64,000 nucleotides of DNA from Spirochaetota bacterium. Lineage in GTDB: Bacteria > Spirochaetota > UBA4802 > JAFGDQ01. The stretch is from contig JAFGSG010000052.1 of assembly GCA_016934735.1 (NCBI GenBank), positions 4,424 through 68,423 on the forward strand, given 5' to 3'. Of the stretch, positions 1 to 64,000 are shown piece after piece. The notes below the pieces were generated by a model that saw nothing but the letters and a program-made list of their open reading frames with translations, had not been told where the DNA came from and ran no database searches. Both the position numbers and the translations under genes were made by a program. Numbering within the stretch: position 1 is the stretch's first letter; the number at the start of each line of letters is the position of its first letter.

Positions 1-232
1 TTGAAAAATATGCCTTTGCTCCCGGATACGGGTAATCTTCAATTAGCTCTCCTCCCATAAAAACCCGGCCTCCGTCAGTCGGCTTTATGAATAGCCGATT
101 GTCACATATAAGCCCTATCACTTTCCCTTCACAGTAAACCGCATACTCGCCGAACATTTTTCTGTAAGTTATCGTACCTGCGCCCTGCATCTGATCTGCA
201 ATAAATTCAACAAAGTCCTGTGCTGATGCCAT
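1..232 (-). CDS. TfoX N-terminal domain (TfoX/Sxy family) protein, runs off the window edge
   Basis: Not in the ORF track. Manual translation from the ATG at 232: MASAQDFVEFIADQMQGAGTITYRKMFGEYAVYCEGKVIGLICDNRLFIKPT...PYPGAK; the RKMFGEY and PYPGAK motifs are typical of TfoX_N. Confidence 0.85.
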   Translation of the reverse strand, partial: MASAQDFVEFIADQMQGAGTITYRKMFGEYAVYCEGKVIGLICDNRLFIKPTDGGRVFMGGELIEDYPYPGAKAYFS

Positions 233-289
233 ATAATTTCCTCTATCTAACTTGCTTGTCCACCTCGTCCAGCATCTCTGATGAACTTT

Positions 290-345
290 CCCCTCTCCTT
301 CTGGGAGTGGGGAAGAGCCTGGCTCCGCCAGGCGAAGGGGCGAGG
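290..345. repeat. GC-rich REP-like palindromic element
   Basis: Reverse complement reads CCTCGCCCC-[GCCTGGC GGA GCCAGGC hairpin]-CCCCACTCCCAGAAGGAGAGGGG; same architecture as 15887-15941. Confidence 0.5.
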
Positions 346-352
346 TCATACT

Positions 353-748
353 TTATTTCTTCTCCCTGATAGCTTCCAATCTCTTGCTCCCCAGGTAAGG
401 TTCGATAAAATTCTTATAATCATCCTCCGGAATATTTTCAATATTGATCCCATTGCTTTCAACAAAGTTGATTCTGGTTTTCAACGCTTCGCACCCGTAC
501 GATTCACAGTACGCGCAATTCTCCAGCTTCCGGTCAATCGCGCACGGTCGCACCGGACAGTCAGTATCAAGATGTCTGCCTTCATTTTTACATCCGGCGC
601 AGCTTAAAATTTCAGGCGCAACTCTGAATCCGAAATACTGAAACCATTTATCGCTGATTAATTGCCTGTCAGTATTCTGATCCTGATTCTTCTCATATGC
701 CGGACATATATCGCATTTAAATCCGCAATAACCCAGTAATTCTTCCAT
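353..748 (-). CDS. DUF3795 family Cys-rich protein
   Basis: YCGFKCDICPAY, CAGC, CPVRPCA and CAYC motifs; start moved to MEELLG, which has an AAGGAG RBS. Confidence 0.8.
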   Translation of the reverse strand: MEELLGYCGFKCDICPAYEKNQDQNTDRQLISDKWFQYFGFRVAPEILSCAGCKNEGRHLDTDCPVRPCAIDRKLENCAYCESYGCEALKTRINFVESNGINIENIPEDDYKNFIEPYLGSKRLEAIREKK

Positions 749-783
749 AGCATTCTCCTTGATGTAATTTAACAGTATGCACC

Positions 784-1494
784 TTACAAAATACAATATT
801 TCTTTATTATACGCAAACTTCTTTCAGCTTCCCGGATATTTGGCAGTAAACAATTTTCATTTATTATTTTATTTAAGATCGAAATAACTCTTTTGTCATT
901 AAATGCTGAAAAAGCCCTGATAATTTTCCAGATCATGACATTATCATTTTTATTATTTTCATATAATTCAAACAACAACGGCAAAGCATCAGTGTTTTTT
1001 TCATAAAAAGAAATATGCCCTATGACATCAATAGCTTCAAGCATCTGATATCTTGATAATCTTTTCCATTTCTTCAGCAGCATATGAATTACATCAAGGC
1101 CGCAGTAAATTAAAGTCCTTGCTGCTATATCTCTGGGGCATGGATAATTATTTTTTTCAAATGGTTTTGATGGCAATTTTCGATGCTGATTTTTTCCAAT
1201 AATACCCAGACACGGAATTAATTTCTCAATAGATACTTCTTTTAAGCTAATTAAAGCTTTCTGTATGGCAATCTTGCAGTAGAGTTTTTTTTCAATCTTT
1301 AGCGCATTGATCAGATGCGGGACCAATTCCCTGATTTTCATTTTTCCGGCAATCATAGCTGCTTTTGTACGCTCAGCCGGAATTTTTGACTTTAATTGTT
1401 TACATAAGACATTCCTGTTTATATCAAAGTTTTCACTAACTTCGGATTCCTTTATAAAACCTCTTGATAACAATACTTCGGATGAACTTTTCAT
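784..1494 (-). CDS. HEAT-repeat domain protein
   Basis: 236-aa ORF with helical repeats (ERTKAAMIAG, LINALKIEKKLYCKIAIQKAL). Confidence 0.65.
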   Translation of the reverse strand: MKSSSEVLLSRGFIKESEVSENFDINRNVLCKQLKSKIPAERTKAAMIAGKMKIRELVPHLINALKIEKKLYCKIAIQKALISLKEVSIEKLIPCLGIIGKNQHRKLPSKPFEKNNYPCPRDIAARTLIYCGLDVIHMLLKKWKRLSRYQMLEAIDVIGHISFYEKNTDALPLLFELYENNKNDNVMIWKIIRAFSAFNDKRVISILNKIINENCLLPNIREAERSLRIIKKYCIL

Positions 1495-1630
1495 TTGAAT
1501 ATCGAGTTAGTATTTCTGATAAATTGCAGCAAGCCATCGGTATTAATGCCGCCTTCATTAAAATAGTTTTTCAAATCAGCCATATGAGAAACCCGAGAAA
1601 AACGATTCTTAATAAATTTATAATTTTCAT
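1491..1630 (-). pseudogene. possible remnant of a small membrane protein gene
   Basis: GGAGGA then ATG at 1630 gives MKIINLLRIVFLGFLIWLI* and stops; a different frame continues to 1491. Confidence 0.3.
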
Positions 1631-1691
1631 TCCTCCAGAAAATAATTATATCACATTGTTCTACCGGTCCTTTGTTCATTATAATTCAATT

Positions 1692-2039
1692 TTAACGCGG
1701 CAATGAATGCTTCTTCAAAAGCGTCATGATTTCCGCATGTCCGTTAAGTCCCTTATCGCGAATCTGCTGAATGCAGGCTTTACGATTGGAACGAAATATC
1801 AATGCAAACACTTTTGATATTGCATTGTTGAATTTTCTGCAGTCTTTTACGTCGCTAAAAGCAGCGCAGTCCGCGCATGACTTATAGTTTTTATCCAGGC
1901 AGCACGTACGTATTTTGCACCATGTTGCTTTCACGTTGTCTTTACAGCCCGGGCATCTTTCCCGCAGATAAGCCCAGCATGAACCGCAATAAAGTCCGCA
2001 AAAAGCCACAAGATTTGCATTATTTGCGATCTGTCTCAT
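1692..2039 (-). CDS. DUF3795 family Cys-rich protein
   Basis: AFCGLYCGSC, CPGC, WCKIRTCC and CADC motifs. Confidence 0.85.
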   Translation of the reverse strand: MRQIANNANLVAFCGLYCGSCWAYLRERCPGCKDNVKATWCKIRTCCLDKNYKSCADCAAFSDVKDCRKFNNAISKVFALIFRSNRKACIQQIRDKGLNGHAEIMTLLKKHSLPR

Positions 2040-2104
2040 AAACCTCTCTCCTTTTATAATATTTTATTTTACTATTGTAAAATTATTTTCATCTGAATGT
2101 TTAA

Positions 2105-2344
2105 TTATGAATTATCAGCCCATGCAGGCATTGCTTTCATGTAATATTCCGCTCTTTTTATAAAATCAGCGGAACTGCTCCCATCCGAGATTTCTCTGAG
2201 CCAGTCGGCAATGCTTTTCTGTACAATCTCCCGCGGATACAGCCTGCCGCTCTCATCCGAACAGTAAAGGCAGAACTCCCCGCGATAATCTTCCCAATTC
2301 TCCCCTTTTAAGGGCATCCCGCATGAACTGCAGAATCCGTTCAT
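2105..2344 (-). CDS. putative zinc-ribbon domain protein
   Basis: FCSSCGMPL...FCLYC...MPAW; AAGGAG RBS before the ATG at 2344. Confidence 0.8.
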   Translation of the reverse strand: MNGFCSSCGMPLKGENWEDYRGEFCLYCSDESGRLYPREIVQKSIADWLREISDGSSSADFIKRAEYYMKAMPAWADNS

Positions 2345-2451
2345 ACAAAGAACTCCTTTGAAAAATAAAAACATGATCCGGAAGACCAAATCCAGATAAA
2401 TTTCAAAAGTCTATTTGATCAGTTTTATACTTATAGAATACACAAACCATG

Positions 2452-2467
2452 TGACAACAGTATGTCA
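2452..2467. promoter_or_regulatory. candidate WYL/YafY regulator binding site TGACA-N6-TGTCA
   Basis: TGACAacagtaTGTCA inverted repeat upstream of the minus-strand cargo operon; a YafY gene lies nearby. Confidence 0.5.
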
Positions 2468-2710
2468 GGTTTGAATTAATTAAAAAATATTTGGAATTAA
2501 TACGAATTTTTCAAAAATACGTACTAATAACCGCCGAAATTTGACGGTCTTTCTTTCTCGGTTAATAAAAATAATATTTTAATTATCGCAAATAGCATAA
2601 GCCGTCAAGAAAACGCTAATATTGCCTCCTGATATTTTTTCGCTTGCATAAGAAATATTGTTTTCATATAAATTTCAAATTACATTGTAATTAATTCGGA
2701 TACATCAGAA

Positions 2711-2893
2711 ATGATACAAAAAATTGTAAATATCAAAGATCTTGATGATGCAAATTCCGCAAAAGATGATTTATTATACTGGCTAAATAAGTCACCGGAA
2801 GAACGCGTGTCTGCGGTAGAATATCTGAGAAGGCAATATCATGGAAGTACAGCAAGACTTCAGAGAGTTGTTAAAGTTATTCAACGATCATAA
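2711..2893 (+). CDS. small protein partnering a nucleotidyltransferase (toxin-antitoxin-like pair)
   Basis: DLLYWLNKSPEERVSAVEYLR motif; overlaps the start of the downstream nucleotidyltransferase gene. Confidence 0.6.
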   Translation: MIQKIVNIKDLDDANSAKDDLLYWLNKSPEERVSAVEYLRRQYHGSTARLQRVVKVIQRS

Positions 2894-3287
2894 AGTTTAA
2901 TACATAATTGTTGGCGGATATGCTTTAGCCCATCATGGAGCGCCCCGCTATACAGGAGACATTGATTTGTATGTGAAACCGGAAGGAAATAATGCAAAAA
3001 ATATTTTAAACGCATTGCATGATTTTGGATTCGGATCAATCGGATTAAGTCAGACTGACTTCAGTACTCCTGGAAAAGTCGTGCAACTTGGAGTTCCTCC
3101 GGTTAGAATTGATATAGTTACTTCACTCACGGGCGTGACATGGGAGGCAGCATTTAACGGCCGGTCAAGCGGGAAATATGGCGACCTTGAAGCTTATTAT
3201 TTAGGCCGGGAGCAACTCGTTATGAATAAAAAAGCTATAGGCAGAAAAAAAGATCAGGCGGATTTGGAAGTACTTGGAGAAGAATGA
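2841..3287 (+). pseudogene. nucleotidyltransferase family protein with an in-frame TAA at codon 20
   Basis: MEVQQDFRELLKLFNDHKV*YIIVGGYALAHHGAPRYTGDIDLYV...KKAIGRKKDQADL; TAA at 2898-2900; GG(Y)A and DxD motifs are intact. Confidence 0.8.
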
Positions 3288-3375
3288 TGTAAGTGAAATT
3301 AATTTTAGTTTCCTGTTTTATTTGTGATTTGATAAACAATCCTGCTTTAAATACCGTCATTTAAAAAATCATTAA

Positions 3376-4314
3376 TTATTCAGTCTTTTTGTACTTTTCC
3401 AAAACCATTTTTATTTTATCCCGGATTATTTTTTTGATATGAGGCGGTTCCAGAACTTCGACACTTTCGCCGTAACTGAGAATAAAAGAATATACCCATT
3501 CGTCTTCTGGATATGATACTCTTACGATCATATCCCCATTCTCCAGAATCTCTATCTGCTCTTCTTCAAAATAATCTTCAACTTTTACTCTGGCCGCAGG
3601 AGAAAATTTTAATACAATAGGAGTTTCCGGCTGAGTTTCATCCTTCTGATTGATATATTTCTCATGGGATTGATCTTTCCTGGTAAAATTTTGTTCAAGT
3701 ACCTGGATATTTTTAATCCTTGAAAGCCTGAATATACGAAAATTATTTCTTTCACGGCAGAAAGCGAAAAGATACCATATATAACCCCTCATGATTAAAG
3801 TCATAGGCTCTATGATGCGTTCCAGTTTTTCCCCTTTTATATTAGTGTATATAATCCGTAACAGTTTATTATCTGCAATTGAGCGCTGAATCACCTTAAG
3901 GTTATTTTTATATTTTTCGCTGTGTCCGTAAGGCGCAATGTCAATGACCATCTGCCTGAAGAACAGCTCCATCTCTTCAGCTTTTTCTTTTGGTACAAGA
4001 TTGCTGATTTTTTCAATTGCATTTTCCACTTCACTGTTTTTCAGTCCGGTATTAATGCCCTTTAAAGCGCTAAGAATAGTAAGCATGTCATTCAGTGTAA
4101 GTAGCTGGCGGTCGATCTTGTAATTTTCCATTATGCCGAATCCGCCGTCATTGCCCGGATACGAGACAACCGGAATTCCCGCAAGATTAATCGCATCGAT
4201 GTCCCTGTAAATTGTTCTGACAGAAACCTCGAATTTTTCCGCAAGCTCCCGTGCACTTATCCTGTCCCTGTTTAAAAGCATAACTGTTATTGCAAGCATT
4301 CTGTCGATGCGCAT
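3376..4314 (-). CDS. YafY family wHTH-WYL-WCX transcriptional regulator
   Basis: ELAEKFEVSVRTIYRDI HTH; IWYLFAFC...FRIFRLSRI WYL domain; VEVLEP WCX region. Confidence 0.95.
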   Translation of the reverse strand: MRIDRMLAITVMLLNRDRISARELAEKFEVSVRTIYRDIDAINLAGIPVVSYPGNDGGFGIMENYKIDRQLLTLNDMLTILSALKGINTGLKNSEVENAIEKISNLVPKEKAEEMELFFRQMVIDIAPYGHSEKYKNNLKVIQRSIADNKLLRIIYTNIKGEKLERIIEPMTLIMRGYIWYLFAFCRERNNFRIFRLSRIKNIQVLEQNFTRKDQSHEKYINQKDETQPETPIVLKFSPAARVKVEDYFEEEQIEILENGDMIVRVSYPEDEWVYSFILSYGESVEVLEPPHIKKIIRDKIKMVLEKYKKTE

Positions 4315-4609
4315 AAGCTGTTTTAATCATCCTGTTCTAAAAATTAAATATTTCTATGAGAAACAATATTACATGCTAAATGCATATAATTTATAAACTT
4401 ATGTCAATGACCTGTAAATAATAATATTGAAATTACAGTAATTATTATACTGTTTTTATACTTTTATTCTAATGGGTATAATGATGCCGATAATACTGCT
4501 TAACTGCAGGCAGCACTTCACGACAATTTTTTTGTGTTCAGGCTGAAGCACTTGCTGATTAAAAATTTTTATTAGTTCTTTATCGGATTACCTGAAGGTC
4601 ACGGCTGAC

Positions 4610-6250
4610 TTAGTCTTTTATGCCCGCCCTGGAATCGATGGAAGCTCTGATGAAATCTTTGAACAGAGGATGAGGTTTTACGGGTTTTGACTTGAACTCC
4701 GGATGGAACTGCGTGGCAATGTACCATGGGTGGTCGCTCAGCTCAATGGTTTCTACCAGATTGCTCTGCGGATTTACCCCGCCGAAAACCATGCCATGTT
4801 TCTCATAGAGCTCTTTATACTTGAGAGTGAACTCCAGACGATGCCTGTGCCGCTCCATATAAGAATCCATACCATATATTTTTTTGATTTTACTGCCTTC
4901 CTTGAAAACGCACTCGTAAGCGCCAAGCCTCATTGTGCCGCCCTTGTCGGTAATGATCTCCTGATCAGCCAGATATGAAATTACCGGATGCGGGGTATTC
5001 TGATCGATCTCGCGCGTATGCGCGTCTTTAAGGCCGCAAACGTTCCTGCCGAATTCGATTACAGCGCAGTGAAGCCCCAGGCATATCCCGAAATACGGTG
5101 TGTTGTTTTTTCTTGCATACCCGGCAGCTGCAATCTTTCCCTCAATGCCGCGGTCTCCGAAACCTCCGGGTACAAGCAGGCCGTCTATTCCTTCAAAGAA
5201 GGAAGATATATCGCCATCGCACTTTTTTTCTATTAGTTCAGAGTCGACCCGTATTATATTAAGTTCGGCATTATTCCCGGCAGCTCCATGAAGAAGAGCT
5301 TCATAAAGCGAACGGTAGGCATCCTGAAGAGATATGTACTTGCCTACAACAGCAATATTCACTTTTTTTGAAGGCTCTTTAAGAGATTTTGTAAAACTTC
5401 CCCATTCCGGGATATGCGCGCGCGAGCTGTCCAGGCCGAAATGGTCCAAAACAACAGTATCGTATTCGTTATTGTGAAGCATGTCCGGGATTTCATAAAT
5501 AGAGCTTTTAATATCAACTGCGGAGATTACGTTCCTGTTGGATACGTTGCAGAAAAGCGATATCTTGTTTCTCATGTCTTCGGAAAGTTCAGACGCTGTT
5601 CTGCATAAAAGAATGTCAGGGATTACCCCAATCTGCATGAGTTCCTTAACTGAATGCTGAGTAGGTTTGGTCTTCTGCTCTCCTGCAACGGTTATCGTCG
5701 GAACCAGGGTAAGATGTACATTCATTACTCTTTTTGCACCAAGTTCCTGGCGCACCTGCCTCATTGCTTCAAGGAAAGGAAAGGATTCAATGTCGCCCAC
5801 AGTGCCCCCTATCTCTATTAAAACAAAATCAAGGCTAGTATCAGCTTTGACAACATCATAAATCCTTTTTTTTATTTCATCTGTTATATGGGGTATTACC
5901 TGGACGGTTCTGCCAAGGTATTCCCCTTTTCTTTCTCTCTGAATAACTGTGTTGTAAATCTGTCCTGTGGAAACCGAATTCTTTCTTGTAAGTTTCGCAT
6001 TTGTGAATCTTTCGTAATAGCCAAGATCAAGGTCGGTCTCCGCGCCGTCTTCGGTGACATATACCTCTCCGTGCTGGAACGGGCTCATTGTGCCCGGATC
6101 AATATTTATGTATGGATCCATTTTTATTATGGATATCTTATAACCATGCCCTTCAAGCAACAATCCCAGCGAAGCCGTTGATATCCCCTTGCCTAAAGAC
6201 GAACATACGCCGCCTGTAATAAAAATAAATCTTGTTTTAATGCTGTTCAT
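4610..6250 (-). CDS. pyrG: CTP synthase
   Basis: [31 protein letters not shown] and QFHPEF motifs. Confidence 0.98.
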
Positions 6251-6528
6251 AAATGCCTGCTGTTTAAAATTTGCAGTTCAATTTTCATGACTGTATAACT
6301 TACCTCTAAAAACTTACTGATTTTCAATCCTTAAAGTCAATATAGATTTGTTACGATATATTAAATAAATGTAAAATAATCATATTAAACAAAGCTTGAC
6401 ATTCATATTGTCAAAAGTGATTATATAGTATAATCTATAAAGGTGGGCATTAAAGCAGTTAACTTAAAAATAATACAGGCAGATAATATATTTATTTTAA
6501 CAGGTTCTTATTATTTAAGGAAAAGACA

Positions 6529-6897
6529 ATGAACGAAAAAAGAGAATTCCCCCGCTATTCATGTAAATTTCCGGTTAAGTTTAAGTTTTATGAAGGCAAT
6601 CCGGATGAAATTGAAATTGCATCATCCAGTCCTGTAAAAGGGAAAGGAACAATAATTGATATAAGCAAAGGAGGAACCTTTCTTGTATCAAATTCCAGAG
6701 TAAATATTAATATACCGATAATATTGACTTTCTCTTCAGGCGGCAAAAAGAATAATCTTAGCGGGATTATTGTCAGGACAGGATTGCTTAAAAATAATCC
6801 TTCAGAAGTTGCCCAAAGATACGCGGGCCAGAAAGTGAAAGGCGACGCTTATATAGCAGTCAAGTTTGATACTCCAATGGAAAATATCATACAATAA
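6529..6897 (+). CDS. PilZ domain protein
   Basis: EKREFPR (RxxxR) and DISKGG (DxSxxG) c-di-GMP-binding motifs. Confidence 0.85.
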   Translation: MNEKREFPRYSCKFPVKFKFYEGNPDEIEIASSSPVKGKGTIIDISKGGTFLVSNSRVNINIPIILTFSSGGKKNNLSGIIVRTGLLKNNPSEVAQRYAGQKVKGDAYIAVKFDTPMENIIQ

Positions 6898-6955
6898 ATA
6901 TCAAACTGATATTAAATCCGGCATCCAAATTACACTCTATACTAAATGATATTTT

Positions 6956-7822
6956 ATGAAAACAACATTTATTAAAATAAATGATATTTCCGAAATAAAT
7001 CCTTCAAAAGTATCTGTTCACGACCTGAATAACAGATATATCGATAAGGAAGGAAAGATGTTTGGTTTAAAATATAACAGAAAAACAAGAAAAGTAAGCA
7101 TTATAAGAATAATACGCACTCCGGCGAAGTCAGCTGAGTATTTTAACCAGTTGCTAAGAACACAGAAAAAAGAAGAAAGGCTCAATCATAGAAATAACTC
7201 AGAAAAGTCCGCAGTATATAAATCCGCAAATCTTAATGAAATTAATCCGGAGAATGAATATTCATTTGATTTTAACAGTTTCATCAGTGAGACAATAGAA
7301 CTTATGCAGACCCACAAGTCAAGAATTTCGGGTATAATGATGAACATTAAAAATTCCCGGATGATCCCTGAAGCCGATAAAATAAATTCAACTGAGTTAA
7401 ATGACCTGTTCAGAAATCTTGAAATTGACGGGATAATAAGGATCGATAAAGCTCTTACTGATTATAAAGAAATAAAAAATTATCCAAGATCGCTTACATA
7501 TTATCTTTCAAAACTTGACTCCAGGAACAGAAGAACAGTTGAGGAGTTGGATACTGATTCCAGAAAAATGACTTTTGTGCTTGCTGCAGAAATGTATTAT
7601 GCTATTAAAACCTTATACAGAACATTATTTAAAATAATAAATGACTTAAATAACTTTATTAACAGAATAAATCCCGGCGGGCCAAAGGATATTACAAGCG
7701 CTGAAAGACAATATTTTATCGATGCTAAAATATCAGTCGAAAATACCATTACTGAAATTTCCGTTCTTTTCGAAAAATTAAGATCATTTGAAGATTATAT
7801 CAATGATGCCGGAAATTTTTAA
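6956..7822 (+). CDS. hypothetical protein
   Basis: 288-aa ORF; no motif recognised. Confidence 0.7.
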   Translation: MKTTFIKINDISEINPSKVSVHDLNNRYIDKEGKMFGLKYNRKTRKVSIIRIIRTPAKSAEYFNQLLRTQKKEERLNHRNNSEKSAVYKSANLNEINPENEYSFDFNSFISETIELMQTHKSRISGIMMNIKNSRMIPEADKINSTELNDLFRNLEIDGIIRIDKALTDYKEIKNYPRSLTYYLSKLDSRNRRTVEELDTDSRKMTFVLAAEMYYAIKTLYRTLFKIINDLNNFINRINPGGPKDITSAERQYFIDAKISVENTITEISVLFEKLRSFEDYINDAGNF

Positions 7823-7874
7823 TTAAATGAACGGCGGCTTTCTATAAAAAAACTAATATTTAAAAAGTAAAAAA

Positions 7875-8705
7875 ATGAATCTTTTAAAAATTCCGATAAT
7901 ATTATTATTATTAATTTTTGCAGGTGTAGTAGTCGCGGGTTGCGGCGACCGAAACATTCGTTTGTCCGATGACGGTTATAATACCGGTGCATCTTTAAAA
8001 AATATAAAAGGATATAAAGACACACAAATAAATCTGGGAAGTTTTTATAATAATGCTGCAAAAGCAAAACGTTATGCCTATTTCAGCACCGATAAGTCAG
8101 TATCTTATTCTACGAACAGCCTGCTTCCGGATTATATGTGGTATTGTTTTAAAAAAGCTTTTACCGAAATCGGGATGCTGGTTAACGAGACCGATGAGGC
8201 TCCATCATTATCCCTTATAATAAACGACATAAACGATACAGGTCTAAAATGTGATATCAACCTGTATAAAGATGACGGTCTGGAGTATGTTAAGGAACTA
8301 ATCGTTACTATGCCGGCTGTTTCCGGCACCGCTGACAGCGATCCCACTTTGCTCGAAAAAAAAGCATATGATATGATGGATGCTGTTATTGCAGCATTAT
8401 TGAACGATAAAGAGTTTAAAACCAGTTTATCCAAAGCTCCAGCCGTAGCAGTCGATAAAAAGATTAAAGGTACACTTGTGGGCATAGTTAAAGCTGTTGA
8501 TACCGCAGCCAATGAAATAATTGTCGGTTCCGGAAGGATTGCAAATATGGTGAGTATCGGCGATACTATTTATGCAGAAACCGATGGCGGCAGAATCAAT
8601 ATGGAAGTCAGCTTTCCCATGCAGACAATTGCCAGGTGCAGGATCCTCGAGAAAGATAGAAAAAGCATCACAAAAATACAAAAGGGAGATATGGTATATA
8701 AATAA
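7875..8705 (+). CDS. putative lipoprotein
   Basis: Hydrophobic N-terminus ending in a lipobox-like VVAGC. Confidence 0.7.
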   Translation: MNLLKIPIILLLLIFAGVVVAGCGDRNIRLSDDGYNTGASLKNIKGYKDTQINLGSFYNNAAKAKRYAYFSTDKSVSYSTNSLLPDYMWYCFKKAFTEIGMLVNETDEAPSLSLIINDINDTGLKCDINLYKDDGLEYVKELIVTMPAVSGTADSDPTLLEKKAYDMMDAVIAALLNDKEFKTSLSKAPAVAVDKKIKGTLVGIVKAVDTAANEIIVGSGRIANMVSIGDTIYAETDGGRINMEVSFPMQTIARCRILEKDRKSITKIQKGDMVYK

Positions 8706-8731
8706 TTCCTTACCTGCCCTGCTATAAAAAA

Positions 8732-10222
8732 TTAAAAATCAGATTCACCGGCCTTTGCCATTTCTGCAGCAAATGTTTCCGGATATCTTTTTATAATATA
8801 ATTAACTATCTCTTTGGCCATTAATTCATCATCCATTTCCCTGTAACAATTGGCCATTCCATAATATGCTTCCGCTCTGATATTGGTATCCGGGTACTTG
8901 TTGACCAGAGCCTGGAATGTATCTAAAGCTTCGTTGTACTTTTTTAAATTAACCAGAAGTACATGCCCCATTCTATAGTAAGCGACATCCGCTTCCCTTG
9001 TATCTCCGTATTTTTGAATAAATTCTTTATAGCTTTCAACAGCAGCAGCGTAATTTTTTTTCCGCTCAAAGTTCTGGGCAGTGAAAATCAATTTCTTATC
9101 GACTGACGAAAGAGGAATATTCAAATAGTTTATTTTTTTCGGCTCGATGTCAATCTCCGATATAATGGTTTGATATCCGTCGAGCTGCACTCTGATATTA
9201 TGCTTTCCTTTATCCAGAGATATAAGTACCGGCGAGCTACCTGCCGGGTCATTATCAATTAGTACTGCAGCGCCCGAAGGGCGGGTTGTAAGATTTAATG
9301 TTCCTATTTTATTATTCAGCGAGTTTTCAATATTTTTTGCCATCTGTCTTGCAAGCGGCCTGAACGCCTTTGGAGAGGATATTTCGAGATGATCCATGAA
9401 CACGACTTTTTTATTTGAAGTATTGATTACCTGATAATTAATACAGATTATGTCATTATATGATCTTATATCGCCCCTCAGCATATAACCAACGTTATTC
9501 TTAAGAAATATCTCATACGAGCTGTTGTTCTCAATAATTCCCGCCATTTCGAGAGCTTTCTCCACGATCAGTGTTTTTGAATTAGTCCTCTCCCTTGCCC
9601 ATAATCCTCTCAATGCTCCTATCTCGCTGTTGAGCATTTCAGCAAAGAACTCCCCGTAGCCGGATTTAATGGAGGATTCTGTTTCGTCCCGGAATTTATA
9701 AACCTCCAGGGTCGATGCATCCTTTGCTTCCATTTCTTTCTGTTCAAGATTTTCCATTGTGAAAGTGTAATAAATATCCTTTCCTATATACCCGGCAGCC
9801 GACTCTGAATCAAATGAATTTATTCCTGATGAATGTACGATCTTCCATGTGTCTATATTGACTGCCCTGGCATCCACTTCGCAGTTTGTCCCTGCTTTGT
9901 AAACAGAGCCTACAATAAGATAATTTACTTTAAGCAATCCGGACATGTCTTTTAATGCATCTGCATTTTTAAGCCCCAGCTGTATTTTTTCCAGATTATC
10001 GATATATGACTGTATTTCACCTTTCCTTCGTATTGTAAATCTGCCAAGATCAATCAGGCTCTTTTCGATGATGTCGGACGACGAAATACCCAGATTGCCC
10101 AAGTCAGCCTCCTCGGAAAGAGTATTAAAGCTGGTTACGGCCATCCTGTCCTTCTTATCCTCCTGCGGCATAACAGAAACGGATACAGCCAAAAGAATAG
10201 TACACAATAATGTTTTTTTCAC
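8732..10222 (-). CDS. secreted CsgG/FlgO-like + PEGA + TPR domain protein
   Basis: Probable GTG start at 10222 overlapping the upstream stop; signal peptide; TRPSGAAVLID...GKHNIRVQLDGY (PEGA); C-terminal TPRs (AYYRMG, AEAYYGMA). Confidence 0.7.
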   Translation of the reverse strand: MKKTLLCTILLAVSVSVMPQEDKKDRMAVTSFNTLSEEADLGNLGISSSDIIEKSLIDLGRFTIRRKGEIQSYIDNLEKIQLGLKNADALKDMSGLLKVNYLIVGSVYKAGTNCEVDARAVNIDTWKIVHSSGINSFDSESAAGYIGKDIYYTFTMENLEQKEMEAKDASTLEVYKFRDETESSIKSGYGEFFAEMLNSEIGALRGLWARERTNSKTLIVEKALEMAGIIENNSSYEIFLKNNVGYMLRGDIRSYNDIICINYQVINTSNKKVVFMDHLEISSPKAFRPLARQMAKNIENSLNNKIGTLNLTTRPSGAAVLIDNDPAGSSPVLISLDKGKHNIRVQLDGYQTIISEIDIEPKKINYLNIPLSSVDKKLIFTAQNFERKKNYAAAVESYKEFIQKYGDTREADVAYYRMGHVLLVNLKKYNEALDTFQALVNKYPDTNIRAEAYYGMANCYREMDDELMAKEIVNYIIKRYPETFAAEMAKAGESDF

Positions 10223-10980
10223 TATTTGCCCTCCAGACCGGCTATCCATATCTTCACTACCTTTCTTTCCGGGGCATTCGGCCTTAACCTTAGATAGGTT
10301 CTGTAATTTTCAATTGCCTTATGTTTGTCTTTCATTCTTAGATCATATATAATCCCAAGATTTTTATAAGCCTTTGCAAAATCCGGCTGAAGTTCTATTA
10401 CTTTATTAAGGGATTCTATTGCGTCTTTGTTCCTGCCCATCATTGAATACACAACGCTAATGTTGTTGTAGGCCTGATAATGTTTATCGTCAAATTTTAC
10501 AGCCAGATTGTATTCCGCGATCGCCTGTGCCGGTTTCCCAATTTTATAGTACAGATTTCCTAGCTCAAAATGCGCGGCTGGAAGCCTGCTGTCCAGCCGG
10601 ATTGCGGTTAAGAGTTCATTTTCAGATTCTTCGTATCTTGACATTCTTAGATACGCCAAACCTTTGATATAATGTGATTGTGCGAGATTGGGCTGATATT
10701 TAATCGCTGCGTTCACGCTTTTTAAAGCTCCGCTGATATTGCCTTTTTCCACTTCGTATAGTGATATATTCTCATGTATGCTGGCGCGTTCAAAATCATC
10801 CTTGGCATCCTTGAGAGAATCCTCTAGTTTTCTTATCTCCCTATTGATATTCGCTTCACCTGCGGCTTTTATGCTCTCATTAATTATTTTATTATCAATC
10901 GCATCCCTGTCCCTGCTTTTCCCGCAATATGACATCAGCAATACACAAATCAATACAATAGGAATGGAATTTTTATTCAT
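10222..10980 (-). CDS. TPR-repeat lipoprotein
   Basis: LLMSYC lipobox-like site; tandem TPRs (AHFELGNLY, AYNNISVVY, AYKNLGIIY). Confidence 0.85.
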   Translation of the reverse strand: MNKNSIPIVLICVLLMSYCGKSRDRDAIDNKIINESIKAAGEANINREIRKLEDSLKDAKDDFERASIHENISLYEVEKGNISGALKSVNAAIKYQPNLAQSHYIKGLAYLRMSRYEESENELLTAIRLDSRLPAAHFELGNLYYKIGKPAQAIAEYNLAVKFDDKHYQAYNNISVVYSMMGRNKDAIESLNKVIELQPDFAKAYKNLGIIYDLRMKDKHKAIENYRTYLRLRPNAPERKVVKIWIAGLEGK

Positions 10981-11100
10981 TACTGTTCGTCCCATATAAA
11001 TGAAGTTGATGCAGAATATCACGCCAATGGCGAATGTCAATATAATTTCCCGCTTACTAATCTATACCGATAAACAAATCAGTTACTTTAAGATATTTAA

Positions 11101-11300
11101 AAGCCATCTCAAAAATATGATTTTGGATAAATAGCTGACTTTAAATTGAAAAACATTACAAAATTTTCTGCGGAATCAAACCTTCCTGGTTAGTTTTTTA
11201 TGCTTTTGAGAGCTTTTGCATCAGGTCTGAAAGGCGTCCTCAAAAATTTTGTAATGTTTTTCAATTTATTTAAAGACAAAAATTATTTTTGAGATCACTT
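11101..11300. mobile_element. MITE-like non-autonomous element with nested inverted repeats
   Basis: 17-bp terminal IRs AAGCCATCTCAAAAATA / TATTTTTGAGATCACTT (2 mismatches) plus a perfect 25-bp internal IR AAATTGAAAAACATTACAAAATTTT / AAAATTTTGTAATGTTTTTCAATTT; no ORF. Confidence 0.55.
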
Positions 11301-11426
11301 GTAGTATTAAATTATTATTTAATTCAGGGCGTGGATGCTACAGTGTCAGGTATAAAAAGCAGACAAATTAAAACAGGTTAATAGCCATAACCGATTGTAT
11401 AAAAAGAAACACTTACACTGAGTAGC

Positions 11427-12830
11427 TTACTCTATTATGACAACATTTCCAAACTTACTCAGGCTTTTTTCCAGTTCTTTTCTTCCGATGATAAGCTTTA
11501 TAAGTCCTTTGCCGAAAAGTTCTCCTGAACTTTTTTGTATTTCATTTTTAGAAACGCTGTTCATGCCTTTCACATAATTAAAAAGGAATGAGTCCGGCAA
11601 TCCGTTGTAGCTTAAAAATGAATATTTTCTCAAAATGCTTGCCGGCGTGTCGAATTCAAATATATAACTGTTTTTAATCGAATCCTTGGCTAATTTTAAC
11701 TCTTCATCTTTAACATGATATTTTGACATGTTCTCTATGTTTTCCAGCATCAGCGATAAAGCCGTGTCCGCTGTTTCGCTCCTGGTCTGTGCATAGGCCA
11801 GAAAGACACCGGTGTGTTTTCTGAATCTTACAACAGACTGGACAGCATATGCCAGGCCTCTCTTTACCCTTATTTCATGCATCAGCCTGGAATTGAAACT
11901 GCTCCCGCCTAAAATATCATTCATTAATGAAAGCGCGTAAAAATCTGGATCTTTAATACCAGGGGCTGCACTGCCAACAACTATCACCGCCTGCGGAATA
12001 TCCTTAGGAAGCAGATAAATATTTTTTGTTTTTTCAGCCATCGAAACTTTAAGAAAACTTATATTTGCAGTATAATTCATTACAGAGCCTTCTTTAAGCG
12101 CGTTAAATCTATTTAAATTATTTTCGACTTCATTCAAGCCAAGCGAACTTGCTGTTCCCACAATAATATTTTTAGCGGTGAAATATTTATTCAGCGTATT
12201 TTCCAAATCACTAACAGTAATTGAATTTATGCTTTTTTCAGTTGGATATGCGCCGTAGCCTGTGCCATTAAAAATAATTTCTCTTGCCTTTTCAAAAGCC
12301 AGCATATCAGGGCTGTCCTGTTTTCTCCTCAGGTCTTCCAGGATCAGTGATCTTGCGTTCTCAATTATTTTGGAGTCCAGGTTGGGGTTCAATACAATGT
12401 CTGTAAGCATTTCGAACGCGAGAGCGGAATATTTTTCCATCACTTCAATAATTATATAAGTCTCCTCAAATGAAGCCTCAACCCGAAAGCGCCCTCCAAT
12501 ACTCTCTATTGTGCTGTGCAGTTTATCTGCCGGATATTTCTTTGACCCGGCAAGTGAAAGGGTTTGAGCGAGAAAATCCGCGATTCCCGCGTTTGTATTA
12601 TCCTCATATAGTTTGCCGAAACCCGCTGAAAGTACAATTATTGTGCGCGGAAGCTCATCCTTAATATAAAATAATCTAAGGCCGTTCTTTGCTGTTAACG
12701 ACTTTATCCCTGGCAGATCAATATTATCTATTTTAACATCATTCGAGTCCGCAAAGACACTGTGATAATACGGCTCAGCCTGTGTTAAGGCAATTGTAAA
12801 AATAATACACAATATTACTAATTTTTTCAT
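11427..12830 (-). CDS. M16B peptidase family, non-catalytic subunit
   Basis: HxxEH replaced by ADFLAQ; retains SRL...IRVKRGLAY. Confidence 0.9.
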   Translation of the reverse strand: MKKLVILCIIFTIALTQAEPYYHSVFADSNDVKIDNIDLPGIKSLTAKNGLRLFYIKDELPRTIIVLSAGFGKLYEDNTNAGIADFLAQTLSLAGSKKYPADKLHSTIESIGGRFRVEASFEETYIIIEVMEKYSALAFEMLTDIVLNPNLDSKIIENARSLILEDLRRKQDSPDMLAFEKAREIIFNGTGYGAYPTEKSINSITVSDLENTLNKYFTAKNIIVGTASSLGLNEVENNLNRFNALKEGSVMNYTANISFLKVSMAEKTKNIYLLPKDIPQAVIVVGSAAPGIKDPDFYALSLMNDILGGSSFNSRLMHEIRVKRGLAYAVQSVVRFRKHTGVFLAYAQTRSETADTALSLMLENIENMSKYHVKDEELKLAKDSIKNSYIFEFDTPASILRKYSFLSYNGLPDSFLFNYVKGMNSVSKNEIQKSSGELFGKGLIKLIIGRKELEKSLSKFGNVVIIE

Positions 12831-12841
12831 AAATGCGATAT

Positions 12842-14377
12842 TTAATCCTTATTTGTTTTTCTGCTGTCTCTCAAAACCCCTACTGTTCTGTTTTCTTTTG
12901 TAAGATATTGATTTATGGTTTCCCTGATCTCCTGCATCGTTATTGTATTTAATACTTCTACATAATCTGCAGCATACCGCCAGTCACCGAAATTTGTATG
13001 ATAATAAGAAAGCATTCGCGCTATTCCCATATTGTTGTCCATTTGGAATATAAAAGAGGATTCCTTCCGGTTCAATACTTTTCTTATCTCTTCTTCAGAA
13101 AGGTCCTCGTTTATTTTTTCGATTTCCTGATATATAGCATTTTCCAATTCTTCAACAGTGACGGGGTGTTTTGGAACTGCGGCAATCATAAAAAGATTAT
13201 CATACCTTGCTCCCGGATATCCGTTCCAGGCGTCTATCGACGCTGCAAGTCCCTTCTCAATTACCAGAGATTTATAAAGCCTTGACATCTTTCCATCTGA
13301 AAGAATGCTTTCAATCATCTCAAATATATAATCGGTTCTTGACGGGAATGCGGGCTTATGCCAACCGATGAGCAGATACGGATTGGATTCAAAGAGAATA
13401 GCAAAACGTCTTTCGCCTTTCTGCTCCGGCTCTTTTATAAATATTTCGGGTATATCATTTCCTTTTGCTAGTTTGCCAAAATATCTGCTGAGCAGTTTAA
13501 ATGTTTCTCCAGTGTTCTGTTTTCCTACAACGGTAATTGTCATTCTTGATGCTGTATAATTATGCTTATAAAAAGCTCTCACGTCCTTTATCGAAAAGCG
13601 CTCAATGTTGGATTTCCACCCGATTATGGGGTGCCTGTACGGATGAGCAGCGAATGCATTAGCAGCAAATTGTTCAAACAGGCCGCCCTCGCCGCTCGAT
13701 TCGTATCTCATGAGTCTTTCCTCAAGCACGGCTTGCTTCTCAATATAGAATTCTCTGAGAACCGGATTTCTCAGCCTTTCCGATTCCAGCTTTGCCCATA
13801 ATTCAAGTTTTGAAGCCGGAAGCTCTATGTAATATACTGTCATATCTTTTGACGTTGAAGCATTAAATCCTACTCCGCCGTTTTCCGCGTATATTTTTGA
13901 ATATGGAGAACTTACAACATATTCGCGGTGTTCTTCATGAAGCTTTTTTAACTCTGCTGTTAATTTTTCTATTTCTTTATTTTCTTTACTATTTTTACTG
14001 CCGGCATTTTTTATGCTTAATTCATTCAGTCTTTCGCCTGTCTTCTCAATTCTATTAAGAATGATCTTCTCTTTTTTATAATTCTTGGTGCCGATCACAT
14101 CCGTGCCTTTAAAAAGCATATGCTCAAGCATATGCGCCACGCCGATTGTCCTGTAGCTCTCGTCAACAGATCCTACCCTGAAAGAAATCAGCAGAGCAAG
14201 CGTAGGAGTGTAACCGCGGTTAAGCATTATTACATTAATACCGTTGGGCATGCTTTTCTGAACTACATTAGCTTTCAAATTTTCGCCAGTATCTTTAAGC
14301 TGCCCAAAGGCAGGAAATATTAACAATCCAATAAATAATATTATATTAACTAATGATAGTTTAAGTAATTTCATCAT
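12842..14377 (-). CDS. M16B peptidase family, catalytic subunit
   Basis: GVAHMLEHMLFKG (HxxEH), NASTS and HPYRHPIIGW motifs. Confidence 0.95.
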   Translation of the reverse strand: MMKLLKLSLVNIILFIGLLIFPAFGQLKDTGENLKANVVQKSMPNGINVIMLNRGYTPTLALLISFRVGSVDESYRTIGVAHMLEHMLFKGTDVIGTKNYKKEKIILNRIEKTGERLNELSIKNAGSKNSKENKEIEKLTAELKKLHEEHREYVVSSPYSKIYAENGGVGFNASTSKDMTVYYIELPASKLELWAKLESERLRNPVLREFYIEKQAVLEERLMRYESSGEGGLFEQFAANAFAAHPYRHPIIGWKSNIERFSIKDVRAFYKHNYTASRMTITVVGKQNTGETFKLLSRYFGKLAKGNDIPEIFIKEPEQKGERRFAILFESNPYLLIGWHKPAFPSRTDYIFEMIESILSDGKMSRLYKSLVIEKGLAASIDAWNGYPGARYDNLFMIAAVPKHPVTVEELENAIYQEIEKINEDLSEEEIRKVLNRKESSFIFQMDNNMGIARMLSYYHTNFGDWRYAADYVEVLNTITMQEIRETINQYLTKENRTVGVLRDSRKTNKD

Positions 14378-14384
14378 TTGTTCT

Positions 14385-14753
14385 TTAATCCCGGTTCTTT
14401 TTTAAAATTTCTTCTGCGACTTTTTGTAACTTCGGAGAAAAATTCACCTGAATAGTTTCTTCCGTACTTTGTTCATTTTTTTTATCCTTATTTTTATCTT
14501 CAACTATCAATCGGTTAAGGGCATACATCATCCTTTCAAATATTTCATCGACTTTTTTCTTCACGTTTGCCTTTTGATAAAAGCCAAGCGCTGTTAATGG
14601 CTGTCTCTTTTCATAATAATAGTAATCGCCGATCCTTATAAGACCGTCCTTGTAATCCGTTTTAACAAATATTTTAAGTGCGTTGTCGATGTCTCCGTTA
14701 TTAAAAAACTCATTTCCTTTCCTGATCAGCGCGATTCTTTCCTTGTCGTCCAT
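14385..14753 (-). CDS. conserved hypothetical protein (TPR-like)
   Basis: LIRKGNEFFN...DGLIRIGDYYY; co-oriented with the M16 pair. Confidence 0.7.
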   Translation of the reverse strand: MDDKERIALIRKGNEFFNNGDIDNALKIFVKTDYKDGLIRIGDYYYYEKRQPLTALGFYQKANVKKKVDEIFERMMYALNRLIVEDKNKDKKNEQSTEETIQVNFSPKLQKVAEEILKKNRD

Positions 14754-15055
14754 AATATCATCTCAAATTATCTTAAATATTATTTCTGATATAAAATACT
14801 AATATACTTTCTTAAAAATGATTCGGCAATACAATATATGTTTTCATTTTGGAATCAAGCGTTTTATTGTGTTTTTGCTGATTGATATCTCTTCAATAAA
14901 TTATTTAGGCTTTACTTAAAAATATTAAGTTACTCATTTTGACTGATTTTAAAATGGAATATAGGCAGATAAGGATATATGCTTTCAGCAGAATGAATAC
15001 TGCTGATGAATTAAAAAGGGCTGAATTTTAAGACAAGGTCAATTTAACAGTGATA

Positions 15056-15883
15056 TCATCTGTAAAATATATCAATAAGTATGCCTATCAAAAGCAGAGG
15101 TGCAGTAAAGTTATTGATCTGCACAAATTCTGTTTTCGCGGTTTCCACATCTTTACTCCTCAGTAGGACTTCCTGCCGTATAAAAATGATTACGAGACAT
15201 ACAAGCGATATCCAGTAAGCTAATCCGCGATCTGCACTAAATCCGGCAAGAATTAATAAACATACAGAGAAGATAAATAAAATAACAGATATAAATTGAG
15301 CTCTTCCGGCGCCAAACCTGCCAATTAAATAATTACTGTTGTTTTTATTATTCCGGTTTTCATAGATAGATCCTGATATCTGAATCCCTGCTGTCCATAA
15401 AATAACAGAGGCGAATAAAACAAACGGCATCAGTTCAAACCTGTTATTCGCTGCGAAAAAACCTCCAATAGGACATATCGCTTCAAACAATCCAGTATTG
15501 AACCATAACAGAGACGTGTATCTTCTCAGCAGAGGAAAACCGATTAAAATAATTACTGAAATAATGGACGTGAAATAACAAAGTTCATTTATTAAAAAAG
15601 ATAAAAATATAAATAAAGCCGAAGAAATGACTCCATAAAAAAAAGCTGCAGACTTTTTCTTATCATTTATGAATATATCATTTATGCTGAGAATTTTATC
15701 CTTATCTTTTAATAAAAATTTGAATGATAAATGCACTATCCTGGCGCAAAAAAGCGCTAGTGTAAATAATATCCAAACTTCATAATCCACCCTGCCAGTA
15801 AAAAACAGGCCTATGTAACCAAGAGATATAATAAGAATCATTTGCTTAATGTTGATGAATTGTTTAATTATTTTCAGATCCAT
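15056..15883 (-). CDS. UbiA/MqnP-like prenyltransferase-fold membrane protein with degenerate Asp motifs
   Basis: Multi-TM; CAR, LRRYTSL, PIGGFFA, LWTAG and GRFGA landmarks of MqnP/UbiA are present, but NxxxD/DxxxD motifs are not. Confidence 0.6.
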   Translation of the reverse strand: MDLKIIKQFINIKQMILIISLGYIGLFFTGRVDYEVWILFTLALFCARIVHLSFKFLLKDKDKILSINDIFINDKKKSAAFFYGVISSALFIFLSFLINELCYFTSIISVIILIGFPLLRRYTSLLWFNTGLFEAICPIGGFFAANNRFELMPFVLFASVILWTAGIQISGSIYENRNNKNNSNYLIGRFGAGRAQFISVILFIFSVCLLILAGFSADRGLAYWISLVCLVIIFIRQEVLLRSKDVETAKTEFVQINNFTAPLLLIGILIDIFYR

Positions 15884-15886
15884 TTG

Positions 15887-15941
15887 CCCTCACCTGGCCG
15901 TCGCTATCGCTCGGCCAACCTCTCCTGCGGGCAGGAGAAGG
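15887..15941. repeat. GC-rich REP-like palindromic element
   Basis: CCCTCACC-[TGGCCG...CGGCCA]-ACCTCTCCTGC GG GCAGGAGAAGG; related in architecture to 290-345. Confidence 0.5.
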
Positions 15942-15985
15942 TATTTAGCAATTATTTATCCAATATTTTTTCATATTTTAAATAC

Positions 15986-17200
15986 TTACTGCGACATGCC
16001 TGCCAGAGCGCCCGTGCTCCAGGCAAACTGTAAATTATATCCACCGCTGTCCCCGTCGATGTCAAGCAGTTCTCCAGTTATGTACAGTTTTTCTATTATC
16101 CTCGATTCCATAGTCGCAGGGTTTATTTCATCTACATCAATTCCGCCCGCAGCCACCACTGCTTCTTTAAATGCCCTTGGATTTCCGGGTGTGAGTTTCA
16201 AATATTTAAAAATTTTGATAATAGCCTTTTCTTCATTGTCTGATAATTTTTTTACTTTTTTATAAGGATCAATCCCTGCGATTTGAAACAGCACTTCCGG
16301 GATTCGCTTTTTAATAATTCCAGCAAGGCTGAATGAAACTGCTTTATCCGGGTCTCTCCAGAGATTCTTTATTTTCTCAGTCAGCATTTGCTCTGTTAAC
16401 TCAGGAAAAAAATCAATAATTATCTCCGGTATTTTTTTTTCAAGAACATGCTGATTTACGGCGCGGGATATGTTCAGAGCAGCCGGGCCGGAAATTCCGT
16501 ATTTTGTAAAGAGAAGCTCTCCTGTTGATTCTGCAATAACTCTGCCTTTATATTCCGCACGCGCCATGCAGTTCCATTTGACCCCCTCGAGAGTATGCAG
16601 AATTTGAAGCGGGATGCCTATAGGCAGCAACGCAGGAAACGGCCCGTGTATTTTATGGCCGAGCGCTCCGGCAAGTTCATACCCTATATTTGACGCGCCA
16701 AGGCCGGCATAAGCGCAGCTTCCCGCAGCCAAAATTACCGAATCAAAAATATGCTCCTCCTTCCCGGCAGTCATAACCATAAATCTTTTCTTCGAATAAT
16801 TAATCTGCTCAATTTTTCTGTTTAATCTCAGGTCGACACCCTTCTTATGTAATTCATAATTCAGTATATCAACCACAGCCGATGCCTGCATGGAAGCGGG
16901 AAACAGTCTGCCTTCATCCTCTTCAATAAAAGGAAGCCCGATCGATTCAAAATATTTGACCACCTCCTGAAGTCCGAACCTTGAAAATACGTTTAATATA
17001 AATTTCGGATTATGCCCGTGATAATGCGATACATCAATATATTTATTTGAAATATTGCACCTGCCGTTCCCCGTGCTCAAAATTTTTCTGCCGATCTTTT
17101 TTTGCTTTTCGAACAGAACTACTTTGTTGTTTTTCCCGGCGGCAAACAGGGCTGCCATAATGCCGGATGCCCCTGCCCCGATCACAGCTATGTTTTTCAT
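15986..17200 (-). CDS. HI0933/BaiN family NAD(P)/FAD-dependent oxidoreductase
   Basis: GAGASG, KILSTGNGRCN, GELLFT and GGYNLQFAWSTG motifs. Confidence 0.95.
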   Translation of the reverse strand: MKNIAVIGAGASGIMAALFAAGKNNKVVLFEKQKKIGRKILSTGNGRCNISNKYIDVSHYHGHNPKFILNVFSRFGLQEVVKYFESIGLPFIEEDEGRLFPASMQASAVVDILNYELHKKGVDLRLNRKIEQINYSKKRFMVMTAGKEEHIFDSVILAAGSCAYAGLGASNIGYELAGALGHKIHGPFPALLPIGIPLQILHTLEGVKWNCMARAEYKGRVIAESTGELLFTKYGISGPAALNISRAVNQHVLEKKIPEIIIDFFPELTEQMLTEKIKNLWRDPDKAVSFSLAGIIKKRIPEVLFQIAGIDPYKKVKKLSDNEEKAIIKIFKYLKLTPGNPRAFKEAVVAAGGIDVDEINPATMESRIIEKLYITGELLDIDGDSGGYNLQFAWSTGALAGMSQ

Positions 17201-17442
17201 AACCTATTACCTTTATAAACAGTCTGCGCGTTTATTAAACTATTTCGATTAATTTATGTCAATTAGTTTGAAATCGGCGTTCAGTTAATTTTAAAACAGA
17301 TTTTATTTTATAGTTAACAGGCTTACATTATCATTACTTATAAAAATCTTAAATGATAATAGACTTTTTAAATAGTAATTGACAGAATTAGCATTATAAA
17401 TTTTCAACAAAAGCATGATTTATTGCCGGAGAATGTTAATTA

Positions 17443-18183
17443 ATGACTTTGTTTCTTCTTAAACTTACATCTTTTTTTCGTCTTATAGGAATTTTATTTT
17501 CAATCGCATTGGCAGCAGTTTTGTCAATACCCTCTGCAATTATTAACCGGTCCGGGTATCTGGGCCATATTTTTGCAAAAATGGGAGGCAGGCTAATCCT
17601 ATTTTTTGCCGGAGTGAAAGTGCACTGCAAGGGCATTGAAAATATTGATAAGACTAAAACTCAGGTATTTGCTATAAATCATTTAAGTTATTTTGATGTT
17701 CCGGTGATATACTCAATTTTACCAGTGCAGGTCGGATGGCTTGCAAAGAAAGACCTGTTCAGGCTTCCCTTCCTCGGATGGCTTATGAGGGCGAACAAAT
17801 TCATCCCTGTTGAGGAAGGCGAAGGCAGAAAGGTTGTTGAAAGTCTGAACTCGGCTGTTGAGAAAGTCCGCAGCGGCACAAGAATAGTAATATTTCCTGA
17901 AGGAACAAGAAGCATGAATGGAGAACTACAGCCCTTCAAAAAATTATTGTTCCGTCTTTGTGTCAAGACCGGTGTTCCTATTGTGCCGATCTATATAAAA
18001 GGCACAAACGAAGCATTAACGCGCGGGTCGTTATTGATAAGGCCGGGAAATGTTTACGCAAACATCGGCAAAGAGATTGAAACATCGCAATACCAGCCGA
18101 ATAAAGTATTGGATCTGATGGATGACTTCAAGAACAGCATTATTAAATTAAGTGAAGAATTAATTAACAATAGGAGTAAATGA
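17443..18183 (+). CDS. plsC: 1-acyl-sn-glycerol-3-phosphate acyltransferase
   Basis: NHLSYFD (HxxxxD) and FPEGTRS motifs. Confidence 0.9.
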   Translation: MTLFLLKLTSFFRLIGILFSIALAAVLSIPSAIINRSGYLGHIFAKMGGRLILFFAGVKVHCKGIENIDKTKTQVFAINHLSYFDVPVIYSILPVQVGWLAKKDLFRLPFLGWLMRANKFIPVEEGEGRKVVESLNSAVEKVRSGTRIVIFPEGTRSMNGELQPFKKLLFRLCVKTGVPIVPIYIKGTNEALTRGSLLIRPGNVYANIGKEIETSQYQPNKVLDLMDDFKNSIIKLSEELINNRSK

Positions 18184-18184
18184 A

Positions 18185-19474
18185 ATGGCAGAAAACTTAA
18201 AAAAAGCATATAAAACAATTATGGACGATCATTTTCCAGAATCCATGACAATTACATTCGGAGACCAAACCCTCAGATACAGAAAGAGGGCATGGAAAAT
18301 CGAGGAAAACGGAATGACAATAGAGAAGGGACTGCGCTACGGCGAAAATCCGGGACAGGAAGCGGCAATTTACGAGCTTGTCGAAGGGAATCTGACGCTC
18401 GGGAACTGCAGATTCATTGACGCGAAGAATTCCATAGTAAGCGGCATTGATGAAAGCATGATGCTACAGTTCGGAAAACATCCCGGCAAGATCAATTTTA
18501 CTGATATCGACAATGCATTGAATATTCTGAAATATCTTATGAACAAACCGGCTGCAGTAATTGTTAAGCACAATAATCCGAGCGGTGTTGCCTACGGATC
18601 GACAATAGCCGAAGCATACAGCAGAGCATTCAGTGCAGACAGGATCGCTGCCTTCGGTGGATGCGCAGCGCTCAACAGGGCTATCGATAAAGAAACAGCA
18701 GAACTAATGTCCGAGCTGTATCTCGAAGTTGTAGCTGCGCCGGATTATACAGGCGAAGCCCTGGATATTTTAAGAAAGAAAAAAAATCTGCGTATCGTTA
18801 AAATTGAAAGAATCGATAATCTGGAAAAATATAAAGACATGTGTTTCGTGGATTTAAAATCGCTCATGGACGGCGGCATAATAGTACAGCAGTCTCCCAT
18901 TAACACAGTTAAAAGCAAAGAAGATCTTAAACCGGCTCAAGCTGAATACAAAGGCAAGACATACAGGATCGGTAGACTGCCGGGCGATAAAGAATACGAA
19001 GACCTGCTTTTCGGCTGGTTTGTGGAGCAGGGAGTTACATCAAACTCTGTTCTTTACGTAAAGGACGGCGTCACAGTGGGTATCGGAACAGGAGAGCAGG
19101 ACAGGGTCGGAGTTGCGGAGATCGCAATCTACAAAGCTTATACCAAATACGCGGATCTTCTTTGCTGGAACAAGTTCCACATCTCTTATAAAGAGCTTGA
19201 GCTTGCTGTACAGAAAGGTGAAAGAAATAAATCGGATATTGCCGACATCGATGAGCAGACAAAAAACGCGAACGGCGGTCTTATAGGCTCGGCAATGGTC
19301 TCGGATGCCTTCTTCCCTTTCAGGGACGGTGTCGATGTCGGAATAAGACAGGGTGTTACGTCTATCGTGCAGCCTGGCGGCTCTGAGCGCGATTTTGAAT
19401 CGATAGAAGCATGCAATGAAGCAATTCCAAAAGTTGCTATGGTGTATACAGGCCAGAGGGCGTTTAAGCATTAG
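18185..19474 (+). CDS. PurH-like AICAR transformylase domain protein lacking the N-terminal IMP cyclohydrolase/MGS domain
   Basis: LRYGENPGQEAA, VKHNNPSG, SDAFFPFRDG, QPGGS and RAFKH motifs. Confidence 0.85.
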   Translation: MAENLKKAYKTIMDDHFPESMTITFGDQTLRYRKRAWKIEENGMTIEKGLRYGENPGQEAAIYELVEGNLTLGNCRFIDAKNSIVSGIDESMMLQFGKHPGKINFTDIDNALNILKYLMNKPAAVIVKHNNPSGVAYGSTIAEAYSRAFSADRIAAFGGCAALNRAIDKETAELMSELYLEVVAAPDYTGEALDILRKKKNLRIVKIERIDNLEKYKDMCFVDLKSLMDGGIIVQQSPINTVKSKEDLKPAQAEYKGKTYRIGRLPGDKEYEDLLFGWFVEQGVTSNSVLYVKDGVTVGIGTGEQDRVGVAEIAIYKAYTKYADLLCWNKFHISYKELELAVQKGERNKSDIADIDEQTKNANGGLIGSAMVSDAFFPFRDGVDVGIRQGVTSIVQPGGSERDFESIEACNEAIPKVAMVYTGQRAFKH

Positions 19475-19477
19475 AAT

Positions 19478-19894
19478 ATGGCAGTAATAACAGACTATAT
19501 ATCTCTATCAACAAAAGGCAGAAGGGATGTCATAGACATTACATCACAAATACAGGATATTATTTCAGCCGGTAAAATCAAATCCGGAATTGCAGTTGCA
19601 TTTTCCCCGGGCTCCACAGGCGCTATCACAACAATAGAGTACGAACCGGGTCTTAAAAAGGATATAGATCAGTTTCTTGAAAGACTTATTCCGTATGGCG
19701 GGAATTACCATCATCATAATACCTGGCAGGATGACAATGGAGCCGCTCATCTACAGGCTGCTATGATCGGCCCGTCTGTTTCAGTACCGATTATTGACGG
19801 CGCACTAAGTCTGGGTACATGGCAGCAGGTGGTATTTATCGACTGTGATACAAGGCCGAGAACCAGAAAAGTTATTGTACAGATTCTTTATTAA
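19478..19894 (+). CDS. yjbQ: YjbQ/UPF0047 family protein
   Basis: HHNTWQDDNGAAHL, LGTWQQ and RPRTR motifs. Confidence 0.9.
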   Translation: MAVITDYISLSTKGRRDVIDITSQIQDIISAGKIKSGIAVAFSPGSTGAITTIEYEPGLKKDIDQFLERLIPYGGNYHHHNTWQDDNGAAHLQAAMIGPSVSVPIIDGALSLGTWQQVVFIDCDTRPRTRKVIVQILY

Positions 19895-19979
19895 TAGTAT
19901 GTCATTAAATCCTGCAAAGTAATAAACAAACCTTGGAAATAACAAATCATATCATAGCATCACTGAGGTTTCAGCACAT

Positions 19980-20180
19980 TTAATTCATTTCGTGCGTCTT
20001 TACTTTGGTTCCCTGCATCTTTAGATATTCCAGAAGCACTTTTTCATCCAGATAGCACATATTTACAAGAATAGCCCCAAGAAGATCGCCGTCCTTTTTT
20101 TGAATTTTCAACGCCTCGTCAAGCTGGCCATGAGTAATTTCCCCACCTTCAATCAATAGTTCTCCCAACAATTTTTTCAT
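19980..20180 (-). CDS. stand-alone MshEN-like domain protein
   Basis: LGELLIEGGEITHGQLDEALKIQ...LLGAILVNMCYL tandem motif. Confidence 0.7.
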   Translation of the reverse strand: MKKLLGELLIEGGEITHGQLDEALKIQKKDGDLLGAILVNMCYLDEKVLLEYLKMQGTKVKTHEMN

Positions 20181-20212
20181 CAGGAATCTCCGTTGAATAT
20201 TTATTAAAGTGA

Positions 20213-20584
20213 TTACTTTAACAGCCGTTTAACAGTGCTTAAAAGTTTGTCAGGATGAAAGGGTTTTGTTATCCAGGCGGAAGCCCCAAGTTTTTTACAT
20301 TCAGCAAGTCTGCTGTCGTTGGACTCTGTAGTAAGCATTACGACGGGAGTAAATTTATCAATTTTTTTAAATTCCTCAAGGAATGAAATGCCATCCATAA
20401 CCGGCATATTTATATCCGTTACACATAAAGATATACCGTCTCCCTTTTCAATTATCTCTCTTATCTTTTTTAAAGCGTCTTCGCCGTTTTCAGCATGCTG
20501 AATTGCATAACCAAGATTTTTTAAAACGAGTTCAACAATTGCCCGAATTGTAAGCGAATCATCTATTATAATAATATATTGCAT
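20213..20584 (-). CDS. CheY-like single-domain response regulator
   Basis: IDDS, TDINMPVMDG, LTT and KPF motifs. Confidence 0.92.
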   Translation of the reverse strand: MQYIIIIDDSLTIRAIVELVLKNLGYAIQHAENGEDALKKIREIIEKGDGISLCVTDINMPVMDGISFLEEFKKIDKFTPVVMLTTESNDSRLAECKKLGASAWITKPFHPDKLLSTVKRLLK

Positions 20585-20685
20585 TTTTTCTTCCTGAGAA
20601 ATATATTAAATAACCATTAATACTATATCTTTTTTAAAAAAAATGCAAATAAAAAAACAAATAATTAATTTAAATTTAAAAGATG

Positions 20686-21222
20686 TTATAATGAACGGCT
20701 GATAATAGAAATAATTGCCTGAATTACTTGAGGAGCGGAATCTTTTATTCCTGCCAGTTCTTCATCAGTAAAATCAGAAAGAAGATAATCGGCCACCTCC
20801 ATTTCAGGATTTCCCGGCCTTCCGACCCCAATCCTGACTCTGTTAAAATCCGAAGATCCTACATGCTGAATAATTGAACGTATACCATTGTGTCCCTTGT
20901 GCCCTCCCCCGGATTTAATTCTGATCTCCCCAAAAGGCAGCTCGATCTCATCATGTACAACTATAAGATCTTCAACAGCGATTCCGTAATAATTTACAGC
21001 CTCGCTTACCGCACGCCCGCTATTGTTCATGAAAGTATTAGGAAAGATAAGTAGCACTTCGCTGCCTTCAATTTTTCCGCTGCCGTATTCTGACTGAAAA
21101 TTCTGCTTTTTAACAGATATATTAAAATTATCAGCAAAGATTTTACCAATAATAAAACCTGCATTATGTCTGTTCTTATTATATTTTTTTCCGGGATTGC
21201 CAAGAAAGGCGATGATCTTCAT
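20686..21222 (-). CDS. pth: peptidyl-tRNA hydrolase
   Basis: LGNPG...RHNAGF, FMNNSG, VHDE and GGHKGHNG motifs. Confidence 0.95.
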   Translation of the reverse strand: MKIIAFLGNPGKKYNKNRHNAGFIIGKIFADNFNISVKKQNFQSEYGSGKIEGSEVLLIFPNTFMNNSGRAVSEAVNYYGIAVEDLIVVHDEIELPFGEIRIKSGGGHKGHNGIRSIIQHVGSSDFNRVRIGVGRPGNPEMEVADYLLSDFTDEELAGIKDSAPQVIQAIISIISRSL

Positions 21223-21238
21223 AATATCTCCAGGCACA

Positions 21239-21763
21239 TTATTTTATTCTGTTCATCCCGATCTTTAAATATTTTTTAGCGAGATTGATATACAATTCCT
21301 TGCCATATGTCCAGAAATCCTGATCCTTTTTCTTTAATTTTCGGACAATTTTAGCAGGGTTGCCGGCAGCAACAACATTATCCGGTATTTCCTGACGTGC
21401 TTTAACAACACAGCCTTCTGCAACAATTGACCAGGCGCCAACTTTCGATTGAATGCTTAGAATTGCTCCCATGCCTATAACGCTGTTGTTCCCGATATCT
21501 TCGCAATGAATTACGGCGCCATGCCCGATCGTTACCCTTTCCCCGATATTTGAAATGCTGTCCGGCGGCGCATGCATTACAGCTCCTTCCTCGACAGCTG
21601 TTCCCGAGCCTATCTTTATGGTGCCGTAATCCCCTCTTAAAATAGCTCCATGACCTATATAGCAGTTATCCCCGATAATAACATCTCCCACAAGAATTGC
21701 TGTTTCACTTACATAAGAATCTTTGCCGATTTTCGGTTCTCTTCCGTCAAACTCATAAAGCAT
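21239..21763 (-). CDS. gamma carbonic anhydrase family (PaaY/YrdA-like) protein
   Basis: LRGDYG, hexapeptide repeats, TIGHGAVIH and GNPAK; start moved to MLYEF after an AGGAGA RBS. Confidence 0.9.
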   Translation of the reverse strand: MLYEFDGREPKIGKDSYVSETAILVGDVIIGDNCYIGHGAILRGDYGTIKIGSGTAVEEGAVMHAPPDSISNIGERVTIGHGAVIHCEDIGNNSVIGMGAILSIQSKVGAWSIVAEGCVVKARQEIPDNVVAAGNPAKIVRKLKKKDQDFWTYGKELYINLAKKYLKIGMNRIK

Positions 21764-22034
21764 TTTTTTCTCCTGTTCTGATAAGCATTTTTTATTATGT
21801 TTACCTCTAATAATTAAATATTGATGCAACCATTGGGAACAAATCAAGGTAAAAATCAGGTTTTATATTTGGAGCACCAGTAAAAACTCTGATTTTTAGA
21901 GGTTCCCTTATATTTGAATCCTTTTTATATAGTAGCGTATTTATTGATAAAACGCACTGACTCTTAATACTTTTCAGAGGCAGGAATGACAAGAAAAAAA
22001 TATCTTTATTCATTATAATAAATATTAAAAAATA

Positions 22035-22071
22035 TTGACAACTTGATTCTATTTTGCCATATTCCCAATTA
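22035..22071 (+). promoter_or_regulatory. sigma70 promoter of hgcA with overlapping 22-bp operator
   Basis: TTGACA (22035-40), 17 bp, then CATATT preceded by TG; operator TATTTTGCCATATTCCCAATTA at 22050-71. Confidence 0.7.
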
Positions 22072-22095
22072 GTCATTAATCAAAGGACTTATTAT

Positions 22096-23286
22096 ATGAA
22101 TACAATACCATTATACGACAAGCGTACCGGAAACAAAGCAGGTCAAAGCTGCTGTTACCCTCAGGCTCAAACATGCTGCATCCAGCCTGATCAAAAAGAT
22201 AAAACTATGGAAATGCCTTCAAAACAATTCAACAAAAAGCCTTCATGGATCTCGGATATAATTTTAACTTCTGCAGGGCAGGTGCCTGTTGTTGTTTCCG
22301 CGTGGTCGCGGTCCGATTTACTGGGACGCATTCGTGCCCGTATTGGATCATTCCGGATGCATTACAGCATCCCGCCGGGCCTGTACGCAATAGGAAAACC
22401 GGACGCAAACTCCGATGTATTCGTGAGCGCTAATTATAAACTCAGCTTTGATATACTGCGCCGTGAACTTGAGGGCATAAACGGCTGGATACTCGTACTA
22501 GATACGAAAAGCATAAATGTATGGTGCGCTGCCGGCAAAGGGACTTTCGGCACAGACGAGCTTGTACGACAGATCGCCGGCACAAATCTCGCGGGTATTG
22601 TTTCACACCGAAGGATCATTGTGCCTCAGCTTGGTGCTGTTGGTGTAAAGGCATCTGAAGTTAAAAACAGAACAGGCTTTAGTGTTTTATTTGGCCCAGT
22701 CGAAGCAAAGGATATCAGGGAATACATCCGCTTAAATTACAAAGCTTCCGTTAAAATGAGAATGGCTGATTTTTCATTAATGAAAAGGATTGAGCTGATC
22801 CCTGTAGAATTGAACCCAGCATTAAAAAAATACCCGTTTGCCGCAATTATAATTTTATTGCTTTTTGGGCTTGAACCTTCAGGAATAATTTTCCGCACTT
22901 CATGGATTGAAGGTTGGCCGTTCCTTTTGCTGGCATTGGCAGGAATTTTCACCGGTGCTTTTGCAACTCCTGTACTTTTGTCTGTAATCCCATTCAGGTC
23001 ATTTGCCCTAAAAGGGACTATAACCGGCCTGATCGCCGGCATCCCGCTGGTTTATTTCACTTCCATGTTTAGCAATGATTCCGGTATGCTTAAGGCCGCC
23101 GGTATTGTATTTATTACCGTATTGTCGTCATATCTGGCCCTGCAATTTACTGGAGCAACAACATTCACTGGCATCTCCGGGGTAAAGAAAGAAATTAAAT
23201 TTGCCCTTCCGCTTTTTATTGCAGGACTAACTGCATCTTTAATATTTATAATCATTCATAAGTTAAATATTTGGGGGGTTATATGA
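22096..23286 (+). CDS. hgcA: mercury methylation corrinoid protein HgcA
   Basis: Cap-helix motif NVWCAAGKG, ANYKLSFD, C-terminal TM helices with FTGATTFTGISGVKKE; hgcB follows directly. Start at ATG 22096 after AAGGA. Confidence 0.97.
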   Translation: MNTIPLYDKRTGNKAGQSCCYPQAQTCCIQPDQKDKTMEMPSKQFNKKPSWISDIILTSAGQVPVVVSAWSRSDLLGRIRARIGSFRMHYSIPPGLYAIGKPDANSDVFVSANYKLSFDILRRELEGINGWILVLDTKSINVWCAAGKGTFGTDELVRQIAGTNLAGIVSHRRIIVPQLGAVGVKASEVKNRTGFSVLFGPVEAKDIREYIRLNYKASVKMRMADFSLMKRIELIPVELNPALKKYPFAAIIILLLFGLEPSGIIFRTSWIEGWPFLLLALAGIFTGAFATPVLLSVIPFRSFALKGTITGLIAGIPLVYFTSMFSNDSGMLKAAGIVFITVLSSYLALQFTGATTFTGISGVKKEIKFALPLFIAGLTASLIFIIIHKLNIWGVI

Positions 23287-23579
23287 CATATCTTAGAAAA
23301 GTAACAACATTGAATTATAATCCGCAAAGATGTACAGGCTGCGGCCGCTGTGTTGAAGTGTGTCCCCGCAATGTATTTGAAATGCGCGATAAAAAAGCGG
23401 TCATTACTGACAAAGACCGGTGTCTTGAGTGCGGAGCATGCGCCTTAAACTGCGATTTCAGCGCGATCTCCGTGAACGCCAGCGCAGGTTGCGCTGCTGC
23501 GGTTATACGGGGAATGCTTACCGGTACAGAACCGGTGTGCGGATGCGGCGATAATTCAGGTAAAGTCGCCTGCTGCTGA
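23283..23579 (+). CDS. hgcB: mercury methylation 2[4Fe-4S] ferredoxin HgcB
   Basis: CTGCGRCVEVCP and CLECGACALNC clusters, GCAAA and a C-terminal CC; ATGA overlap with hgcA. Confidence 0.97.
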   Translation: MTYLRKVTTLNYNPQRCTGCGRCVEVCPRNVFEMRDKKAVITDKDRCLECGACALNCDFSAISVNASAGCAAAVIRGMLTGTEPVCGCGDNSGKVACC

Positions 23580-23602
23580 AATATTACACTAAGGACAATT
23601 AT

Positions 23603-23950
23603 ATGAAACAGAAATTAAATCCGCAATACGAAGCGCGGGCTAACATTATTAAGGCTATGGGACATCCCACAAGGCTTTTTATTCTTGAGGAAATATACAA
23701 AAACGAACGTTGCGTTAACGAATTGACTGAAATGATTGGGTCTGATATTTCAACCGTATCCAAGCATCTGAGCATTTTAAAAAATTCCGGACTTGTTCTT
23801 GACGAGAAACGAGGCAATAATATTTATTATAAATTGCGCACGCGCTGTATTATCGACTTCATAGGATGTATTGAAACTGTTATTAAAACAAAAATTGAAG
23901 ATGATATTCAGATCGCTCAATGTTGCGGCATCAGCTTTAAAAGAAAATAA
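23603..23950 (+). CDS. ArsR/SmtB family transcriptional regulator
   Basis: KAMGHPTRL, ERCVNEL and STVSKHL motifs; additional Cys near the C-terminus including CC. Confidence 0.92.
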   Translation: MKQKLNPQYEARANIIKAMGHPTRLFILEEIYKNERCVNELTEMIGSDISTVSKHLSILKNSGLVLDEKRGNNIYYKLRTRCIIDFIGCIETVIKTKIEDDIQIAQCCGISFKRK

Positions 23951-24028
23951 AACTTCCGGGATGCAGTATTTGAAAAGTATAATTAAAGTATTCAACATAA
24001 CAAAAAATAAATTCACAGGGAGATAGTC

Positions 24029-24343
24029 ATGTTAGGAGTAACTGATTCAGCCGTAAAAGAATTAAAAAAAATTATTTCGGATTCCAATGGTACCGGTATC
24101 CGTGTTTTCGCGTCCCAGGGATGCTGCGGACCCTCTTACGGCTTTGATTTAACCGAAAATGGAAATGACGGAGATAGCCTGCTGGAGAAAGATGGCCTCA
24201 AAATATTTATAGACCCTGCTGCCTCCAACAGCCTTGATAATGCCACAATTGATTTTGTTGAAGAAGGATCGCATAACGGCTTCATGATACAGGGATTGCC
24301 CGAACCTAATGCATGCTCCGGATCCGGCGGATGCTGCTGCTGA
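24029..24343 (+). CDS. HesB/IscA-like protein, Cys-rich
   Basis: VTDSA...IRVF...GCCGPS...ATIDF; C-terminal CSGSGGCCC. Confidence 0.8.
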   Translation: MLGVTDSAVKELKKIISDSNGTGIRVFASQGCCGPSYGFDLTENGNDGDSLLEKDGLKIFIDPAASNSLDNATIDFVEEGSHNGFMIQGLPEPNACSGSGGCCC

Positions 24344-24368
24344 TTATTTTTTATTATTAAGAAATAAT

Positions 24369-24405
24369 TTGACATGCTGCGTATATTTTGCTATATTACC
24401 AAATA
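24369..24405 (+). promoter_or_regulatory. sigma70 promoter of the second arsR with the same 22-bp operator
   Basis: TTGACA (24369-74), 17 bp, then TATATT preceded by TG; operator TATTTTGCTATATTACCAAATA at 24384-24405, same geometry as the hgcA promoter. Confidence 0.75.
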
Positions 24406-24417
24406 AGAATATATAAA

Positions 24418-24750
24418 ATGATTAAACAAACACAATCTCTATATGAAGCAAGAGCGGCGATAATCAAGGCACTGGCTCATCCGACCAGGCTTTTTATTGT
24501 TGAAATGCTTCAGAAGAGGGATTACAACGTTGGCGAACTCGTAGAGATGATAGGTGCTGATTTTTCAACCGTTTCTAAACATCTCACAACATTAAAAAAT
24601 TCGGGCCTTGTTTCGGATGAAAGGAAGGGCACTACAATATATTACCATCTTAAAACGCCATGCATTCTTAATTTCATCGGATGCGTAGAAGAAGTTCTTC
24701 AGATAAATGCCGATGAAAAATTAAACGTCTTATCGTATTGCAGGAAATAA
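24418..24750 (+). CDS. ArsR/SmtB family transcriptional regulator (paralog of 23603)
   Basis: YEARAAIIKALAHPTRL, STVSKHL and PCILNFIGC motifs; start moved to ATG 24418. Confidence 0.92.
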   Translation: MIKQTQSLYEARAAIIKALAHPTRLFIVEMLQKRDYNVGELVEMIGADFSTVSKHLTTLKNSGLVSDERKGTTIYYHLKTPCILNFIGCVEEVLQINADEKLNVLSYCRK

Positions 24751-24764
24751 TTTTTTATTGTTTC

Positions 24765-24786
24765 TATTTGAATATTTCGGCAAATA
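24765..24786. promoter_or_regulatory. third copy of the 22-bp operator, upstream of the permease
   Basis: TATTTGAATATTTCGGCAAATA (TATTTG-N10-CAAATA). Confidence 0.6.
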
Positions 24787-24821
24787 ATCATATATTATAA
24801 TTTTATTGATTGGAGTACTTT

Positions 24822-26120
24822 ATGAACTGGAAAGACGAATGGAAACCATTGCTTTGGATCGTGGCAGGATTTTTATTTTTATTTTACCTGCCTGTTGGAA
24901 TACCAAGGTTTGATAATGCAATTTTTGAAGCATTGTATCTTGTAAAATGGTACGCGGAAGAGCATGTTTTGCTCTGCCTTGTTCCTGCATTTTTCATTGC
25001 GGGAGCTATTGCTGTATTCATAAGCCAGGAATCTGTAATGAAATACCTGGGGCCTGCAGCCAATAAAATACTCTCTTACGGAGTATCTTCAGTCTCGGGA
25101 ACTGTTCTTGCAGTATGTTCGTGCACAGTGCTTCCGCTTTTCTCGGGCATTTACCGCATGGGAGCAGGACTCGGGCCTGCGACTGCGTTTCTTTACTCTG
25201 GTCCTGCCATCAATGTGCTTGCGATTGTTCTTACAGCGCGAATACTCGGCATGGAGATCGGCATTGCAAGAGCAGTAGGCGCTGTACTCTTCAGCATAAT
25301 TATTGGCCTCATAATGCATTTCATTTACAGAAAAGAAGAAATAGCAAAGATCAATGCCGCAAAGAATATGCCAGTACCGGAAGTTAAGCGCGCTTTATGG
25401 AAGAATATAATTTATTTCGCTGCAATGATAGCGATACTGGTTTTCGCGAACTGGGGAAAACCCGTAGAAGCCAGCGGTTTGTGGTATTCAATATTCAATC
25501 TCAAATGGTTCATAACGGGAATTATTTCAATTATTTTTGCTATTGTGCTTATCGCATGGTTTGAATTCGCATGGTGGAAGATTTTGCTGGCAGCTGTTCC
25601 CGTAGCAGCTCTCTCCGCTGTATTCCCCGAACATCCGCTTATCGCGTTTACCGCGGGCGCAATCGGATTATCGGTCATCACAAGCACATCTAAAGGCAAA
25701 GCGAATGACTGGTTCGCGTCAGTATGGGGATTCGCTAAGCAGATACTCCCTTTATTGCTTTTCGGAGTTCTTATCGCCGGTTTTGCTCTCGGCAGACCGG
25801 GACATGAAGGAATAATTCCAAACCAATGGGTGGCATGGGCAGTAGGTGGTAATTCGCTGTTCTCGAATTTCTTCGCGTCAATTGCCGGAGCATTCATGTA
25901 CTTCGCAACCCTCACTGAAGTACCGATCGTGCAGGGGCTTATCGGCAGCGGCATGGGCAAAGGCCCCGCACTCGCTCTTTTGCTTGCGGGTCCAGCGCTT
26001 TCGCTTCCGAGCATGCTTGTAATTAAAAGCGTTATCGGCTGGAAAAAAACGCTGGTATTCGTAAGCCTTGTGGTAGTTATGGCAACAATTTCGGGTATGG
26101 TTTTTGGCGCATTTTTTTAA
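24822..26120 (+). CDS. arsP: ArsP/DUF318 family permease
   Basis: EHVLLCLVPAFF, LAVCSCTVLP, FLYSGPAIN, YFATLTEVP and GPALSLP motifs. Confidence 0.85.
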   Translation: MNWKDEWKPLLWIVAGFLFLFYLPVGIPRFDNAIFEALYLVKWYAEEHVLLCLVPAFFIAGAIAVFISQESVMKYLGPAANKILSYGVSSVSGTVLAVCSCTVLPLFSGIYRMGAGLGPATAFLYSGPAINVLAIVLTARILGMEIGIARAVGAVLFSIIIGLIMHFIYRKEEIAKINAAKNMPVPEVKRALWKNIIYFAAMIAILVFANWGKPVEASGLWYSIFNLKWFITGIISIIFAIVLIAWFEFAWWKILLAAVPVAALSAVFPEHPLIAFTAGAIGLSVITSTSKGKANDWFASVWGFAKQILPLLLFGVLIAGFALGRPGHEGIIPNQWVAWAVGGNSLFSNFFASIAGAFMYFATLTEVPIVQGLIGSGMGKGPALALLLAGPALSLPSMLVIKSVIGWKKTLVFVSLVVVMATISGMVFGAFF

Positions 26121-26162
26121 TTTAACAATAATAATTAATATATTATAAGGAGTAGATAATTT

Positions 26163-26396
26163 ATGAAAAAAATACAAATTCTCGGCACAGGCTGTCCAAA
26201 GTGCATGAAACTTGAAGAAGTTTCCAGAAAGGCCGCAGATGAACTCGGCATTGAATATGAGATGGAGAAAGTAAAGGACATTAACAAAATCATGGAATTC
26301 GGCGTTATGATGACTCCCGCGCTTGTAGTGGATGGGGAAGTAAAGGTTGTGGGTAAAGTTCCTTCAACAGAAGACATAAAAAAATACATCCAATAA
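26163..26396 (+). CDS. small redox-active disulfide protein (MTH895/TM0996 thioredoxin-like)
   Basis: ILGTGCPKC and GVMMTPALVVDG motifs. Confidence 0.92.
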   Translation: MKKIQILGTGCPKCMKLEEVSRKAADELGIEYEMEKVKDINKIMEFGVMMTPALVVDGEVKVVGKVPSTEDIKKYIQ

Positions 26397-26412
26397 TTAC
26401 AGGAGACCATAT

Positions 26413-26820
26413 ATGGCAGATAATTGCTGTTCAACAGAAGAAATAAAACTTCTATATTCCTGCTCAGGCACAGCAGATGTAGGCGAAGTCGCTGACAAGG
26501 CAACGCGCAAGCTGCGCGATCAGGGATTCGGCCGCATGTCATGCCTTGCGGCAATTGGAGCAGATCTTTCCGGATACATTGAATCAGCAAAGGGAGCATA
26601 CGAAAACATCGCGATAAACGGATGTCCTACTCAATGTGCTACAAAAACACTTGAGCGGATTGGCGTTACACCAACATCCTTCGTTCTTACGGATATGGGT
26701 TTTAAAAAAGGCAAATCTCCTGTCACAGATGAAGCTGTAGATAAAATACTAAGCCTGGTTAAATTTGTTCCCATGCCTGGTATATCAGCTGGAGGTTGCG
26801 CTTGCGGAGGCAATTGCTGA
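26413..26820 (+). CDS. DGC-domain putative zinc-binding protein
   Basis: YSCSGTADVGE, MSCLAAIG and INGCPTQCA motifs; CC at the N-terminus and CACGGNC at the C-terminus. Confidence 0.88.
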   Translation: MADNCCSTEEIKLLYSCSGTADVGEVADKATRKLRDQGFGRMSCLAAIGADLSGYIESAKGAYENIAINGCPTQCATKTLERIGVTPTSFVLTDMGFKKGKSPVTDEAVDKILSLVKFVPMPGISAGGCACGGNC

Positions 26821-26982
26821 TTTTTTGTATTAACTCGCGATTTATTGATTAATGTCAGTTTACAAAGCCACTCTTTAAATACTGGATTAATCAATTTACC
26901 ATAAAAATAAATACACCATTTGCAGATGCGTGGGTAGTAAGGTAAATAAAAATACTCGATAAATATTTAAGGAGATTAAAGC

Positions 26983-27504
26983 ATGAAGCTTTTCAAAAGG
27001 TTTATAGTGATAGCTGTGATTGCCGCTTTTGCAGTTATAGCGGGTAATGTTAGTTTCGATTATTCCTGCGATTGCGGGACTGTGTCATTCCCCTTCACAC
27101 TTATCACAAAAATATTTGATACTGCGGCGGAGACCCCTGCCGATGAGACTCACAAACATGAAACAGATGGAGCGGCTTCCCTTCTGGGCGGAGTCGCCTT
27201 TGCGCAGCAAAAGGGCGCTAAAATCAAAGTAACATTTATAGAACTCGGCTCAGTCAACTGCATCCCTTGCAGAATGATGCAGCCTGTAATGAAGCAGATT
27301 GAACAGAAATATGGAAGCCAGGTGAAGGTTGTTTTTCACGATGTATGGACAGAGAAGGGAGCGCCTTATGCCCGCACATACGGCATTAGAGCAATCCCTA
27401 CGCAGGTTTATCTGGATAGCAACGGCAGGGAATTTGCGCGTCATGAGGGCTTTCATCCTTTTGAAGAAGTAGAAAAAATTCTGAGAAAGGGAGGCGTCCG
27501 CTGA
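26983..27504 (+). CDS. exported thioredoxin family protein
   Basis: Signal-like N-terminus; ELGSVNCIPCRMM and IRAIPTQ motifs. Confidence 0.88.
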   Translation: MKLFKRFIVIAVIAAFAVIAGNVSFDYSCDCGTVSFPFTLITKIFDTAAETPADETHKHETDGAASLLGGVAFAQQKGAKIKVTFIELGSVNCIPCRMMQPVMKQIEQKYGSQVKVVFHDVWTEKGAPYARTYGIRAIPTQVYLDSNGREFARHEGFHPFEEVEKILRKGGVR

Positions 27505-28226
27505 TGATACTTGAGTTCTTCACCGCGCTCTCAAACATGCTTAACTCATCTCCCGGTATAGCTATCGCAGGATCCTTTCTGTGGGGAATTGCCAGCATAA
27601 TACTGTCGCCATGCCATCTCGCGAGCATTCCACTTGTAGTGGGATTTATAGACAAGCAGGGAAGCATCAGTACCGAAAGGGCAGCAGCAATATCAACGCT
27701 TTTTTCCTTAGGCATACTTATCACTATAGGCCTTGTGGGTCTTATCACAGGCATTCTTGGAAGAATGCTTGGAGATGTGGGGCAGTATGGAAATATTTTC
27801 GTAGCGGTTATTCTTATAGTTGTAGGCCTTTATCTTATGGGAATAATCCGGCTCCCTTTTCTTGAAAACGGGGTGAACCAGCCCGGTATGAAGAAGAAAG
27901 GGCTATTTGCCGCTTTTCTGCTCGGGCTCATATTCGGGCTCGCGCTCGGCCCATGCACATTCGCTTACATGGCACCGATGCTGGGCGTTGCTTTTACGGT
28001 TGCATCGTCAAATCTTCCTTATGCAGTTGCTCTTGTCGCTGCGTATGCGATCGGGCATTGTCTCGTAATTATTATCGCGGGCACATTTACCGAAACGGTC
28101 AATCATCTGCTTCGATGGAACGACGAATCGAAGGGAGCTGTAATTGTTAAAAAAATCTGCGGAATGCTTGTAATTATTGCGGGCATTTATATGCTTATAA
28201 CTGCCGTAAAAATTTATACTGGCTAA
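27504..28226 (+). CDS. ccdA: CcdA/DsbD-beta transmembrane electron transporter
   Basis: LSPCHLASIP and GPCTFAY catalytic Cys motifs. Confidence 0.85.
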   Translation: MILEFFTALSNMLNSSPGIAIAGSFLWGIASIILSPCHLASIPLVVGFIDKQGSISTERAAAISTLFSLGILITIGLVGLITGILGRMLGDVGQYGNIFVAVILIVVGLYLMGIIRLPFLENGVNQPGMKKKGLFAAFLLGLIFGLALGPCTFAYMAPMLGVAFTVASSNLPYAVALVAAYAIGHCLVIIIAGTFTETVNHLLRWNDESKGAVIVKKICGMLVIIAGIYMLITAVKIYTG

Positions 28227-28229
28227 GTT

Positions 28230-29492
28230 ATGAATATAAACAGATTAATTATATTTTTTATCCTTGCTGCTTCGCTTGCAGGACTTATTCTCAGCGCGCT
28301 TTTAATACTGGAGTATTTCGGCCTTGCGTCTGCCGCTGCTGATGTCGTATGCGAGCGGGGAAGCGGCGTTAACTCCTGCACGATCGTATCCGCAAGCCCT
28401 TTCGCTTCCATAAAAGGAGTTCCGCTTATCGGTGATGTGCCGACAGCGGTTTTCGGTTTTATGTTTTACGGATTCATCGCTGTAATAACGTTTATGCATA
28501 TTATCAGGCGAAATGACGATGAAAATATGCAGATATATCTGTTAATATTAATTCTATCCGCTATTGCAATTGTGGGAGATATCGCCCTGAACCTTATATC
28601 TGTATTTATCATAAAATTCCTCTGCCCGTTGTGTTCCATGACTTATGCCGCAACTGCAGTTATTATAATATCTTCCGTTATTTTAGTAAAGAACAATCGA
28701 ATCTTTACAGGAAAACCAATTATAATCCAAATGAAAAAATATTTTATGAAACACATTCTGAATTATGTCGTTATTGCGTTTGTATTTGCTGCTGTCGGCA
28801 TAAGCATAGGCCATGGAGCGCGTGCGATAGCACAGACAAAAAAAGCTTCGACTTATGAAGAGCGTCTCCAGAAAGCCATCCGCCAGTACGAAACGGCAAA
28901 ACCAATAAATTTATCTTTAGACGAAACACCTGTATCAGGGAAGCCGGCTGCTCTGGCTAAATTTGTTATATTCTTTGATTTTACATGTGTTCACTGCAGG
29001 ACTGAATTTTTAGTGTTTGAAAAATTGATAAAAAAATATCCTGACGAGATGTCGGTTGCTTTTAAATTTTTCCCTTTAAACGGCCATTGCGGCATGCTGC
29101 AAAAAGGAAGAGACGACAGGGAAGCCGATGCATGCATTGCCTCCGCAGCTGCTTTCTGCGCGCACAATCAGGGGAAATTCATGGAATACGCGAAAATACT
29201 TTTCGAGAGTTATCACTTTAAAGACATGGAATTCTCGATAGAAACCGTCAGGAAAGCAGCAAAAAATGCAGGGCTTGACCCTGCAGGCTTTGACCTGTGT
29301 TTCGGATCACGGACAGCCATCGAATTCGTAAGAACGCAATATATGGAAACGGAAGCTCTCAATATAAACAGCACACCGACTCTTTTTTTAAACGGGAAAA
29401 AACTGACCGCGGGGTCGCGCAAAGAAGATATAATTGAAGGGCTTATAAGGTACTGTATTGAAAAAAATAAACAGGCCAGAAAAGAAGATTAA
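28230..29492 (+). CDS. VKOR-DsbA fusion protein
   Basis: VC...NSCTIVSASPFA and CPLC (VKOR); FFDFTCVHC and STPTLFLNG (DsbA/thioredoxin fold). Confidence 0.88.
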   Translation: MNINRLIIFFILAASLAGLILSALLILEYFGLASAAADVVCERGSGVNSCTIVSASPFASIKGVPLIGDVPTAVFGFMFYGFIAVITFMHIIRRNDDENMQIYLLILILSAIAIVGDIALNLISVFIIKFLCPLCSMTYAATAVIIISSVILVKNNRIFTGKPIIIQMKKYFMKHILNYVVIAFVFAAVGISIGHGARAIAQTKKASTYEERLQKAIRQYETAKPINLSLDETPVSGKPAALAKFVIFFDFTCVHCRTEFLVFEKLIKKYPDEMSVAFKFFPLNGHCGMLQKGRDDREADACIASAAAFCAHNQGKFMEYAKILFESYHFKDMEFSIETVRKAAKNAGLDPAGFDLCFGSRTAIEFVRTQYMETEALNINSTPTLFLNGKKLTAGSRKEDIIEGLIRYCIEKNKQARKED

Positions 29493-29573
29493 GCGGAATG
29501 CGTCTAAAAAAATATATACTTGAGGATCACTTTGCATAAATTTTAAATACCATATCACCATATGGAGGATCAT

Positions 29574-30764
29574 ATGTCAAACGAAGCTTCTATTACAACG
29601 GCACAATCCGGACAAAAAGGACTGGGATTCTTTGAAAAATATCTGTACATCTGGGTCATTCTCTGCATTTTCGCAGGTATAATCCTCGGCAAGTCAGCTC
29701 CCGGAATCGCCATGTATCTGGACGGCCTCGCTATTTACGTGGGAGAAGCACCGGTTGTATCCATACCTATTGCCATATGTCTTTTTTTTATGATGTATCC
29801 CATTATGGTAAAGATCGATTTCACAGAGGTCATCAAAGCAGGCAAAAGCGGAAAACCTGTATTTCTTACGCTGATTATTAACTGGGCAATCAAACCATTT
29901 ACAATGTACGGGATATGCCTGTTTTTTCTCGGCACCGTATTTTATGCTTTAATCGGCCCGGATGCGATAGATCATGTGAAAATGCCTTTCGGTCTTGATC
30001 TTCCCGCGGGAGCATCCCACGGGGCAGGCACAGTCGTTATTGTTGAAGGAGTTAAGATGCTTGCGGTTCCGCTATGGCGCAGCTATCTTGCGGGCTGTAT
30101 TCTGCTGGGCATAGCCCCGTGTACGGCTATGGTCCTTGTATGGGGATTTCTGGCACGCGGCAACGACGGCCTGACCCTGGTAATGGTTGCCATTAATTCG
30201 CTTACCATGCTTATTCTGTACGGCGTGCTTGGAGGATTTTTACTCGGTGTGGGAAGGCTTCCTGTGCCATGGCAGGCGCTACTGTTATCCATAGCCATAT
30301 ATGTTGCGCTTCCTCTTGTTGCAGGTTTCCTGTCGAGAAAATGGATCATATCAGCAAAAGGTGAAAAATGGTTTAAAGAAAAATTTCTTCATGTTTTAAC
30401 GCCTGTAACGATCATCGCTCTCCTTGTCACCCTGGTACTGCTGTTCAGCTTCAAGGGGGAGGTAATTGTTGCCAAACCATTGACAATTTTATGGATCGCG
30501 ATTCCGCTATTTATTCAGACAAATCTGATTTACTGGCTCGCATACGGATTAGCGAAGCTGCTAAGACTTAAATATCAGGATGCCGCACCCGCTGCTATGA
30601 TCGGGGCTTCAAATCACTTTGAAGTTGCCATAGCAACAGCGACCATGCTTTTCGGACTTTCGTCAGGTGCGGCGCTGGCAACTGTGGTCGGCGTATTGAT
30701 TGAAGTGCCGGTAATGCTCATGCTGGTAAAGATAAGTCTTAAGACAAAGCATTGGTTCATTTAA
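29574..30764 (+). CDS. acr3: Acr3 family arsenite efflux transporter
   Basis: [26 protein letters not shown] and GVLIEVP motifs; GGAGG RBS before ATG 29574. Confidence 0.95.
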
Positions 30765-30878
30765 AAATATTAGCAGTATTGAAACTAGATCCCGGTTATT
30801 ATAGGTTGGATTAACGGGACATTATATTACAGATAGAAATATTTTAAAAAGCTTAAATAACTATTAAGGTTAAATCAA

Positions 30879-31289
30879 ATGGGTAGACTAATTATAAAAT
30901 TTATTTTTATTACAGCGACAGCTATCCTGTCCACAGCGTTTTTTTTCTCAAAGCCATCAATACATTTTGATAACACCGAATACGATTTCGGTGAAGTTCC
31001 TGAAGACAGCTTACAGACCTGCGAGTTCGTCTTCCATAACAAGGGCAAAGGCACTCTTGTTATTGAAAAAGTTGAGGGCGGTTGAGGATGTACACCTGTC
31101 CTTCTCACTGAGAAGGAAATCCCTGCCGGCGGCAAAGGGAAAATTATGGTAGAATGGCACATTGAACGGATCCCCAAAAGGGTAAAACAAAAATCCATTC
31201 GGGATTCCGAAACCATAACGGTAATATCCAACGACCCGGAAAATAAAATGATCCGGCTCAAGATAAGAGCGACTGTGATGAAAAAATAG
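30879..31289 (+). CDS. DUF1573-like exported protein, candidate selenoprotein (UGA at 31083-85 read as Sec)
   Basis: YDFGEV...FHNKGKGTLVIEKVEGG-U-GCTPVLLTEKEIPAGGKGKI...TITVISNDPENKMIRLKIRA; the family CGC motif reads UGC; 8-bp hairpin at 31099-31117. Confidence 0.8.
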
Positions 31290-31398
31290 TTTTTATATTT
31301 ATAAGGATGCTTATCTGGAAATCTGCGCAGGTATGGGTACTGCACAAATTAATTAAAAGGATAAATAAAAATTTTTTAAAATAATTTAGGAGGTAAAT

Positions 31399-31767
31399 AT
31401 GTCGGAGAATAAAGATGATATATTACATGACGAAAAAGATAAGCAGAAGGATCCAGTTGAATCTCAGCATGAAGAGCATGGTTGAGCCGGAGGAGGATGA
31501 GCCCTCCCCACGCCGCCTGGCGGGTGGCATGTAATCCAATTCCCCGATGACACAGAGGTTCGTCTTGCGGGTCTGGACGGTATAATGTTTGAATTGTACC
31601 TAGAAGGCAGAATGGCAAATGATGAAACCGTAGAAGAGATCATCAAAAAGCTGGAAGAAAGAAAGAACTATATACCTTCCTCTGACCATGCACGAAGAGA
31701 GTATTCTTATGCTATATTAAAAGAATATAAAAATTATTTAAAAGAAAAAGCCGGTAAAAGTACCTGA
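31399..31767 (+). CDS. uncharacterised 122-aa protein, candidate double selenoprotein (UGA at 31483 and 31498)
   Basis: AGGAGGT RBS; MSENK...HEEHG-U-AGGG-U-ALPTPPGGWHVIQFPDDTEVRLAGLDGIMFELY...NYIPSS...EYSYAILKEY is one frame; GC-rich hairpins follow the UGAs. Confidence 0.7.
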
Positions 31768-31804
31768 AAATACATGAAAATTTTGCGACAGGCCGGTTTA
31801 AACC

Positions 31805-32113
31805 TTATATATCGGTTGAAAAAATATCCGTAATGTCTTTTTCCCGGTAGAGATTTCTTTTCCATGTATTAAAGGTTGGGATAATATAAGGAAGCAGCCT
31901 CATTGAATAATAGGAAGGGAAAAGCGGAAGCCCGGCAATATCACCGAATACTGTCAGCATGAGCAGGTTATTCAGCCTGTTCTTTTCTTTACTGAATTCC
32001 AGTTCCAATTCATAGACGGTCATTCCATAAAAAAACTGGTTCAGGGTTTTACGTATATTTTTAAATTTATTTTGCAGGAAAAAAAAACCGGATCTATTCA
32101 AGAAGGTTTTCAA
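31805..32113 (-). CDS. small conserved hypothetical protein (resembles CstA/ArsA-locus-associated small proteins)
   Basis: FFYGM...LMLTVFGDIAGLP..PSYYSMRLLPY...WKR pattern; family assignment recalled, not verified. Confidence 0.5.
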   Translation of the reverse strand: MKTFLNRSGFFFLQNKFKNIRKTLNQFFYGMTVYELELEFSKEKNRLNNLLMLTVFGDIAGLPLFPSYYSMRLLPYIIPTFNTWKRNLYREKDITDIFSTDI

Positions 32114-32582
32114 TCATCTCACCTGATTTATTGATTGTAAATATTTTTCCATCCAAAGACACATTGGCCAGTAAACCGGAAAAATCGGAAACATCATCAT
32201 AATGCGGTTTGATCACAAAGAATCCTCTTTTATCAATAAAACCCCATTTCTTTTCCGATCTTTGATTAATAATCATGACAGCAGCAAGACTTTCGCAAAA
32301 GCTCCGCGCTTCATCAAATTGCGGATGTATTACTGGCCTGCCTCTTTCATTAATAAAACCATATTTTTTATGAACAGAAACCAACGCAAGCCCTTCTTTA
32401 AACGGCAGGGCAGATTCGAATTGCGGCTTTATCCTGTAAGATCCTTTCTCGTCAAGATATCCCCATTTCCCGTTCTGAGCCTTTTGAGGAGTCAGCGTAA
32501 TAATGCCGCTGTTATAATTAGCGGCAAGTATATTTAATGTGGAAATAAGATATATAGAAACAAACAGGAAACGTCTTATCAT
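32094..32582 (-). CDS. WG (KWG Leptospira-type) repeat protein
   Basis: GKWGYLD, FKEGLA, KYGFIN and KWGFID repeats; signal peptide. Confidence 0.9.
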   Translation of the reverse strand: MIRRFLFVSIYLISTLNILAANYNSGIITLTPQKAQNGKWGYLDEKGSYRIKPQFESALPFKEGLALVSVHKKYGFINERGRPVIHPQFDEARSFCESLAAVMIINQRSEKKWGFIDKRGFFVIKPHYDDVSDFSGLLANVSLDGKIFTINKSGEMIENLLE

Positions 32583-32689
32583 CTCTGTCCTCCCGAAAGT
32601 AAAAGGAGATAATGCTCCTGACTGTATTTTTTGTCCAGTAAAATTTTGATTACCAGTTCTAAGTCGGCTTTCGGTTTATCAAAAATAAT

Positions 32690-33544
32690 TTATTTTTTCT
32701 TAGCAGCAATAATTTTCTCCACGATCTGAGAAAAATTCTGCTGAGAGATGCTGCCGGACGATTTTCCTGCAAAAGGTTTTCCTGAATCTCCGTTCTCAGT
32801 TATCTGAGCTTCAAGCGGGATGCTTCCCAGAAACGTAAGACCCATATCATTTGCCATTCGGCTTCCCCCGCCGGTTTTAAATATATCGGTTGTTTTTCCG
32901 CAATGAGGGCAGACAAAGCCGCTCATGTTCTCTACAACGCCAAGTATCGGCAGGTTTAATTTTCTGCAGAAGGTAACGGATTTGCGCACATCAGAAAGTG
33001 CGACATCCTGAGGGGTAGTAACAATAATTGCGCTCCTCGGATTTTCAATAAGCTGGCATATTGATAAAGGCTCATCACCTGTTCCTGGAGGCGAGTCAAC
33101 CACTAAATAATCGAGATTACCCCATTCTACATCCTTCAGAAACTGTTTTATTATGCTGTACTTTAAAGGCCCGCGCCAAATAACTGCGTCATCGCTGTTA
33201 TTAAGCATAAATCCTATCGACATTACTTTTAAGTATTCGCTGTAACTCACCGGCATTATTCTTTCTTCATTCCCCTGCAGGGTTCTATTCTCGATACCGA
33301 GCAGCTTCGGTACACTCGGGCCGTGGATGTCAATATCGAGAAGCCCTGTTTTATATTTTTTCTCTGCCAGAGAAACAGCGAGGTTAACTGCAACCGTACT
33401 CTTGCCTACACCGCCTTTGCCGGAAAGCACTATTAATTTATTCTCGATCTTAGCCATATTGCTGCGAAGCGCTTCGTTTTCTTCAGCTTCTTTATTCTGC
33501 GCTTCCGCATCGGATGATGCTTTCATATTATTTTTTTCAGACAT
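32690..33544 (-). CDS. Mrp/NBP35 (ApbC) Fe-S carrier ATPase
   Basis: SGKGGVGKS, DIDIHGPS, WRGP, DSPPGTGDE and ENMSGFVCPHC motifs. Confidence 0.95.
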   Translation of the reverse strand: MSEKNNMKASSDAEAQNKEAEENEALRSNMAKIENKLIVLSGKGGVGKSTVAVNLAVSLAEKKYKTGLLDIDIHGPSVPKLLGIENRTLQGNEERIMPVSYSEYLKVMSIGFMLNNSDDAVIWRGPLKYSIIKQFLKDVEWGNLDYLVVDSPPGTGDEPLSICQLIENPRSAIIVTTPQDVALSDVRKSVTFCRKLNLPILGVVENMSGFVCPHCGKTTDIFKTGGGSRMANDMGLTFLGSIPLEAQITENGDSGKPFAGKSSGSISQQNFSQIVEKIIAAKKK

Positions 33545-33572
33545 AATATACTCCAATTATAATTTAAATTTA

Positions 33573-33953
33573 TTATAAATTTTTATTTTTATCCCAATAA
33601 TTCATGATGGCATTTTTAAGCCCTGTGGCTCCGAGATTCGAACAATGCTGTTTGTGATCCGGCAATCCGTCAAGCGCATTTATAATGTCCTCATCACTTA
33701 TCATCACTGCGTCTTCAATGTTTTGCCCAATCGCGAGTTCCGTCATTACGCTTGCACAGGCGATAGATGCGGGACATCCATGTATAAGGTATTTCACATC
33801 AGCTATATTATCACTATCTATTTTAATATATACACGTAAAAAATCGCCGCAGTTAGAGTCCCCGGCCTCTCCAATACCGTCAGCCTCTTCAATTGTTCCA
33901 GCGTTTCTCGGTTTTTTAAAATGTTCATATACTTTGTCGCTGTATTCATTCAT
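33573..33953 (-). CDS. IscU/NifU N-terminal-like scaffold protein
   Basis: HFKKPRNAG, CGD, GCPASIA and KQHCSNL motifs. Confidence 0.92.
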   Translation of the reverse strand: MNEYSDKVYEHFKKPRNAGTIEEADGIGEAGDSNCGDFLRVYIKIDSDNIADVKYLIHGCPASIACASVMTELAIGQNIEDAVMISDEDIINALDGLPDHKQHCSNLGATGLKNAIMNYWDKNKNL

Positions 33954-34011
33954 CTTTTTCTATTTCCTCATGCACCTTTATTATTATGATGAATTTTCTC
34001 CTGTAACATAA

Positions 34012-34854
34012 TCAAAATTCAAAAACCGACCCCGCAGAAGCAAGGCGGAATTTTTCTTTAAATTCCTTTGCGAATAAGCATTCGATGTTAAACCCGGTAC
34101 AATGTGAAGGAGCAATTATTTTTACTTTGTACTGTTTTACAGATTCAAATGCTTTTGCAACATATTCCTTCGGCGCTGTTCCAAGATGAGTGCCTCCGAT
34201 TACCGCAAAAAATTCCTTGTATCCGGTATGGGATGAAATATCATCCAGAATCTCGATTATGCCAGCATGAGCGCACCCGAGAAGCACTACAGGACCGGAA
34301 TCCGTCTCCAGTAAAAGCGAAAGATCATCCAAAAAAGGATCGTCCATTATGGTGTCATTAATCTTCTGTTTAAGGCGCGCATCCCAGCATTTCCAGCCTG
34401 AAGGACGCTTTATTTCAGAAATAGCTGAAAGATTTTTTGTTACAGGGAAATAACCATTAATTAAATTAAATTCAGCTCCCGCTTTTTCGTAATCCATACG
34501 TTCTTTCGGCAATCCGATATATCTCTCAATTAATGTACCGCTTTCCGTATGATGAGCGTATTTGCCGTTGAATATGGCCGGATGTGCGAATACCAGTATA
34601 TTACTGCCGTGGTCTTCCAGTACTGAGAATAGTCCGCCGGTATGATCATAATGGCCATGGCTCAGAATAATGCGCTGTATCGCCCTTACATCTTTTCCCA
34701 TCACAGTCATATTATTTATGATTCCGAGCCCCTGGCCTGTATCGAACAACGTAACATCTTCATTCTCAATAAAAAACGAAAGTCCGTGCTCCGCAATAAG
34801 CCTGAAAGGGGCATATACACTGTTTTCGCATAGAACCGTAATTCTTGTCTTCAT
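34012..34854 (-). CDS. MBL-fold metallo-hydrolase (COG1237-like)
   Basis: EHGLS, LFDTG, SHGHYDHTGG, GCAH, GGTHL and HCTG motifs. Confidence 0.9.
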   Translation of the reverse strand: MKTRITVLCENSVYAPFRLIAEHGLSFFIENEDVTLFDTGQGLGIINNMTVMGKDVRAIQRIILSHGHYDHTGGLFSVLEDHGSNILVFAHPAIFNGKYAHHTESGTLIERYIGLPKERMDYEKAGAEFNLINGYFPVTKNLSAISEIKRPSGWKCWDARLKQKINDTIMDDPFLDDLSLLLETDSGPVVLLGCAHAGIIEILDDISSHTGYKEFFAVIGGTHLGTAPKEYVAKAFESVKQYKVKIIAPSHCTGFNIECLFAKEFKEKFRLASAGSVFEF

Positions 34855-34859
34855 GTCTC

Positions 34860-35285
34860 TTACTGCTGCTTAATAATATCAGATCTGCAGCCTCTCTGAC
34901 GTTTCTTCCGGCCGCATCCGCCGGGACCACCATTACGTAACGATTTAAGCCCGCCTTTAAGATACTGGTCAATAACATTATCTGCCGGGCCGCTTATCCA
35001 TGAAATGAGACGCAGACCTTTTTCACGAATAAGCTCGGATACAAAACTGCTTACAGCACCGCCGATAATTACAGATACGCCTATTTCCTTAAGCTTATCT
35101 ATCCTCTGCGTTTCGTCTTCAGGATGTATATCAGCTATGATTTTCTGCTTGATCTCGCCTTCCAGAATCTCGTACACCGCGAATTTTTTCGCAACATCGA
35201 GCAAAGGAGAGACCCGCTCCTGATATACCGGTACTGCTACCATTTCATGTTTCATACTGATTAAATTCTCTTTATTTTTTGCCAT
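34860..35285 (-). CDS. NifB/NifX family protein
   Basis: VAVPVYQERVSPLLDVA...GVSVIIGGA motifs; basic Cys-containing tail. Confidence 0.8.
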   Translation of the reverse strand: MAKNKENLISMKHEMVAVPVYQERVSPLLDVAKKFAVYEILEGEIKQKIIADIHPEDETQRIDKLKEIGVSVIIGGAVSSFVSELIREKGLRLISWISGPADNVIDQYLKGGLKSLRNGGPGGCGRKKRQRGCRSDIIKQQ

Positions 35286-35413
35286 AAGGGCATATCCTGC
35301 TTAAAGCCTATTCCGGCAGAAATTATCCCGTATATAAAATATTTTTTTATACTGCCGGATCGATTTCCAAATCCGGCTGAAAGTGACGTTAATTATTAAT
35401 CTTATTGACCGTT

Positions 35414-35749
35414 TTAATGGTCGCATGTATTGCCGCCGGTCTGCAATGTGCCTTTCAGATATTGTTCTACAATTTCTTTAGCAGATCCTCCCGCTGCCCC
35501 GGTTATTACTTTAATCCCATTCTCGGTAAAAAGCTGCTGAGCACGGCTTCCCATGCCACCAGCAATGACGCAATTAACGCCTTTTTCGGACAGCCACCTG
35601 GGCAAAAGCCCTGGTTCATGAGCCGGCGGTATTACACTGCTTTCATTCACTAATTTTCCATCAGAGTCCGTATCAATAAGCGCAAAAGTCTCACAATGGC
35701 CGAAATGAGCGCAAAGAACTCCATTATAAGTTGGTACTGCAAATTTCAT
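35414..35749 (-). CDS. NifB/NifX family protein
   Basis: HFGHCETF, PPAHEPG, GGMGSRA and NTCDH motifs. Confidence 0.9.
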   Translation of the reverse strand: MKFAVPTYNGVLCAHFGHCETFALIDTDSDGKLVNESSVIPPAHEPGLLPRWLSEKGVNCVIAGGMGSRAQQLFTENGIKVITGAAGGSAKEIVEQYLKGTLQTGGNTCDH

Positions 35750-35803
35750 TTAATCCTCCAGATTTTTCTTTTTTTTATATTATTTAAAATACTTTTAAAA
35801 GAC

Positions 35804-36688
35804 TTACATATCCCCTATAATCAATTCTATTCTCTTAAAAATGTCTTTTATTGCTATACTTGCTCCGCATTCGCTTTTGTAGTCGACAATTGATTTACCA
35901 GCTCTCTGTGCTTCGGTAACTGCAGAATCAAAAGGAATTTCACCAATAAAATCAAGATTATTCAGACTGCAATAATCTTTTATTTTATTCAACAGCCCGG
36001 GATTGATATCGAATTTATTTACTACAACGGCAGTTTTAATTTTAAAATGATTCGCCAGACCGACAATGCGTTCAAGGTCATGGACGCCTGCTGGTGTAGG
36101 TTCAGTTATAACTATCACGAGCTTTGTTCCTGTTACCGATGAGATAACAGGACATCCTATTCCCGGAGGGCCGTCTATTATAACAAGGCCTATATCCGCT
36201 GATTTTGCTTCAATCCTGGCTTCGTTTCGTACTGCAGAGACAAGTTTGCCGGAATTATCCTCCCCGGGATGCATCTCCGCATAGACAAAACGTTCGTTGT
36301 TTCCGGTGTCCGTTACATACCATGTACCGGCTGTGCCTTCAGTAATATTTACTGCACAGTGCGGGCATAGAGCAAAACAGGCACCGCATCCCTCGCACAT
36401 AAAAGGGTCAATAACAAAATCCGGGGATATCGCTTCAAAGCGGCATGCATCTAGGCATATACCGCATTTGGTACAGAGTTCAGGATCAATATCCGCTTTT
36501 TTACCTCCGGCAAAATCGCTTTGACGGACTACCTTTTCCGGATTAAGAATCAAATGCAGATTTGCCGCATCCACATCGCAATCAACCATAACTTTGCCTG
36601 TAAAAAGCGAAGCAAGCGCTGCAGTCAAAGAAGTTTTGCCTGTGCCTCCTTTGCCGCTGACAATGACTATTTCATTTATCTTTTTCAT
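35804..36688 (-). CDS. MinD-type P-loop ATPase with inserted ferredoxin (COG1149)
   Basis: SGKGGTGKT, DCDVDA, two CxxCxxCxxxC clusters, DGPPGIGCP and EPTP motifs. Confidence 0.92.
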   Translation of the reverse strand: MKKINEIVIVSGKGGTGKTSLTAALASLFTGKVMVDCDVDAANLHLILNPEKVVRQSDFAGGKKADIDPELCTKCGICLDACRFEAISPDFVIDPFMCEGCGACFALCPHCAVNITEGTAGTWYVTDTGNNERFVYAEMHPGEDNSGKLVSAVRNEARIEAKSADIGLVIIDGPPGIGCPVISSVTGTKLVIVITEPTPAGVHDLERIVGLANHFKIKTAVVVNKFDINPGLLNKIKDYCSLNNLDFIGEIPFDSAVTEAQRAGKSIVDYKSECGASIAIKDIFKRIELIIGDM

Positions 36689-36698
36689 ATTTAATATT

Positions 36699-37553
36699 TT
36701 ACAAACTTTTCCCTGTTAATTTCATTATATTATCAGCCAGTATTTTAAAATGATCTCTATATCCGGGAAGCGAAATTAATAACAACTCCCCCCTGGAATA
36801 TGCTTCTGCTATGTCTCTGTCCTCAGGTACACTCATAAGAACAGGAATGTCTTCTTGATCAAGATATTCTTTTAAAGGCGGATATTCCCCATCCCTGTTA
36901 ATAACCACACCGAAGAGTTTGCTCATATTAATAGCCACTGACATTGCGATTTTTAAATCGTGAAGGCCGAACGGGGTTGGTTCAGTTACAAACACAACAA
37001 AATCAGCATCCGTAATTGTCTTTACTACAGGACATGAAGTGCCAGGCGGTGCATCAATGATCCTTATATAATCTTCTTTAAAATTTTTCTTCACCGCTGT
37101 TATAACCGGCACAGCCATGGGCTCCCCCACATTGAGTACTCCCTGAACAAAGCTTATACCGTTTACAGTACTACCCTCTTCAATAAAACCGATTTCGCGT
37201 TGCTCTTCACTAATGGCTTTTTCCGGGCATATCCTGACACATAATGCGCATCCATGGCACAATTCCTGGAAGACCAAAACTTTATCTTTTATAGTTACTA
37301 TAGCATTAAATCTGCACTCTGCGCTGCATCTTCCGCAAAAATTACACTTATCCAGATCGACAGAAGGAACCATAACCTTGACTGCCGTTTTATTGTCATA
37401 ATCCGGCTTTAGGAAAAGATGCCCGTTAGGCTCTTCCACATCGCAGTCAAGATACTGCACTTTCTTTCCGGATTCGGCAAGATAATATGCTAAGTTGACC
37501 GCGATGGTCGTCTTCCCTGTGCCTCCTTTACCGCTCGCAAATACTATTTTCAT
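36699..37553 (-). CDS. MinD-type P-loop ATPase with inserted ferredoxin (COG1149)
   Basis: SGKGGTGKTT, DCDVEEPN, two ferredoxin motifs, DAPPGTSCP and EPTPFGLHD. Confidence 0.92.
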   Translation of the reverse strand: MKIVFASGKGGTGKTTIAVNLAYYLAESGKKVQYLDCDVEEPNGHLFLKPDYDNKTAVKVMVPSVDLDKCNFCGRCSAECRFNAIVTIKDKVLVFQELCHGCALCVRICPEKAISEEQREIGFIEEGSTVNGISFVQGVLNVGEPMAVPVITAVKKNFKEDYIRIIDAPPGTSCPVVKTITDADFVVFVTEPTPFGLHDLKIAMSVAINMSKLFGVVINRDGEYPPLKEYLDQEDIPVLMSVPEDRDIAEAYSRGELLLISLPGYRDHFKILADNIMKLTGKSL

Positions 37554-37613
37554 GGATTTTCTTATCTTTTGTTTTAATTTTTTTACAGACAGATTATATA
37601 TAATATTATCGCT

Positions 37614-37970
37614 TTACCAGTGCCCTTCTACATCAGACCCTGTTAATTTTATAAGCTTTCCGTTCCTGTAAGCCTCAATCGCTTCCTTTACGGTAATGTT
37701 TGATGCAGCAAATGCCTCGATGCCGGCGGCATTGAGTACACGGAAAGCGTTGGGTCCTAAATGCCCTGATATCACCACTTTCACGCCAGCATCAATTATA
37801 TTCTGCGCAGTTTGAATGCCTGCTCCCTGTGAGGCGCTCATATTCAATTTGTTGTCAATAACATTGATGTTTTGTTTTTCAGAATCATATAAAATTATTT
37901 TCTTCGCTCGGCCGAATCTTTCGTCCAGTCCACCTTCTATTGTCCCATCTATGCTTGTTATTGCTATCAT
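37614..37970 (-). CDS. NifB/NifX family protein (orange-protein-like)
   Basis: RFGRA, GAGIQTAQ and GHLGPNAF motifs; C-terminal GHW. Confidence 0.88.
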   Translation of the reverse strand: MIAITSIDGTIEGGLDERFGRAKKIILYDSEKQNINVIDNKLNMSASQGAGIQTAQNIIDAGVKVVISGHLGPNAFRVLNAAGIEAFAASNITVKEAIEAYRNGKLIKLTGSDVEGHW

Positions 37971-38020
37971 TATCTTGTCTCCCTTTAAATTCCAGATTAT
38001 TAAGTTGTAATAACATTAGA

Positions 38021-38036
38021 TGCACGATGTGTGCCA
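38021..38036 (-). promoter_or_regulatory. sigma54 (-24/-12) promoter
   Basis: Minus strand reads TGGCAC-ACATC-GTGCA, about 50 bp upstream of the first gene of the cluster. Confidence 0.7.
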
Positions 38037-38192
38037 AAAACAATTTTATCTTAAAAATTCAAAAAATTTTAAGCATTATCGAAGATAATTAAAAAATTTT
38101 CAATTTTTGCTGGAATTTAACGGCAATAAAAAAAATCGACTTGCGGATTATTATGAATTTGAAGAAAAATAAATAATTGAATAAGCATTAAA

Positions 38193-38241
38193 TACTGCAA
38201 AATGCAATATAAATTATAACTTTGTATTGCAAAATGCAATA
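38193..38241. promoter_or_regulatory. tandem 17-bp palindromic upstream activator sites
   Basis: TACTGCAAAATGCAATA (38193) and TATTGCAAAATGCAATA (38225), 32 bp apart and about 160-200 bp upstream of the sigma54 site. Confidence 0.6.
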
Positions 38242-38310
38242 ACATATTAAACTATTTTAACAATGAATCTATTGAAAGATAACCATTATGAGCTAAAAAA
38301 TATTCGGGTA

Positions 38311-38694
38311 CTACTTTTTTCTGCTGCAGTTTTTACATATTCCCAGGAAAAAAAGTATATGCCTTGTAACATTAAAATGGAAATTAGCATTAATATCCTT
38401 TTCAATTTTATTCAGGCCGCAATAAGGGACAGCGAAAAAACTATGGCATTCTTCGCAATGTAAATAATGCACATGTTTTTTCCCGGTATGATAATACCGC
38501 ATCTGTCCGCAATGGCAGGGGAAAGAGATGGATTTTATTTTTCCGGATGATTCCAAATATTCCAGAGCCCTGTATACGGTTGATAGATCGAAATTATTAT
38601 TTTCTGAATGTATTTCTTTAACACTTAGCGGGACACCTCTGTCATCGAGCAAATTAATTATTCCTTCCCTGAATTCCGATAACCTGGGTCTCAT
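38311..38694 (-). CDS. Fur family regulator, probably Zur
   Basis: STVYRAL, HVHYLHCEEC and GICKNC motifs; divergent from znuACB. Confidence 0.85.
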   Translation of the reverse strand: MRPRLSEFREGIINLLDDRGVPLSVKEIHSENNNFDLSTVYRALEYLESSGKIKSISFPCHCGQMRYYHTGKKHVHYLHCEECHSFFAVPYCGLNKIEKDINANFHFNVTRHILFFLGICKNCSRKK

Positions 38695-38791
38695 AATGAA
38701 AACCTGTTTCTTAATATATAAAGCAACAATAACTTTTTAATTTTTTTATTGTTTTATCTAATTCTAATGAATAGTCAATAAAAAATTACTG

Positions 38792-38814
38792 AAAACGCAA
38801 ATTATTTGCGTTTT
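38792..38814. promoter_or_regulatory. Zur-box-like 11-1-11 palindrome
   Basis: Perfect AAAACGCAAAT-T-ATTTGCGTTTT between the Fur-family gene and znuA. Confidence 0.7.
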
Positions 38815-38925
38815 ATGCTTGATAAATCCAACAAAAAATGCAATTGTCAGCCCATAGCAAATTATGGACTTTTCGCTTTAACATGTTTAAGAATGCACTC
38901 TTATACTTTCTTAGGAGATAATCTA

Positions 38926-39789
38926 ATGAATAAAATAATCAGACTGATTTCATGCTTAATAATATTTTTTTCTTTTCTGCTTCAAATATACTGCAACCCC
39001 AGGAAAAAAGAAAGTGATTCGGGAATAATAGTTGCTGTATCCATAGTACCGCAGAAAACTTTTGTCGAAGCAGTGGCCGGGAAACTCGCAAAGGTTGTCG
39101 TAATGGTCCCCCCCGGATTCAGCCCTGCAAATTATGAACCCAAACCCGTTCAAATGGAAGAATTTTCAAAGGCTAAGATATATTTTGCCATAGGCATACC
39201 AACTGAAAAAAGCAACATATTGCCCAAAGCGAAAAATAAAAAAATAATCATGATGCATGAAGAGGTCGCAAAGAGTTACCCTGAGAGAAAATTCTCAACC
39301 GGAGCAAGAGATCCGCATATATGGCTTTCACCAAAAAGGGTAAAAGCAATGGCGGAAATCATTGCCCGTGAATTAGCAGCGATTGATCCTGCGAATAAAA
39401 AAGAGTATGAAAAAAATGCAGGATATTATATTAATGAACTGGATAAAGCAGACAGAGAAATAAAAGCAACAGCCAAAGGCCTGAACAGCAGGAAATTTAT
39501 TGTTTTTCATCCGGCGTACGGATATTTTGCAGACGATTACAAACTTGAAATGCATGCCCTTGAGCACGACGGAAAAGAAGCTTCGCCTGTACGATTAAAA
39601 AAGATGATCGATTTCGCTAAAAAGGAAAATATCAAAGTGATATTTTATCAGGCTGAAATCTCGGACAGGCAGGCACAGTCATTCGCGGATGAAATCGGAG
39701 GAAAAACAATAAAGCTTTCGCCTCTTTCACCTGATTATATTAACAATCTGAAAAATATTGCTGAAACTTTCAGACAACTTATAAGATAA
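38926..39789 (+). CDS. znuA: zinc ABC transporter substrate-binding lipoprotein
   Basis: SPANYEP, DPHIWLSP and FHPAYGYF motifs; AGGAG RBS before ATG 38926. Confidence 0.88.
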   Translation: MNKIIRLISCLIIFFSFLLQIYCNPRKKESDSGIIVAVSIVPQKTFVEAVAGKLAKVVVMVPPGFSPANYEPKPVQMEEFSKAKIYFAIGIPTEKSNILPKAKNKKIIMMHEEVAKSYPERKFSTGARDPHIWLSPKRVKAMAEIIARELAAIDPANKKEYEKNAGYYINELDKADREIKATAKGLNSRKFIVFHPAYGYFADDYKLEMHALEHDGKEASPVRLKKMIDFAKKENIKVIFYQAEISDRQAQSFADEIGGKTIKLSPLSPDYINNLKNIAETFRQLIR

Positions 39790-39801
39790 GTATTATAAAA
39801 T

Positions 39802-40581
39802 ATGCATCCGGAAAACCAAAACGCATTAGCTCTCAATATAAATAATCTTTCGGTAAAATACGGAGATACGCCTGCGCTTTCAGGTATCACACTTAAAGTA
39901 AATGCCGGAGACTATCTGGGCGTAATTGGCCCGAACGGCGGCGGTAAAAGCACTCTGTTAAAAGCAATCATGGGACTTGTTAAAACAGCATCAGGCAATA
40001 TAAAAGTTTCCGGACATACACCGGGATATCTGCATAAAAATATCGGCTATGTTCCCCAGACTTCTGACGTAGATAAATCTTTTCCTATTAATGTACAGGA
40101 AGTAGTGCTGACAGGAATGCTGGTGCGGGGTTTCCCGATCTTCCGCAAATACTCGCAAAAAGAAAAAGAAGCTGCGGATAATCTGCTGAATGAAGTAGGC
40201 GTATACGCGTTAAAAAAACGCCACATAAAGGAACTGTCGGGCGGTGAATTTCAGAAAATACTCATTGCCAGAGCGCTGGCCGTTAATCCAGGTCTTCTGC
40301 TGCTTGACGAACCGACCTCAAGTGTAGATGCGAATTCCAGGGATCAGATTTACAATCTTCTTGAAACTCTAAACGCTCGCATGACCATCATTCTTGTAAC
40401 ACATGATTTGCTTGCCATATCCGCTCATGTCGGAGTACTGGCCTGCCTGAACAGACAGCTTGTATACCATGGAAAAGCAGAACTGAACAGCGAGATTGTC
40501 AGCAACATGTACAACTGCCCGGTGGACCTTATAGCTCACGGAGTGCCTCACAGGGTATTAAAGGAGCATGTACATGATTAG
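39802..40581 (+). CDS. znuC: metal ABC transporter ATP-binding protein
   Basis: GPNGGGKST, GYVPQ, LSGGE and LLDEPT motifs. Confidence 0.9.
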   Translation: MHPENQNALALNINNLSVKYGDTPALSGITLKVNAGDYLGVIGPNGGGKSTLLKAIMGLVKTASGNIKVSGHTPGYLHKNIGYVPQTSDVDKSFPINVQEVVLTGMLVRGFPIFRKYSQKEKEAADNLLNEVGVYALKKRHIKELSGGEFQKILIARALAVNPGLLLLDEPTSSVDANSRDQIYNLLETLNARMTIILVTHDLLAISAHVGVLACLNRQLVYHGKAELNSEIVSNMYNCPVDLIAHGVPHRVLKEHVHD

Positions 40582-41410
40582 CTTCTTATCTATATTTTCA
40601 TACCAGTTTTTTCAAAATGCTGTTGTTGCCGGCATTTTATGCAGCATAGTCTGCGGCATAATAGGCGTAATAATATCTGAAAAAAAACTTGTTATGATGA
40701 GCGGAGGAATTGCTCATGCTTCTTACGGAGGAGTCGGTCTTGGATACCTTATCGGAATCGAACCGATAATCGGAGCTTTTTTATTTTCAGTCGGTTCCGC
40801 TATCGGAATTGGTTTTTTAAAAAGAAACGGACGATTTCGTTCCGACGTACTTATCGGCCTGTTCTGGTCTTTTGGTATGGCCCTTGGTATTTTATTTATT
40901 ACACTCATGCCGGGATACCCTCCGGAAATATCGTCATATCTCTTTGGAAGCATACTCTCAGTAACAAACTCCGACCTTGCATTGATGACTTCACTAACAA
41001 TACTCGTTATACTACCGGTTGCTATGCTTTTCAATCACTGGAAAGCATACATGTTCGATGAGGAATTCGCAACCGTTATGGGTTTAAAAACCACAATCAT
41101 GGAATATGTACTCTTTATATTGATAGCAATGTCTGTAGTTGTACTTATCCGTGCAGTGGGAATTATTCTTACATTGGCTTTATTAACCGCACCTACAGCT
41201 ATCGCAGGGCTTTTCACAAAAAGCATTGGATCGAGGATGGTTCTTTCAGCTATCGCAGGGGCTTTCTTCTGCTTAGCAGGCATCTTTTTATCATATATAC
41301 TTAACATTCCCTCGGGCGCAGCTATTGTTATTTTTACAGCTATAATTTTCTTACTTGTTTATATCGCCTTTAATCTGAGAATTAAAAACAGAACACCCTT
41401 AAACAATTAA
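40574..41410 (+). CDS. znuB: metal ABC transporter permease
   Basis: GGIAHASYGG, SYLFGSIL and FDEEFA motifs. Confidence 0.9.
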   Translation: MISFLSIFSYQFFQNAVVAGILCSIVCGIIGVIISEKKLVMMSGGIAHASYGGVGLGYLIGIEPIIGAFLFSVGSAIGIGFLKRNGRFRSDVLIGLFWSFGMALGILFITLMPGYPPEISSYLFGSILSVTNSDLALMTSLTILVILPVAMLFNHWKAYMFDEEFATVMGLKTTIMEYVLFILIAMSVVVLIRAVGIILTLALLTAPTAIAGLFTKSIGSRMVLSAIAGAFFCLAGIFLSYILNIPSGAAIVIFTAIIFLLVYIAFNLRIKNRTPLNN

Positions 41411-41691
41411 AACAAGTTCAGCTTAGTCTGAATTTGTTTTATTGCCTGGTTTATTATTAATTATCATATGCTTTACATATTAAAGCTATCTATTCTTTCT
41501 GTTATATTTTTATTGTTGTCACAGAAAATCGACAGATATTCAAATCCTTAAATATTATTTTTATCCCGCCATTTAATTTCAAATAAGATACTTTATAGAA
41601 AGATTTAACGGCCGGCAATTTTCAGTATTATGAAGTATTTGGCTAATATGAACATACAAAATAATTAATTTACCGGAATATTATTTTTTTT

Positions 41692-41752
41692 ATTGACAAA
41701 ATATATAAATGTATAATGGTTAAACCATTATACATTTATATATTTTGTCAAT
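41692..41752. repeat. perfect 61-bp palindrome centred on a FadR-type operator
   Basis: ATTGACAAAATATATAAATGTATAATGGTT-A-AACCATTATACATTTATATATTTTGTCAAT (30-bp arms). Confidence 0.9.
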
Positions 41753-41803
41753 TACAATGCTGCCGTCAATGATGATAGATGAAAAAATACGAGGCCAAAT
41801 CCT

Positions 41804-42511
41804 ATGTTTGATCCAGTTAATAATAAGCGCTCCTTTGAAGATGTAGCAGAGCAGATCAAGGAAAAAATACTTTCAGGCTCCCTTAAGCCATTTAAACGGC
41901 TGCAGTCCGAAAGAGAATTAGCTAGTCAGTTTAATACCAGCCGTATAACCATTCGATCCGCCATTCAAATCCTTGAAGGCCTGGGTTTTCTTGAGGTTAA
42001 AACAGGAGTAAAGGGCGGAGCGTTTGTACGGCAGTTGGATTCCATGCTTGTTACTCAGTCTATCTTTTATCTAATAAAGGCCGGACAGGTGTCATTTACG
42101 GACTTTATTCAGGCACGTATATTGATTGAGGAAGATGCCCTTAAGCTAGCAATAGCCCGTATTAACAACAATAAAATTAAAGAATTACGAGAAATAATTA
42201 AATTATCGGAATATCTGTTATTTCAGAAGGATGATCATTCATATAGAAAGTTCAGAGAGAGCATGGGGAGATTTCATATATGCCTTGCAAACGCTTCGGG
42301 CAATCGTTTATACGAGTATCTTATCTCCTCAATGCTTAAATTATCACTCCAATTTGTTGAAGATGTTATCCCGGATCCGAACTATGATAAAAGTCATCTT
42401 TCTCAGCATCTGAAATTATTAGACGCTATCTACAATAAAAACTTTAATAATGCCAAAAGTCTTCTGCGTAAGAATATTTTAGAATTAAACGCACTATATA
42501 AAAAAGTATAA
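41804..42511 (+). CDS. GntR/FadR family regulator (FCD domain)
   Basis: SERELASQFNTSRITIRSA, GVKGGAFV and FH...ASGN motifs. Confidence 0.92.
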   Translation: MFDPVNNKRSFEDVAEQIKEKILSGSLKPFKRLQSERELASQFNTSRITIRSAIQILEGLGFLEVKTGVKGGAFVRQLDSMLVTQSIFYLIKAGQVSFTDFIQARILIEEDALKLAIARINNNKIKELREIIKLSEYLLFQKDDHSYRKFRESMGRFHICLANASGNRLYEYLISSMLKLSLQFVEDVIPDPNYDKSHLSQHLKLLDAIYNKNFNNAKSLLRKNILELNALYKKV

Positions 42512-42537
42512 CGAATGACATTAGACGGGAAAGAGCG

Positions 42538-43893
42538 ATGAATATATTCAATTTTAATACAAAAAAAACTATTCGTGAACCGGAACAGGAAATACCTGTA
42601 TGCGCTCAGGCAGATGTTATAGTAGTAGGCGGGGGACCCGCAGGAATTGCAGCGGCTATCTCTGCCTCCAGACAAGGCTGCAGGACTATTCTTTTTGAAC
42701 GCTACGGTCATCTGGGAGGAATGGCCACAGGCGGACTGGTAATACTTATTCCTCATCTGAGCGACGGCTCAAAAATTCAGCAGCTTAGCGGTATGAACCG
42801 GGAATGGATTGAGAAACTCGATAAACTTGGCGGTGCTTTTCATCCAGCTGAAAATGAACTTGGAAGCCATGATAAAAACGTAATCAATAAATGGCAACTA
42901 TACTTTTCGTGTGTAGTTAATGGCAGAGTCAGGAATAGCGTATATATTGACCCGGAACTGCTAAAATGTGTTTTAAGCCGGATGGCGTCAGAGGCAAAGG
43001 TAAATCTTGCTTTGCACTGCTGGGGAGTCAAAGCCCTAATGGATGAAGAAAGAATTACTGGTGTAATTTTCGAATCAAAGTCAGGTAGAATGGCTGCACT
43101 TGCCGGGATTGTCATTGATGCCAGCGGGGATGGCGATATTTTTACCAGCGCAGGAGCGGAATATGAATTAAGTAGTAATCTGGAACTGAGAAATTCAATG
43201 ATGGCTCTGGTATTTCGAGTCGGAGGTGTAGATTATATTAAATTTGCTGAATTTAGAAACAATAATACTGAAAAGTGGCAACAGATAATAAAGGATATAA
43301 AGGATATTACAGGATTTGCCGTCTTGCCTTTACCCAGTCAACGCAACGACATTGTATGGATAAACAACTGGATACCAAAGCGTAATTGTCTTGATTTTCA
43401 AGACCTCACTTATGTTGAACAGAGAGTACGTGAAATAATGCTTCCTGTGTTGAATTATTTACAAAAGAATACTCCCGGATTTGCTTCTTCATTTATCATA
43501 GATACTGCACAGCAAATCGGAACAAGAGGAAGCCGCAGACTATCCGGTGAATATAAAGTAACTATACAGGACTTAAAAGAGGGGAAAAAACATAATGATA
43601 AAATCGCAATAATTCCTTCAATAGATCCTAATAAAATCGAACCTCTTATTGAATTTCCATATAGGGCACTGGTTCCCAAAGAAATCAACGGACTATTAGT
43701 GGCTGGCCGTAGTTTTTCGTCTGATATCCAGTCTAATGACCTTATAAATCTGATTCCTCATTGCGTGGCAATGGGTGAAGCAGCTGGTTGTGCGGCGGCC
43801 ATAGCCCTTGAATCCGGCAAAGAAGTTAGAGATGTGGATACTAAAGTATTGCAGAATATCCTGAAAAAACAGGGAGTCTATCTGGGAGACTAA
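42538..43893 (+). CDS. FAD-dependent oxidoreductase
   Basis: VVGGGPAG, GHLGGMATGG, IDASGDGD, PYRALVP and MGEAAG motifs. Confidence 0.9.
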   Translation: MNIFNFNTKKTIREPEQEIPVCAQADVIVVGGGPAGIAAAISASRQGCRTILFERYGHLGGMATGGLVILIPHLSDGSKIQQLSGMNREWIEKLDKLGGAFHPAENELGSHDKNVINKWQLYFSCVVNGRVRNSVYIDPELLKCVLSRMASEAKVNLALHCWGVKALMDEERITGVIFESKSGRMAALAGIVIDASGDGDIFTSAGAEYELSSNLELRNSMMALVFRVGGVDYIKFAEFRNNNTEKWQQIIKDIKDITGFAVLPLPSQRNDIVWINNWIPKRNCLDFQDLTYVEQRVREIMLPVLNYLQKNTPGFASSFIIDTAQQIGTRGSRRLSGEYKVTIQDLKEGKKHNDKIAIIPSIDPNKIEPLIEFPYRALVPKEINGLLVAGRSFSSDIQSNDLINLIPHCVAMGEAAGCAAAIALESGKEVRDVDTKVLQNILKKQGVYLGD

Positions 43894-44113
43894 TTATTGA
43901 GTTCAATGCCACGACCTGTGGCAGCGATTATAAAAGTAGATGTTCATCCTGCCTAAATGGGCAGGTCTATATCAACATTCTTTTTGGGTATGTTGATTGA
44001 AGAATATTAATGTTATGAATAATCAATCGAACGAATATTTACAATGCCTAAAATAGGGTATTTTTATGTAAAAGAACCCTATATATTATTAAATAATTTA
44101 AAAGGAGGGACGT

Positions 44114-45121
44114 ATGTCAGGAAGTACAGAATCTACAAATGAAAAGAAGTTTGTTTTTTACAAAGTATTAATGTTTTTATTATTTGTATCATTTTTTTTC
44201 CCCGTCAATCTTTCCGCATGGTCTCCGCAAAAAGAAATTAAACTGATTGTTACAGCCAGCACCCAATCCCATTATAATGGCCAGGCACGTATAATTGCCG
44301 CGGAAATGGAAAAAATACTTAAAGTGCCTGTATATGTCGACAATGTACCCGGAGGCAATGCAGTGCAGGGTGCCTTGCAGACATATATGGCCAAACCTGA
44401 CGGCTCTACAATATGCTTAACCGGGTCAACACAGCTTATTCTTAACCAGTACATGTTCAATGCCAAATTTAACGTTGAAAAGTTCCAATATATAGGGCGA
44501 TGTCTGGATGGGACAAAAATGACTGGTACAATCTTTACTTCTAAACAAGCCGGTTTAACTACGTTTAAAGATGTTTTAAAATATGATAAAGTTCTGCGCT
44601 GGGCATCTATGGGAAAAGGTACAGTTCCATGGCTGTCAACTGTAATATTAAGCAGGAAATTCAATATCAAGAACGTACAGATTCACGGTTATGTAGGACT
44701 TGAAGCATTGCATGCTGTAAGCAGAGGGGAAGCTGACGCTGTATCATTCCCTGCTTTTTTAGGCCGTTCATTTGTAGAGAAAAACCAATTAAATGCAGCT
44801 CTGGTAATTGCTAATGAGCGATATAAGCCTTTTCCGAACACCCCAACCTGTGTAGAAGCAGGCATACCTGAATTAGTAGACATGGTCGCCGTCCATCATA
44901 TTATCATAGCCCCGCCGCGGACACCTGATGATATAATGAAAGTCCTGGATGATGCTGTTTTTAAGGCAGCAGGCAGCCAAAAAATGAAAGAATATCATGT
45001 TAAGTCAATAGAAGGCGGGAAAGGTTTCGGCCCTATGAATGGAGCTGATACACGTGCTGTTATTCTTAAGGTTGCCAGGGAATTAAAGCCGATTATCGAA
45101 GAATTAAAGGATAAAGACTAG
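44114..45121 (+). CDS. tripartite tricarboxylate transporter substrate-binding protein (TctC/Bug)
   Basis: VDNVPGGN, AKPDGSTI, PNTPTCVEAG and APPRTP motifs. Confidence 0.85.
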   Translation: MSGSTESTNEKKFVFYKVLMFLLFVSFFFPVNLSAWSPQKEIKLIVTASTQSHYNGQARIIAAEMEKILKVPVYVDNVPGGNAVQGALQTYMAKPDGSTICLTGSTQLILNQYMFNAKFNVEKFQYIGRCLDGTKMTGTIFTSKQAGLTTFKDVLKYDKVLRWASMGKGTVPWLSTVILSRKFNIKNVQIHGYVGLEALHAVSRGEADAVSFPAFLGRSFVEKNQLNAALVIANERYKPFPNTPTCVEAGIPELVDMVAVHHIIIAPPRTPDDIMKVLDDAVFKAAGSQKMKEYHVKSIEGGKGFGPMNGADTRAVILKVARELKPIIEELKDKD

Positions 45122-45278
45122 ATATGTAAAAATAATATATCTTCCAATATAACAGTTCTCTGAAAAACAGGAAAGTATTAAGCGATACACTGAATTATCG
45201 TCATTTATAGATATTTTTTTCTTTATCAACATCTATAAATTTTATGTTAATAATAAAATTATTGGAATGTAATTAAAA

Positions 45279-47339
45279 ATGGAACTGCTGACTGGTTTAA
45301 GTAATTTATTTTCATTCTGGGGAATTATAGCTTTTTCAGCCGGGATTATAATAGGATTTATTATTGGTGTACTGCCCGGTCTCGGCACCGGAACCGCGCT
45401 TATGCTGTCTTTCCCCATCGTTTTTCTTGTTCCCAAAGAAATGGCTTTTATATGTTTTGCCGCAATGTTCGGCGCAGCGGATTTCGGTGCTTCAGTTACT
45501 TCAATTATTCTATGCACACCTGGTTCCGTATCAAACCTTGTAACGGTCTTTGACGGATATCCCATGGCCAAAAACGGTCAGGCAAGCCGCGCCCTGGGGC
45601 TGGCTGCATTCAGTTCAATATTTGGTGCAATAGTGGGTATAATTGTGCTGATACTGGCTATTCCACTGGTTCAATCAATACTGAATCTCTACGGTATACG
45701 TGAGTTCTTCTGGACTGTTATACTGTCTTTCATTGTTGTAGGACTTGCTACTGCAAGCGGGTCGTTCCTTAAAGGACTGGCGGCATGCTGTATCGGTGTA
45801 TTGATCTCCTTCATAGGATACAGCAGTTTTCTCGGGTCAACGCGTTTTATAGGAGAAAACCTTTATTTATGGGACGGGATCGATCTGGGGCCTTTTATAA
45901 TAGGACTGTTTGCATTAAGCGAATTGCTTATGCTACAGGCACGCGGCCAGAGTATTTCTTCCTGTGAAATAATTCAGAAGGCAAACATAAAACAGACACT
46001 TGCCAGTATAAAGGAAGCCGGTAAAAATATTCATAAACTGACACTCGGATCTATAATAGGCACAATTGTCGGTATTATACCGGGAATAGGCGGATCGGTT
46101 GCATGTTACCTGTCATACGCCGCTGCCAAAATATTAAGCAAAAAAAGAAAACTTTTCGGGCAAGGCAGCCCGGAAGGGCTGATGGCCAGCGAAGTTGCAA
46201 ATAATGCAAAGGATGGCGGTGCGCTTTTAACAACATTATTCTTTGGCCTCCCGGGGTCGGCTGAGATGGCAATTATTCTTGGAGCTTTCCTTGTGGTAGG
46301 CATTAACCCGGGCCCGGGAATGGCGGAAAAAAACCTGGACCTGGTATGGCTGATTATAATGGCTACTCTCTTTGGTAATGTTGCATCGTGTTTAATTGTG
46401 CTCCTGGGGTCATCATTCCTTTCCCGTATCACTGTTATGCCTATCAGCTTGGTTGTTGCCGCAACTGTGCCTATAAGCCTTACCGGATTGTTTGTAATAC
46501 GCTCCAATATCTGGGATGTAATCCTTGCCGCCATATTCTGTTTTTTCGGGTTTCTGTTAAAACGTAACGGTTATCCATTGGCGCCGCTCATAATCGGATT
46601 TATACTGGGGCCCCTTGTTGAAAAAAGTTTTCACATGACTTTAAAAAGCAGCCTTTACAATCCGGCTGGTTTTTTCGACAGCACATGGTCAGTTGTCACA
46701 ATAATCCTATGCATAATTCTGCTGTCTGTGCCTTTCCTATCCACTTATTTTCACTATTTAAAGAGAAAACGGTCAGTTAAAAGCCAGGTTATCGATCAAG
46801 ATAAATATACTCCTGATTCAAATGCATCAATTGCGAAAGAACCGATCCTTACGGCTGCTATGTTGATAATTATTTCATGTTCCTTTATTTTTGCAGCAAG
46901 AGGATATGAATGGGAGAGCAATATTCTGCCTTTAATAACAGCAATCAGTGCAATTATCATACTTATTATAATACTGGTTTCCGAAGCGAGCGGAAAATTT
47001 GCTTATGTCATGGAATATGTTATGGGTTCTTTCGGCCAGAAAGGGAGCATAACAACAGATCCAAAATGGAGCAAGCTCATGCAGCTTTATATTTGGCTTA
47101 TGGGCTTAGTGCTTGCGATTTTTCTTATCGGGTATGTGGCTTCAATATTAATTAGTGTATTTATTCTGCTTCGATATGTGGGCAGAGTAAAGACACCGAA
47201 AAGCATTATATTTGCCGTCATAATAGATGTTTTTATTTATATAATTTACGGATTGATTTTTAGTGTAAGACTTTGGCCTGGAATAATTCCTTCCGTTATC
47301 CCAGGATTTGTTGGCGGAGGATCCCTTCCACCATTTTAA
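45279..47339 (+). CDS. tripartite tricarboxylate transporter TctA with a fused C-terminal TctB-like region
   Basis: GVLPGLG, DGYPMAKNG, EVANNA and GLPGS motifs; about 190 extra residues with several TM helices. Confidence 0.85.
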   Translation: MELLTGLSNLFSFWGIIAFSAGIIIGFIIGVLPGLGTGTALMLSFPIVFLVPKEMAFICFAAMFGAADFGASVTSIILCTPGSVSNLVTVFDGYPMAKNGQASRALGLAAFSSIFGAIVGIIVLILAIPLVQSILNLYGIREFFWTVILSFIVVGLATASGSFLKGLAACCIGVLISFIGYSSFLGSTRFIGENLYLWDGIDLGPFIIGLFALSELLMLQARGQSISSCEIIQKANIKQTLASIKEAGKNIHKLTLGSIIGTIVGIIPGIGGSVACYLSYAAAKILSKKRKLFGQGSPEGLMASEVANNAKDGGALLTTLFFGLPGSAEMAIILGAFLVVGINPGPGMAEKNLDLVWLIIMATLFGNVASCLIVLLGSSFLSRITVMPISLVVAATVPISLTGLFVIRSNIWDVILAAIFCFFGFLLKRNGYPLAPLIIGFILGPLVEKSFHMTLKSSLYNPAGFFDSTWSVVTIILCIILLSVPFLSTYFHYLKRKRSVKSQVIDQDKYTPDSNASIAKEPILTAAMLIIISCSFIFAARGYEWESNILPLITAISAIIILIIILVSEASGKFAYVMEYVMGSFGQKGSITTDPKWSKLMQLYIWLMGLVLAIFLIGYVASILISVFILLRYVGRVKTPKSIIFAVIIDVFIYIIYGLIFSVRLWPGIIPSVIPGFVGGGSLPPF

Positions 47340-47658
47340 AAATCAATATATCATTTAACGATTTTTTAATCCCTGGTTATTTTATAAAAAAATTTTGACT
47401 TATCACTTTAACCCACAAAGACAAATGTGATAATGTATTAGATGTTATGAGGGAATACTATATCGCAGACAGCAAAAGATAGTAAATCAATTTTTGGCTG
47501 GTCAATAACAGGTAGAAATAATTGTATTAATTACAATACAAGGCTGTATTGCAAAATTACTAACAGGGGGATTCATTGCCTTTCTGAAATTAATTGATTT
47601 TTTGTCTGGACTATAATACAAAATCAAATCACATTCTTCCGGAACAGACAATTACAAT

Positions 47659-48594
47659 ATGAACCGCAATAGAACAAATATAAAAAAAGATGAATATATT
47701 TTCCGCGTTAATCGTGTCATTGATTACATAGATGCAAATATTGATCAGAAAATAACTCTGGCCTTGCTTTCCAGGATTGCTAATTTCTCCGAATATCATT
47801 TTCATAGAATTTTTAAAAGCATAATCGGGGAACCGCTGATCAAATATATTCAAAGAATCAGAGTTGAAAAAGCAGCTGTTCAGCTTATTTATAATCCCCA
47901 AAAATTAATTACCGAAATCGCATTTGACTGCGGATTTTCTTCATCACAATTTTTTTCTAGGGTCTTCAAAGAATACTATGAGATAAATGCAAGCCAATGG
48001 AGAAATAAAAACATTAATAAAAATAAAATTATCCGTACAAAAAGCAAGATAGTGAAAGAAATAAAATTTCCTTTTAAATATTATAATATCAGGAATAATG
48101 CAAATATACCGGAATCATTTATTAATGTAAAAGAATTGCCGGATATGGAGGCAGCATATATCCGTCATATCGGCGCATATAAGGGCAATTCGGATCTTTT
48201 CAAAAGCCTGTATTCAAAGCTTTTTAAATGGGCGGAAGCGCATAAATTGCTTAATTCAGATACAAGAACCATAGCGTTATATAATGACTTCCCGGAAATA
48301 ACCGATGAAAAAAGACTTCGATTAACTGCATGCATCACTGTTCCCGAAAAAACGCTTGCGGATGGAGCAATCGGCAAACTTAAAATCCGGGGAGGCAAAT
48401 ACGCTGTAGCGCGGTTTGAAATATTTAAAAATGAATTTGAAAGCGCATGGGACATGGTGTACGGCGAATGGCTTCCCGGAAGCGGTTATCAGCCGGAAGA
48501 CAGGCCTGCATTTGAACTCTTTCACAACGATCCTGAACATCATCCGGAAAAAAAATATATTCTCGATATATGTGTTCCCGTAAAGCCTTTATAA
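47659..48594 (+). CDS. AraC family regulator with GyrI-like effector domain
   Basis: FSEYHFHRIF and GFSSSQFFSRVF HTHs; YIRHIGAY, GGKYA and WLPGSGYQPED GyrI motifs. Confidence 0.92.
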   Translation: MNRNRTNIKKDEYIFRVNRVIDYIDANIDQKITLALLSRIANFSEYHFHRIFKSIIGEPLIKYIQRIRVEKAAVQLIYNPQKLITEIAFDCGFSSSQFFSRVFKEYYEINASQWRNKNINKNKIIRTKSKIVKEIKFPFKYYNIRNNANIPESFINVKELPDMEAAYIRHIGAYKGNSDLFKSLYSKLFKWAEAHKLLNSDTRTIALYNDFPEITDEKRLRLTACITVPEKTLADGAIGKLKIRGGKYAVARFEIFKNEFESAWDMVYGEWLPGSGYQPEDRPAFELFHNDPEHHPEKKYILDICVPVKPL

Positions 48595-48609
48595 TAAACA
48601 GAGAATTTT

Positions 48610-51600
48610 ATGAAGAATTATAATTTACGCAGCATAGGCACGGTTGCTGAAAATGATTCATCCGGTAAAATAATAATCTCGAATGAATACATACCCGCTC
48701 TGCTTCACATTGGAAAATTCAGTCATGTTATTGTTTTCTGGATACGCCGGAACAGAAACATGCCGGATAAATTCAATTGCAATTCCGGTAAATTAAAACA
48801 GCTATTCGAAAAATATATAAAATATTCTCTCAGCCCGATTAATTTATCCGTTGCAAAAATAATTAATGTGAATGAAGAATCCGGCTCTATGGAATTATCC
48901 GGCTGTATCATTCCTGGCAGCGCGGTAATCGTGGATATAAAGCCATATTTCCCGGTCGAAGACAGAGTGAAGCAATGTCTTGTTCCTGACGAATTTTCTG
49001 TTTTGCCTCCGTTCGTTCCGGAAAATAATATTGCATTCTCCGGTCATGCGGTCATTCGTGAACACAAAAATTCAACGGCCGGAACAGCTTCCGGTACAGA
49101 AATCAAACAGAACGGCATTATCCGGAAAAAGGATGGTAAATGCCTGATCGAGCTGACAGACGCTGATTATAATTTTTTTGATTTTTTAAATAATTTTTCA
49201 CATATACAGATTCTCTGGTGGTTCAGCCGTTTTGAAAAAGACAACTTCCGCAAAACCACTCAGTGCGATCCTCCTTATGAAAAAGCCCCGAGAACGGGCG
49301 TCTTTGCTTCACGGTCACCTGTGCGCCCGAACCCGGTTGGTCTTACGACCGCGCGGATACTGGAAATCGTGCCGAAGAAAAAAATAATTGAAATAAATGC
49401 AATTGACGCTTTTGATAAAACGCCCGTGCTGGACATCAGACCGTATATTCCGTTTATCAACAGAGTTGAAAAATGCGTTGTGCCTGTATGGGTTGACCAC
49501 TGGAGCGAATGGTTTACAGAGCAGGAACGAGGATCAGGTTCAGAAAATATCGCATTAACTGATTCCGATTTCAGCAGACTCTGCAACTTATCCGGCTTTG
49601 ATAAAACACAGGCTGAACCCCAACCTGAACCTGTACCTATTAATGCATCTGTTATAGAAAATTCAGCAGGCGATTTTATTGCCGTAATCGGGGCAAAAGA
49701 GAACAACCTGAAAAATATTTCATTGAAAATCCCTAAAAATAAAATGACTGTCATTACTGGATTAAGCGGAAGCGGAAAATCAACGCTTGCTTTTGATACA
49801 ATCTATGCAGAAAGCAGACGAAGATTTATGGACAGTATTTCTTCGACCGGCAAGCAGTTCTTTAAACAATTCGAACGCCCGGCAGTTGATCAGATCCTGA
49901 ATTTGCCGCCTGCAATTGCTGTTGAACAGAAAGCAATAAGCAGAAACGCCCGTTCTACCGTGGGAACAGTATCGGAAATAAACGATTACCTGCGCCTGCT
50001 TTATGCGCGCATAGGAGTCCGCCACTGCCCTGAGTGCGGAAGAGCTGTTGAACCAAAAACAGCATCTGAGATCGCAAACCTTCTTTTAAATATGTACAAG
50101 GGTACATCCTTCACTATCGCGTCCGTAAAAGATAATAAACCTAAAGGAGAGTTTGCTGTCCCAGCAGGATCAGATGCTGCAGATTTTTCCGGTAAGTTAA
50201 ATCCAATTATTAAGGAGATACTTGAAAAAGAAAGCGGTGCATTTCAAGTTCTAATACCGGAAAACGATGCTTTTATTCTTCATACACGGAATCATTGTTA
50301 TTATTGCGGGAAATCATTCTTTGAGCTGACCCCTTCATATTTCAGCAATAACAATCCGGAAAGCATGTGCCCTGACTGCAGCGGCCTTGGAACACAAATG
50401 AACGTTTCACCTGACCTGATTGTAGCCTGTCCCGATAAATCTATTCTTGACAGCGCATCCGGCTGGTGGGGAGATCTGAAAAAATTCATCAATAAGCCTA
50501 CGGGCAACTGGATGAAAGGCGAAGTAATCGCGCTTGCGCAAAGTATGAATATTGATCTTGAAATTCCCTGGAATAAGCTTCCTGATGAATTCAGACAGAA
50601 AGCGCTCTTCGGCACCGAAGGAGAAACCGTGAATCTGAGTTACAGAGGTTCAAAAGGACGATCCGGCGATATTTCCCGGCCCGTTGAAGGAGCCGTAAAC
50701 CATATCAAACGTCTTTTCCGGGTTTCACATGGTAAAGCTTCAAGTGAATTTTATCTGCAGTTCATGGATGAAAAAGAATGTCCGGCATGTCATGGAGAAC
50801 AGCTTTCGTCCGAAGCCCGTTATATCACTGTTGCGGGTAAAAGATTTCCTGAAATAACCGCCATGTCAATCAATTCTTTGCATGAATGGCTGCGGAAGCT
50901 CCCGGAGAATCTTTCTAAAAACCAAATGGATATATCAAGGGAAATTATTGAATCGATTTTACAAAGAGCAGAATCACTGATAAATACAGGGCTTCATTAC
51001 CTTACATTAAAACGCTCCCTGCCTACACTATCCGGAGGCGAAGCTCAGCGCCTTCGTTTATCTACGCAGCTCGGATGCGGATTAACGAATCTTCTTTATA
51101 TTCTGGACGAACCTTCTGTCGGCCTCCATCACAGCGATCATAAAAAACTTATTAATACCATGAAACGCCTACGGGACAACGGCAATACATTAATTGTTGT
51201 TGAACACGACGAAGACACCATGCTTGAAGCCGATCATTTAATAGATATGGGCCCGGGAGCAGGTATGAACGGGGGTCAAATAACAGCCCAGGGCACGCCT
51301 GATGAAATAATGCAAAACAATTACTCTCTGACAGGCAGATATTTAAGAAAGAAAATAATAACAGGATCGGGTATAAAGAAAAATGCGCGAACAAATTACG
51401 GTTATCTGACACTTAAAGGCGCGTGCAAAAACAATTTAAAAAATATCAATGTATCTTTCCCCCTCGGTATGTTTATCTGCATTACAGGTAAAAGCGGTTC
51501 AGGTAAAAGCAGCCTTATTACAAAAACGCTTTCTCCTTTACTGAAATATTATTATGATCACGGTATTCTGATCAAAGGCGATTATGATGCACTTGAAGGC

Positions 51601-52362
51601 GCGGAGCTGATTGACAATGTTATTACAATAACACAGGAAGCAATCGGTCGTTCGCCGCGGTCAAACCCAGCGACATACACAGGTGTTTTTGAGGAAATCA
51701 GGGAAATCTTTGCTTCAACGCCACAGGCGAAAAACAGGAAATACACAGCAAACAGATTCAGCTTTAACAGTAAAGACGGCCGCTGTGATTCATGCGAAGG
51801 CGACGGCAGGAAAAAAATTGAAATGAATTTTATGCCTGACGTATGGATTACCTGTCCTGATTGTGATGGAAAACGTTTTAATAAAGAGACACTTGAAATA
51901 ATCTTTAAAAATAAAAGCATTGCCGATATTATGGAAATGGATATTAATGAAGCCGCTATTTTGTTTTCCGATAACGGCAAAATTTCGCAAATTTTAAATA
52001 CCCTTAAAGATGTCGGGCTGGGATATCTAAAATTAGGACAAAGCGCTCTGACTTTATCCGGCGGTGAAGCGCAAAGAGTGAAATTATCCAGGGAATTGAG
52101 CAAAATAAAAACCGGAAAATGTATATATATTATTGATGAACCGTCAACCGGTTTACATTTTTCAGATATCGACCATCTGCTTGTACTTATTCATCGGATA
52201 GTTGATTCCGGAAATACGGTTATTATTATAGAACACAATACTGACATTATTAAAAATGCCGACTGGATAATTGAGCTGGGGCCGGAAGGAGGCGATAATG
52301 GCGGCTATATTATATACGAAGGGACGCCTGATAACCTGATATACAATCATTACAGGAACTGA
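48610..52362 (+). CDS. UvrA-like (class II/DrrC-like) ATPase with two N-terminal TrmO/TsaA-like domains
   Basis: N-terminal DIKPYFP and GVFASRSPVRPNP...TPVLDIRPY; then two ABC cassettes (GLSGSGKS, LSGGEAQR, DEPS), Zn-finger CxxC motifs and RSNPATY. Confidence 0.9.
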   Translation: MKNYNLRSIGTVAENDSSGKIIISNEYIPALLHIGKFSHVIVFWIRRNRNMPDKFNCNSGKLKQLFEKYIKYSLSPINLSVAKIINVNEESGSMELSGCIIPGSAVIVDIKPYFPVEDRVKQCLVPDEFSVLPPFVPENNIAFSGHAVIREHKNSTAGTASGTEIKQNGIIRKKDGKCLIELTDADYNFFDFLNNFSHIQILWWFSRFEKDNFRKTTQCDPPYEKAPRTGVFASRSPVRPNPVGLTTARILEIVPKKKIIEINAIDAFDKTPVLDIRPYIPFINRVEKCVVPVWVDHWSEWFTEQERGSGSENIALTDSDFSRLCNLSGFDKTQAEPQPEPVPINASVIENSAGDFIAVIGAKENNLKNISLKIPKNKMTVITGLSGSGKSTLAFDTIYAESRRRFMDSISSTGKQFFKQFERPAVDQILNLPPAIAVEQKAISRNARSTVGTVSEINDYLRLLYARIGVRHCPECGRAVEPKTASEIANLLLNMYKGTSFTIASVKDNKPKGEFAVPAGSDAADFSGKLNPIIKEILEKESGAFQVLIPENDAFILHTRNHCYYCGKSFFELTPSYFSNNNPESMCPDCSGLGTQMNVSPDLIVACPDKSILDSASGWWGDLKKFINKPTGNWMKGEVIALAQSMNIDLEIPWNKLPDEFRQKALFGTEGETVNLSYRGSKGRSGDISRPVEGAVNHIKRLFRVSHGKASSEFYLQFMDEKECPACHGEQLSSEARYITVAGKRFPEITAMSINSLHEWLRKLPENLSKNQMDISREIIESILQRAESLINTGLHYLTLKRSLPTLSGGEAQRLRLSTQLGCGLTNLLYILDEPSVGLHHSDHKKLINTMKRLRDNGNTLIVVEHDEDTMLEADHLIDMGPGAGMNGGQITAQGTPDEIMQNNYSLTGRYLRKKIITGSGIKKNARTNYGYLTLKGACKNNLKNINVSFPLGMFICITGKSGSGKSSLITKTLSPLLKYYYDHGILIKGDYDALEGAELIDNVITITQEAIGRSPRSNPATYTGVFEEIREIFASTPQAKNRKYTANRFSFNSKDGRCDSCEGDGRKKIEMNFMPDVWITCPDCDGKRFNKETLEIIFKNKSIADIMEMDINEAAILFSDNGKISQILNTLKDVGLGYLKLGQSALTLSGGEAQRVKLSRELSKIKTGKCIYIIDEPSTGLHFSDIDHLLVLIHRIVDSGNTVIIIEHNTDIIKNADWIIELGPEGGDNGGYIIYEGTPDNLIYNHYRN

Positions 52363-52366
52363 CTAA

Positions 52367-53011
52367 ATGAATTCTAATAAATTTATAATTACAGACGAAT
52401 GCAGAAAAAATCTGCTTAAATATACCTTAAAAGCATTTTCATATATTCCGGAAATTGATGATCCTGTAATACTGGACATCGGCTGCGGTACAGGCGTACC
52501 GACTGTTGCTTTAGCTGAAAATTTCAGCGGAATAATATACGCGCTTGACTCAGACAAATCTAGTTTAGATCGGCTTCAGGAAAAAGTGAATCAATTAAAA
52601 TTCAAAAACAAAATTAAAATAATTCATTCTTCTTTTAATGATGATCTTAAATTTATTGAAAAATTCGATATTATTTTAGCGGAAGGATTTCTTAATGCTG
52701 TAGGATTTGAATACGGATTGCCTATCCTTTTAAAGAATCTAAAAAAAGCAGGTTATTTCATAATCCATGATGAAATAAAAGAAGATACACATAAAAAAGA
52801 TTTATTTAAAAAATACGATTTGCAACTCATAGACTCATTCAGGCTGGAAAAAAACGAATGGTGGGATGATTATTACAATTGTCTGGAAGCAAAGATTATT
52901 AAGTTAAATGATAAGTCGTTATTTCAGAATGAAATATCCGAAATAAATCAATATAAAAAAGATCCAGAAAAATTTAAGTCATTATATTACATCCTGCAAA
53001 ATAAAAATTGA
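52367..53011 (+). CDS. class I SAM-dependent methyltransferase
   Basis: ILDIGCGTG and FDIILAEG motifs. Confidence 0.9.
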   Translation: MNSNKFIITDECRKNLLKYTLKAFSYIPEIDDPVILDIGCGTGVPTVALAENFSGIIYALDSDKSSLDRLQEKVNQLKFKNKIKIIHSSFNDDLKFIEKFDIILAEGFLNAVGFEYGLPILLKNLKKAGYFIIHDEIKEDTHKKDLFKKYDLQLIDSFRLEKNEWWDDYYNCLEAKIIKLNDKSLFQNEISEINQYKKDPEKFKSLYYILQNKN

Positions 53012-53041
53012 TCCTTACATTGAGTTTCCATAAACGATCAG

Positions 53042-53794
53042 CTATGCTGCTAAAGATGGATGATTTCTTTTCCTGTTTATTATTAACCCGGCAATAATAA
53101 CACAAATTCCAATAATCAGAATTACTGATCTTGCCTGCGGATATAAAAGATCAGATACTTCTGCTGACTGGACAAGCACATCATAACATGCACCAACTCC
53201 CCAGAAGAACGGATATATAAGCAGAGCGCTGTTGGCTATTCTGAAAACTAAAGCGTACATTATCCCTACGAATAATAATTTGCCGAATTCAGGCTGGAAG
53301 CCTGCGTGATGCAACGAGTAAAATACGGCCGCAATCAGTATTGCCGGAATGATCCCGAATGATCGCTCTGTTGCAGTTCTTATATAGGAATAGAACACGA
53401 TTGTTTCGAAGATGCCAGCGAGCATTATATATGCCATTTTCCAGAAGATTTCGCCGGTAAAAACAAAATTATCTGGCAAAGGAACTTCATTAAGGAACAT
53501 GAATAGAAGAAGGCCGCCAAGTATCAAATTAATCGGCAGGAAGATATACCATTTGCTTACATGCAGACCGTATTCCTTATAGCTTTGTTTTCTGTTTATC
53601 ATAAATAAAGGCAGTCCGATTCCGAACAGCAATATCATGAGAATGTCTCTGAGAAATATTGAAATGAAGTAATTTTCAGAAGCGTAAATCATCGCAACGG
53701 ATAATCCTACAACAATTATTCCGACCGCTATTGATATCATTGCATCCGGCTGCGGATTCCATTTGAATAATTTTTTTATAAATCTTTCTTTCAT
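53042..53794 (-). CDS. CPBP (CAAX/Abi) intramembrane protease family protein
   Basis: Multi-TM; FETIVFY and FYSLHH motifs (partly degenerate). Confidence 0.75.
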   Translation of the reverse strand: MKERFIKKLFKWNPQPDAMISIAVGIIVVGLSVAMIYASENYFISIFLRDILMILLFGIGLPLFMINRKQSYKEYGLHVSKWYIFLPINLILGGLLLFMFLNEVPLPDNFVFTGEIFWKMAYIMLAGIFETIVFYSYIRTATERSFGIIPAILIAAVFYSLHHAGFQPEFGKLLFVGIMYALVFRIANSALLIYPFFWGVGACYDVLVQSAEVSDLLYPQARSVILIIGICVIIAGLIINRKRNHPSLAA

Positions 53795-53956
53795 ACGAGA
53801 TCTCCTGATTTTTTCCTTCGCATCTGGATCTGTTAATATAAAACCCTATGTTTAATAAGACGAAATATTAAATTAATCATTGTAAATTAAATTTATATAA
53901 TTCTTTGTTAATAGTATATTACAGCTGATCCAATGTCAAAAAATTTAAAAAAGTCA

Positions 53957-53987
53957 TTGACCTTCCAGTTACTGTAATAGCGAGACT
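53957..53987 (+). promoter_or_regulatory. MerR-type promoter with 19-bp spacer and dyad
   Basis: TTGACC, 19 bp, GAGACT, with the near-palindrome TTCCAGT-T-ACTGTAA in the spacer. Confidence 0.55.
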
Positions 53988-54023
53988 CGATCCAGTTTAT
54001 AATTCAAATGGAGCAGGTATTAT

Positions 54024-54833
54024 ATGTATTCAATCGGACAGTTTTCCACAATAACAAAGATCCCGTGCAAAACGCTTCGGTATTATGATGAAATTGGCCT
54101 CCTGAAACCCGCTATGACAGATGATGATAATAATTACAGGTATTATGATCACAATTCAGTTCTACAGGCTCAGCAGATTTTAATTTATCGTAATTGCGGA
54201 ATGCCTCTTGAAAAGATCAGAGAACTTCTTGAAGAAACAAAAGATAAGGAAAATCTGTACGAAATTCTGATTACCCAGTTATCGGTTCTGGATCAGAAAA
54301 TAAATGAGACACATACCAGCCGCTCCAGATTGGAAGAAATCATCAAATCACTGGAGGGAGAGAAAATGTATCCTGTTGAGTTAATTATAAAAGAGGATCA
54401 GCATGTTATCAGCATGCGTCAGAGGGGGAATCATGAAACGATTTCCGCAATTTTAAGCAAGTTGTTTGAAACAGCTGCTGTGGAAAAATTAACAATTGCA
54501 GGGCCTCATACAATTATATGGCATGAAGAAAAAGATTTTTCACGCGACGACGTTGATATGGAAATATATGTTCCGATTGAAAACAGCGCGGGCGTCAGTT
54601 GTGGATTATTTCAGAAAATGCCGGCTGGAGATTTCTGCCGTACAATGTACAAAGGGAGCATGACAACATTAAGTTCAGCTTACGAGAGGATTTATGATTT
54701 TATCAGCAAAAATCATTATATAATCACAGGACCCTTTCGGGAAACATATTCGAGCAGGATGGGGTTCATAAATCCAAACGAAATGGAAATAGAATTATCC
54801 GTTCCTGTAATACAAAACGCAAAGGGGAAATAA
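54024..54833 (+). CDS. MerR family regulator with GyrI-like domain (BmrR-like)
   Basis: YSIGQFS, TLRYYDEIGLLKP and YRYY motifs; C-terminal GyrI-like domain. Confidence 0.92.
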   Translation: MYSIGQFSTITKIPCKTLRYYDEIGLLKPAMTDDDNNYRYYDHNSVLQAQQILIYRNCGMPLEKIRELLEETKDKENLYEILITQLSVLDQKINETHTSRSRLEEIIKSLEGEKMYPVELIIKEDQHVISMRQRGNHETISAILSKLFETAAVEKLTIAGPHTIIWHEEKDFSRDDVDMEIYVPIENSAGVSCGLFQKMPAGDFCRTMYKGSMTTLSSAYERIYDFISKNHYIITGPFRETYSSRMGFINPNEMEIELSVPVIQNAKGK

Positions 54834-54835
54834 CA

Positions 54836-55546
54836 ATGGATAACAACAAAAAAAATTTATTACTGACTTTGACCGACTATTTAGCGTGGACATTGTTCCT
54901 GGCCCTGGGCAGCTTTTTATTCGTAACAATAAAAAACAACGAAGCTCCGGGAAGCATTATCCTTGGAGTGTCATCCGCGGTTTTCGGAATAATTATTCCA
55001 TATCATCTCAGAAGAATAAAGATCAATGAGTACAGGTTCCTGCCGGAAAAAAAAATTATCCGGACAATAATCATAACCCTGATGTTTTTCGTGTTCTGCA
55101 TATTTATTTTCCCGTCCGGATTTCTGGGAACTGATAATACATTTAAATTTTTTAGCAATATTCCTGATCCCCTGACAATCATCTCAACATTTTTATTTCT
55201 GCTGTTCTCTGCGGCTGTTTATGGATTTATTTTCTGGGGAGGATTGCTGTACGCTGTGAAAAATAACTCGAATAAAATCATTGCTTTGTTAACGACCAGC
55301 GTACTGTTCAGCCTTTATCATTTTTCGCAGTTCCCGTTTACGCCGGTTACTTTTCCATTCCTTGCGTGGATGTTTATCTGGGCGGTTATGTTAACAGCGC
55401 TGACATTAATAAACAATTGTGTTCTTCCGACAATTATTGTGCATCAGTTCGGACAGTTTGTTTACTTTGCTTCTTCAAAAGAAAATCCGTTCACGGAAAT
55501 TAAAAGTTCAATAACCAGTTTTGCCCTTCTCGGGTTACTTCTTTAA
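54836..55546 (+). CDS. CPBP family membrane protein
   Basis: Multi-TM; LFSLYH and IIVHQ motifs; EE motif not seen. Confidence 0.7.
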   Translation: MDNNKKNLLLTLTDYLAWTLFLALGSFLFVTIKNNEAPGSIILGVSSAVFGIIIPYHLRRIKINEYRFLPEKKIIRTIIITLMFFVFCIFIFPSGFLGTDNTFKFFSNIPDPLTIISTFLFLLFSAAVYGFIFWGGLLYAVKNNSNKIIALLTTSVLFSLYHFSQFPFTPVTFPFLAWMFIWAVMLTALTLINNCVLPTIIVHQFGQFVYFASSKENPFTEIKSSITSFALLGLLL

Positions 55547-55629
55547 ATATATTTTTTAATATTCAGAAACTCTAACAAGATAAAAACATCCTGATAATAT
55601 CAAGCTGCAATAAAATATAAATCGCTTCA

Positions 55630-56544
55630 TCAGATCAGTGAATATACGAATGGCCAGGCCATGTAAGCAGAGAATAAAAGAATAATAGAATATGAAGCTA
55701 TCTCCAGGATCGCGGCTATTCTTGCAAGCCTTGTTTTATTTTGCTTTATCCTCGCAAAAAGCGTCTCCCTGCCTGCATAAGCAATATATCCTGATACTGA
55801 GATCACTATTCCCATGCCTAAAGACATTGCAATGACTCCAGCAATGCCTGCTGCGATAAGATCAAGATAAATTGAAAGCAGCAGAACCATGGTAACTCCC
55901 GGACACGGCACAAGGCTTGTAACTATTATGACTGAATACAATTTTGCTTTTTTATTATCAGAAGGGAGTTGCTCCTTTTTAGCAAAAAGAGATAACGCCC
56001 TTGCTGCAATAAAAGAAACCGCAATTATAACAAGAGCTAAAAACGTGAAACCTTCCATGTAAATATATACTCTGTCTGTTCCGGACAGACTGGCTATTGT
56101 CTTCTGAACAAGCCATATCAAAAGTATTATAAAAATGCTTACACCTGCATGTATCCCTGCAGAAAGAAATCCGGCTGCAGCAGGTTCAGGCAGCCTCGCT
56201 TTTCTGGAAAGGAAAAGAGAAAATATAACGGTTTTCCTGTGACCAGGCCCCATGGCATGGAAAAGCCCGTACATAAATGAAGCTGCAATGAAAATTATAA
56301 TCAGGTCGCCCGAATCGCCGGACTTGATCTGTCTTAGTAGGCCTGCGATCTTATCCCTGTATTCGAATTGCAGATCAGTAAAAGGCCCAGTGCCTCCGGA
56401 TGCTACCGGCGGGGGAGCCGGTGTTATCTTTCCTTCTTCTCCGAAAAAAGGATTTGCTGACAGTGTATTCAGGAAGAATAAAAATAATAAACATGCGAAT
56501 CCTGCGATCGCTTTAATGTTTTTTATGATTTTTGACTTATGCAT
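55630..56544 (-). CDS. NicO/RcnA-type nickel/cobalt transporter
   Basis: YGLFHAMGPGHRK and LVPCPG motifs. Confidence 0.88.
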   Translation of the reverse strand: MHKSKIIKNIKAIAGFACLLFLFFLNTLSANPFFGEEGKITPAPPPVASGGTGPFTDLQFEYRDKIAGLLRQIKSGDSGDLIIIFIAASFMYGLFHAMGPGHRKTVIFSLFLSRKARLPEPAAAGFLSAGIHAGVSIFIILLIWLVQKTIASLSGTDRVYIYMEGFTFLALVIIAVSFIAARALSLFAKKEQLPSDNKKAKLYSVIIVTSLVPCPGVTMVLLLSIYLDLIAAGIAGVIAMSLGMGIVISVSGYIAYAGRETLFARIKQNKTRLARIAAILEIASYSIILLFSAYMAWPFVYSLI

Positions 56545-56556
56545 AATCCGGGGCTG

Positions 56557-57195
56557 CTATTCCTTGAAGAATAATCGGATTTCGTCAGGGTATGCGGTTT
56601 CAAGTCCGGGTTTCCATTTTTTATAGATGCGCATATCACTGGCCGCGCCCAGGGGGTTGTAATATACCGGATAATCTTTATTTTTAGCAATCTCAAATTC
56701 AGGAGATTTACCTGATGTTTGCTTTATTGTAACCGGGATTTCTGAATATTTTATATCACAATAAAAGCTTCTGTCAAATACGGCTATATAAAAATCATCT
56801 CCATAATTCATGCCCTGCAGAGGCACATAAAAGCAATAAAAAAGGAGATTGTCCTTCTGCCATGCCTTGAAATTTTCAACTTTTTTCGGATGCTGTCTCA
56901 TCTTATTCTTTCGTAAAAATAAAAAATATCCGTAATTCTTTAAATTTATGAATGCTCCGTTATAGATATCCTTTATTTCATTATCTTCAAACAATCCGTT
57001 TTTATTTTTATCAAATTCATGGATTACAGAAGCGCTGAAATAATCATCAAACTGCCATTCAACCCAGAATCCGGCGCATTTGTCTTCACTGTATTCAACT
57101 TCCAGTTTTGAGTATAGCCGGACATGAGGATGAGCCGAAACGGCTGTTTCAAATGCCAAAATAAGTACGAATAAAATTAATGGGATGGTTCTCAT
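56557..57195 (-). CDS. DUF1007 family periplasmic protein
   Basis: Signal peptide then AHPHV, WQFDDYFS and FDRSFY; commonly paired with NicO. Confidence 0.82.
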   Translation of the reverse strand: MRTIPLILFVLILAFETAVSAHPHVRLYSKLEVEYSEDKCAGFWVEWQFDDYFSASVIHEFDKNKNGLFEDNEIKDIYNGAFINLKNYGYFLFLRKNKMRQHPKKVENFKAWQKDNLLFYCFYVPLQGMNYGDDFYIAVFDRSFYCDIKYSEIPVTIKQTSGKSPEFEIAKNKDYPVYYNPLGAASDMRIYKKWKPGLETAYPDEIRLFFKE

Positions 57196-57862
57196 TGTTT
57201 GCATATAATTATTAAAGTTTTTATAATTTTCTTGATCAGCGTTCCACTCAGCCCGCAAGACGGTTAAATTCTTTGTACGGGGCAAATTATGAGGAAAATA
57301 ATATAACAGCAAAATAAATTTTTATAAAATTTAGTTACTCAAAGGTTTCTGATGAATAATTTATTTTCATAGTGAAAAAATAAAATTTTTTTCAGGTCTA
57401 CAGCTAAGTAAAATGCTGTTATCCGCCACGCTCTATTTAAAAACTTTTATAAGTTATTTGTCAACAAAGTATTCCTTAGAAATCAACAGCTTTCTTCTAC
57501 TATTTGTGATTGTTTTAAATTCATGCCGTTAATTCTTTCAAACAGCCATCCGGAGTAATTATCTTCCTTAAGTTTTAATTCGCAGCTTGCTTTAAAAACA
57601 GGTGGCTCAGTTATTATATTTTGTAACTTTACCGTTAAAACCAACATTTAAATAGTTTGGTAATTTTTTTACAATAAAAAATTAAAAATTACGTCATAAA
57701 TAATATAAGCAGAATAATTTTAAGGAAATTTAAGGTTATTTGCATGGTATATATCTGTTACTTAAGTAATGGTTATTAAATTCTAAATTTCTAAATAATA
57801 CGATTTTATTTTATTAATATGAAAGGAATAGGGAGGTGATGTATATTGAATAAAAATTGACA

Positions 57863-57885
57863 AAGAGTAAGGCAGCCATACTCTT
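57863..57885. promoter_or_regulatory. MarR operator overlapping the marR promoter
   Basis: AAGAGTAAGG-CAG-CCATACTCTT directly after TTGACA (57857-62); core GTAwGG-N3-CCATAC recurs at 58402-58417. Confidence 0.7.
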
Positions 57886-57893
57886 GTATTTCT

Positions 57894-58385
57894 ATGGCAA
57901 CAATCAAAAACGAATCCAGAACTGATAAACAAAAAGTCGGCTATTTACTGCTGAATTTGATACAATATTTCCTGAAAATCGATAGGAAAACCAGATATTA
58001 TGGAACCGATGTGCCCATTTATTATGCGGAAATTCATGTTATCAAGACTATTGCGGAAAATCCGGGCATTAATATAGGAGGACTGGCAAAATTACTAGGC
58101 ATAACAAAAGGTTCAGTCTCTGAGGTAATCAAAAAACTTGAGAAAAAAGGCCTGGTAATAAAAAATACAGATCCGAGAAATGCTTCACGACTGTCTTTAA
58201 TGCTGACTAAAAAAGCCGAAAAGGCCAACAATTATCATTTAAGATATCATATTGCTTTTAATGAAATCATTAGGAAGGCGTTAGGTGAAGCTGATGACAA
58301 AGAAGTCCGTTTTTTATTGATGTTTATTGATTACATGGTGTCGCAGGCAGACAGGCTTGAACAAATGATTAAGGATATGGATTAA
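57894..58385 (+). CDS. MarR family regulator
   Basis: EIHVI...LAKLLGITKGSVSEVIKKLEKKGLV. Confidence 0.9.
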   Translation: MATIKNESRTDKQKVGYLLLNLIQYFLKIDRKTRYYGTDVPIYYAEIHVIKTIAENPGINIGGLAKLLGITKGSVSEVIKKLEKKGLVIKNTDPRNASRLSLMLTKKAEKANNYHLRYHIAFNEIIRKALGEADDKEVRFLLMFIDYMVSQADRLEQMIKDMD

Positions 58386-58436
58386 TTTTTTTGCTATAAG
58401 TGTATGGTTGCCATACACTTATAGCAAAAAAATTAA
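58382..58436. repeat. perfect 55-bp palindrome centred on a second MarR operator
   Basis: TTAATTTTTTTGCTATAAGTGTATGG-TTG-CCATACACTTATAGCAAAAAAATTAA (26-bp arms). Confidence 0.9.
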
Positions 58437-58471
58437 GTTAGAAGTTATTAATATTTTCAGGAGGATATAAT

Positions 58472-59779
58472 TTGAAGAATTTACTGATTATCGGCGGATC
58501 ACTTTTTTTGTTCCTATTGGGTTTGTTCGCATTCCAGGTCAGGGCATATCCTGAAGAATATGAGGGCACGGCTTTACATGAGAATGCAGATGAAAATATC
58601 TCCACTAGATACAACTTAGGCGGCTATATCAAAAGTGGAATTTTTTCCTGGGATGATGAATTCAGGGAAATTTTTGCAGAAGGCTCCCTTAAGCTCGAAA
58701 GCGCGGCCGGGACATTCGGCAATGCTTTCGCGGAGCTTCGTTACCGTGCTTCGTCCTCTGATTCGGAGGATAAAAGTGATTTTAATTTCAGGGAAGCTTA
58801 CGCGGAAATCTATGCCGGGAAGCTGGATATACGCTCCGGAAAGCAGGTAATCGTATGGGGCAGAGCCGACGGGTTCAACCCTACGAACAATATCACCCCT
58901 TCCGATTATACGGTATTCTCGTCTGAAGAAGACGACAGGAGAATGTCCAACTTTGTTGTGAAAGGTGTATTTAACGCGGATCCCTTTAAGCTGGAAGCGG
59001 ATTGGGTACCCGTATATCTTTCTTCGGAGCTCCCTTTCGGCAATGCTTCAATGCCTGCCGGAATTGAATGGGCAAACATGGATGCCCCCAAAAAGAAACC
59101 GGAAAATTCCACCTTTGCCGTAAAGGTTGAGATAGAAAGTGCTTCTTTTGACGGCTCTCTTTCGTATTACAACGGCTATTACAAAACGCCCGGTTTGGAT
59201 TACTATATTTCACAAAGCGTGGTTTATGTTCAAACAAAGCCTTTCAGGACGCAGGTAGCCGGAGTGGATTTTTCCACGACAGTGGGAAAATACGGCCTCA
59301 GGGGAGAATTCGCTCTGAGCATCCCTGAGGATACGAAAGAAGACCTGGCTTTCCCGGGGCGTCAGGCTGAATACACGATAGGCATCGACCGGGAATGGAG
59401 GAGCTTCAGCTGTATTCTACAATATATAGGAAAATATGTGATCGATTACGACAGGGGCGCGGACGCTCCCAATACGCTCGAAAAAGAACTAATCGCGTGG
59501 AACAGGATGATCTTTTCTCAACAGGAGGAATGGAACCATTCAGCGTCACTGCGCCTGTCACTTTCTCTTATGCACGAAACCCTTGCCCTGGAAGTACTGG
59601 GGTTGGCAAATTTCAGCACTGAGGAAGTTTATTTTCAGCCGAAGGCATCTTATACAATCTCCGACGCCTTTGTGCTCTGCGCCGGAGCGCAGCTTTATTA
59701 CGGACCGGACGACACTCTCTTTGGTTTTATGGAAAAGAATAAAAACGCGCTATTTATGGAAATCAAAAAATCTTTTTAG
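58472..59779 (+). CDS. outer-membrane beta-barrel protein (DUF1302-like)
   Basis: AGGAGG RBS with TTG start; signal peptide; FREAY, GKQVIVWGRAD and a C-terminal Phe. Confidence 0.7.
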   Translation: MKNLLIIGGSLFLFLLGLFAFQVRAYPEEYEGTALHENADENISTRYNLGGYIKSGIFSWDDEFREIFAEGSLKLESAAGTFGNAFAELRYRASSSDSEDKSDFNFREAYAEIYAGKLDIRSGKQVIVWGRADGFNPTNNITPSDYTVFSSEEDDRRMSNFVVKGVFNADPFKLEADWVPVYLSSELPFGNASMPAGIEWANMDAPKKKPENSTFAVKVEIESASFDGSLSYYNGYYKTPGLDYYISQSVVYVQTKPFRTQVAGVDFSTTVGKYGLRGEFALSIPEDTKEDLAFPGRQAEYTIGIDREWRSFSCILQYIGKYVIDYDRGADAPNTLEKELIAWNRMIFSQQEEWNHSASLRLSLSLMHETLALEVLGLANFSTEEVYFQPKASYTISDAFVLCAGAQLYYGPDDTLFGFMEKNKNALFMEIKKSF

Positions 59780-59864
59780 TTCTGGGTTTATGATGCCGGC
59801 TGTCAGACAGGCGGTTATCTACCCGAGATTTATTTAAAAATCAAATTATTAAAAGGAGAAATTT

Positions 59865-62800
59865 ATGGAAAAGCTGTCAAAATTTGTGATCAGGTTCAGG
59901 TGGCCGATAATTATCCTGTTCCTGGCTTTTACCGTGATCATGGGTGCCATGATCAGGAACGCGCGGTTCAACGCGGATATGCAGACATATCTGCCGGATA
60001 CAATGGATGCGCGTGTAGATCAGGAGAAGATAGAGAAGATATTCGGGGGCACCGACCTTGTGATGATAGTCCTTAAGACGGACGACGTGATAAATAAAGA
60101 CACGCTTGAGCGAGTAAAACTTTTTTCGCGGAAAATGAAAAAAGTAAAGGGCATAGAAAAGGTCATGTCACTTTTTGACCTCAAGCAGGTACGCAATGAA
60201 AATGAGGCAATGATAGTGGATTCTGCTGTTAAGATGATCCCGGCCTCAGAGGAAGATATAGGAATCATTAAAAAAGAGATATCGGAAAACGACCTTGTTT
60301 TCGGAAGCGTGGTCTCTAAGAATTTTACTACTACGGTGGTAATAGGTATGATTACTCCAGGCACTCATGATAAGTCCCTGGCGGAAGCTCTGGAGAAACT
60401 GGTTAAAGATATTCCCGGAAAGGAAGATGTAATGATAGGGGGGGCCCCGTACATCCGCTCCCAAACAGCACTCAATATGCAGAGGGATATCGGACGGCTC
60501 CTCCCTCTCGGGCTACTATTTATGCTGGTTTTCCTTTATGTTAGTTTCAGGCAGTTCAGAGGTGTGCTGCTCTCTTCCGCTGTTGTATTTATGTCTATAT
60601 TCGTAGTGCTCGGCTTTATCCCTCTATTTGGTTGGGATATTACTCTGGTGACTATAATACTCGCGGTTTTGCTTATAGCTGTGGCCAATGATTACGGCAT
60701 ACATATGTTCGCTCATTTTCAGGATGAAAACACACCAGGCAACACTTTTACAAAGGAGGAGATATCTGCCCGTATGCTCACAAGCATAGGAAAGCCCGTG
60801 ATCGTGGCAGGCGTTACAACTATAGCCGGGCTTCTGTGTATGTTCGGGCATATACTTATACCTGCAGAACAGATGGGGATATTGGGCGGCGCAGGGATAG
60901 CCTTTGCTTTACTCGCGAGCCTTTTTTTTATACCTGCAATGAATTCCATTCTTCCGAAGCCTAAACCTCTTCAAACTGCGGCAAAGGGAAAAGAAATAAA
61001 AGGACTTAACAGAATACTTGGTTTTGTAAGTGATCTCGCCGTAAATAAACCGCGGAGGGTCGTGATTTCCATAACTGTGATTGTACTGATACTTGCCGCA
61101 GGGATATTGAGATTAACTGTGAACAGCAATCCTGTAAGCGTTTATCCGCATGGACATATGGTGGAAAAATCATCTCTTCTAATAAACAGCGAACTCGGGG
61201 GGTTTTTTCCTCTTTCAATCGTATTCGAGGGTGACATCAAGGATCCGGAGATGCTTAAGAAAATGGATCTTATAGAGAAAAAGATCCGCGAGATACCTCA
61301 GGTAGGCACAACGCAGTCCATAGCCCGCGTTGTTCGCCAGATCAGCCGGGCGCTGTACAATACGTCCGATCCCGGCTACGACAGTATACCGGATACATAC
61401 AATGCCGTGTCGCAGTATTTCGAGCTTTACCTTATGAGCGGCGATCCTGAGGATTTTGAGAAGATGGTGGATTTCTCATTCGGGAAGGCCATGATACTTG
61501 TGCGTTTTAAAGAGATGAATACGCCCGTCCTTCGCAAATGCGTAAACGAGATCAGAGAAATAGTTAAGAATGATCCTGATATAAAAATAGTTGGAGGAAT
61601 TGTAGATATTTTTTCAAAGATGGACAAAGAGGTTGTAGACGGCCAGTTATTTTCCATTATTGCGTCGATCATGGCGGTATTCATTATAATAGCTTTTGCC
61701 TTCCGCTCGGTAAAAGGCGCTGCATTGCAGATTATACCGCTTGTATCCGCTATACTTATCCTGTTCGGCTTAATGGGTATAGCCGGGATAGAGTTAAATT
61801 TCACGACCGCGCTTCTTTCTTCGATCATGATCGGAGTCGGGGTGGATTATACCACGCATTTCACATGGCGTTACCGTGAAGAACGGCAAAGCGGGCTCAG
61901 CATCCAAGACGCGATCAGGATGACCATACTTACAGCAGGGCGCGGAATCATTTTCAATGCGTTTTCAGTCATTATCGGATTCGCTGCGCTGACTTTCTCT
62001 TCATTTCAGCCTGTCCGTATCTTCGGTCTGCTCATTGTTGTAATAATTTTCGCGTGCCTTATAGGTGGTCTTGTACTAATACCGTCTTTGTTTATGCTCA
62101 TAAAACCAAATTTTTGCGAGCCGGTTAAAATAGAACAGAATAAAAATATTTCAAAGCAGAAAAATATGAAACTAAATAAAATTATTATTCCCGTTGTGTT
62201 TATTATGGCCGCAGCGGTGAGTTATCTTTATGCGGAAATTACAGCAAAAGAGGTAATGCGGAAGTCAATTGAAACAACGCGCGTGGACGGCACTGAATCC
62301 CTATCAACCCTGGTCATCATGAACCAGAACGGGGAAAAACGCGTCCGCAAAATGTTAATGGTAAGCAGGATGTACAATAACGGGCAGCTTGAAAAAAAAA
62401 TGGTCCGTTTCACTGCACCTGCGGACGTAAAAGGGACAGGATTTCTTTCGTTTGACTATAATGAGAAGTCAGATGACAAATGGATGTACATGCCCGCGCT
62501 GCGCAAAACACGCCGCATTATAAGCTCGGAGAACGCCAAGAGCTTTATGGGCTCCGAATTCTCATACGCTGATATGTCCATGCCCACGCTGAATGATTTT
62601 AATTACAAGTCTTTGCCGGATGAAACAGTGAACGGTGAAAATTGTTACATGATTGAGATCACACCAAAGGACGAGACGGTTGGAGAGGAGAACGGTTTTT
62701 CAAAAAAAATCTCGTACATAAGCAAAAGGGATTTTGTTCTCAGGAAGGCCGAATACTTCGACCTGAACGGCGAAAAGGAAAAGATACTCGAGGTTCAATC

Positions 62801-62960
62801 CGTTATTGAGGTGGATAAAACAAAGCACAAATATAAAATGAAAAAGATGACAATGACAAATGTCCATAACAACAGAAAATCGGTTTCGAGCACCGACAGC
62901 ATAAAGTTCAATCCGGGAATACCGGACGAGTATTTCACAACGCGTTATCTTCTGAAGTAA
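59865..62960 (+). CDS. MMPL/RND exporter fused to a LolA-like lipoprotein-sorting domain
   Basis: Two RND halves (AVANDYGIH, GVGVDY); C-terminal PADVKGTGFL, WMYMPALRKTRRI and SFMGSEFSYAD. Confidence 0.88.
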   Translation: MEKLSKFVIRFRWPIIILFLAFTVIMGAMIRNARFNADMQTYLPDTMDARVDQEKIEKIFGGTDLVMIVLKTDDVINKDTLERVKLFSRKMKKVKGIEKVMSLFDLKQVRNENEAMIVDSAVKMIPASEEDIGIIKKEISENDLVFGSVVSKNFTTTVVIGMITPGTHDKSLAEALEKLVKDIPGKEDVMIGGAPYIRSQTALNMQRDIGRLLPLGLLFMLVFLYVSFRQFRGVLLSSAVVFMSIFVVLGFIPLFGWDITLVTIILAVLLIAVANDYGIHMFAHFQDENTPGNTFTKEEISARMLTSIGKPVIVAGVTTIAGLLCMFGHILIPAEQMGILGGAGIAFALLASLFFIPAMNSILPKPKPLQTAAKGKEIKGLNRILGFVSDLAVNKPRRVVISITVIVLILAAGILRLTVNSNPVSVYPHGHMVEKSSLLINSELGGFFPLSIVFEGDIKDPEMLKKMDLIEKKIREIPQVGTTQSIARVVRQISRALYNTSDPGYDSIPDTYNAVSQYFELYLMSGDPEDFEKMVDFSFGKAMILVRFKEMNTPVLRKCVNEIREIVKNDPDIKIVGGIVDIFSKMDKEVVDGQLFSIIASIMAVFIIIAFAFRSVKGAALQIIPLVSAILILFGLMGIAGIELNFTTALLSSIMIGVGVDYTTHFTWRYREERQSGLSIQDAIRMTILTAGRGIIFNAFSVIIGFAALTFSSFQPVRIFGLLIVVIIFACLIGGLVLIPSLFMLIKPNFCEPVKIEQNKNISKQKNMKLNKIIIPVVFIMAAAVSYLYAEITAKEVMRKSIETTRVDGTESLSTLVIMNQNGEKRVRKMLMVSRMYNNGQLEKKMVRFTAPADVKGTGFLSFDYNEKSDDKWMYMPALRKTRRIISSENAKSFMGSEFSYADMSMPTLNDFNYKSLPDETVNGENCYMIEITPKDETVGEENGFSKKISYISKRDFVLRKAEYFDLNGEKEKILEVQSVIEVDKTKHKYKMKKMTMTNVHNNRKSVSSTDSIKFNPGIPDEYFTTRYLLK

Positions 62961-63171
62961 TTTATAATTTAGATTTAAAGATTATTTCCAGAATGAATAT
63001 TATTTTTGTCGTTAAATAAATATTGGAATCTTTAAAAGTTATAAAAAAATATTGATGTTTTGGCGGGTAAGTAATATTTTTTACCCTCCTGCCAGAACAT
63101 CATATTTCCACGTATTTTATTCAGTGGATTAAAGAATTAATTATTTTAAAAATATTATCAATTTTTTCCGA

Positions 63172-63702
63172 CTATGGCAATACAGTGCGTATCATTTCAA
63201 GATAACCGAGTTCCCTGACACGCGCCAGTACGGGCTGGAAATTGATATCAAATATCCATCCGATCTGAAGCAGTTTAAAATCATTCAGGTTCTTAATATA
63301 TTTAATATCAACTATTCTTTTGTTGATCAGATCGTTGTAAACTTCTTCCAAAAATCCAGGCGTATCCGGCAATTCAAGTTCAACACCGCTGTTCCTTTTA
63401 CGGTCTTTTATATTGTAATAATCCGTAACCACTTTCCAGATATCAAGCTTGTCTGCATCCCGTATGAGTTTTTCATAAAACAGGAAGGGATCTTTTTCTT
63501 CAGCAGGCAGATAAGCGCGATTGTGATATTATATTGCTCTTAATACTATTTCACGCATATCCGGATCAATTGTTTTAAGTATTTTAGATTCCTTAAGTAT
63601 TTTTATGCCAGGTAAAGCATGATTCTCGGACCTGATGTCCACAAATGTTTTATAACGGGCATACTGTTCAAAACGGCCTATATAGTGCAGCAGGTCTGCC
63701 AT
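63172..63702 (-). pseudogene. HD-domain protein pseudogene
   Basis: MADLLHYIGRFEQY (HD appears as HY)...VLRAI*YHN...IRDADKLDI; in-frame TAA at 63529-31; N-terminus missing. Confidence 0.75.
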
Positions 63703-63924
63703 ACCTGTGTAGACTTTTTATTTTATATCTTCATCTGTTAAAACCGCAGAAGATAGAGAAATATCGCTGCTGCTTTCGTAAACGCGTATGTTTTTATCCC
63801 TGAAAAAATTTTACTGCTGCAGGCTGCAGTTTGTTCCGGCCGGCCCGCAGCAGTATTCGCTTTTTAAAACCTGATCTGAAATTTCATATTCAGTATTTCT
63901 TATGAGAATGCAGATATAAATAAT

Positions 63925-64000
63925 TTACAGACTCATTTTAGCTCCGACGTATAAATATCTTCCCGTTACAGGAGCATAAATATAAGCGGCAGAATCTTCC
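63925..64000 (-). CDS. C-terminus of a probable TonB-dependent receptor (partial)
   Basis: EDSAAYIYAPVTGRYLYVGAKMSL* resembles the last beta-strand (GRxxYxG) of TonB-dependent receptors. Confidence 0.6.
   Translation of the reverse strand, partial: EDSAAYIYAPVTGRYLYVGAKMSL

Follow-up and report, generated by a model that had tools for sequence, protein, structure and literature searches.

Within the 64,000-nucleotide stretch of Spirochaetota DNA analyzed here (the window), an open reading frame of 68 amino acids lies just downstream of an acr3 gene and is halted by a TGA codon at 31083–31085. The initial annotation proposed that translation continues through this TGA to give an exported selenoprotein of the DUF1573 family, with selenocysteine (Sec, U) in a U-G-C motif, and that a second interrupted gene follows directly. 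The locus raises two questions: whether its in-frame TGA codons are stops or Sec codons, and what selenoproteins could be doing among genes for arsenic transport. The features discussed below are collected in Table 1.

Table 1. Features of the ars cluster and of the two TGA-containing genes, with positions in the window
Feature	Position	Strand	Evidence
ArsP-family permease	24810–26120	+	PF03773
Small thioredoxin (ArsE/MTH895 type), DGC protein, thioredoxin with N-terminal hydrophobic stretch, CcdA	26163–28226	+	Pfam/NCBIfam
VKOR-DsbA fusion, likely oxidizing relay	28230–29492	+	PF07884 and PF13462/PF01323; CxxC kept in relatives
Acr3 arsenite efflux pump	29562–30764	+	TIGR00832, 366 bits (cut-off 282.8)
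DUF1573 gene, almost certainly for a U-G-C selenoprotein, 136 aa when read through	30879–31289	+	Frame, PF07610 match, predicted fold
N-terminal hydrophobic helix, residues 1–21, likely signal peptide or membrane anchor	30879–30941	+	Sequence; model helix 2–21
Cys48, additional cysteine of the ArsP/VKOR-linked clade	31020–31022	+	Window copy and L008–L013
Sec codon U69	31083–31085	+	46 full-length homologues: 39 TGA, 7 TGC
Cys71 of the U-G-C motif	31089–31091	+	Cys in 30/30 Sec rows
Hairpin 1, stem conserved, loop variable; likely spacer	31099–31117	+	Fold, shuffles, row comparison
Hairpin 2, G-loop at 31128–31130, 42 nt from the UGA; likely SelB-binding element	31121–31139	+	Loop-G conservation
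Strong ribosome-binding site AGGAGG of the second gene	31388–31393	+	Sequence
Second gene, very probably for a small double-Sec protein, 122 aa, U29 and U34	31399–31767	+	Frame, homologues; no Pfam/NCBIfam family
First Sec codon of the second gene, U29	31483–31485	+	Conserved TGA
Second Sec codon of the second gene, U34	31498–31500	+	Conserved TGA
SECIS-like hairpin of the second gene; loop G at 33 nt (first UGA) and 18 nt (second UGA)	31512–31529	+	Invariant loop G, covariation

Readthrough of the TGA completes a DUF1573 domain

The 68-aa frame (30879–31085) ended as initially described, and translation of its TGA as Sec extended it to a TAG stop at 31287–31289, giving a 136-aa protein with U69-G-C71 at the C-G-C site and a full DUF1573 domain. 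The match to Pfam DUF1573 (PF07610) scored 72.3 bits against a cut-off of 26.1 and covered profile positions 1–98 of 98; in the alignment, the TGA column was occupied by Cys (TGC) in seven homologues. The AlphaFold model, computed with C in place of U, consists of a helix (residues 2–21) followed by an Ig-like beta-sandwich (mean pLDDT 92.5), and residue 69 forms the turn between strands 60–67 and 71–75. The closest fold found by Foldseek was PDB: 2qsv, an uncharacterized protein from Porphyromonas gingivalis (E 8e-7; HMM E 0.048), followed by PapD/ASH-like Ig domains such as those of HYDIN and OCRL (E up to 2e-6). The aligned stretch of 2qsv lacks a Cys where the U-G-C motif lies, and the resemblance to these domains assigns no function to the DUF1573 protein.

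Sequence and model both suggest that the N-terminal helix exports the protein, which we consider quite likely. A lipobox-like Cys is present in many homologues and absent from the window copy. The proposal of an exported UxC selenoprotein was supported in its selenoprotein part, and export is likely from the hydrophobic helix and the lipobox-like Cys of the homologues. No longer or fused DUF1573 forms were found among 113 candidates, which is weak evidence on this point.

The TGA is conserved and the genome encodes the Sec machinery

Homologues were found in 38 of 61 genomes (the window's own genome and others of the same order). Among the 48 homologous rows, 39, spread over 34 of the 61 genomes, contained one TGA and nine contained none. 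All 39 TGAs fell on the U69 codon; seven rows had TGC there and one was a 5′ remnant, so that the set of 46 full-length homologues comprises 39 TGA and seven TGC rows, with the remnant and one weak row outside the count. The codon was held over six families at about 30–60% protein identity, the relatives not being independent of one another, and in the alternative forms its place was taken by Cys, never by Trp. The TGA was also spanned unchanged by contigs of two further studies, one with eight differences elsewhere (X3) and one with none (X5); this count leaves out X1, which may be the source itself, and X2, which comes from the study that produced X1.

The initial annotation had pointed out that a TGA unique to this gene, in a genome lacking sel genes, would indicate a simple Cys-to-stop mutation. 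The opposite was found on both counts: the TGA was kept in 39 of the 46 full-length homologues, and selA, selB, selC, and selD were all present. The selA, selB, and selD matches were above cut-off and tRNA-Sec(UCA) was found; selA and selB adjoin tRNA-Sec on one contig, and selD itself contains a TGA (genome 90.85% complete). Of the 34 genomes across the order that have a TGA form, 33 had selA above cut-off; the other one is 70% complete.

A crude scan of the genome gave 24 TGA candidates, including both genes studied here. Five others, which from their motifs we take to be SelD, Prx, FdhA, HesB-like, and HdrA (SelD alone was checked by HMM), each had a predicted hairpin with a G-containing loop in the usual distance range. 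Two further candidates (G000:C84:33020 and 32909, −) combine strong hairpins with short acidic frames and are probably noise.

Nothing was found in favor of reading the TGA as a nonsense mutation in a pseudogene, an assembly error, or a Trp codon. Gene callers do stop at the DUF1573 TGA, and one homologue of the second gene in the databases (P0021) was translated with W at both of its sites. Against these readings, 34 genomes share this TGA, the alternative forms have Cys and never Trp there, independent sequencing runs agree on it, and the Cys forms have lost the hairpins described below. A Trp codon is further contradicted by the presence of tRNA-Sec(UCA), by a tRNA-Trp complement found to consist of CCA only, and by the use of TGA as a stop, for example at 31765. 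All three readings were rejected on the conservation of the codon and the loss of the hairpins in Cys forms, and we consider them exceedingly improbable. There is very little doubt that the TGA is decoded as Sec.

Among the homologues without TGA, the Cys forms of one genus (L035/L147, L151, L152, and L153) occupy what is apparently a glgX-linked locus, and selA is present in three of the four genomes. They likely represent a Sec-to-Cys switch in which both hairpins were lost.

The UGA is followed by two hairpins under selection

The 8-bp hairpin seen in the initial annotation was located 13 nt past the UGA (hairpin 1), and the GC-rich hairpin reported after it was also confirmed (hairpin 2). 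In GC3-matched synonymous shuffles, hairpin 1 had a mean z of −3.0, with 29 of 30 rows below −1, and hairpin 2 a mean z of −2.0, with 26 of 30 rows below −1; six control windows elsewhere within these genes gave mean z values of −0.3 to +0.2 and two to six such rows. The proposed structure had 85.6% of its cells paired, versus 48–55% when slid, and six of its pairs had two-sided changes. Codon use is similarly restricted: the Lys past the hairpin 1 loop is AAG in 28/28 rows, and hairpin 2 closes on a Gly codon that is GGC in 28/29. Both hairpins were absent from all seven Cys forms (0 to −3.7 kcal/mol). Both hairpins are under selection at the RNA level, beyond that on the protein.

The bSECISearch model of the bacterial SECIS specifies a loop of 3–9 nt, a G in the first two loop positions, a spacing of 16–37 nt, and an MFE of −7.5 or lower (PMC13188914). 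Neither DUF1573 hairpin conforms to it alone. Hairpin 1 had the 16–37 nt spacing in 30/30 rows and a G in the first two loop positions in 2/30, whereas hairpin 2 had the G in 29/30 rows and the spacing in 0/30. In the window copy, the hairpin 1 loop has no G and the hairpin 2 loop lies 42 nt from the UGA, which places the gene outside the consensus rule.

Exceptions among the Sec forms bear on the roles of the two hairpins. Three rows in which the hairpin 1 loop starts with GG (L025, L159, and L160) have the three weakest hairpin 2 structures among the 39 Sec rows, and the GG loop of hairpin 2 is gone there. In strain X3, two hairpin 1 loop bases are changed (31107 and 31109) and the stem is intact. 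The GG swap, which amounts to two independent events only, and the X3 loop variant fit an arrangement in which the G-containing loop binds SelB and the other hairpin acts as a spacer; the GG of the hairpin 2 loop also codes for Gly-Gly. In addition, L161 has a weak hairpin 1, and L159 and L160 carry U-G-I, with Cys71 gone, a GG in the hairpin 1 loop, and no hairpin 2.

We therefore regard hairpin 2 as the likely SelB site. Because its loop is not conserved, hairpin 1 is probably not the SelB-binding element and probably serves as a spacer. In the arrangement that we propose, SelB would contact hairpin 2 at its G-loop, and folding of hairpin 1 would remove about 19 nt from the path, bringing that loop to the usual distance of ~22 nt. 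Such a layout would be missed by consensus-based SECIS searches, and it would bear on how the reach of SelB is set. A reading of the hairpins as terminators was rejected, since no plus-strand terminator-like site was found within 30700–31900.

The downstream gene very probably encodes a double selenoprotein

The interrupted gene reported directly downstream is real, with two in-frame TGAs rather than one (31483 and 31498). Four family-level relatives keep both TGAs, and one paralogue has C-x3-C. A metagenome scan gave 201 confirmed matches; the best 80 of these and six genome loci yielded 61 distinct sequences, a ranking that favors close relatives. Two in-frame TGAs, separated by two to five codons, were present in 57 of the 61, three were cut by contig ends, and one was a Cys form; the family motif is G-U-x(2-5)-U. 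Among 100 matches in a protein library, many had an N-terminal Cys-Cys and at least 18 began right behind the Sec arm, as mis-called selenoproteins do. The family occurred in four of 301 genomes in a phylum-wide search, all of the window's own family, and in five of the 61 genomes of the own-order set; its other carriers are metagenome contigs.

A single hairpin (−11.6 kcal/mol in the window) follows the two TGAs. Its loop G was invariant in 56/56 sequences, 18–24 nt past the second UGA and 30–36 nt past the first. Covariation was assessed in 48 of these 56 rows, 47 of them distinct: 24 two-sided cells were counted versus 10.9 in shuffled alignments, and the structure was 85.8% paired versus 12–50% when slid, with one stem pair broken in 25 of the 47 distinct rows. 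No separate SECIS signal was detected past the first UGA (mean z 0.06, 7/57 rows). A fold-back in the window that might have provided a second SECIS for the first UGA was rejected, as it was no better than synonymous shuffles over 57 rows and starts too near the UGA. One SECIS would likely serve both UGAs. Taken together, we are confident, a little less so than for the DUF1573 gene, that this gene encodes a double selenoprotein.

The predicted structure has a low-confidence arm (residues 1–40) that bears U29 and U34, followed by a confident beta-hairpin and three helices. The closest Foldseek match had an E of 0.36, and VIA returned homeodomain-type three-helix bundles as weak neighbors (best Z 6.0, rmsd 2.3, 58 aligned residues). 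A PDB sequence search with the family gave nothing below E 0.17, and two Cys or truncated homologues gave no usable match in the ESM Atlas. For the window protein, no Pfam family and, at E ≤ 10, no NCBIfam family was found; among 58 members, neither NCBIfam nor the 25 of 27 weak Pfam families listed pointed to a coherent family. A database homologue, P0022, has the double-Sec core fused to a C-terminal C-x-x-C region, presumably a CMD/AhpD-type domain. Downstream, a 102-aa ORF on the minus strand (31805–32113) is convergent with the double-Sec gene, a layout also seen in G002 (L039), and weakly matches the NF041419 'cory-CC-star protein' model (33.5 bits, cut-off 80).

The second gene recurs with arsenic genes

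Of the 28 second-family loci of at least 3.1 kb, 27 were scanned, one near-copy locus and two ORFs being left out. Acr3-type genes were present in 15 and ArsC-type genes in eight, with either type within 2.6 kb in 19; ArsR and ArsM-like genes also recur. The window Acr3 has a relative in 26 of 80 second-family loci, many of which are short.

By analogy with ArsD (PF06953), an As(III) metallochaperone, the second protein may be an As(III) carrier, a tentative assignment that we hold to be slightly short of probable. It would be cytoplasmic, bind As(III) through two Sec residues on its flexible arm, and pass it to Acr3, ArsC, or ArsM. ArsD is likewise small, is encoded in ars operons, and has thiol-type ligands close to the N terminus, whereas the second protein would use two Sec on a flexible arm and occurs with Acr3, ArsC, and ArsM. 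No ArsD (PF06953) match was found for the window protein, nor was ArsD among the 25 of 27 weak families listed for the 58 members.

The weak homeodomain-type resemblance of the core makes a regulatory reading possible, in which the protein would use its Sec residues to sense metalloids or redox state and its three-helix core to bind DNA or another protein. Its best structural neighbors are homeodomain-like three-helix bundles (Z 5.3–6.0), and a few members have weak winged-helix Pfam matches (Penicillinase_R in 4/58, E 0.012). All of these Z scores are, however, below the noise level of the tool for small helical bundles, Foldseek gave no match at E ≤ 0.001, and ArsR genes are already present in many of these operons; we therefore consider a sensor unlikely.

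The DUF1573 gene belongs to a clade linked to ArsP and VKOR-DsbA

The window cluster runs hgcA, ferredoxin, two ArsR-like genes, ArsP, small thioredoxin, DGC, thioredoxin, CcdA, VKOR-DsbA, Acr3, DUF1573, and the double-Sec gene, with the ArsR-like and HgcB labels assigned from sequence rather than by profile scan. In a quick tree of 49 rows, the window DUF1573 copy and six relatives formed one clade (seven rows, SH-aLRT 99). Cys48 was present in the window copy and L008–L013 and in none of the other 18 rows of alignment A7. In all six clade relatives, four of which belong to one genus, ArsP was located about 1 kb or less upstream and VKOR-DsbA no more than about 3 kb away; neither was near DUF1573 in the 14 other fetched loci. 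A glgX-like gene directly followed DUF1573 in nine of the 20 fetched loci, all among those 14. Most Sec-form DUF1573 genes of the order lie outside ars operons, which indicates that the U-G-C motif needs no ars context.

In G001, of the same genus, the whole operon is kept, and DUF1573 is reduced to a 5′ remnant (residues 5–38; L148:13512-13613) just past acr3, followed by unrelated sequence. No DUF1573 gene was found in the fetched stretches of G005 and G006. The remnant and these absences suggest that the gene is dispensable.

The hgcA gene at 22054–23579 (+) scores above the NF040863 cut-off and is followed by the HgcB-like ferredoxin, joined to the ars cluster in a layout that recurs in G001; the window organism is likely a mercury methylator. 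Most HgcA proteins are reported to carry Cys-Sec in an N-terminal extension (bioRxiv 10.1101/2022.07.06.499078). The extension of the window HgcA is Cys-Cys, in a genome that uses Sec.

A second membrane oxidase is found beside DUF1573 elsewhere. A Cys form with C-S-C precedes a MauE-rhodanese gene in three of 27 ars-type loci. MauE and rhodanese, fused or adjacent, were observed inside six double-Sec loci (L074, L075, L101, L111, L117, and L119), in three of them behind a two-domain Cys-form DUF1573. MauE was recently reported to replace DsbB in E. coli (bioRxiv 10.64898/2026.03.05.709764), the available text of which makes no mention of DUF1573.

A proposed role at the cell envelope

The recurrence of two different membrane oxidases, VKOR-DsbA and MauE, beside DUF1573 favors a role in a redox relay. 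We propose that the U-G-C turn, partnered with the VKOR-DsbA relay of the operon, would alternate between a selenenylsulfide and a selenol/thiol state; the exported protein would be oxidized by VKOR-DsbA, re-reduced by the CcdA/thioredoxin arm, and would in this way serve the arsenic-export machinery at the cell envelope. The suggestion that it is a substrate of the CcdA/thioredoxin/VKOR-DsbA chain gained synteny support from the six of six clade relatives, and the link itself is still inferential; we judge the case for VKOR-DsbA as the partner to be finely balanced. If correct, the recurrence of DUF1573 beside two membrane disulfide catalysts in ars loci would provide a first functional handle on the family.

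The main rival is that the DUF1573 selenoprotein is a surface trap for soft metals and metalloids, in which U69, C71, and C48 would capture As(III), Hg(II), or Cu(I) on the way out of or toward ArsP/Acr3, with the VKOR and CcdA relays serving only to maintain the right redox state. As(III) favors coordination by three thiols, Cys48 is confined to the ArsP-linked clade, ArsP lies upstream within reach in every clade relative, and hgcA is part of the same window cluster, all of which would suit a trap. Most family members, however, have no C48 and are located outside metal loci, and we regard a trap as rather unlikely.

The protein could instead be a general Ig-like accessory of the envelope with a redox or structural task, for example as an Se-S stabilizing or signaling switch, of which an extra copy was captured by the ars island and has no arsenic-specific role. 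The genome has a second Sec-form paralogue (G000:C20:33676-34002; L134) directly before a glgX-like gene, and the loss of DUF1573 from the same operon in G001 is also consistent with such a captured copy. The ArsP and VKOR-DsbA neighbors, by contrast, are kept across four families of the clade, and Cys-form DUF1573 turns up repeatedly in ars loci as well, which makes a general accessory improbable. The combination that we prefer, a Sec-containing DUF1573 protein as an envelope redox partner and a double-Sec protein that handles As(III), has, taken whole, about an even chance of being right.

More broadly, it is conceivable, with doubts that outweigh our confidence, that the arsenic operons of anaerobes hold an undescribed selenium arm. 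This arm would consist of a cytoplasmic double-Sec As(III) protein, made with one SECIS, that serves Acr3, ArsC, or ArsM, and an exported U-G-C DUF1573 protein, made with a two-hairpin SECIS, that is coupled to VKOR-DsbA or MauE. If the second protein binds arsenite, a selenium-dependent step would be added to microbial arsenic handling, and if one SECIS does serve it, the gene would be a natural case of a single element acting on two UGAs 6–15 nt apart. The double-Sec family is spread widely through sediment-type metagenomes, and protein databases contain truncated versions of it.

Comparison with known selenoproteins and SECIS elements

The novelty implied for the DUF1573 gene by the initial annotation was too high because the family is already catalogued: 'DUF1573, UGC' is listed in reviews (PMC9312934 and PMC13188914), traced to a study of Olavius symbionts (PMC1976440), and graded only as 'predicted with high confidence' (PMC13188914). 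OS_HP2 is one of six new families in that study (Zhang and Gladyshev, 2007; PMC1976440). We infer that OS_HP2 is DUF1573 from how the review tables are ordered and from the match to NCBIfam NF041425 ('OS_HP2 family (seleno)protein'). The gene at 30879–31289 is almost certainly a real selenoprotein gene of this catalogued family. The window protein scored 71.8 bits with NF041425, below the cut-off of 100, as did 22 of 22 homologues tested (68–93 bits). The domain, the U-G-C motif, the Sec/Cys pairs, the downstream stem-loop, and the single Sec are common to OS_HP2 and the Spirochaetota-order branch, and the window's clade differs by the extra Cys, the synteny with ArsP and VKOR-DsbA, and a two-hairpin SECIS with a G-loop at 42 nt. 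What goes beyond the catalogued family is this SECIS, the synteny with ArsP and VKOR and, most of all, the double-Sec family, which is missing from the lists compared.

By name, motif, and model, no row of the 119-family table (PMC13188914, Table 1) matched the double-Sec family, and other published lists may hold it; BSepDB was built from previously reported families (PMC13326102). The catalogued double selenoproteins (MbdU, NF045648; NF041115, UxxU; NF041212; NF047649; PMC13188914) also have two Sec in one small protein and metal-linked neighborhoods, but the window protein and 57 further family members match none of their NCBIfam models. Relative to the consensus bacterial SECIS, the hairpin of the double-Sec gene agrees with the spacing and G rule for both UGAs (18–36 nt). 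The DUF1573 gene resembles that consensus in having in-frame hairpins directly past the UGA and departs from it in dividing spacing and G between two hairpins, the first at the expected distance and the second with the G-loop.
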